A stretch of DNA of 64,000 nucleotides from Eledone cirrhosa (Eukaryota): the NCBI GenBank assembly GCA_964016885.1, contig OZ024745.1, forward strand, positions 99,820,001-99,884,000. The letters are read 5' to 3'. The translations under genes were made by a program, and so were the position numbers. This document shows positions 1 through 64,000 of the stretch, piece after piece; position 1 is the first letter of the stretch, and the number at the start of each line of letters is the position of its first letter. The notes beneath the pieces are model-generated. The model was not told the origin of the DNA and searched no databases. It saw only the letters and a program-made list of their open reading frames with translations.

Positions 1-253
1 TTTGTATATTAAATGAAGAGAAAAAAATCAATCTGGTAGGCATAATTAGTTAAATTATTCTCCAAGACAAAAAACTAAGTTTTGTGTTTAATCCTTTAGC
101 ATTTAAACCAGCCATATTTGGCCAGAATTCTCTCACCTCTTTCTGTTCAAACCAGCCATAACTGGCTGCTCATACTAATGTTAAGATATTATTCTCAAAA
201 TAAATAACATCAAACTCTCATAGATTCGTAAAAAATATAATAGTATATATATA

Positions 254-1937
254 CAAATCAGGATGTTGTTGGAGTTAAGTGTGTCCAGAATGATGCCGGT
301 GTACCTAGTGTCACGAATCAAAGATAGGAGGCCTGAAAATGTCATTACGAGAGACTGATGAATGTGGAGAACAAATGGGACAGAGAGAAATTACCCCCAG
401 TAGACCCGACAGAGGAACCAGCTTTTGAGATTGACGAATATAGGGTACAAGAAGCAATTAAGGAAATGAAGAATGATAAGGCTGCTGGACCGTCGGGGAT
501 AGTTGCTGAGATGCTGAAGGCTACAGGAGAAGTAGGCACTAAACTAGTTGCACACATCATTAATCAAGCTATATGTGGTGGTGTCATACCCAAAGACTGG
601 TGCAGCAGTATTCTCAAATTGCTACAAAGGTAAAGAGGATGCTCTAGAGAGGAGCAATTATAGGGGCATAAAGCTGATGGATCAGGTTATGAAAGTGGCA
701 GAGAGAATATTAGCGCAACTGATTAGAGAAAGGTTCAAATTAGATGAGATGCAGTTTGGTTTTGTGCCTCGGAAAAGTACAACAGATGCCCTCTTCTTAG
801 TGAGGCAACTACAAGAGAGGTTCTTAAAGAATATGCCACTATACTTAGCTTTTGTTGACCTAGAGAAGGTCTTTGATAGGGTACCCTGATCTGTCATCTG
901 GTGGTCCCTAAGGAAACTAGGTGTAGAAGAATGGCTTGTGAGGACAGTGCAAGCTATGTACAGAGGTAATGTCAGTAAAGTGAGGGTAGGAATGGAGTTT
1001 AGTGAGGAATTCCAGATACACGTAGGTGTACATCAGGGTTTGGTCCACAGCCCGCTCTTGTTCATTATAGTCCTCCAAGCCATAACAGAGGAGTTTAAGA
1101 CTGGCTGTCCATGGGAACTTCTCTATGCTGTTGATCTGGTTCTTATAGCAGAATCAGTAGAGGAGCTAGAGAAGAAATTCTGGCTATGGAAACAGCAGTT
1201 GGAATCAAGAGGCCTGAGAGTGAACATAGCTAAAATAAAAGTGTTGATAAGTAGCAGAGAGGACAATACTCTGATTCCATTGGGGAAATGGCCATGTTCG
1301 ATATGTAGGAAAGGAACTGGCATAAATTCCATAAAATGTATGCAATGCAGATCTTGGGTACACAAGAGATGTAGTGGGATAGCAGGCAAACAAACAGGTA
1401 GGGAAAACTACGTATGCAGTAGATGTACAGGGAAAGTTGGCAGTAGTAATCACAGTGATAGACACATTTTTCCAATGCAGGTGGGTTCTATAGAAGTGGT
1501 TGATAGTTTCTGGTACCTAGGTGATCAGATTAGCATGAGAGGGGGGGGGGGGTTCCGAGGCCATAGTATCTAGAATAAGGACAGGTTGGAAGAAGTTTAG
1601 GGAGCTGCTTCGTCTGTTGACTAAGAAGTGTTTCTTCCTGCGTACAAAAGGACAGTTATATGATGCCTGTGTGAGATGCGCAATGCTGCAAGGTAGTGAG
1701 ACATGAGCGGCAACTGCAGAGGGTAGGCTGGAGAGAAATGAAGCAAGTATGCTCCATTGGATGTGCAATGCCAATGTGCATGAACGACCAAGCATAGATG
1801 AGTTGAGAAAGAAACTGGGTATAAGAGGGATAAGTTGTGGTGTGCAGGAGAGAAGGCTGAGATGGTATGGACATGTGATGCGCATGGAGGATGACCGCTG
1901 GGTAAAGAAGTGCCAAGAAATCCCAGTAGAAGGAAGA
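254..1937 (+). mobile_element. RTE-clade LINE fragment (RT region with PHD-like finger), degenerate, truncated at both ends
   Basis: Frameshifted ORFs 358-633, 548-889, 938-1573 and 1749-1952 encode KAAGPSG, NYRGIKL, QFGF, FVDLEKVFDRV, GVHQG, YAVD (YADD) and RLRWYGHV; collinear with the LINE at 43757-46704. Confidence 0.95.
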
Positions 1938-2469
1938 ATACAGGCCTACTGACATACATTAATAGATATTAATATATAATACACTTTATGAAATATTAAA
2001 TATAATTTTCACACAAAGTAAGCAAATAATGAAATATCAATTATCACTTTTGAGTTTTATAATAAATACATCTAAATTTCCAACAAAGTGATTTCCAACA
2101 AGTGAAACCCAATACTATTTATGATAAATTTGTTTGCAGAATATAAAAATTCAGCTTGATCATTTTATACACTCATGGGTCAATACTTTATGTTGCCTAA
2201 AGTCAATTGCAAAACAAGCAGAGTAATTATGTCTTAAATGTAAAATACTTACAAATTACACATTAATCCTTATAAAGCTTAAATTATGTATATGCAGAAG
2301 AAAACATTGCTTGTATTTTTCAGCTTATTTAAAATTGAGGAATATGTTTAATGCAAAACGTATATATATGTATCTATATCAAATCTGAAGCTTGTAATAT
2401 AGAAGTACTCAAGAAAGATGTGTAATGTACTACAAAATTTGTTTGGAACTTATTAACTGGAAAGAGCCT

Positions 2470-2625
2470 TTTTTTGTGTTTAAGGGATTCAGTTTGCAAC
2501 CACCTAGTTCTGGGTTTGATACAACCATGTAGTACCTTGGTAAAGTGTCTTTTACAGTAACCTAAGGCCAAACATTGCCTCAGGAGTGGAATTTAGTAAA
2601 TGGTAAGTGTGTGGACATATATTCC
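2470..2625 (+). mobile_element. Degenerate tRNA-derived SINE (family C)
   Basis: Degenerate B-box GGTTTGATAC, then GTACCTTGGTAAAGTGTCTT and GAGTGGAATTTAGTAAATGG; related to 3895-4010 and 55965-56125. Confidence 0.5.
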
Positions 2626-2878
2626 ATGTGAGTATACATGTGTTTGGGTATAACAATGTACACTAGTGTCATGTTGCATTCCTTTATGTCAAAAGGGTAA
2701 CTTAGTCATTTAATAAATAGAGATTGATAGAATTATTCAAATGAAATAACAAATGAAATAACTTATATGACCGACTAAAACATGAAAGCATTACCCATGG
2801 ATGGTTTCAACCCAATAACTGAAATGCACACACATACATACAATCACTGTTTTATGTTTGTTCCCCCTGATGGATATG

Positions 2879-3019
<141 letters not shown>

Positions 3020-3550
3020 CTTTTCTAATTCACCAGATATTATAACTGGATGTATGCAAAATTGTTCAAACATAAAATATTATTGGATCTTACACAAGCA
3101 TATAATTATATCATTTCCTTCTCAAAGGGGGAAATATTTAAAGCATCAAACACTAATAGGCAGTATGGGATTAAAATGCTTGAGTTGCAGAAAATGGTTG
3201 TGTACCAAACAGTATCTTTATGGACTCATTATCCTCTACCCACTCTTCTTCTATAGTACACACAGACATAAATTGAGGTTGATGGTAATAAGGATATAGA
3301 GTGATAAACTAATTTGTTCCAGTTATATACACACACCCTTAAACACAAAAGGTTGCCATTCTCATAGCTGGTGTGTTGACTAATAGCTAAGCAGACCTCC
3401 TACTTTCATAAATATTAACTGTATCAAATTCACATTTCACATTCTATTCCGCCATGGAAGAGAATCTTGTTCGATACCATGTGGAGAAATAGGCCTTACC
3501 TTCTATAATAATCAAAACAGAATGTTTAAATGTAAATAACAGAATCATCT

Positions 3551-3590
<40 letters not shown>

Positions 3591-3622
3591 CAAATAAATA
3601 CTAATCACTTTAATACTTTCAT

Positions 3623-3800
3623 GTGGATTGGCAGTATCGGTAGAGGGTCAGACGCCATGCTTTGCAGCAAAGAGTTACTTCCCTTTACGGACTGAGTTCA
3701 AATCCCGCCGAGGTTAACTTTGCCTTTCATCCTTACGGGGTCGATAAAATAAAGTACTGGGATAATTGCCTGCCTTGTGCCAAAAAGTAGAAACAATTAA
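3623..3800 (+). mobile_element. tRNA-derived SINE family B
   Basis: A-box-like TGGCAGTATCGG, B-box GAGTTCAAATC, body CTTTGCCTTTCATCCTTACGGGGTCGATAAAATAAAGTAC; about 10 copies in the window. Confidence 0.85.
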
Positions 3801-4669
3801 ATGACATGAAACAAGCTTATGTAAGAACACAATTGTTTTATTGAGTTCTATGTAACAAAGGTTGATTTTGTTTGGAGTTTTATCAAACTATAACTCAGGC
3901 TAACCATTGTTTCATGAGTGGAATTTAGTAAATGGAAAGTGTGTGGACATATATTCTATACGAGTGAGTATACATATGGAGTATAGCAATATAAACTAGT
4001 GTCATGTTGCATCCAACTTAACCATCTACAGAAAAAAAGTGCTGCCAAATCAATGGGTGGCACTAGTTCTAGCTGCATGCATCAAAAGACTGGTGTAGTG
4101 GTTCTGAGAACAATGCGGCTTTGCAGATGATCAATGTAAATTGACAATGGACAGACGCTCCCGCTCGAGTTAGACGAGAACTATTGACCTTCAGGAGAAG
4201 CAGCGACCCCTGATTAGATTCAGTAACCAAAACAAATATGAAGTACACCAAATCCAATGCTCCTAGGGGCAGCCCTGGTTCTTATTTGTGAGTGTAAACT
4301 GGGCTAGATTAGATTAGATTCGAGTTTTGTGCCTAAAGAGTTATTAGATGAAATGAATCAAACTGATAAGTAAATAAGATAAATACTTTAATTATACAGA
4401 AAATATGGAAAAAGGAACTTATACTTAATCAGTGCAGGAGTAGAATCTATTTTACTTTGTAAAATAAAAAAAAAAATAGCTTTCTCCTGCCAATGTTTGT
4501 ACCAATATCAAAGTATGCTGTTTTCCTATAAAATGATTCTTGTTAATGTTAACCGTTTAAAATTGAATTGACTGAAGTGTGTACCCTCAACACTCTGGCT
4601 TAAGTAGAGGGGTTAAATGAGATATTTACATATATATATATATGTGTATATATATATACATGTATATAT

Positions 4670-5008
4670 GGAGGCACATGGCTTAGTGGTTAGAGCATTG
4701 GCCTTGCAATCGAAAGGTTGTAAGTTCAATTCTCAGACCGGGTGATGTGTTGTTTCCTTGAGCAAGACACTTTATTTCAGATTGCTCCAGTTTACTCAGC
4801 TGTAGAAATGAGATGATAGGGACTGGGGTCCATATCATTCCACTGCAAAGTGGTCGTGCAGGTGCCACGGCAAAAAAGTACCCAGCACTCACTGTAAATG
4901 AGGTTGGTGTTAGGAAGGGCATCCAGCTGTAGAAATCAAGCCAGAATCAGTTCCCGTCCCACCCTTGCAAGCAGGGAAAAAAGCGGACGTAAAATGAAAA
5001 GATGATGA
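4670..5008 (+). mobile_element. Full-length tRNA-derived CORE-like SINE with RTE tail (family A)
   Basis: A box TGGCTTAGTGG (4679), B box GTTCAATTC (4724), CORE-like CCTTGAGCAAGACACTT...CAGTTTACTCAGCTGTAGAAATG, 3' end matching the LINE end, (GAT)n tail. Confidence 0.9.
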
Positions 5009-5289
5009 TATATATAAGTAGTAATAAGTTTGAAGTCAGGTAGATGAGGACTTTTGTGCAGAAATTATAGAAATACTTGATAATAAATAAATGATTACTT
5101 TTTATTGACCAGTAGCAATTTCTCAAATTGAAATCTGATAACTTGCCCAATTTTGATAATCTCAAAACAAATCACGATTTTTTTTTCATACATCATAATT
5201 ATGATCGATACTCCTTGAAATTATATGGTAATCTTTTCCCACCCCCCCTGACTTAATACTCTCCTCCACTGACTGCTATCCTTCACCAC

Positions 5290-5500
5290 AACTATGCACT
5301 CCATGGACAATTGCATCAATACTTCGCACTAACTCCTCTCCCTTGTCACAACTGTGCACTCCATCAGCATTCTTCCTGTTTATTCTCTGATGTCATTAGT
5401 TCAGTATCTCCTTGGTCTTTCACTGAATCTTCTGTCATCGATGTTTCCCTCCATGATGTGGGTGTAAACTTTCTGGAGCCTGTTGACATAGATAAAGTGT
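5290..5500 (-). mobile_element. Old RTE-type LINE 3' remnant
   Basis: Minus strand reads approximately IMEGNIDDRRFSERPRRY*TNDIRE, a decayed RTE C-terminal GRPRRRW-x-D motif. Confidence 0.5.
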
Positions 5501-7034
5501 AACGTATTACAGCTTTCAATTCCTTAGGATAGTTTCCATCTCGTCCGGGACTGACTCGTTAGTTTTGTAGTTCATCCAACTGATGCGCAGTGCCTGCCTG
5601 TAATATGTTTCAACAGACCACAGTATAAATATTATATTATTGAGTTTTTAATAAGAATTTACTAAGGAGAAAAAATTCTGTTTGGCAGGCAATTGATCTT
5701 AGCCAGGAGTACAATAATTTTGAAGAGAAATAGAAAGAACAGCTTATATGCTTATATGTATTTGCTTAAAGCAAACCAAACTTTTTAGATGATTACTTTC
5801 CTCCATTAATATTAGCAATTGAAACTCTCAAAAATCAGGGTTTATGTAGAGATAGCAAAATAAAGGTTATTTATAGACAACAACAATGTGCCTCTCCAAC
5901 AATCAGTTTACACTGACAAGAAAAAGCAACTAATCTTGTTTACAACTAGGTCTTATAGGAATTTGGTTTTAATTGTACCATTATGATTGTCATGAATATA
6001 TTTATCATCATCGTCATCGTCATCGTCATCGTCGTCACCATTTAACATCTATTTTCCATGATTCCATGGATTAGACACACTGTCACGTACTAAGACCAGA
6101 CTGGTCAGGTTACAACATCCTGCTTCTATGCTCCATTTTTAGCTTGGTTTCTTTGGTTGGGTGGCTTTTCAATTTCAGTGTGTTGAAAGAAATTATTTCA
6201 TGCTATTTTCTAACTTTGAAAAGGGGGAAAAAAAAATATATATATTTTTCTTGCTGTGACAGCTTTTGATAGCAAAAGATTAATTTATCTCAACTCCTTA
6301 TGAACTAAATTACTTTTTCCAATAAAAAAAAAAACAAAAAAAACTGGAAGTAAATTGATTTTTTTATTGGGACCTTTGATAAATATCTCTAGTTTATCAT
6401 TTAATATTTTATCCATTCTTAACTTATTTAGAAGAGCAACAATTACAAATGCATTTATGAGACTTATTTTCTTTGTTAAAAAAGAGAGATGTGTACAAGA
6501 CAGAAAAAAACAATAGATTACTACTAATATTATTAGTTTTAATTAAACTAATAATATTGTAAGTTATGCAAACATTAACACAGAAGCCAATATAACTAGT
6601 TTTGTCATTAAATTATATCAGAACCTTTGAAAATCCTTACGAAGTCGTATAGTTTAAAATTATGAATTGTGCATTCAATATGATACAAATGAAGCAAGTA
6701 TGATCAATAAAAAAATAAAAATAAAATAAAAATATCATCCCCAGAATAAGATCATTTCATTCAAACTAGTTGACAAAAAATGTAGAAGTGTAATATAATA
6801 ATTTTGACAATATATATATAATAAATTAGAAGTGATTCATTATCATCATTTAACATCCATTTTCCCCACTAGCATGGGTAGATTACAAGAAATTAGCTTG
6901 CCTACTGAGTTAATCCTTTTGATAAAACAGGACATTTTAAAGGGTTCCTATTTAAATTGAAATCTTCCATCATAATTTTATATATGAACCATATATGAAG
7001 TTACTATCTTAGTAATGAAATGATTCATTACTTT

Positions 7035-8397
7035 CTGAAAGCATCACTTGCTTTCCTAATCCTGAGTGGGATTTCATTATCAAGTTGCTTTATCAATTGA
7101 CAGTGCTTCCCAGGTAGACAAACTGATCAACCACTCCAAGTCGTTTACCATACACAGATATTTGGTTCACTGTACTGCCTACCAGAGGCAGGTTGGTACA
7201 TTACGATGATTTTCTTGAGACTGACAGTCAATCCTAGGGCAGTGCAAGCATTAGAAAATACATTCAAATGTGCTGCATATCACTGTGTGTGCTACAAGAT
7301 CGCAATCATCTGCATACAAGAGGTCTCTTATGATTGATGTAAATACTTTTGTTTTTGCAGCAAAGCGCCTGATGTTAAATATGCTACCTTAGGTTCGATA
7401 TCGGATGTAAACACCATGCTTGCAATTCCTGAATGCAATATAGAAAACCATTGCAAAGTATATGGCAAACAGGGTCGGTGCTGGAATATCTCTCCGTTTC
7501 ACTCCATTTTTTACTGAGATAGGCTCCAACAAATTACATCCGACATTAACCCAAGCCTTCATGTCATCATGGAAAGACCTAACTAAAGCAAGGAACTTAT
7601 CAGGGCAACCAAGTTTCTGGAGAACCTTCCATAATGCATTTCTGTTAACAGTATCAAAAGCTTTTGTCAGATCGAAAAAAACCTGATACAGATCCAAACC
7701 GTGTTCCATGCACTTCTCCTGGAGCTGTCTAGCTGAGAAGATCATATCAGTAGTGCCGCGTCCAGCACAAAAACCAGATTGACTTTCAGGAAGAACACAA
7801 TCTGCAATGTGTGTCAGCAGACGTTTCAGAAGCACCCTTCATAAAACTTTCCCTACGACAGAAATGAATGATATACCTCTGTAGTTCCCACAATCATTCC
7901 TGTTACCCTTTCCCTTGTACAAGACCACCATTACTGCATCTCTCCAGTCCTCAGGTACGGATTCATTAGCCCATATCCTGCCAAACAAAGAGTGAAGATG
8001 TTGCAGGAGTCTCTCACCACCATATTGTAGGAGCTCAGCATGTATGCCATCCATACCTGGAGACCTTCCACTGTTCAGCTTCGAGATAGCCACTGCAACC
8101 TCCACAAGCGTCGGAGGTTCTGTGAGAGCTACTTTCACAGGACTTTCTGGAATGAGATTGAGGAAATCTTCATTGACGACAGACGGCTGATTCAAAAGAT
8201 CAGCAAAGTGCTCTCGCCACCTTCGTAGAATTCCTTGTGAGTCACGAAGAAGTTCTTTGCCATCCTTGCTGTGAAGCGGTGTCACCAGAGAAGAAGACAG
8301 TCCATAAACTTCACGCAAGGAACTGTACAACAGCTTTTTGTTATTGGAATCTGACGCAGTTTGTATCTCATCAGCCTTCTCACTCCACCGCTGATCA
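7035..8397 (-). mobile_element. Second RTE-clade (BovB-like) LINE fragment, RT region, pseudogenised
   Basis: ORFs 7839-8438 and 7389-7835: SPGMDGI, NYRGISF, ESQSGF, RGTTDMIFSARQLQEKC, FFDLTKAFDTVNR; LLYADD follows after a stop; in-frame stops at about 7839 and 7389. Confidence 0.92.
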
Positions 8398-8736
8398 TAT
8401 ATATATGTATATATATCTATATATCTATCTGTATACACCCCCCCCCCCGTGGGGGGGGGATGAGAGCAGGAGCAAAGTGTTTACAAAGTTAGCGAGCGAG
8501 AAGCAGGAAGGTTCTAGAATAATTAATTAATAATAATAGGAGAAGGTTAGTTTTTAGGAAGGGTCCAACAGAATGAGACAAATTATTAAAAACATGTAAA
8601 ATATTAATTGAAACTCCGAGAGAAACAAACGGGAAATTTGAATTTTAGACTGGCATAACTAGGAGTTTAAAACACTGCTCATTGGGAAGACTACGGATAA
8701 TAGAAAGACAATATACATATACACACACACACACAT

Positions 8737-8768
<32 letters not shown>

Positions 8769-8793
8769 TATATACATTCATAAATACATACAT

Positions 8794-9125
8794 TTCATTT
8801 TACGTCCGCTTTTCTCCTGCTTGCAAGGGTGGGACGGGAACTGATTCTGGCTCGATTTCTACAGTTGGATGCCCTTCCTAACACCAACCTCATTTACAGT
8901 GAGTGCTGGGTGCTTTTTCACCGTGGCACCTCCACGACCACTTTGCAGTGGAATGATAGGGACTGGGACCCCAGCTCCTATCATCTCATTTCTACAGCTG
9001 AGTAAACTGGAGCAATGTGAAATAAAGTGTCTTGCTCAAGGAAACACCACATCACCTGGTCTGAGAATTGAACTCACAACCTTTCGATTGCAAGGCCAAT
9101 GCTCTAACCACTAAACCATGTGCCT
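8794..9125 (-). mobile_element. SINE family A, full length
   Basis: Near-identical reverse complement of 4670-5008. Confidence 0.9.
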
Positions 9126-9136
9126 CTCTCTCTCTC

Positions 9137-9488
9137 TATATATATATTATATATATATATATAATATATATATATAATATATATATATAATATATATATA
9201 TAATATATATATAATATATATATAATATATATATAATATATATATATAATATATATATATAATATATATATAATATATATATATAATATATATATAATAT
9301 ATATATATAATATATATATAATATATATAATATATATAATATATATAATATATATATATAATATATATATATAATATATATATATAATATATATAATATA
9401 ATATATATAATATAATATATATAATATAATATATATAATATAATATATATAATATATATATATAATATATATATATTATATATATAAT

Positions 9489-9531
<43 letters not shown>

Positions 9532-9755
9532 ATATATATATAATATATATATAATATATATATATATAATATATAATATATATATAATATATATATAATA
9601 TATATATATATAATATATATATAATATATATATATATAATATATATATATATAATATATATATATATAATATATATATATATAATATATAATATATATAA
9701 TATATATATATATATATATAATATATAATATATAATATATATATATATATATATA

Positions 9756-9807
<52 letters not shown>

Positions 9808-9811
9808 TTTT
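9137..9811. repeat. (TA)n/TAA low-complexity tract followed by poly-T
   Basis: About 650 bp of A/T only. Confidence 0.99.
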
Positions 9812-10215
9812 CTACAGTAAAACTACTGAACACAGAGCTTCCACATAAAGGAAACAAAAAAAAACAAACATGAAAATAAATTTAATGTTGATAATGATGA
9901 TGATATTGCATTACATACATTTTCTCTGCTAGTATGGATAGGATGGTTTCTGAATGTCTACATTTATAAACAATTGGTTCATAGAAAAATGTCTTTCTAC
10001 CCTCTAACCCCAACTATCATTAATGATCAGAGGAGTATGCTATCAGTTAAGCAGACTTTAAAGTAAGCAGCTTTGTGCCTTGCTCTGGAGCACAAAATGG
10101 TAATTGTAGTAATGTTTGTAGAGAGGCATCATAATCTCAAAGCCAGTGTCTCTCAGAATACCATAATTTTAATGTGAATCTTGATTTTTTTTTTTTTTTA
10201 CCTAGCTTGTATTAA

Positions 10216-10425
10216 CCCTTTAGCATTCACATTATTCTATATATACTATTATATTTTCATGGTAAAGGCTTTACCTCGCATAATTATCTCACATAATATC
10301 GAATCTATGAGATTTTGAAAGTATTTATTTTGATAACAATACCTCAACATCAGTTTGAGTGACCAGTTACAGCCAGTTTCAACAGAAAAAGGTAGAGAAT
10401 TCTGGCCAGTTTGAACATTAAAGGG
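10216..10425. mobile_element. piggyBac-type MITE
   Basis: TTAA|CCCTTTAGCATT ... AACATTAAAGGG|CTAA termini; the internal right part matches the reverse complement of the element end at about 89-175. Confidence 0.6.
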
Positions 10426-10826
10426 CTAAAGAAATTCACCAATTTTTACAGGGTGAGCTCCATCCATATTTTCTGAGCCATTTTTGCCATAACTTATACC
10501 TAAAGATAAAGCAGCAAATTGTCAGTTTTTAGGACTTTTAGATAGAATGCTTTACAGTATTCATTCCAGCTATCTGCAGCCTGAGTTCAAATCCCAACAA
10601 GGTCAATTTCGCCTTTCATTCTTTAGAATGCTATTAATGCTATTATTTATATCAATAGACTGTTTTGACAGTTATTTTCTGCATTTGGGATTCCTACATT
10701 TTCTAAATCAATATTCACTATCATTTATAGTATAGTTTTCAACAAAAAGTCAGTGCTTCCTCTCCCATAGGATGAAAGAGATATTCAACAGAATGCAGGA
10801 ATCATTTTTTATTTTAAAATACTAAG

Positions 10827-11044
10827 ATAATGATTTCTACTATAGGCACAAGGCCAGTAATTTGGAGGAGGGGAAAGTCGATTAAATCGACCCCAGTACG
10901 TTACTGGTGCCTTATTTTATCAACCCCGTCAGGATGAAAGGCAAAGCTAACCTCAGCAGGATTTGAACTCAGACCGTAAAGGGCCATAACTATGCTGCAA
11001 AGCATAGTGTCTGACTCTACCAATACTGTTAATCCACCGCCCTA
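10827..11044 (-). mobile_element. SINE family B, full length
   Basis: Reverse complement of the 53611-53821 type. Confidence 0.88.
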
Positions 11045-11282
11045 AGATAATATACATTTGATGACCGAGATGATAGAAAGATGAACAATTCTGCCTGGAT
11101 CTGCTCAGCAGACTAGATTCAATGAAATAATTTCCTATCACCATTAGAGAAGAAGGCCTTTGTGCTTTTCACAAGCTTTAAAATGTTTATATTTACTCAC
11201 CTGGTACAACCTCAGGTTATAAATAGTCCATTTCAAAATGTTCAAAATTGAATTTAACTTTCGATCACAATTTTATTGAAGT

Positions 11283-11552
11283 CAGACCGGGTGATGTGTT
11301 GTTTCCTTGAGCAAGACACTTTATTTCACATTGCTCCAGTTTACTCAGCGGTAGAAATGAGATGATAGGGACTGGGGTCCATATCATTCCACTGCAAAGT
11401 GGTCGTGGAGGTGCCACGGCAAAAAAGCACCCAGCACTCACTGTAAATGAGGTTGGTGTTAGGAAGGGCATCCAGCTGTAGAAATCAAGCCAGAATCAGT
11501 TCCCGTTCCACCCTTGCAAGCAGGGAAAAAGCGGACGTAAAAATGATGATGA
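11283..11552 (+). mobile_element. SINE family A, 5'-truncated
   Basis: Matches 4733-5008 and ends GGACGTAAAAATGATGATGAT. Confidence 0.9.
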
Positions 11553-11887
11553 TCCCTTTATGTTCTGAATACCAATTTAAAAAGTTATTTTTACTTAATC
11601 ACATTGAATTGATTATTTTCAAAAATGATTAGTTAACTAATGCTTTGTGAGTGAAATTTGGTAAACAGAAACAGCATTGAAGCCTGAATAATCCATCCAC
11701 ACACACACACTATATATATATATATAGTGTGTGTGGTGTGTGGTGTGTGGTGTGTGTGTGTGTGGAATATTCCAATGATTTGATCAGAGACACACTGCAT
11801 TTAAGGTCGAGTGATGCAATTTCAAGTGATCAGCGGCCATTAGACTCACCTGATCAATGAAACAATTAATACTGTAAATAAAACCCT

Positions 11888-11922
<35 letters not shown>

Positions 11923-11927
<5 letters not shown>

Positions 11928-12264
11928 GAAAACAAGGACGATTGGTTACTCCTTCATTACATTTATTGGTAGGTGACGCGCGTTTCGCCACTGATCAGCT
12001 CAAGGTTCGATCTGTATTGAAAGGGTCTGTCGAGCTGCCGATCATTGAGTCAGGTAGGATCGATACAGATCGAACCTTGAGCTCATCAGTGGCGAAGCGC
12101 GCGTCGCCTACCTATAAATGTAATGAAGGAGTAACCAATCGTCCTTGTTTTCCTTTCAATATATTACACTCTGTATAGCTCTACAGCTCATCACAGAAGT
12201 GAACCTAAACATTAAGTGCTCTCCCAGGTGAACCTACATTAACTCCAAGTTACACCCCCTGGAT
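11923..12264 (+). mobile_element. Fold-back element (~93 bp inverted arms plus unique tail) with hammerhead 3' half, Penelope-like
   Basis: Arms at about 11924-12016 and 12063-12156; GAAACGCGCGTC-ACCTACC-AATAAA motif; flanked by (TA)n; deleted relative at 50673-50855. Confidence 0.7.
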
Positions 12265-13756
12265 ATATATATATATATATTGTTATTATAAAGATTCTCT
12301 GCCCTACAGTTAAGCTTTTACCATTTTTATAGCACGTTTCTTTACTTGTTTTTCTGTTATATTTTGTCTGTTAAAAAATACATACTTTATGATATAAACA
12401 TCTTTACTGTTATGTTTTATGTGTGCTTACATTTACTGTTTGTTTATGACCTGTAACTTAGTAGTTCCCAAAAATGGTTTAGAAAAAAAATACTGGGATC
12501 AATATAATTGGCCAAATCCCTTTGAAATAGTGCCTCAGCATGGCCATAGTCTAATGGCTGAAACCAATAATAAAGAAAAAAAAAAAGAGAAGAATAGTGA
12601 ATTTCTTTAGAAATATGACCACAGAGTTGAGAATAGACTCAGGGAGAAGCTTCATTTACAGATCAAGTAAATCACATATTTGCCTTGAAATTTTTGAAAG
12701 GATAATTGACTTTGTAAAATCTGATGCTGTGGAGAAACAAAAGTACCTGTTTCAAACAAAGATCAGTTCTACCATAAATATATTTTATTCTGTCCGACAT
12801 AAGATTGTGCTCAAAGCATCAGTACATCACAAAGCTTACCAACATTTTTTTACTTTATCCAACACATTTTGGCAATATAGATCATGAGTTGCAATGAGTG
12901 GTGGTTTTTATTTGAAACCTTTGTGAAGCAGTAGAAATGTGAAGCTTGATGCAGCTAATATTAAATTTACCAGTCAAAATAGATTAAATGACCTTTCTTT
13001 TCTTTATTTGATTCTGTTTTGAAGCAATCTAGAAAAACTGTTGCAGATTAAAATCAAATATTTAACGCTCATCATCAGCAGTTAACTATTGAAAGATAAT
13101 CTGTTTCTGACAAATGAAAAAAGACACTCTTGAAAAACAAGCCACTAATGTAAATAACAGCAGTGACAACATGCATGTTTACATATGCACTTATTGCATT
13201 CACATAATATGCTCTTTGGGGTTATTCAGCTGTCAGAAAATATTTTCTTTGATAAAATGTGCAAGACATAAGACAATGCTCCCAAGTTAAACCGATTCCC
13301 ATTGCTCTTAAAAAGGTTAGACCCTGTTGGATACTAATATGTGTAGCCTGTTATGCTATATTATGAAATACTAGACAAACATTCAACAATACAAGCAAAT
13401 TTACATATGGATTGTTTGTAGCAATATATTCCAGACTGACAATCTGGAAGATGAAATAAAGAATAAAAATAAAGTTCCAGCTGAGTAATACATGTATTTT
13501 AGCTGTAAAATTAATCACTCCGCCTACCCATTATTTTTGTTACTTAGCTCATTTGTAGTTTGCCATTGTGTTGGTGGTCCCGCCTACTGAAATAGGGTTG
13601 AGGTGGTGGGAAAGTGTGAAGCAAATGAAAATAAGAAATAATAAATTTAAAATTTACTACAAAAAAATAAGTTAGCAATAATGTCATTTACTTGCAGACT
13701 GATGAAACATTCCATATTGAAACCATACAATTTTCTATACAGTTTCATATATATAT

Positions 13757-14284
13757 ATGGTAGGGGGGTGTTCCAAGGCCATAGTATCTAGAATAAGGAT
13801 GAAGGGTTTCTCCCTGCATACGAAAGGCCGGTTATATGATTCTTGTGTGAGGTGCGCAATGCTACATGGTAGTGAGACATGGGCAGCAACTACAGAGGAT
13901 ATGCGATGGCTGGAGCGAAATGAAGCAAGCATGCTCCGTTGGATGTTCAATGTCAATGTACATGAACGACCGAGCATGAATGTGTTGAGAAACTGTGTTT
14001 AAGAGGGATAAGTTGTAGTGTGTGGGAGAGAAGACTGCAATGGTATGGACATGTGATGCGCATGGAGGATGACCGCTGGGTAAAGAAGTTCCAAGAACTG
14101 CGAGTAGAAGGAAGACGCAGTAGAGGAAAACCACGAAAAACATGGGCAGCAGTGGTGAGAGCGGACCTCAGATCGCTGAAACTCACGGAGATGACGAAGG
14201 ACTGTGACAAGTGGAGAGATGCTGTGTTGAATAGGACCCGTCCCACCCTTGCAAGCAGGGAAAAGCAGATGTAAAATGATGATA
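13757..14284 (+). mobile_element. RTE LINE 3' fragment with (GAT)n tail
   Basis: [20 protein letters not shown]...RLQWYGHV...GKPRKTW...[10 protein letters not shown]. Confidence 0.93.
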
Positions 14285-14329
14285 TATATATATATATATA
14301 TATATATAATTCGTTTTTTAATTTGTTTT

Positions 14330-15014
14330 ATGAGATTTCTTATCTGAAAACGTGTGTTGAAACATTGCTATGCTGCCAATAAAAACTCATGCACCTGTTG
14401 GTTTTCACTTCAATTTATTATGTTTCCAGTTGGTTGGTTCCATAACCGGAAGGTTGTTTATATATTGACAAAGCTCTTTCGTCACACATTCTGTGACCTC
14501 CTCAGTGACTAGGACACATTAGAGAACATAGAGATAAAAATTATATCTACACACAGAAAAGATGCAATGCTCAGACAACAAATATTTGTAACAGGCAACA
14601 AATATAAACAAACTCCAACCAAAATTAAACAGAAAACATGAATGGAATAGCAACATCACAACTAGTAATTAAGGACAAAATGAAGACATACAGACACACA
14701 AAAAAAAAACCCAACAAAACAAATCAGACACAGAAATAGAACAAACACCCAACTAGTGACAAGTAAATAAACACATAAATAAATAAAAATACACACCTGG
14801 ATGTAAAGCATATGCAAACTAAGCACACAACACACAAAAACAAGATGCTGTAGGACAGAACAAAGGAGAGACACAAAAAATAAAAACCTAGTCACTGAAT
14901 GTGTGATGAAAGCTTTGACAATATATAAATAACCTTCTGGTTATCAAACAAACCAACCAGAAACATAATTGAAGTGAAATCCAACAGGTGCATGTGTTTT
15001 ATTGGCAGCATGGC
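14330..15014 (-). mobile_element. Penelope-like 3' remnant with inverted partial pLTR
   Basis: 14367-14513 is an inverted copy of 14888-15014, separated by ~375 nt that is T/G-rich on the minus strand; hammerhead core in the arms; TA repeats on both sides. Confidence 0.7.
14464..14512 (-). ncRNA. Minimal type I hammerhead ribozyme motif
   Basis: Minus strand: GTCA-CTGAGGA-G-GTCACA-gaatg-TGTGAC-GAAA-GAGCTT-TG(T/A)C, i.e. CUGANGA, a 6-bp stem II, GAAA and a short AGCT-type stem III. Confidence 0.6.
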
Positions 15015-15026
15015 TCTCTCAAAGTA

Positions 15027-15069
<43 letters not shown>

Positions 15070-15186
15070 TTTAAGTAAGAATATTTTCGAAACAGCGAGT
15101 TGGTTTGAAATTATTAGAAATGTAAGCTATCGCCGTATTTTGACTAAAGAAATTAAAGAAATCATGATTTAATAAATGATTTCTTT

Positions 15187-15903
15187 AATTTCTTTAGTTT
15201 CTTTAATTTCTTTAATTTCTTTTAGAGTGAGAGAGTGAGAGGGGGGGGGGGGGGGTAGTAGATAAAACATTAGGGCATATTTGTTGATGCTAATTAATTC
15301 TTTTAATTAATGGGGATTCTGACCTGTGTTTTGATGCATTATATAAATTGCCTATGATCTGTATTACAATTTGCAGTATCGGTAGAGGGTCGGACAACCA
15401 TGCTTTCCAGCATAGAGTTACGGCCCTTTACAGCCGGAGTTCAAATCACGCCGAGGTTAACTTTGCCTTTCATCCTTATGAGGTCGATAAAATAAATGGG
15501 ATAAATGGGATAAAATAAATGGGATAAATGCTGGCCTTGTGCCAAAATTTCTTTAGTTTCTTTAATTTCTTTAATTTCTTTTAGAGTGAGAGAGTGAGAG
15601 GGGGGGGGGGGTAGTAGATAAAACATTAGGGCATATTTGTTGATGCTAATTAATTCTTTTAATTAATGGGGATTCTGACCTGTGTTTTGATGCATTATAT
15701 AAATTGCCTATGATCTGTATTACAATTTGCAGTATCGGTAGAGGGTCGGACAACCATGCTTTCCAGCATAGAGTTACGGCCCTTTACAGCCGGAGTTCAA
15801 ATCACGCCGAGGTTAACTTTGCCTTTCATCCTTATGAGGTCGATAAAATAAATGGGATAAATGGGATAAAATAAATGGGATAAATGCTGGCCTTGTGCCA
15901 AAA
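15187..15903 (+). repeat. ~358 bp direct tandem duplication containing a SINE family B copy
   Basis: 15187-15547 and 15546-15903 appear identical except for poly-G length. Confidence 0.95.
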
Positions 15904-18009
15904 GTAGAAACAATTATTATATAATTCATTACCTCATACTATCAGGTAATAATTTGCATCCATGCATCTCTTCAGAGAAAGTTCAAAAGAATAATGGTGA
16001 AAGTCAAAGATGACTGACAGGATTCAAATAACATGGAGTGCCAGAACAAATCTTGCCAGTAGTTAGATGTGCAAAGAGGGTTGGCATCAAGAAGGGTATC
16101 CGGTCATAGAAAATTCTGCTTCAAGATGTTTCACCCAAACCATGTTATTATAGATTATTCCTCAACCCAGTTTTTAATGCCTTGTAGCAATTTCACTTCA
16201 AAATGGCGACAATTAAGAACAACATGAAAACTGCTCAGTAGCATTTTTCATAATAACTATGGCCTTGTGCCAAAATATGTTATTCTTTTCAAATGCTATT
16301 TGAAAATATTTCATTTTATGTATGTCAACTCAGTAATGTCTTTGGCAAAAACATTAACAAAATGACAAGAATGGTGACATTGGTACCCTAGTGCATGTTT
16401 CTTAAGATTGCATGATGTAACTTATGGTACCACACCTAATGTCAATGTCTTAAAAAAATACTGCATCGTCTATGTACAAAAATATGAATAGGTCAAGGAT
16501 TCCAAAGCAATGAACTCACAAGAGAGAAATGGCCACAACATAATCCTTGAAAACAGTATAAAGATAACATTAATTAAGATTTAAAATATTGAAGAAAAAT
16601 CTTTAACAAGGGAAAAATGTGGTTTCAAATACATTGAAAAGGCAAGCCAATGAATTGAAAGCTTGTATATCACACATATTATACATACGATTTGACAGTT
16701 AAATGCATTTCATCTAACATGGAGCTCAAGGCTGAATAGATATGTATGAAAATGTATACTTTAAGAAAATTTCAATCCGAAACCTAACACAGCAACTAAA
16801 TTTTCTAACATGCTCAGTACAATATGATGAAAAAATATGTGTATATGATGGCACAGCACTTAGGCATTCTAATAAGATTTGATATGACAGATCTGTGACT
16901 AAAGGGATTATAAATAAAAGCAATCGAATGGTTACATTCTACATCTGTAACAAACATTACAGGGATGGTAAAATTTCTCTAAGAAACATACGTAAAAACA
17001 AGTAGCCATACATAGAACAAAGTAAGCCTGTCTGTAGAGGAGAAAGGAGATGAAGGGATATATGTTAGGGGTTTTAAAACTGCAAAACAGATGGTTAAGA
17101 GAAGCAGCATCATTATAGTGGGATATAAGTGACTAAATATGTAAGCATGCTAACATTATGACAATAAAAAGCTACATAGAAATGTTACAATGAACAGCAG
17201 TGAAATAAACATGAATGGAATAGAATGAATGAGCCTACAGCAAATGACCCACTTTTTGTGACATATTCCTACATGTATATTAATTTGTTATAAGTAGTTT
17301 GAAAATTTGAGAGAATCTGCTAAAATGTCAATCTCATAGAAATTGTAAAAGATTAAGATTACATAACTATACATCAACATATATTAAGTTAGTTTATTAT
17401 ATGTAAATGTGTGGCACTCAATCGACCTTGTCAAGAGGTAGTTGTGGTGCCACAAAAAGATAAAAACAAACCATGTACCCACCATGAAGTGGTTGCCATT
17501 AAGAAGGGCATCCAGTCATAGAAACCATGTCAAAATGGAACATATGAGCAAGACAGACGTCTGACCTGCATGTCTAGCCTCAAACCATGATAACCATTTA
17601 ACCAATGCAAATGTGGAAAATAGATATAAAGATGTGATGATAATATACATAACTATTGGGGAACTTGGGTATGTAATAATTGCTTTACCATCACTCTTGT
17701 GAAGTTTAGTTACACAGAACCAGAAAGAACACAGCTAATTGTGAAATTACAATTATAAGACATTAACGGAAATATGAAATTGAGTAAAACATTCCACAAG
17801 TTTAGCTTTTAGTAAGGCCTTACATGTATGTAGATATACAAACACACATACAAGTCAAAACAAACCGATCTACACATGTATTAACATCCATATGTGTGTG
17901 CAGATACATAATCATCATCGTTTTATGTCTATTCTTGCATGCTAGAATGGGTTAGACTGGTTGTCCTGTTGTGGGCAGTGTCTGGTCGGCTGACACTGTC
18001 TTCCTCATA

Positions 18010-18340
18010 CAGGAACCGATTCTGGCTTGATTTCTACAGCTGGATGCACTTCCTAACACCAACCTCATTTACAGTGAGTGTTGGGTGTTTTTTTTCCGTG
18101 GCACCTACATATCCACTTTACAGTGTGGCTGGGTACTTTTTTGCCGTGGCACCTCCACGACCACTTTGCAGTGGAATGATAGGGACCCCAGTCCTATCAT
18201 CTCATTTCTACAGCTGAGTAAACTGGAACAATGTGAAATAAAGTGTCTTGCTCAAGGAAACAACATCACTCGGTCCGAGAATTGAACTCACAACCTTTTG
18301 ATTGCAAGCCCAATGCTCTAACCACTCAGCCCTGTGCCTT
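18010..18340 (-). mobile_element. SINE family A with internal duplication
   Basis: Matches family A; the GGGT..TTTTT.CCGTGGCACCT.CA segment occurs twice (about 18080-18170). Confidence 0.88.
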
Positions 18341-18987
18341 CATATACACACATATTTATATACATATATATGACGAGTATCTAAATTTCAATGAAAGGGT
18401 CTTGTGTCTTGGTTAGAAACTTTGTAATTTTTAAAATAAATGCAGAAGTGTACACACACACCCACACACACTCGATTCCAGTTAATTGCATAATTCGGTC
18501 AATTATATAACCTATCTAAACACAAACACTTTAGCGTCAAATCTATGTAAAATTAATCAGTTAATTTGTATGTTCAAAGAAAGTCAATTCATACTAATTT
18601 CATATTTTTCCAATGCTGAATAGAAAATTAATGAGATGTAGCATGAAATGAAACATTTAAGTTGATAAGAATAAAGTAATTCTGGAATCTGTTTTCTTTA
18701 AGAGATTCCTTAACAGGAGTCTACTTCCTGTTTACAAATAGTGACAGGCCAATACACCCAGGGTCTCACAACCTTTCTAATTGATTCATGTACACATATC
18801 CACCCCCATCTAATGCACACACACACATGTACGTGGGTGTGTGTGTGTGTATGTATATATATATTTTTGGGTGTGGGATGCTTAAAGCGTCCATTTGCGA
18901 TAGGCCGTTTGAGCACTCGATGCTTTTACAGAGCAGAGTATAATATAAGAAACGGAGAATCAGTGGTGCAACGAATTAAAATTTATT

Positions 18988-19084
18988 AGACATATTACAA
19001 TCGTTTCTCTGGTGACCAGCTTAAGGCACGATCGATACGATCATCGAACCTGACTCTGAACTCGCAAAATCCTCAGATACGTCT
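18988..19084 (-). ncRNA. Type I hammerhead ribozyme motif with long loop II
   Basis: Minus strand: AGACGTAT-CTGAGGA-[~62 nt stem/loop II]-GAAAC-GATT-GTA^-ATATGTCT-AATAAA; 8-bp stem I with one G-U pair and all core nucleotides present; base of stem II imperfect. Confidence 0.7.
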
Positions 19085-19128
19085 CAATTTTTCAAAGCAG
19101 TTTCCAAATGTCCAGTTAATCCCGCCGG

Positions 19129-19159
<31 letters not shown>

Positions 19160-19163
<4 letters not shown>

Positions 19164-19525
19164 AAGCTATGGCACGCCGCCCAGGCCTTGCTCTTCCTCT
19201 CAACCACATCATCTTCCGTATTCCCAATCTTTGCTCCCAAATCCAGGAAGCCCTCAACCAATTCTAGCGGCATCCCAAAAGTCAGCTCAAAAGTGACACA
19301 GAGGAGACTGAGGTTAGGTGGACATGCTCACCGACATCCAGAGTTGACATTGCACTCAGTGCTCCTTTGGACACACTAGAAGAGGAAGACCAAGGTTAAT
19401 GTATGTTGATGCCCTAAGGGCAGACACTGGTCTATTGGAGACGCAGGACATGGCAGCGATAATGAGGGACAGAGACCGCTGGAGAGAACTCGTCCATGGA
19501 TCTCGGGAATTTTACCCGCCTTAGA
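19160..19525 (+). mobile_element. LINE 3' fragment with inverted 5' part
   Basis: Plus strand SSKVTQRRLRLGGHAHRHPE; minus strand DVVERKSKAWAACHSL (19160-19260); the 3' end recurs inverted at 21108-21256. Confidence 0.7.
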
Positions 19526-19838
19526 ATAGAAAATTAGAATATATATATATATATATATATATATACACGCACACACATATATATACACATATCGTTTTAT
19601 GTCAATGTCTCCACGCTAGCAAGGGTTAGACGAGTTGTCCTGTTGTGGGCTATGCTAGGTCAGGTGACCGTGACTTGCTCATACAGGATTGATTTTGGCT
19701 CAATTTCTACAGCCGGATGCCTTTCTAACACCAACCTCATTTACAGTGAGTACTGGGTACTTTTTGTCGTGACACCTACATGACCACTTCACAGCAGGAG
19801 GGGTGTAGAGGCATATTGTATACATAAAGCATATATAT

Positions 19839-19885
<47 letters not shown>

Positions 19886-20124
19886 TATATATATACACAC
19901 ACATGTATATATATATGTGTGTGTGTATGTGATTCCAGGGTTCATTTAGGGGTAACCACAGTTAGTAAGGTTGTCATCATTTTTCACACAAGTGTCAGAC
20001 AGCCAACATTTTGTCCACAGGAAGAAACATTTTGTTGTTAGCAGAAGTAGCAATTCCCTAAACTTTTTTTGAATGAAACAGTTCTAGTCCTGTATAAACC
20101 ATTTGTGTATATATATATATATAT

Positions 20125-21089
20125 AGAAATAGTGGACAGCTTCCATTACCTGGGTGACAAAATCAGCAGTGGGGGAGGGTGCTCTGAAAGTACAGTAGCT
20201 AGAGTCAGAACTGGATGGAAAAAGTTCAGAGAGCTTATACCACTATTAGCCACTAAAGGGTTCTCCCTAAAAATGAAAGGCAGGTTGTATGATGCCTGCA
20301 TACGAACAGCAATGTTGCATGGCAGTGAGACCTGGGCATTGTGTGCAGAGGATATACGCAGACTAAAGAGGAACGAAGCCTGCATGCTCCGCTGGATGTA
20401 TAATAGTAATATACGTGAACGGCAAAGCATAAACGAACTAAGGGAGAAATTAGAAATAAGAGGGATCAGATGTTGTTTACTCGAGAGAAGGCTACGTTGG
20501 TATGGTTACGTGATGCGCATGAAAGACGACAGCTGTATAAAAAAGTGCAGGGCAATAAAGATAGACGGTAGCCACGGAGTAGGCAGACCCAGAAAAACCT
20601 GGGACGACTTGATAAATTACGACCTCACACACTTACACCTCTCCAAGACAATGTCACTGGACCGAGATCTTTGGCAGTACTCAGTAATAGAGAAGACCCG
20701 CCTTACCTAAATACAAAGTAAAACCTACTACAGTCAGTCGGCACCTTTAACAAAATACACCCCCGTCCCACTACCCCCACCCCAACCACACCGCCCCTTT
20801 CAATGTAAAGTTATGTTGGTGCCACAACATCCAGGCCGAAACAAATGAGGTCGTGTAGGTGTCACGACAAAAAAGCACACAGTCCACGCTGTAATGTGGC
20901 CGTGTAGGTAACATGGTAAAAACCTCCCAGTTCCACACTAAATGTGGTTGGTGTTAGGAAGGGCATCCAACTGTAGAAAACCCGCCAGACAGTCCTATGC
21001 GAGCAAGACAACCACTCTTGCCTCAAGTGGGAAAACTCCCGTCCAAACCCATGCAAGCGTGGAATATGGACGTTAAACGATGATGATGA
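20125..21089 (+). mobile_element. RTE LINE 3' fragment (different subfamily) with apparent long 3' UTR and (GAT)n tail
   Basis: EIVDSFHYLG...KGRLYDAC...RLRWYGYV...GRPRKTWDD with stop at 20710; downstream sequence ends GGACGTTAAACGATGATGATG. Confidence 0.85.
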
Positions 21090-21107
21090 ATATATACACA
21101 TATATAT

Positions 21108-21256
21108 CTAGGGTGGGTAAAACTTCCGAGATCCATGGACGAGTTCTCTCCAGCAGTCTGTCCATCATCGCTGCCATGTCCTGCGTCTCCAAAAGACCAG
21201 TGTCTGTCTTTACGGCATCAACATATATCAACTTCAGTCTCCCTCTTCCAGTGTGT
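21108..21256 (-). mobile_element. Short LINE 3' end related to 19375-19525
   Basis: Reverse-complement similarity (GATCCATGGACGAGTTCTCTCCAGC, CATGTCCTGCGTCTCCAA). Confidence 0.8.
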
Positions 21257-21289
21257 TCATATATATGTATACATACACACCATCATCAC

Positions 21290-21860
21290 CATACATCCGT
21301 TGTCCACGTTTTCATGGGTTGAACGAGTCCTCAGTTCATGCCTCCACTTGTCACGTTCCTTTGTCCTCCAATGATCTTTAGCAGTTTGCGGTCAGCTCTC
21401 ACCACTTCCATCCAGGTCTTCCCCCCTCCACTAGGATTACTCAGCATTTCTTCATCCAGTGATCATCCATGCACATCACATGTCCATACCAACACAGTTT
21501 CCTCTCCTGCGCACAACTTCTAATTTCTCTTATATCCAATTTCTCTCAGTTCATCCTTGCACATCCATCGAAGCATGCTTACCTCATTTCTCTCCAGCCT
21601 TCACATGTCCTCTGCTTTCAATGCCCATGTCTCACTACCATGCAGCATGGCACTTCACACACATGTGTCATACAACCAGCCTTTCATTCATAGGGAGAAA
21701 CATTTTGTTGTTAGCAGGAGTAGCAGTTCCCTAAACTTCTTCCAGCTTATCCTCATTGTAGCTACTATGCTGTCAGGACACCCTACTCTACTGCTAACTA
21801 TATCACCTTGCTAGCAGAAGCTATCAACCACTTCTATAGATCCTTGCTGGGATTGGAAAA
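21290..21860 (-). mobile_element. Degenerate RTE LINE 3' fragment
   Basis: Similar to 43757-44390 (CCCATGTCTCACTACCATGCAGCAT, CCCTAAACTTCTTCCA). Confidence 0.85.
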
Positions 21861-22009
21861 GGCTTATATTTATCATCACTGTCATCATCATTTAACATCC
21901 ATTTTTCATGCTAGAATGGGTTTATACTTATTTTTATAATTATGTACACATTCTATATATATATATAATTTATATATATATATATATATATATATCTATA
22001 TATATATAA

Positions 22010-22203
22010 AACTAAGGAAATGTGGTAAGGAACCAGGTGGACCATAACGCACCAAAGTACTCAATACTTAGGGTAGTAGAGTGGGTAATAGGAACGAGTA
22101 GGACCCCGACGGCTGAGCTCAAGCCGTTTCGATGGCTAATTCAGTCCAGAATTAGCCGTCGAAACGGCTTGAGCTCAGCCATTGGGGTCCTACTCGTTCC
22201 TAT
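22010..22203 (-). mobile_element. Palindromic fold-back element with hammerhead 3' half (copy 1 of 3)
   Basis: ~58-bp arms spanning 22088-22203 plus ~78 bp tail, inside (TA)n; near-identical to 52930-53098 and 54004-54203. Confidence 0.85.
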
Positions 22204-22213
22204 ATATATATAT

Positions 22214-22248
<35 letters not shown>

Positions 22249-22540
22249 ATTAGTTATATCCAGAATTGAAATCTTGTTGCAGAACATATTGCTTTTTAAC
22301 CTTTCTTGCTATAGTAGTCATGTACAAGGTTAGGGGCAAATACAATTAAGCACATCTCTATAAAAGATATGGCCTTATGCTATAGTGCTTTAATGTAAGT
22401 TTTAATTAAAATGGATTAAATTGATCAATTCAATAGTTTTTCAAGTATTTGATTCAACATTAGCTGACTTTATGAGGACTATTAGGCTACTAAACCTTTA
22501 CACCACATCTATTCAAATAGCCAGAACACAGTCACACATC

Positions 22541-22875
22541 ATCATTTCATTTTACGTCTGCTTTTTCCCTGCTTGCAAGGGTGGGACGGGAACTGATTCT
22601 GGCTTGATTTCTACAGCTGGATGCCCTTCCTAACACCAACCTCATTTACAGTGAGTGCTGGGTGCTTTTTTTGCCGTGGCACCTCCACGACCACTTTGCA
22701 GTGGAATGATAGAGAACCCAGTACCTATGATCTCATTTCTACAGCTGAGTAAACTGGAGCAATGTGAAATAAGGTGTCTTGCTCAAGGAAACAACACATC
22801 ACCCGGTCTTAGAATTGAACTCACAACCTTTCGATTGCAAGGCCAATGCTCTAACCACTAAGCCATCTGCCTCCA
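22541..22875 (-). mobile_element. SINE family A, full length
   Basis: Reverse complement of 4670-5008. Confidence 0.9.
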
Positions 22876-23365
22876 CACTGTATGATTACACCAGGTATGT
22901 GTAAAGCTGGTGATAGAATCATGTCAGATATGAAATGTAGGCCTCTTTTCAAGGTCATTAGGCATTTTAATAATCAGTGCTAAACAATATATGTTTGGTT
23001 TATACATACATGTAGTGTGCATGATATATTTACAAGTAACTAAACAGAACAAAAGAACTAAAACTTCAGGTGAATAGGACACCTCAAAATCATAGGTCCA
23101 TATCAACTGGCCAACCTTGCCACCCCTTCTGTTCTGGTCAACTCACAGCAACCTGTTCACCTTGATATACACCAAGTAAAGAGATCAAGTGTATTTGACT
23201 TATCTAATAAAAGAATGATGAATCTCCTTTTCTAGTTGCTGCAGTGAAATTGTCTACAAAAGAAGCTTTCTCTTCAATATTCATATAGATTAAGACTGTC
23301 ATTTTCAAAATTTCATCAACTCAAGTTTTACCCTCACATCTATGTTGATTCATTCCCTTAAATTA

Positions 23366-25341
23366 CACCGAGTAACAAAATAATTTTTTTTTTCTGTTCC
23401 TGGCTTGTAATCACTTTTTTGTGTTGCTTAGGTCCCAAATAAAAAAAAAAAAGTGCTATTAAACAGTTAAAAGTATGGGTTTGTAAAAATTCTAAGCTAT
23501 TCACTAGAATTATTTGTATGCTGGATTTTACATTGTAAGTTTAATTTGCTTATGTTAAATGATTTTTTTAATATATGTTTCAGGTTAAATTAAAATTATA
23601 AAATAAAGAGTAATACCTAAAGAAAATTATAAAAGTGCAATAAAGTATAAAATTGTTAAAAAGTGGATTAAAGAGATTTATTGATACTGGATTTTCGCAC
23701 CCTGAATAAAGGGTAAGTTGTGTTTTAAGCACAAATTTTCATTAGTATTATTAGTGTTCTTTTATATTATTTAAATATGTATTTCCCTTTCCAATATTTA
23801 TTTTGTATTACATATCAAATTTATTTTCCAAGGCAAGTATTCTGATGAAGAGGAGGAGATGGATGCTGAGGACTTGGATTACCTGCCTGAGGTACCAGAA
23901 AAAGTTCCTCACTTCCCAAACCAAAAAGAAGTCAATGACTTGGTCAGGGATATGGGTCTGACCAAGTCCAATGCAGAGCTATTCGTCTCCAGGATGAAGC
24001 AGTGGAACTTCGTCAAGGAGGAAGTGCAGGTGACAAGTCAGAGAAGTCGACACAAACCTTTCTCAGGCTTTTACACTCTTAGGCATGGCCTCTGCTTCTA
24101 CCATGACGTGCCTGGACTGTTTGACGTTATTGGGGTGCCGTTTGTGCCCAAGGAGTGGCGGCTATTTATAGACAGCTCCACCACAAGTTTGAAGGCTGTC
24201 CTCCTCCACAATGGAAACAAGTTCCCGACACTGCCCCTAGCTCATTCAGTCTGCCTGAAGGAAGATTACTACAGTGTGAAAGTCCTCTTGGAAGCTCTGC
24301 AATACAACCAGCACAATTGGGAAATCATTGGAGACTTCAAGATGGTGGCTTTCCTGCTTGGACTCAAAGGAGGCTTTATCAAATTCCAATGCTTCCTCTG
24401 CCTTTGGGACAGCAGAGCCACCTCTGACCACTACAAAAGAAACAACTGGGAGCAGTGAACAGAATTTGTAGTTGGGACCCGGAACGTCATGTGGGAGCCA
24501 CTGGTTGATCCCAGGATTGTGCTCATGCCACCACTACACATTAAGTTGGGGTTGATGAAGCAGTTTGTGAAGGCTCTCAACCAAGAATCAGCCGCTTTTA
24601 AGTACCTTCTTGAGTCCTTCCCCAAGTTATCCGAGGCCCAAATCAAAGGTGGAATTTTTGTTGGACCTCAGATAAAGAAGGTGTTTAAGTCTACCGAGTT
24701 CTCCAATAAGCTCAATAGGATTGAGAGAACAGCATGGAACTGTTTCAAGGCAGTTGTTAAGGGCTTCCTGGGCAACTATAGAGCTGAAAACAACCAGCAA
24801 CTGGTGCAGGATTTGATAAAGGCTTTTGGCACCATGGGATGCAGGATGTCGTTTAAACTCCATATGCTGGATGCTCACCTGGAAAAATTCAAGGACAATA
24901 TGGGCGCCTACTCAGAAGAACAAGGTGAACGATTCCACCAAGATGTGAAAGAGATAGAGCGGAGGTACCAGGGCCACTACAATGAAAAAATGATGGTGGG
25001 ACTATATCTGGGGGCTAGTGCGGGAATGCGACCTGGACTACAACCGCAAATCCAGGAAATACAGTCATTTCTGACGTGTATAAGTTGCTTTATAAGTGTT
25101 ATTTGTTTTTACTTGTTTGCTTTTGATAAGCTTGTGTAATAAAATAAATATATACTCTATTGATTTAATTATACGAACTGATAAATTTTTTTTAAATGCG
25201 TTTTATCTTGAAAAATATGAAATTTTCGAAATATCAAACTCCTGACCAGAAACCCAAACTTCTGATTAAATAATAGTGTTTTTTTATAATAATGGGATAT
25301 AACTAACCATGAAATGACACTTAGAACCGGGGAACAAAAAA
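23366..25341 (+). mobile_element. DNA transposon, Chapaev (CMC)-like, decayed
   Basis: Left end TTA|CACCGAGTAACAAAA...TGTTCCTGG; inverted partner CCGGGGAACAAAAAA at about 25327-25341 (outermost right TIR missing); contains a transposase pseudogene. Confidence 0.7.
23859..25075 (+). pseudogene. Transposase catalytic region (Chapaev3-like), with one premature stop and a late frameshift
   Basis: WRLFIDSS..SLKAVLLHNG, GDFKMV, CFLCLWDSR, PPLHIKLGLMKQFVKAL, SEEQGERFHQD, RYQG; in-frame TGA at 24456-24458; DYIWGL continues in another frame near 25000. Confidence 0.85.
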
Positions 25342-26244
25342 TATCAAATAGCTAACCTTAACAGTTTAACAACAGCCTTTCCTAATAAAGCTATCAAGAG
25401 AGTTATATAACCACCAGGTTTATTGAAGTGACTAAATTGGCCTTGTATTCTTTAGGACATGTTCTAAATCTTCTTGTAGAATTCCAAATAAACAAGGAAC
25501 AGAACCAACACACAATATACTTGTCTTAAATTAGAGAGTATGAGCAATTCCCATTACCTTTTGGCAGAACCAAGAAGACTAGTAGAAGGAAGGAAGAAAA
25601 CAGGATATTGTCTAGAATATTTACAATAGAGTGGATTTTCTTAAAGGCATCCAAGGACCAGCTGGTGTTCTTAAACCAAAAGAGAAATCAATATTACCCA
25701 CAAAGAACAGATACAATCCATTCAACAAGCTTCCAATTACTTAATTTCACTCATAAGGCTTGATTGTTAAACCTTAATTACACTCTAATAAGGTAGAATC
25801 TTCCACTCCAGCACGAGTTTCCTTTTCAAGTAGTATCTCAAGAGGTTAATGAGGCAAGTTTCTATCCTAAAACCTTTAACTTGTGTTCACCACATAATGC
25901 ATTTTAGTGTAACCATTATGCAGAGAAAAACATGCAGCCCTTCTTTGCCAAAAGAAGAATGCAGCTTTATTTTCATTATTCCATATCATGGATGTATTTG
26001 AGCAAACCCGACTGGTATATAAAAAAAATAAAACTAACACCCGTCTCTTAGGATAATCCAAGGTGTTAATATCCAGTCTTAACTGCAAGTTCAACCTATA
26101 AGTTCAACACAGACTAAACTTGTTTTTTTACTATGCTAATACTACAAGGCCATCTCTCCCCACCGTAATGTATTGTCATACAATAATATTCTTTTAAGTG
26201 TCAGCCATGCTGTTCAATATACCCCCCCCCCCCCCACACACACA

Positions 26245-43733: not shown

Positions 43734-46704
43734 ATCATCATCATCATCATCATCATTTTACGTCCGCTTTTCCCTGCTTGCAAGGGTGGGACGGGTCTTA
43801 TTCAGCACAGCATCTCTCCACTCGTCACGGTCCCTCGTCATCTCCACCGTGAGCTTCAATGATCTGAGGTCTGTTCTCACCACCTCCGCCCATGTTTTTC
43901 GTGGTCTACCTCTACCACGTCTTCCTTCAACTGGCATTTCCTGGCACTTCTTCACCCATCGGTCATCCTCCATGCGCATCACATGTCCATACCACCTCAG
44001 TCTCCTCTCCCGTACACTACATTCTATCCCTCTCAGACACAGTTTCTCTCTCAACACATTTATGCTGGGTCGTTCACGCACATTTACACTGCACATCCAA
44101 CGGAGCATGCTTGCCTCATTTCTCTCCAGCCGTCGCATATCTTCTGCGGTAGCTGCCCATGTCTCACTACCATGCAGCATCGCGCTCCTCACACAGGCAT
44201 CATACAACCGGCCTTTCGTACGCAGGGAGAAACCCTTCTTCGTCAACAGAGGAAGCAGCTCCCTAAACTTCTTCCAACCCGTCCTTATTCTAGATACTAT
44301 GGCCTCGGAACACCCTCCTCCCATGCTAATCTGATCTCCTAGGTACCGGAAGCTATCCACCACTTCTATAGCGCCCTCTCGCATTTGAAAAATGTGTCTA
44401 TCAGTGCGACTTCTACTGTCTAATTTCCCTGTACATCTACTGCATACATATTTCTCCCTACCTGTTAGTTTGCCTGCTATCCCGCTACATCTCTTGTGTA
44501 CCCAGGACCTACATTGTGTGCATTTTATAGAATTTATGCCAGTTCCTTTTCTGCATATCGAACATGGCCATTTCCCTGATGGAATCAGGGTTTTGTCCTC
44601 TTTTCTACTCATCAACACTTTTGTCTTAGCTAGATTTACTCTCAGTCCTCTTGCTTCCAACTGCTGTTTCCATAGCCGGAATTTATTCTCTAGCTCCTCT
44701 ACTGATTCTGCCATAAGAGCCAGATCGTCAGCATAGAGAAGTTCCCATGGACAGCCAGTCTTAAACTCCTCTGTTATGGCTTGGAGGACTATAATGAACA
44801 AGAGCGGGCTGAGGACCGAACCCTGATGTACTCCTACTTGTATCTGGAATTCCTCACTAAACTCCATTCCTACCCTGACTTTACTGAGAGTACCTCTGTA
44901 CAAAGTTTGCACTGTCCTTACAAGCCATTCCTCAACACCCAGCTTCCTTAGGGACCACCAGATGACAGATCGGGGTACCCTATCAAAGGCCTTCTCTAGG
45001 TCAACAAAGGCTAAGTATAGTGGCTTATTCTTCTCTAAGAACCTCTCTTGCATTTGTCTCACCAAGAAGAGGGCATCTGTTGTACTCTTCCCAGGCACAA
45101 AACCAAACTGCATCTCATCTAGTTTGACCCTTTCTCTAATTAGTTGTGCTAGAATCCTTTCTGCCACTTTCATAACCTGATCTATCAGTTTTATACCCCT
45201 ATAATTGCTCCTCTCCAAAGCATCCCCTTTACCTTTGTAGCAATTTATGAGAATACTGCTGCACCAGTCTTTGGGTATGACACCACCATATATAGCCTGA
45301 TTGATTATGCGTGCAACCAGTTTAGTGCCTACGTCCCCTGATGCCTTCAGCATCTCAGCAACTATTCCCGATGGTCCGGCCGCCTTACCATTTTTCATTT
45401 CCCTAATCGCCTCTTGGACCCTATATTCGTCAATCTCAATAGCTGGTCCCTCTGTCGGATCTACCAAGGGTAATTTCTCTCTCTCCCATTCGTTCTCCAC
45501 ATTCATCAGTCTCTCATAATGACATTTCCAGGCCTCCTTTTTCTGGTCATTCGTGACACTAAGTACACCGGCATCATCCCGGACACATTTATCACCAACA
45601 ACATCCTGATTTGCATTGACACACTGCCTTGCAATGTGGAACACCGCACGCCTCTGATCTTCCCGTCGCAGAACATTGGCAAACCTCCTACTCTCTGCCT
45701 CCCTGCGTGCTAAGTACACCTGACGTCTAGCTTCTCTCTTAGTGGCTGTATATTCTTCCCTACTCCCACCCTTATTCCAAGCCTTCCATGCTAGTCTTTT
45801 GTCTCTAATAGCCTTATCTACACTGCTGTTCCACCACCAGGTCACTCTCTGTCTGGTTGGAGCTCTGCTCCAGCCACAGGTTTCATCAGTAGCCTTCAGC
45901 AAGTTGTCACGTAAGAACTTCCAGTTATTATCTATGTCATACGTCTCTAAATCGTCTTCTTTTTCGTCATATACATCTTGAAGGGCTTTCCTAAATTTGA
46001 ATTTTAGTGAAAGGTCTTTTAGCTTCCAGACCTTTCTTCTCCACACCTTCCTATATGTCTCATTCCATCTCTTGCTTACTGAGATATCACTAACAACTAA
46101 CCTATGCTGTGGGGTACATTCTTCCCCAGGGTATGCCTTGGTATTAGACACTATCTGCCTGTCCCGCTGCCTAACTAGCAGGAAGTCAATCTGGCTTATG
46201 TGCTCACCAGATTTGTAGGTTATTAGGTGATTGGCAGGTTTCTGGAAGTTTGTGTTGCAAATAGTCAATGTACTTGCATCACAAAATTCAAGAAGTCTCA
46301 CTCCTTCTTCATTTCTTGAACCGTAACCGTGCCCACCATGTACCCCAGTGTAACCATCCTGGAGCTGTCCAACATGACCATTGAAGTCTCCTGCTAGCAT
46401 AACGATGTCTCCGTCCTCTGTCATTGTGGTTGTTTGCAAAAGTTGCTCATAAAAGCAGTCTTTCTCATCTTTGCCTAGGCCTGCTTGGGGAGCATAGACC
46501 GAGATGATTGTCAGTAGTCTCCTACCTACAACTAATCTAAGCTTAATTATTCGATTACTAACTCGAACTACCTCTATTGTCTTATTGATCCATTTCTCAG
46601 CCAGGAAAATGCCTACTCCCCCTAACCCATCATCCTTACCTACCCAGAATAGCTTATAGCTAAGACGCTTGCCTACGACTAGTCTCGCAGAGGCACCCCT
46701 CCAT
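43733..46704 (-). mobile_element. Young RTE-clade LINE with intact 3' end and (GAT)n tail; 5' end lost in the assembly gap
   Basis: Single open frame from the gap to the stop at 43758; (CAT)n at 43734-43756 on the plus strand. Confidence 0.97.
43758..46704 (-). CDS. LINE ORF: APE endonuclease plus reverse transcriptase with inserted PHD-like finger (5' incomplete)
   Basis: About 980 codons without a stop: [29 protein letters not shown] (APE); [39 protein letters not shown] (RT); [15 protein letters not shown]. Confidence 0.96.
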
Positions 46705-46904
46705 NNNNNNNNNNNNNNNNNNNNNNNNNNNNNNNNNNNNNNNNNNNNNNNNNNNNNNNNNNNNNNNNNNNNNNNNNNNNNNNNNNNNNNNNNNNNNNNN
46801 NNNNNNNNNNNNNNNNNNNNNNNNNNNNNNNNNNNNNNNNNNNNNNNNNNNNNNNNNNNNNNNNNNNNNNNNNNNNNNNNNNNNNNNNNNNNNNNNNNNN
46901 NNNN
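46705..46904. other. Assembly gap (200 N)
   Basis: Run of N. Confidence 1.
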
Positions 46905-48028
<1,124 letters not shown>

Positions 48029-49389
48029 TAATTCACATGCATATTGTCAAAAGTTTTGACTATTACAAAGCAAAACCCTAAAGAACTGTATAACCAATGC
48101 GACATATTCAGAACCGTGGTGCTATCCAAGATATTGAAGAGATACATATGTAAAAAAGGAAGTACATTTAACTAACCAGAAAACAGATGGTTGAAAAGGA
48201 TTCCTTGTTATCACCCGACACCATTCGGGACACTTTAGTGGATATAATCTACACCCATAACCTTAATGTATGAAGATATAGGCAAGAAAATAGATATCTA
48301 AAAAAATAGTAAATCTAGATAGATTTAAAAAACATTAAAAGTTAACGAGAATAAACAATATGCCACGTTTTGGTCATTTTGGTTCTTTTCCACATTATAA
48401 CCTTCCAGTTCCGATTGATAACATGCTTATATAAGAGATACATAAATAAATATAATTTACGTCAGACGTGGTGTTTCCTACGTTTTAGTGTATTCCGCGT
48501 CATTTAGTACTAGCAAATAAAACTTAATGTCACACTGCCAATCCTGAAAATTACTGCTTCTCTTTGAAAGTAAATCTGACGTCATTGGAGGCAATATTAA
48601 GGGAGGAGAAAACAGATTGTAATTATTATATATATATCACTGATCTGTAATTAATACTGCTAACGGTTTAAATCCTATCTAAAATGAACATACCATCAAT
48701 ATCGCTAAATTTTAATTGAAAGAATGTTGGGCAACAGCAACTAGGATAGCTCGTATTTCCTTATTGATATCGCCAATAAAGAAATCATTATTGACCCATA
48801 TAAATATCCAATTAAGATTTCATCTACCTATTTAGAATCGTTTAGTACAATTGGTTATTATGTTATCAATTAGCACCATGTTAACTTTGTCGCTCAACCA
48901 CCCTCCTGGAAATTCTGTCACGTGGCTAATGAACGTACAGTGATACGGGGGACAGGCTGAGAGAGGCGGTAATGTTCGTTTATAGTTGTGATTCCCAACG
49001 TGGGGGTACAAGCATCACAGGAGAGCAATTTGAATATTGAGAGCAAACTTCAGTTGTTACCTTATTACTTTAACACTAAGGCAACTTTGGAACAAAGTAC
49101 TGTCGGAAACTCCTGTCTCACCTCTTCCACATGTTATTGTGCATCTGGCATCACCCATATGCCAATTTGTTTACACAAAGTGATTCAAAGACGCAAGGTC
49201 AGTCCGAATGGCTCCGCTGTTTTTATATCAAAGTGGGGCATAGAAATGTTTGAGCAGTAAAAGGTTAAATAGCAGTAAGAATACACGCGGAATAAATTCC
49301 GGAAATAAATACTCGGAAGTCTCACTTGAAGTCAATGATAAGTTTTGCTACTTGTCACCTAATTCGTAGAGGATGGATGTACAGAAACC

Positions 49390-49800
49390 ATGGTTACTAT
49401 GGTGAAAATGGAATAGAAAAAGTTTAGGGAGCTCCTACTTTTGCTGACAACAAAGAGTGAAGGGCAGATTGTATGATGCTTGTGTACGACGTGCGTTGCT
49501 ATATGGTAACGAATGGTGGGTCATTAATCTAGAAAATATGTGATGAATTGAAATAAATTAAGCGACTGTTTTGCTGGATGTGTAATGTTCGTATGAATAA
49601 ACTGAATACAAACGAGAGGAAAGTTAGATACAAAAAAAAGGAATTAGATCTAACGTGCAAAAGACATTGCTATTTGATGTGGCTGAAACATGAACTGTAG
49701 AAGACGTAGATCAAAGAAGATATGGAACGAAGTCGTAAATACCGACTCGTTAAAATGACGAAAGACTGACGACTTAGTGACACGCTGAGTGGAGGAAAAT
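49390..49800 (+). mobile_element. Highly decayed RTE LINE 3' fragment
   Basis: AAGTTTAGGGAGCTCCTAC and GGCAGATTGTATGATGCTTGTGTACG ([15 protein letters not shown]). Confidence 0.7.
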
Positions 49801-50641
49801 CCAAACATTGGTGAAACCAGAGAGAAACAGCCTTTAAAATAAATACGGCTAGGAGGGAGATCGGGATATATATGAAACTCTCGTCCACTAAACTCGTAAG
49901 TTTCCACCTCTTACCTCACTTACTACTCTCACCGATCACCTTTAATACTTCTCACTATGCCGCGCTGAGTGATAGGAGAGGCTTATATTGGAACAGTTTC
50001 GGGTAAAAAAAAATGTTCATTTGTTCACTGGTCTATAAGATTCCAAACAATAATTAATTGATTATATGTATGTATTTCTATCTGATATATATGTAATAAA
50101 AAGTTGGTGTATTTGAATTTCAAGTTATCGACATTTCATTTTCTTTTGTGTTTTAATATGTCCTTTCAGATTTTTGTTAATTGTTTCAAAAATGAATTTT
50201 GTTGTGGTAAATATATTTAGATTTGCCTTAACAAAAATACCGTGGGGTTAGCAAAACTTCGTCCCCCTGCTAAATATATGACGTGAAATATGAAAGGATG
50301 CTGGTCCAAGAAAGCGTTTCTTATTTTGTTAAGAATCTTACGTCCAAGATATCAGAAAGAAAAGACATGTATCTTGACGGTCTTTAGCGAAATAAATCAA
50401 AATATATGTCCCCAGTAATTGAAACCAGCTTACTGAGTGAAGCTCGCCAAAAGTTTACCTCGACCGTATGCCGCACACCATACAAATAAAATAATATGAA
50501 AGTAATTTAGCCGCAAACACAATGACCCATTATGACAAAGAATTCAGAAGATTAATAAGTAATTGCTATATCAGTACGATTCCAGATGTTAAAGGGAATA
50601 TTTCAAAATGTAAAACAAAAGCAATAAATATAGGAAATCAT

Positions 50642-50672
<31 letters not shown>

Positions 50673-50679
<7 letters not shown>

Positions 50680-50855
50680 CAAGGACGATTTGTTAAGCCT
50701 TCATTACGATCAGCTCAAGGTTCGATCTGTATCGATCTGGAATCAAAAGCTCGTCGGACCTCTGTCTAGCTCTACACCTCACCACTGACGTGAACCTAAA
50801 CATCGGGTGCTCACCTGGGTGAACCTACAGTAACTTCACCTTACATTCCCTGGAT
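50673..50855 (+). mobile_element. Internally deleted relative of the 11923-12264 element
   Basis: Shares CAAGGACGATT..CCTTCATTAC, GATCAGCTCAAGGTTCGATCTGTAT and the tail GTGAACCTAAACAT..GGTGAACCTACA..CCCTGGATATA; flanked by (TA)n. Confidence 0.8.
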
Positions 50856-51389
50856 ATATTATATATATATATATAATTGTGTGTTGGTATTTTAACGATA
50901 GATTATTGAGCCCTCTGCCACTCATTGTCGGTTTTGTTTATCGTAAATTCGTGAGCTGATTTTCCGATACTCGATTATTCTTATATATATATATAATATA
51001 TATATATATAATATATTATAATATATATAGCAGTACTCACAAGTTTTTCAATAAAACAAGAGACATCTGAATAAAAATAATGGTAAAAATGCTGCCGTTA
51101 ATTAATTATTGTGTCCATTCACTACTTAAATATTTGGAAGGGTGAGAGGTGTTATATAACGAGCTGCTATAGGTTATACAATACATTTTCTCTTTGAAAA
51201 GATGTATACATTGATATTATTACAGATGAAAATGTGAGGTAATTATAAGCAGATAGGCTTAGCTTGATTAACACTTGAACTATTTGTTTTTGAAAGCGCG
51301 CGCGTACGATCACACACACACAACAACATACACACACTGGCGTAAGGATGCAACGTACACATACTGGCGTAAACACACAACGAACACTT

Positions 51390-51545
51390 TCAGTGTTCTT
51401 GAATTCAAATCTCGCTGAGGTTAGCTTTGCCGTTCATCCTTTCGGGGGTCGATAAAATAAGTATCAGTAGTACAGCTGGAGTCGATTTAATCGACTTTCT
51501 CCGCCCTCAAATTGTTGGCCTTGCCGCTCAATTAGAAACCATTAT
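51390..51545 (+). mobile_element. SINE family B, 5'-truncated
   Basis: TTCAAATCTCGCTGAGGTTAGCTTTGCCGTTCATCCTTCGGGGGTCGATAAAAT. Confidence 0.8.
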
Positions 51546-52929
51546 TTCAAGGTTTTTAAAAAATATTTTGTTACATAAATTACACTAAAAGAATGTTTAA
51601 AATGTTTATGATGAAATAACTATTACGACCCAAACAGATTTAAGCTAATTTACATTGGTTGTATATTAGCCCTTCAGTTTAAATTAGGAAACAAGTTAAA
51701 TAAGAGCAACTGAATTGAATATGAATGGACTGTAAGCAACAGGATTCAGTTTTTAAACACAATACAAGACGAGCTTTCCAAGGTCCCTTGGAAAGCGTAC
51801 ATCAATATTGCATTAAATACAATTTATTAAGACCTTAAACTTACAAAAATGGTGAAGATAGGAATACTGTACTCTACTATAATCTTCACTTTCGTTATGT
51901 CAAATTGCGCCCATTGTTCAAGTTTCAAAGTATAATAATTGCTTCTACCTTTGGCACAAGGCCAGCAATTATCCCAGTGCATTATTGCATCGAAATCCCG
52001 CAAGGATGAAAAGAACTATTGTAACCGTAACGACACAAAAAGCAATATCCAAGACCCTATTTATCGAACCTTGTTGAGAAGTGTGAAATTGGCAAAACTT
52101 ATCTATCAAATTATATTTATCATGAAGAGCTAATTTTATCACACTAAACATTATTTAATCTTTTAAAAAACCTTATGGAATTGTTAAAAACTAATTACTA
52201 AAATACCCTTTAATAAATTGAGAATCAATATCAATTTCATTAAATTGGATTTACATTACAATAATTATATTTTTTCTCCCCAAACTACCAAAAAACACAT
52301 CTATTTGTATATACGCTACAATTTATGCACATGTTATGTTTATCGCATATCGAAACTGTTTTTATATGTTGGTTTTATAATTGATAACAGCTAAATTAAT
52401 CGCTACAATTGAACTGACCCCGCCCCCGCCGAATTCAGAAATGCTTTCACCGCGCCTGCATTAGGATTTTCACTATTCACACATTTTGTAATGCACCGCT
52501 CCTTGCACTTGAATTCATTCTCATTCGAATATTTTCAAATGTTATAAGGCGAACATCTAGTGTTCTTTCTGTGTCTATACATAAACAGACTCATTAACTG
52601 CTTAATGAACACAACCACAAGGATATGGTCCGAACACGGAAGAACCGAACTCCCACTGTCATCACCTCCATCCCTATCTCTCTGTAGAGTGATGCAAATG
52701 GGGTCCTACGTGCTGGCCTCCCCACAATCCTGGCGGACAGAATGCAGAAGCCGTTTCCCCGGAGGATGGATGGTAACGGAGATGCGCTATTCAAGACGTA
52801 GAGTTAGTTTCAATGGCTACTGGCCTGAGAACAGTATAAAACTCAAATTATAGAATTTACATTTCATTCTTTAATCTCTACGCCCTTTTTTCTGTGCGTA
52901 TATATATTATATACTATATATTATAATAT

Positions 52930-53098
52930 AGGGAACCGAGTAGGACCCCGACGGCTGAGCTCATAATTAGCCGTCGAAACGGCTTGAGCTCAGCCGTTGG
53001 GGTCCTACTCGTTCCTATTACCCACTCTACTACCCTAAGTATTGAGTACTTTGGTACGTTATGGTCCACCTGGTTCCTTACCACATTTCCTTCGTTAT
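52930..53098 (+). mobile_element. Palindromic fold-back element (copy 2, apex deleted)
   Basis: Same ends as 54004-54203, with ~25 nt near the hairpin apex missing. Confidence 0.85.
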
Positions 53099-53126
53099 AG
53101 AGAGAGAGAAAGAGAGAGAGAGAGAG

Positions 53127-53335
53127 AGGCGGTGGAACTGGGGGGGGGGGGGGCATGGGCCCCAATCAACACATCTATTTGTATATGCGGTACAATTTAT
53201 GTACATGTTTTGGTTATTGCATATCGAAGTTTTTCATGTCTTGGTTGATGTTTGATAACAGCTAAACTAATAACTACAACTAAATTGACTAAATTTGCCC
53301 CCCCCCCCCCCTCAGAAATGTTTCCACTGCCCCTG
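53127..53335. mobile_element. MITE with GGCGGTGGAA...TTCCACTGCCCCTG termini (hAT-like)
   Basis: Terminal inverted repeats with poly-G/poly-C subtermini; truncated relative at about 52290-52460. Confidence 0.6.
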
Positions 53336-53610
53336 ATTATATATTTTTCGCTGTTTTCTCTTTTCTTCCCTTTTGCTTTCCTTCCCTACCTCCTCAGTTT
53401 TCCCAATAACTTATCCAGTTATTGACGCCCTAGGGCGAGATATATTGTCTTTAAAGCGTAAAAATATCCGATACCCCAGTAGACAACTACTTGCTACTGG
53501 GGGGGGGGGGTCTTGCTTTCTTCGTATTCCCACTGCATTTTAAGTTACCTTAAATAGCAACTACACAGCCATTTCTATTCTCCATATATTTCGTTATATA
53601 TATATATACA

Positions 53611-53821
53611 AGGGCGGTGGATTGGCAGCATCCGTAGGGAGTCGGACACCATGCTTTGCAACAGAGTTACAGTCCGAGTTCAAATCCTGCCGAGGTTAAC
53701 TTTGCCTTGCATCCTTACGGGGTCGATAAAATAAAGCACCGGTAACGCGCTGGGGTCGATTTAATCGACTTTCCCCTCCTCCTAAATTGCTGGCCTTGTG
53801 CCTATACTAGAAATCATTATA
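53611..53821 (+). mobile_element. SINE family B, full length
   Basis: GGCGGTGGATTGGCAGCATC...GAGTTCAAATCC...CTAGAAATCATTAT. Confidence 0.88.
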
Positions 53822-53965
53822 TACACACACACTCACACACGTTTAGTATTGACGAAGGTGAGAATGACTTAAGGCTGATCATAGCTGTTACTCTGGTGTT
53901 TCTCCTGTATGTTTAAGGTTCCTCGGGTAAAACTCGCTGGATCAGCTTTAACAATACACACACAC

Positions 53966-54003
<38 letters not shown>

Positions 54004-54009
<6 letters not shown>

Positions 54010-54200
54010 AACGAGTAGGACCCCGACGGCTGAGCTCAAGCCGTTTCGACGGCTAATTCTGGACTCCAGAATTAGCCGTCGAAACGGCTTGAGCTCAGCC
54101 GTCGGGGTCCTACTCGTTCCTATAACCCACTCTACTACCCTAAGTATTGAGTACTTTGGTGCGTTATGGTCCACCTGGTTCCTTACAACATTTCCTTCGT

Positions 54201-54203
<3 letters not shown>
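54004..54203 (+). mobile_element. Palindromic fold-back element (copy 3, perfect 60-bp arms)
   Basis: 54004-54063 is the exact reverse complement of 54065-54124; tail to 54203; (TA)n on both sides. Confidence 0.9.
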
Positions 54204-54240
<37 letters not shown>

Positions 54241-54360
54241 TACACATACACATATGTGTGTATTTCTTTTGAATCCAATTGAAAATAGCCATATAAATAT
54301 GAGTGTTTTGTCCACGTTCAAATGCTGACAACTTTTCCCTCTCATTAATTGGGGCTGGGA

Positions 54361-54817
54361 AGGCGGTGAATTGGCAGTATCGGTAGAGGGTCGGACGCCA
54401 TGCTTTGCAACATCGAGTTACGGTTCTTTACAATCCGAGTTCAAATCCCGTCGAGGTTAACTTTGCCTTTCATCCTTACGGGGGTCGATAAAATGAAGTA
54501 CCAGTCACGCACTGGAGTCGATTTAATCGACTCCCCCACCCCACCCCAAATTACTGGCCTTGTGCCTATACTAGAAATCATTATGATAGTTATTTTTAGG
54601 GCGGTGGATTGGTAGCATCAGTAGAGGGTCGGACGCCTTGCTTTATAGCATAGAGTTACGGCCCCTTATGATCAGAGTTCAAATCCCGCCGAGGTGAACT
54701 GTCTTTCATCCTTACGGGGTGGACAAAATAAAGTACTAGTCACGCACTGGGGTCGATTTAATCGACTGTCCCTTCCCCCAAAATTGCTGGCCTTGTGCCC
54801 ATATAAGAAACCATTAT
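54361..54817 (+). mobile_element. Two head-to-tail SINE family B copies
   Basis: 54361-54585 and 54598-54817 are diverged full-length copies. Confidence 0.88.
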
Positions 54818-55167
54818 TTGGGGCTGGGAGTCTGGTGTGGAAGTAGTTCGTAAAATAAAAAAAAACAATAATAATTCGAACCTATTCAAGCGTACATGTC
54901 TTTTTTCCTCCAAATTTGTGCAGTTATAGAAAAAGGAAATTCCTTCGGATCTAAGTGGTTTATTTATAGGAACTACAGGCATGTGGTTGGAATGTCTCGG
55001 GGGGGGGGGGGGGAATAGCTAGGCAGGAAACCCAGAGCAAGATAGTCGAATATCATCTAGGAGCTCGATTTCTCTCGCTTCAGGATCCAACCGGATCAAT
55101 TGGAGACGGTTGCTTCTGACGCGACCCGCTGGAAGGTGTGTTTGAGGACTGTGCCGCACCACCCTCT

Positions 55168-55200
<33 letters not shown>

Positions 55201-55454
55201 ATTTGCGTATGAAAAACATCTTGGAGAATAATTTTGAAAATTCTGAACTGATATACAATTTTATGAAGGAAAAATAAATAAATTAAAACAAAAACTAATT
55301 TGCTAAGAATTCAACTATAACAGAAGTTCTCTAACTTTTGGGGCCACTACCCCCTTATGGCCATGTAATTCCCTCAACGCCTATTTCCAGAGAGACCTAC
55401 CTACATGCAAATTGTAAATAATGTATAATAAATAAAATCGTTAATTGATATATA

Positions 55455-55920
55455 ATTGTTTCTACTTTAGGCACAAGGCCAGCAATTACCCAGTTCATTA
55501 CTGGTACTTTATTTTATCGACCCCGTCAGGATGAAAGGAAAAGTCAACCTCGGCGGGATTTGATATATAATATAATATATACTATGTATTAATGAATATT
55601 ATATATTTTTTATTTTACTATATTTATATGTATGTATCATCTGATATATAATATACTATTATATCATCTCTTCCACCACCCCTTAGGCCCCTGCACCTTC
55701 TCGAGCCCCCTCCCCCTCCCGGGGGGGGGGGGGGGGGTTAGTAGCGCCCACTTTGAGACCTCTGAACTGCAATAATAATTGTTTCCACTTTAGGCACAAG
55801 GCCAGCAATTACCCAGTGCATTACTGGTACTTTATTTTATCGACCCCGTGAGGATGAAAGGCAAAGTCAACCTCGGCGGGATTTGAACTCAGATCGTAAA
55901 GGGACGTAACTATGCTGCCA
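55455..55920 (-). mobile_element. Two partial SINE family B copies
   Basis: 55455-55562 and 55772-55920 are reverse complements of family B and share an internal deletion. Confidence 0.85.
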
Positions 55921-55964
55921 TGCAATAATAATAACAATTGTTTCTACTTTAGATAATAATAATT

Positions 55965-56125
55965 ATGCCACGTGATTAAAAATTTCGCTTCGCAATCACG
56001 TGCTTTGGAGTTCAGTCTCATCGCGAAGCACCTTTGGTATGTATTTACTATAGCTTCTGGTTGACCAATGTCCTGTCAATAAAGTTTGGTATGGTAGACG
56101 GAAACTCTACGGAAGCCCACCGGAT
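55965..56125 (+). mobile_element. tRNA-derived SINE (family C)
   Basis: B-box-like GAGTTCAGTC, GCACCTTTGG..., end GGTAGACGGAAACT..GAAGCCC followed by TA repeats. Confidence 0.55.
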
Positions 56126-56182
56126 ATTATATATACATATATATGTATATAATATATACATATATATGTATATATGCATATA

Positions 56183-56214
<32 letters not shown>

Positions 56215-56772
56215 CACACGTGTCAATGTCAGTGTTCGACAAAAAGAAAGGTCGATAAAATAAGTACTAGACGTTTTTTTTTTTTTTAAGTGCTGAGTTC
56301 GACATGATCGACTAAAATTCTTTCAGGATAGTGCCCCAGCATGACAATCTAATGGTTGAAACTAGAAAAAGAAAAAAAGTAAAAGAATTCTATCTCTATA
56401 ATATGACACTAACAAAGAAAAACAGACATCGAAGAAAAAGGGTTTATAACAATTACGACAAATACATTCATGATGCGTAACGAAAACACTAATTTTTTTT
56501 ATTTAGGAGGTTTAACACCTGCCCAGAGCCGCAGGGCCTAAGATCTTCAGCATAACATATTTTGCTTTGTTCTTTACAAGTTGTAATTTGCCTTAATCTA
56601 GGGTGGGCAAATTATTACTCTAAATAATGATTTCTTTTATTTATTGTTTCTTTATTTTATTATTGTAGATTATATACTTTATTTAGATTCAATATTCCAC
56701 TAAACGTGGAAGACACAACTGTAGACACTCACATCTATTGCTACCATGGCCTGACTTAGGTGCCAGATTGAA

Positions 56773-57149
<377 letters not shown>

Positions 57150-58480
57150 CATGCGCGCGCGAAGTTAAATGCAACAACATAACTTTCAAAAGGAATTCTT
57201 TTTGTGTTTTATATTACAAGAAAAATGGTAGTTCTTTGCTCATTCAATACAACAGTTTGTGAGGCAAACGTTAATGTGGGTTTCTGTAAATATAAGTTCT
57301 TAAAAGTATCATATTGTCTTCACATCACTATTAGAAACTATGCCAAACTTTGTATATAATCAAGAGCTGGATGTATATATTCCAACGGACAACTCACATT
57401 TCGGAAAGAGACGAAGCTGTGGTAAAGTGAGATTTGGTAACCATGGCAAGTTGTAACGTATATATTAAAGAAAATAACTTCTTGTTTAAGTTAAGTTTCG
57501 GTTTCACATTTGATGTAAAGTACGCGAGAGTAAATCGATATGAATATGCGCGCACGCACACACACGCACACACACACACACACACAGAGAGATACATACA
57601 TGCACATATACACTCCTTCTCTCTCTAAGAGAGCTGTCTGTATCAGCACTGTAGCTTGTTATGCAGACTTAATTTCTGCTAAACATGAACACACACAATG
57701 TATGTATGTATGTATGTAATCTAAGAGTATATGGTTTTCAAGCAAAAACCTGACTCTTCCCAAAAGTATTTAATGATATTTTCTACATCGAAAGCAGAAA
57801 TATATTTTAGAAACTGAATTAGAGAGAGGGTGGTATTTTTGACTATTTTGCGAAAACACGCACACACGCAAACTCAATTTGCATTCTTCAACACTTCTCA
57901 AAGTTTCTAAAAACCAAACAGAGTTAAAAAATAAAGAAAAATATTTTATTAGATATTAAGACTTACATCTGAAAAGAGATATTTAGGATAAAAATAAAAT
58001 AAAATAAAAACGATTTGAAAAAAATTAAGTTAAATGTTATGTTGCTTATTTGTATGTTGGGCCATATTGGATGCTTTCTATGCCGCATCTCCAAACGGGA
58101 CAGCTACTATCAGCAACAGATGTAGGACAGTCTGAGTCTGTACAACATCCCTCTGTTGCTGCTACTAGCAAGCATCATAGACTCGCAGAATGACGAACAA
58201 CTCCATTTCTATAACTTCAAACTTGTTTGACTATCAGTTTCTATTCGTGCAATTGATAACTTGAACATTTTCACAGTGAATAACTTCAGTAAACACAGTA
58301 CACTAATAAATATCTAGTTTGCACTACATGATAAAAATGTACGCCCTTAAAAGTATGGTAAAAGGCATACTTAGAATATATTAACTGTATATAAATAAAC
58401 ACATATATATAAACATTTATCTGTATACTATATATACATTTATATTTGAGTAAATAGAGATAGAGAGCAGCTTCTTTTGA

Positions 58481-58522
<42 letters not shown>

Positions 58523-58731
58523 CTGCGTGCGTGAATGTGTGTGTGTAATTCCAAACGTTTGAGATGATAAATTATAAATATTACAGAAAAACATGATAGA
58601 ATAATTTTAAGTCTCACACGCACTTTTAAGAAACAAAATATCTTGAAAGTTACTGAAATAAAAATAGAAAAACTCATAAAATGCATGCACAATGAAAGAA
58701 TGTAAATAAAACGCAGGTTTGAAATATTCAC

Positions 58732-59562
58732 CTCAAAAGCCCAAGTGCAGGAAATCCCAGCATATCTCTGGACACACCTTCCAATTTCTACATCTTCATG
58801 TGTAGTGAGCGGACTCTGCATACAATGGTCGACATGGCTGGCCACTAATTTTAAAGTAGCTCGACTAAATACTATCCCAGGTCCCCCCATACAAAAGTTT
58901 TCATTTTCTTTAAGTTTTAACAGACCAGATTCTTCTTTGGTCCCAAGCCCAGCTTGGCCTATAAACTGCGGTTTCGAACTATTAATCGATCTTAAAAAAC
59001 TTTGGAGGCGTGATCCTTTGATGTATACATCATCATCTGCCCTCATAAACCATTCAAATTCATCGATATAATGATCATGCATGTACTTTAACATACTGAA
59101 TGATTTTTTCTGAGGTGGGTAAGTATCATCAACACCTCGCAGACCGACTACCGGGAGATCACCAATTCCTTGAGAAGTTTCACTAGAAAAGAAAATCACT
59201 TCTCCATTTATCGAACGGGCCCAAGTTTTGTACGCAGCAATGGCTCGCGTATTCAGGTACTTTTTCGCAGTCATGACACCAATAAGTATGAAGTTCTTCG
59301 TAGATTTTAGAACATTTTGTGGATCCTGAGTCTGCTGACATGAAGTTGAAGCAAAAGACTGTGTTGTCTCAGTTAATTTTAAGGGATCGTTGGAAAGTTG
59401 ACCTAAGATGCAGCATGTTCCATGGGATAATCCACATGTAATAAATCGATAACCACTCCAACTGACCAGTAACATGCCACTGATGATACCGAAAAGTATC
59501 CCAATTAAAGATTTTGTTCGAATTCCGTACCTCCGTTTGGCCATGCTTTCTTCTCCATGCAT
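58732..59562 (-). CDS. CHSY1: Chondroitin sulfate synthase 1-like, first coding exon (TM anchor plus GT31/fringe-like glycosyltransferase domain)
   Basis: TM segment SLIGILFGIISGMLLVSW; IGVMTAKKYL, DDTYPPQKKSF, WFMRADDDVY, FCMGGPG, TTHEDVEIGRC, CTWAFE, then donor GAG|GTGAAT at 58731. Start at ATG 59562 or 59544. Confidence 0.93.
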
Positions 59563-60356
59563 CCAGAAGTTGCTTAGGACAGTTTTCTGGCTCGGAGTAA
59601 AAAAAACTAATTGAGAACATAACCATTAACCAGCCATCAGTAGAATCCAACTAAAACATCCTGGTGCGGTTGCCTGAAAGTTAAAAGAGAACACTCACAC
59701 GCAGTTTGTATCTTATCTTTGGCATCTAACTTGGAAATTTTTTTCTAATATATATCAGCAGCCGCAATTTCCAAATTTGTGGAAAATACATTTAAATTTG
59801 ATGATTTGTAATAGTTTCGCATAGTTAAGTTTTTTTTTTCTTTTCTTCTGAAGCCTAATCTGAAGACCCGCTCCAAACTAACAGGGCGAACTGACAAGCA
59901 CCATGCGTCTGACTGATTTATATATAGCTGCCACATAATTTCTATGGGTCGATTTGCGATTCATGACGTAATAGCTCTCACAGACTGGAAAAAAATTAAT
60001 TCATTAAAATTTATTTTCTTTGCTTGCATATAGTTTATAATTAATAAAAACGCTTAAATAAATATATTATATATATTTTCTTTATTGTTAATTAAAAAGT
60101 AACGAAACACGTTTTTCTCCGAAAACTGTCGAAGTAACTACTACAATTCCAATATGGCGGACTACTTAAATGTGTGAAGCAATAAGTTTATAGAAGAAAG
60201 TAATTTTAATATCATTAAGTTATTTGATTTTTTAGAAATATTCTTCGAAGCTAAAATGTTTCTTTGTTGCATAGTAAGAAATATTGCTGGTGCAGTTAGT
60301 CGATGATTATCAAAATTAACCTGAAAGCTGTGTTGTTGCTGGAGTAAACACCAAAC
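59563..60356. promoter_or_regulatory. Bidirectional promoter and 5' UTRs
   Basis: Divergent start codons ~800 bp apart; repeat-free; TGACGTAA (59964), ACTACAATTCC (60140), AATATGGCGG (60151). Confidence 0.7.
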
Positions 60357-60510
60357 ATGGCGTCATCCTTGAATGAAGAAAGTGTTGAGAGAAAACTACA
60401 TGCTGTTAACAATACACAAGATGGCATTCAAAGTATGTCATTATGGATTATTCATCATAAAGCGCATCATAAGAAGATAGTCGATTTATGGCTAAAAGTC
60501 TTGAAAAAAG
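60357..60510 (+). CDS. RPRD-family (regulation of nuclear pre-mRNA domain, CTD-interacting domain) protein, first coding exon; RPRD2-like or RPRD1-like
   Basis: MASSLNEESVERKLHAVNNTQDGIQSMSLWIIHHKAHHKKIVDLWLKVLKK fits CID helices 1-3; AAACATGG start context; donor AG|GTAAG at 60511 (phase 1). Confidence 0.88.
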
Positions 60511-63082
60511 GTAAGCAAACGGTACCGACTTGCCTTCTCGTCTTCAAGCATACGTTAATAATTTTCTTTACATTTCTCTGTTATTCTAACAAACTGCGTG
60601 TGTAATTAAGCAAAACCATTTTTATTAATTTATCCTACTTGTGTAAATTTGAATTCATTTACTAATTCAAATCGATGTGCAACTTAAGTAGAATTTGTAA
60701 ATGATATATTCAGATGCAAATAATTTGAATTAATTTACTTTCGTTCTTCTTCGTTTTTCGAAGAGAATGCTTCATCGCCAAGCTGGGTTTATTTGTTGTT
60801 AGGAAAACAAATGTTAAGTGCTATTGTATTGCATCGTTTGATGTTATTTGCTATATGTGTAGATCTTAAATTTTAAACAACATATAGTTTCTTTTTCATG
60901 TTTTAATTTAATTCAAGTAGCAGAATAGTTAGTGATAATTGTTGACTTGTTACTTATGTATTTTTACCAACACCGTTTCCACAAGGTATTAAACATTTAA
61001 CATCGTTTTAATGTTATGGTTTCTATGTTGAAAACAAGAACGTAAAACCAAAATGTGTGTGAAATGTACAATGTTTATGAAACTTAAAACTATTTCACCT
61101 TTCGTTCAGTATTTTGTAATCGAGTAAATATCATTCTCATCTATTTGAAAGCTTTGGTGAAATATCATTTTAAAGAATAACTTGTAATATTTTTGTTGGT
61201 ATGTTTGACTTACAATAATATAGATACGAGATAATTGTTGCACCTGCTTTATTTATCGAACTGGCTTGATACGGAAGTCCAGGTCCTACCTGTTTCAGCT
61301 CACTTCATCATTCATATTCTAGATAATCAAACTCGAATTAATTGAATTTTAATTAATAGATTCATTAATTATATCAATTTTTTCCCCTAATATATTTTCA
61401 GCTATGTTGATTTATTAGGAATGGTGTATATTTGTTTTGTTTTAGTTTTTGAAAACAGAATTTTAAAAATAAACAAGACGAGATTATATGATTACAGAAA
61501 GTTGTACGAACACATTAAGATTATGCATCTTTTAGAAAATATTCTGTTTTTTAAATAAAAACCGAAATTTTATTATATTAAAGAAATTACTGAGAAAACT
61601 AAATCGAAACATATGTTTTATTTATTGGCGGTTGTGGCCATTGTATCACTACCATGCCTTATACCTATATATTAGATAATTTTACTACCTGCTTGCTAAC
61701 ACATTTCTATCTTCTTTATCTAAATTTATTGTAAAATTCAAGCCAGGTAAATGCAATGTTTGTACTGCTACTGATCAATATATTTGAACAAGAAATTGCT
61801 TTTCGAATTTAAAATGTAAATAAATGAAGCTGTAATTCTACTAATACATGTGAAATAAAATAACAAATTGTGAAGTGATGTTTTAAGTGTGGTTTAAAAT
61901 AAGGCATATCTTTATTAATTACTAATGTATAAATTAAGCCTAGGTACCTCGATTCCTATCAAAATATATTGGTGGCTTATTGGTTGTTTAGGTCATTTAC
62001 TCAAGGTTAGCTATAACTATGATATATATAAACATTTGATCGGCCTTATTTCAACTCATAAATTGCACTAGTTTTGATTTTGGTTTTTCGTATATTTGTT
62101 TTCTTGAAAAAAAAAAAAAAAAAAAAAAAATTTGTTCCTCAAAATAGAAAGTAAGAGATGTTTAACATTTGAATATGTATAACTCTTTTATTTATATATT
62201 GTGTTCTATTAATATATACTTTATTTTTAACTAGTACATAATTACTTTGCCAGGAACAATAATTTTCTAACTTAACTAGCACTGTACTTGCTATTAAAAT
62301 ATTGATATGGAAAAACAACTTGGTGTATATAATCTATATTGTAGACTAATGTTTAGAGATTAAAATCACATTACTTTGTTATTATACATTTTCTACCATA
62401 ATTCACAAATATTCAGATTCAAAATTGATCTTCAAATATCCGTTAATTTATTGATGCAGCAGTTCACCTTTTTGAAACTTTTTTTTTATGTCATGTTAAA
62501 GCAATTAATCATTTATTAGTTAATTGAAGACTAGCATTTTCCATTTCAACTTGACAATATCTGGAAATAGTTGACTTGTAAAAGCATTAAATGGCCTTCA
62601 CCTTCATTGCAATTTCAAAAATAACACTTATTTATTTTTTCTTCTCATTTCATTGATTATTGTACCTGCAATACTATATTGGTTTTATTTGTTACTAACA
62701 ATTCTTCAACATGTGATATGAATTTTTTGTTGCATTAATTGTGAATAGTTTGTGCAACATAGCATTTATCACCTTAGCTATACTTTGTCATTCTCTTCTT
62801 TAATCATTACTGAAATAAACAACTTAACAAGGATATATATCTTTCACTAGTTCTGATAAAGATTGAACCCCTAACTACAAATTGTAGCCAGAAATTCCAA
62901 CACACCAACTGAGCCACCAACATTTATATGTGTGTGTATCTGGTTTAAAATAGGCATACTGTATCTTTGCATGTCAAGTGATTAAAAGATCTGGGGTCAG
63001 GAAGGGCAAAAAATCCCGTCCAACCCATACCAACATGGAAAGGTCATGTAATATCAATTTTTCCGTACTGGCAGTTTGGTTT

Positions 63083-64000
63083 GATGCCCCCTTCTTGGTG
63101 AGACAATTACAAGAGAGGTTCTTAGAGAAAAATAAGCCACTATACTTAGCCTTTGTTGACCTAGAGAAGGCCTTTGATAGGGTACCCCGATCTGTCATCT
63201 GGTGGTCCCTAAGGAAACTATAGGTGTTGAGGAATGGCTTGTGAAGACAGTACAAACTTTGTACAGAGGTACTGTCAGTAGAGTCAGGGTAGGAATGGAG
63301 TTTAGTGAGGAATTCCAGATACAAGTAGGAGTACATCAAGGTTCAGTCCTCAGCTCGCTCTTGTTCATTATAGTCCTCCAAGCCATAATAGAGGAGTTTA
63401 AGACTGGCTGTCCATGGGAACTTCTCTATGCTGACGATCTGGTTCTCATAGCAGAATCAGTAGAGGAGCTAGAGAAGAAATTCTGGCTATGGAAACAGCA
63501 GTTGGAAGCAAGAGGACTGAGAGTGAACCTAGCTAAGACAAAAGTGTTGATAAGTAGAAAAGAGGACAAAACTTTGATTCCATCAGGGAAATGGCCATGT
63601 TCGATATGCACTGATATAAATTCTATAAAATGCACACAATGCAGATCCTGGGTACACAAGAGATGTAGCGGGATAGCAGGCAAACTAACAGGTAGGGAGA
63701 AATACGTATGCAGTAGATGTACAGGGAAATTAGACAGTAGAAGTTGCATTGATAGACACATTTTTCAAATGCAGGCGGGTGCTATAGAAGTGGTGGATAG
63801 CTTCCGGTACCTAGGAGATCAGATTAGCATGGGATGGGGTGTTCCGAGGCCATAGTATCTAGAATAAGGACGGGTTGGAAGAAGTTTAGGGAGCTGCTTC
63901 CTCTGCTGATGAAGAAGGGTTTCTCCCTGCGTACGAAAGGCCGGTTATATGATACCTGTGTGAGGAGCGTGATGCTGCTTGGTAGTGAGACATGGGCAGC
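63083..64000 (+). mobile_element. RTE LINE internal/3' fragment within the RPRD intron
   Basis: [28 protein letters not shown]-like finger, FRYLG; frameshifts near 63220 and 63835; runs off the window. Confidence 0.95.

Follow-up and report, generated by a model that had tools for sequence, protein, structure and literature searches.

A perfect palindrome with half a hammerhead motif in the Eledone cirrhosa genome, probably the stub of a Penelope-like insertion

What kind of unit places a long perfect palindrome, containing half of a hammerhead motif, between two TA repeats? The question is raised by a locus of Eledone cirrhosa in a stretch of 64,000 nucleotides (GCA_964016885.1, contig OZ024745.1, positions 99,820,001 to 99,884,000), here called the window. 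An original prediction had read the locus as a mobile fold-back element that arose at stem II of a ribozyme.

The palindrome and its copies in the window

A palindrome scan of the window confirmed the predicted perfect palindrome of 121 bp at 54004-54124, with arms of 60 bp each (54004-54063 and 54065-54124) around the centre base C54064 as 1-nt spacer. Arms of at least 14 bp together with a GC content above 0.3 are found in no other perfect palindrome of the window except a CA/TA microsatellite at 11702-11735. Folding of 54004-54204 as RNA gave -134.6 kcal/mol (z -18.75), and none of 200 shuffled sequences was equally stable. The parts of the element and its further copies are:

53968-54007, no strand: (TA)n target microsatellite, left flank, seen in the sequence; its last 4 nt belong to the perfect palindrome
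54004-54063, minus strand: inverted tail-less copy of the element end; on the minus strand it begins right after the AG seen upstream in other copies (upstream TTTAG from reads)
54064, no strand: 1-nt spacer; on the minus strand the G of the upstream AG, likely the parental 3' splice acceptor (putative splice site)
54065-54124, plus strand: direct copy, arm part
54065-54080, plus strand: putative decayed 5' half of a Penelope-type hammerhead, with the register taken from PMC4209133 and from the unit at 14509
54081-54110, plus strand: hammerhead 3' half with GAAA, helix III with palindromic GAGCTC loop, GUC (cut position after 54103) and GGGGTCC
54125-54201, plus strand: one-sided tail of ~76 nt, on the direct copy only; 54124 is the second fixed end in the family
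54201-54241, no strand: (TA)n right flank, seen in the sequence
22010-22203, minus strand: copy 2, with a 6-nt apex loop and 3 arm mismatches
~52927-53098, plus strand: copy 3, with an inverted arm of only ~35 nt that is joined to the direct copy just inside the start of the latter

BLAST of the element against the window returned these three copies and one chance-level match of 27 nt at 28817. Copy 2 matches the focal element at 95% over 204 columns. In all three copies the outer left end is identical and lies in TA-rich sequence, and the tail of ~76 nt, which differs at 2-3 of 76 positions between the copies and contains a small hairpin according to RNA folding, is followed by (TA)n or TA/GA repeats. 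The original prediction of three copies with the same ends therefore holds for the outer ends and the tail, but only the focal palindrome is perfect and the centres differ: the apex of copy 2 is 3 nt shorter, copy 3 lacks 30 nt spanning left arm and apex, and no two of the three apexes are alike. At the end of its right arm, the focal copy has a nearly private A (A54124), as T is found in 99.5% of the depth of public run X1 at this position. The focal copy carries two nearly private substitutions (54124 and 54187) and no arm mismatch. A54124 matches the left TA flank and thereby lengthens the palindrome, which could be explained by templated repair from arm to arm. A search of the element against Rfam gave 26 rows, 24 of which are sub-threshold matches to miRNAs or 3'UTR hairpins.

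Several copies of a SINE-like repeat of ~210 nt surround the focal element (53610-53820, 54360-54585 and 54598-54700). An exon of a chondroitin sulfate synthase gene is located at 58729-59562 on the minus strand, with no later exon found in the window; copies 1 (the focal one) and 3 may lie in an intron of this gene and be transcribed with it. Matches to this gene mark the window as animal DNA, whose repeats are reminiscent of octopus genomes. A near-full LINE ORF with RT and PHD-finger domains (43758-46600, minus strand) is bounded by an N gap, and fragments of the same LINE family occur at 337-1573, 13721-14274, 20051-20710 and 63181-63855. The region from 29340 to 43760 is a TA/CA microsatellite of ~14 kb with periods of 8 and 12 nt and a GC skew near -1, which starts inside a LINE fragment and ends at a LINE 3' end. 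At 23775-25139 on the plus strand, two adjacent frames of ~226 aa are split by one stop and have no Pfam match; they resemble a decayed transposase-like gene.

The hammerhead half and other fold-back units

In the right arm, the box GAAA (54081-84) is followed by a 5-bp stem CGGCT/AGCCG around TGAGCTC and by GGGGTCC (54104-10); helix III comprises 6 bp if the A15.1-U16.1 pair is counted. The letters are those that had been described as GAAA core, stem III with GAGCTC loop and GUC triplet, and the motif exceeds what shuffled sequences yield. With a half-motif defined after the sequence was seen, 32 of 20,000 dinucleotide shuffles contained it with a stem of at least 5 bp, 132 of 20,000 with a stem of at least 4 bp, and 2 of 20,000 together with a 6-nt palindromic loop. 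A hammerhead 3' half is truly present and not a product of chance. Co-folding of helix III as a dimer gave -27.3 kcal/mol, compared to -5.4 kcal/mol for the monomer; a dimer-type design has been described for Penelope hammerheads (PMC4209133).

The GAAA box, helix III and the NUH triplet are present; a CUGANGA box followed by helix II is absent from the element and from the upstream rows listed for the reads described below. On both strands of the element CTGANGA is missing, the best match having 2 mismatches, and of the 14 matches to CTGANGA...GAAA that the window contains, none adjoins a copy of the focal element. Rfam returned no hammerhead among the 150 of 367 window rows listed or in the 26 rows of the element. 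This result is uninformative because a complete minimal hammerhead near 14505 was likewise missed.

In the Penelope of Drosophila virilis, the 5' end of a 2-bp helix I marks where the intron stops, and helix III carries a palindromic insert (Cervera and de la Pena, 2014, PMC4209133). In metazoan Penelope-like elements (PLEs), the hammerhead has one extra base before the conserved G10.1-C11.1 pair (PMC4209133). Read in this register, the right arm becomes AG / TC, CAGAATT, A, G-CCGT-C, GAAA, i.e. a 2-nt helix I strand, a core slot at 54067-73 with 3 of the 6 fixed letters, one extra base, and G10.1 (54075) and C11.1 (54080) around a 4-nt loop. The slot CGGATCT in the loose-end consensus of a second subfamily found in the reads has the same three fixed letters. 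The D. virilis register was chosen after the fact, and the match of the core slot is weak by itself. With the D. virilis hammerhead the element shares the acceptor-like AG before the 2-bp helix I, the extra base before G10.1-C11.1 and the palindromic helix III loop; it differs in having CAGAATT in place of CUGANGA and a helix II of one pair, and it is predicted to be inactive.

In a self-comparison of the masked window, seven inverted pairs or groups at short range were found, of which three are the focal copies, three are unrelated units and one is an AT-rich 33-mer. Two of the unrelated units have the same layout as the focal element:

11925-12263, plus strand: (TA)n, inverted arm, spacer of ~54 nt, direct copy with a near-canonical minimal hammerhead, tail of ~105 nt, (TA)n
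14307-15030, minus strand: complete minimal hammerhead, tail of ~60 nt, (TA)n on both sides

Helix III is palindromic in the unit at 11925-12263, the core reads CTGATCA in one arm and CTCATCA in the other, and an acceptor-like AG lies ~6 nt after the start of the direct copy. In the unit at 14307-15030, the acceptor-like CCTAG is followed by three bases, CTGAGGA (near 14505/14509), one base, a 6-bp helix II and GAAA; its partner arm starts ~5 nt before the AG and lacks the core, which was deleted between two repeats of GTCAC. The third unit (56879-57115) is embedded in (GT)n/(CA)n; its arms contain poly(T)/poly(A), and no tail is seen. GAAAC forms the end of one arm and is preceded by a CAGA-type slot in the other, and a tandem duplication of ~25 nt is found near the junction. 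In a small sample of three unrelated families, one member of each inverted pair begins within ~7 nt of the putative acceptor AG (54064, 12012/12068 and 14509/14891).

Because the intact core at 14509 shows the same order of parts, the apex of the palindrome is likely the boundary between intron and helix I, next to a core that would have decayed in place. The 16-bp 'stem II' is likely a product of the inversion, and the hammerhead-like motif is likely dead. The original prediction is not followed at this point: a hammerhead stem II at the apex is not visible in the sequence, where the long stem is better explained as a by-product of inversion, and the CUGANGA half was probably not replaced by its mirror image, as a decayed core slot seems to persist at 54067-73. 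The parent that had been predicted, GGACCCC-CTGANGA-GACGGC, was absent from the window and from the 21 of 420 loose-end rows listed.

The family in public reads

For a view beyond the window, records of four out of 17 public runs were mapped onto 54040-54212. Matches comprised 17,260 of 16,285,364 contigs in X1, 472 of 762,587 records in X4, 24,567 of 12,467,656 raw reads in X15 and 8 of 6,943,267 contigs in X5, which stems from a second organism. The family is very large, where X1 is possibly related to the window's own sample and summed contig depth is not a copy number. Amplification into TA repeats, as originally proposed, is borne out by the highly amplified family in the reads and the TA-rich flanks in the window. 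A word search of public runs found element words in 14 runs from 9 studies, most with fewer than 5 words, and no RNA run was among the 14 matches listed.

The depth at 54064 and 54069 was 151,784 and 804,771 in X1 (~19%), 84 and 3,464 in X4 (2.4%), 0 and 34 in X5 (8 contigs), and 138 and 2,364 in X15, where depth is biased by 7,274 molecules ending at an AATT site at 54070, apparently a restriction cut. The focal apex is thus crossed by at most about one fifth of the depth found immediately inside the right arm. Records crossing it were found in three of the four runs (X1, X4 and X15). A near-identical apex is common to many copies (~19% of X1 depth), the listed apex variants are small indels at 54061-54068, and the 3-nt-shorter apex of copy 2 occurs in 23 contigs. 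At 54055-54073, 63 of 80 molecules of X15 end at the AATT of the left arm and yet pass that of the right arm uncut, either by partial digestion or because the arms come from two different alleles.

Many records leave the element just before 54065 (94 in X1, 9 in X4, 1,088 in X15 and 1 in X5). Their upstream consensus, which covers 30 letters per row and is among the 21 of 420 rows listed, is AT-rich and ends in TTTAG in all four runs, with an agreement of ~0.5 in the three rows built from several records. In a second subfamily, of which 1,592 reads become loose before 54073 (agreement 0.76), TTAG occupies this place and is preceded by CTAAT at a distance of ~18 nt. These ends resemble a 3' splice site; the acceptor-like sequence is present in 4 of 4 runs, and no donor is seen in the 30-letter rows. 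In copies 1 and 2, the left arm carries the upstream AG as a mirror image at its end.

At the other side, (TA)n follows loosely behind 54124 in 101 contigs of X1, 9 of X4, 3,767 reads of X15 and 1 record of X5; in X15 ~11,200 reads continue across 54124-54125. Since (TA)n follows 54124 in all four runs, the family has a second fixed terminus at this arm end, located 76 nt before the end of the tail. The rows listed (15 of 33 for joints, 12 of 23 for spacers) contain nine points at which the inverted arm is joined to the direct copy again (54100, 54101, 54120, 54125, 54127, 54132, 54156, 54157 and 54164), each seen in 1-2 contigs of X1 only. Four of the nine spacer rows of this kind contain extra letters (A, AA, AAA, AAATT) that continue the mirror of upstream TTTAG or AATTTAG. 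As no deletion from the focal palindrome gives such letters, these four arms were copied from a longer parent. In addition, a subfamily allele is present on both arms (T54072A in 40% and its mirror A54056T in 25% of X1 depth), so that fold-backs exist on at least two backgrounds. The fold-back form itself originally appeared to be the mobile unit, a view that is not supported in view of the differing apexes, the depth that mostly bypasses the focal apex and the inverted arms that in some cases extend upstream; a sub-lineage of amplifying fold-backs is an unlikely alternative.

A coding role of the element was considered and rejected. An open frame of 46 codons starts at 54065, and a word search gave no relatives. 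phmmer with this frame returned one match (E 3.7e-4), a 24-fold repeated hypothetical protein of one contig, which was judged as chance. Third-position sites account for 13 of 34 listed frequent variants, without clear bias, and the second subfamily is shifted by +2 relative to the focal frame.

Origin of the unit and rival explanations

The unit is probably a stub PLE insertion, in which the 5'-truncated 3' end of an element with a likely dead hammerhead-like motif stands head to head with an inverted tail-less copy in (TA)n. Most likely, it represents a further instance of an already described Penelope-type insertion structure. PLE insertions have been described with an inverted 5'-truncated copy beside the 5' end, a tail of 30-40 bp on one end and a preference for (TA)n by which TSDs are concealed (Craig et al., 2021, PMC8557442). 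Palindromes in head-to-head arrangement at the inverted junction, for which self-priming was proposed (Arkhipova et al., 2013, PMC3846280), and inverted terminal repeats of varying size with a retained 5' intron (Schostak et al., PMC2377424) have also been reported.

We favour the PLE reading because the layout of the focal unit matches this published signature of inverted 5'-truncated copy, one-end tail and (TA)n bias (PMC8557442), because its two fixed ends (54124 and ~54200) recall the two RT starts of the anole PLE, because the centre varies among the three window copies and the nine rejoin points, because the D. virilis register fits both the focal arm and the intact core at 14509, and because two sequence-unrelated units of the window show the whole layout. 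The inverted 5'-truncated copy head to head with the direct copy is found in window copies and reads, together with variable 5' truncation, a (TA)n or AT-rich target and two 3' ends. EN+ PLE insertions share with the focal unit the inverted tail-less copy abutting a direct copy, the tail on one end, (TA)n without visible TSD, the palindromic junction and the hammerhead-like motif near the 3' end. In contrast, the focal unit has only ~200 bp without ORF, its tail measures ~76 nt in 3 of 3 copies compared to 30-40 nt, and its junction is often at one spot.

Some points speak against this assignment. The CUGANGA core is missing, so the hammerhead link depends on the 3' half and a register chosen afterwards; the tail is longer than usually cited; and a near-identical apex in many copies would equally be expected from a fold-back master lineage. 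Pattern scans of viral, metagenome and prokaryote sequences as well as protein searches found no RT or GIY-YIG gene linked to the element end. The element patterns gave 0 viral and 0 metagenome contigs, and protein searches with the sole open plus-strand frame returned no PLE protein. Two single 20-mer matches in bacterial MAGs from the prokaryote genome scan were taken as chance.

A mechanistic model is offered by Poseidon PAc of Anolis, for which both strands are cut and extended and two internal RT starts define the tail (Frangieh et al., 2024, PMC11167929). The focal unit and PAc share an AT-rich target, two defined 3' ends and a 3' end ~90-100 nt behind the cut position: by subtraction, the anole RT start lies 85-92 nt behind the ribozyme cut, and the focal end 97 nt behind. 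PAc differs in being autonomous and in its hammerhead, which cuts with protein help, whereas the focal ends are 76 nt apart and no conserved frame is seen. Ribozyme cleavage was dispensable for insertion of PAc in vitro (PMC11167929), so a dead core need not block the spread of the family. By analogy, the element's RT-endonuclease would nick both strands of (TA)n, and each nick would prime cDNA at one of two internal start sites, giving a tailed and a tail-less copy. Both cDNAs would tend to stop at or near the boundary between intron acceptor and helix I and would be joined head to head by end-joining or by fold-back self-priming, as Arkhipova et al. proposed. The palindrome would be rebuilt at each insertion with a favoured junction and not be inherited from a ribozyme stem II. 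Of the originally proposed template switch or self-priming at stem II, the process is the one hypothesised for head-to-head Penelope palindromes (PMC3846280), but the origin at stem II is not retained.

Other short or related elements were compared as well. Animal non-LTR retrozymes (bioRxiv 10.64898/2026.07.22.740005) are likewise short, non-coding, PLE-associated and related to type I hammerheads; they form head-to-tail tandem arrays with complete cores, whereas 3 of 3 window copies of the focal family are single head-to-head units without a full core. The octopus Naiads Naiad_Obim and Naiad_Ovul (PMC8557442 supplement) share the (TA)n preference, and one is listed with half a hammerhead core. 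As a source of the focal family the published octopus Naiads were rejected for want of an exact-word match: six of seven exact element words had no match in that supplement, where FASTA line breaks can hide words, and the seventh matched two other records. Cephalopod Naiads have been called old remnants (PMC8557442). In O. vulgaris, 31 recently active PLE families were reported, and palindromes or hammerheads are unmentioned in the main text (PMC13282606). No paper on the focal family was found in the open literature; the family may already be part of a repeat library.

An unlikely competitor is a fold-back stub that was made once or a few times and then served as master, transcribed as a whole and re-inserted by PLE machinery as a non-autonomous hairpin of ~200 bp. 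Apex variants would then be later nicks and deletions at the hairpin tip, again without an origin at stem II. The identical outer ends of the fold-backs in 3 of 3 window copies would fit, as would the ~19% of X1 depth at the arm start that runs through a near-identical apex with only small indels listed at 54061-54068, and non-autonomous PLE derivatives are known (PMC8557442; 10.64898/2026.07.22.740005). On the other hand, most depth avoids the focal apex (2.4% in X4, none in the 8 contigs of X5), some inverted arms pass the apex into upstream sequence, both alleles of the subfamily site occur in fold-backs and the same inversion is found in unrelated families of the window. A perfect hairpin of 60 bp is also expected to be a poor RT template, which counts against a master copy. 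With a slim chance, the parent hammerhead was complete, with its 5' half in an upstream exon and the intron in loop II; splicing would assemble or tune the ribozyme, and the stubs would be truncated at the acceptor. The intron-like upstream end (TTTAG in 4 of 4 rows before 54065, TTAG and CTAAT in the second subfamily) points in this direction. So does the conservation of GAAA, CGGC/GCCG, GAGCTC and GGGGTCC in the listed consensus of both subfamilies while the next bases diverge, since a conserved half with diverging neighbours asks for a pairing partner. D. virilis hammerheads differ between spliced and unspliced forms (PMC4209133). However, no upstream exon is present in the 30-letter loose-end rows listed, and the 16 nt between AG and GAAA already fit a core that decayed in place, as a comparison with the intact core at 14509 indicates. 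In its boldest form, to which we give a small chance, the hammerhead would be gated by splicing: a retained intron would split the parent ribozyme, only spliced RNA would join CUGANGA and helix II to the GAAA-helix III-GUC half, and the RT would halt at the acceptor, writing thousands of 60-bp dsRNA hairpins into TA repeats, some of them self-amplifying.

It is very improbable that the unit derives from a DNA transposon, either as a Tc1/mariner-type MITE with a 121-bp hairpin and TA target duplication or as a Helentron/HINE. The palindrome is bounded by TA, the tail contains a small hairpin and palindromic MITE-like repeats are common in animals, for instance frog Harbinger (PMC5625713), but the repeats of the focal unit are not terminal, as each of the three copies continues beyond the right arm with the 76-nt tail, and this arm is usually followed by T instead of a TA duplication. 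The arms diverge from the centre, where their break points vary, and a non-random hammerhead half would be left unexplained. HINEs are characterised by ~13-bp subTIRs close to the two ends, by a 3' stem-loop and by TT targets (PMC4067079), compared to a 60-bp 5' fold-back in (TA)n. The unit, for which the original prediction had named TIRs of a DNA transposon or Helitron as the alternative, fits neither the MITE definition nor, in a comparison by eye, that of HINEs (PMC4067079). An assembly or library fold-back artefact would account for perfect focal arms while other copies show CpG-type decay, and short-read assembly is error-prone near microsatellites. Its probability is close to nil, given apex-crossing records in X1, X4 and X15 and a copy 2 with three arm mismatches and an apex of its own.

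Stubs such as the one assigned here to a PLE insertion are easily mislabelled as MITEs or microRNA hairpins. The size of the family offers many junctions at which the formation of inverted PLE arms can be tested, i.e. priming on two strands versus self-priming. The dsRNA of palindromic repeats has been tied to heavy A-to-I editing in animals (PMC5625713). If transcribed, each copy of the focal family would be a self-contained perfect dsRNA stem and a candidate substrate for such editing.
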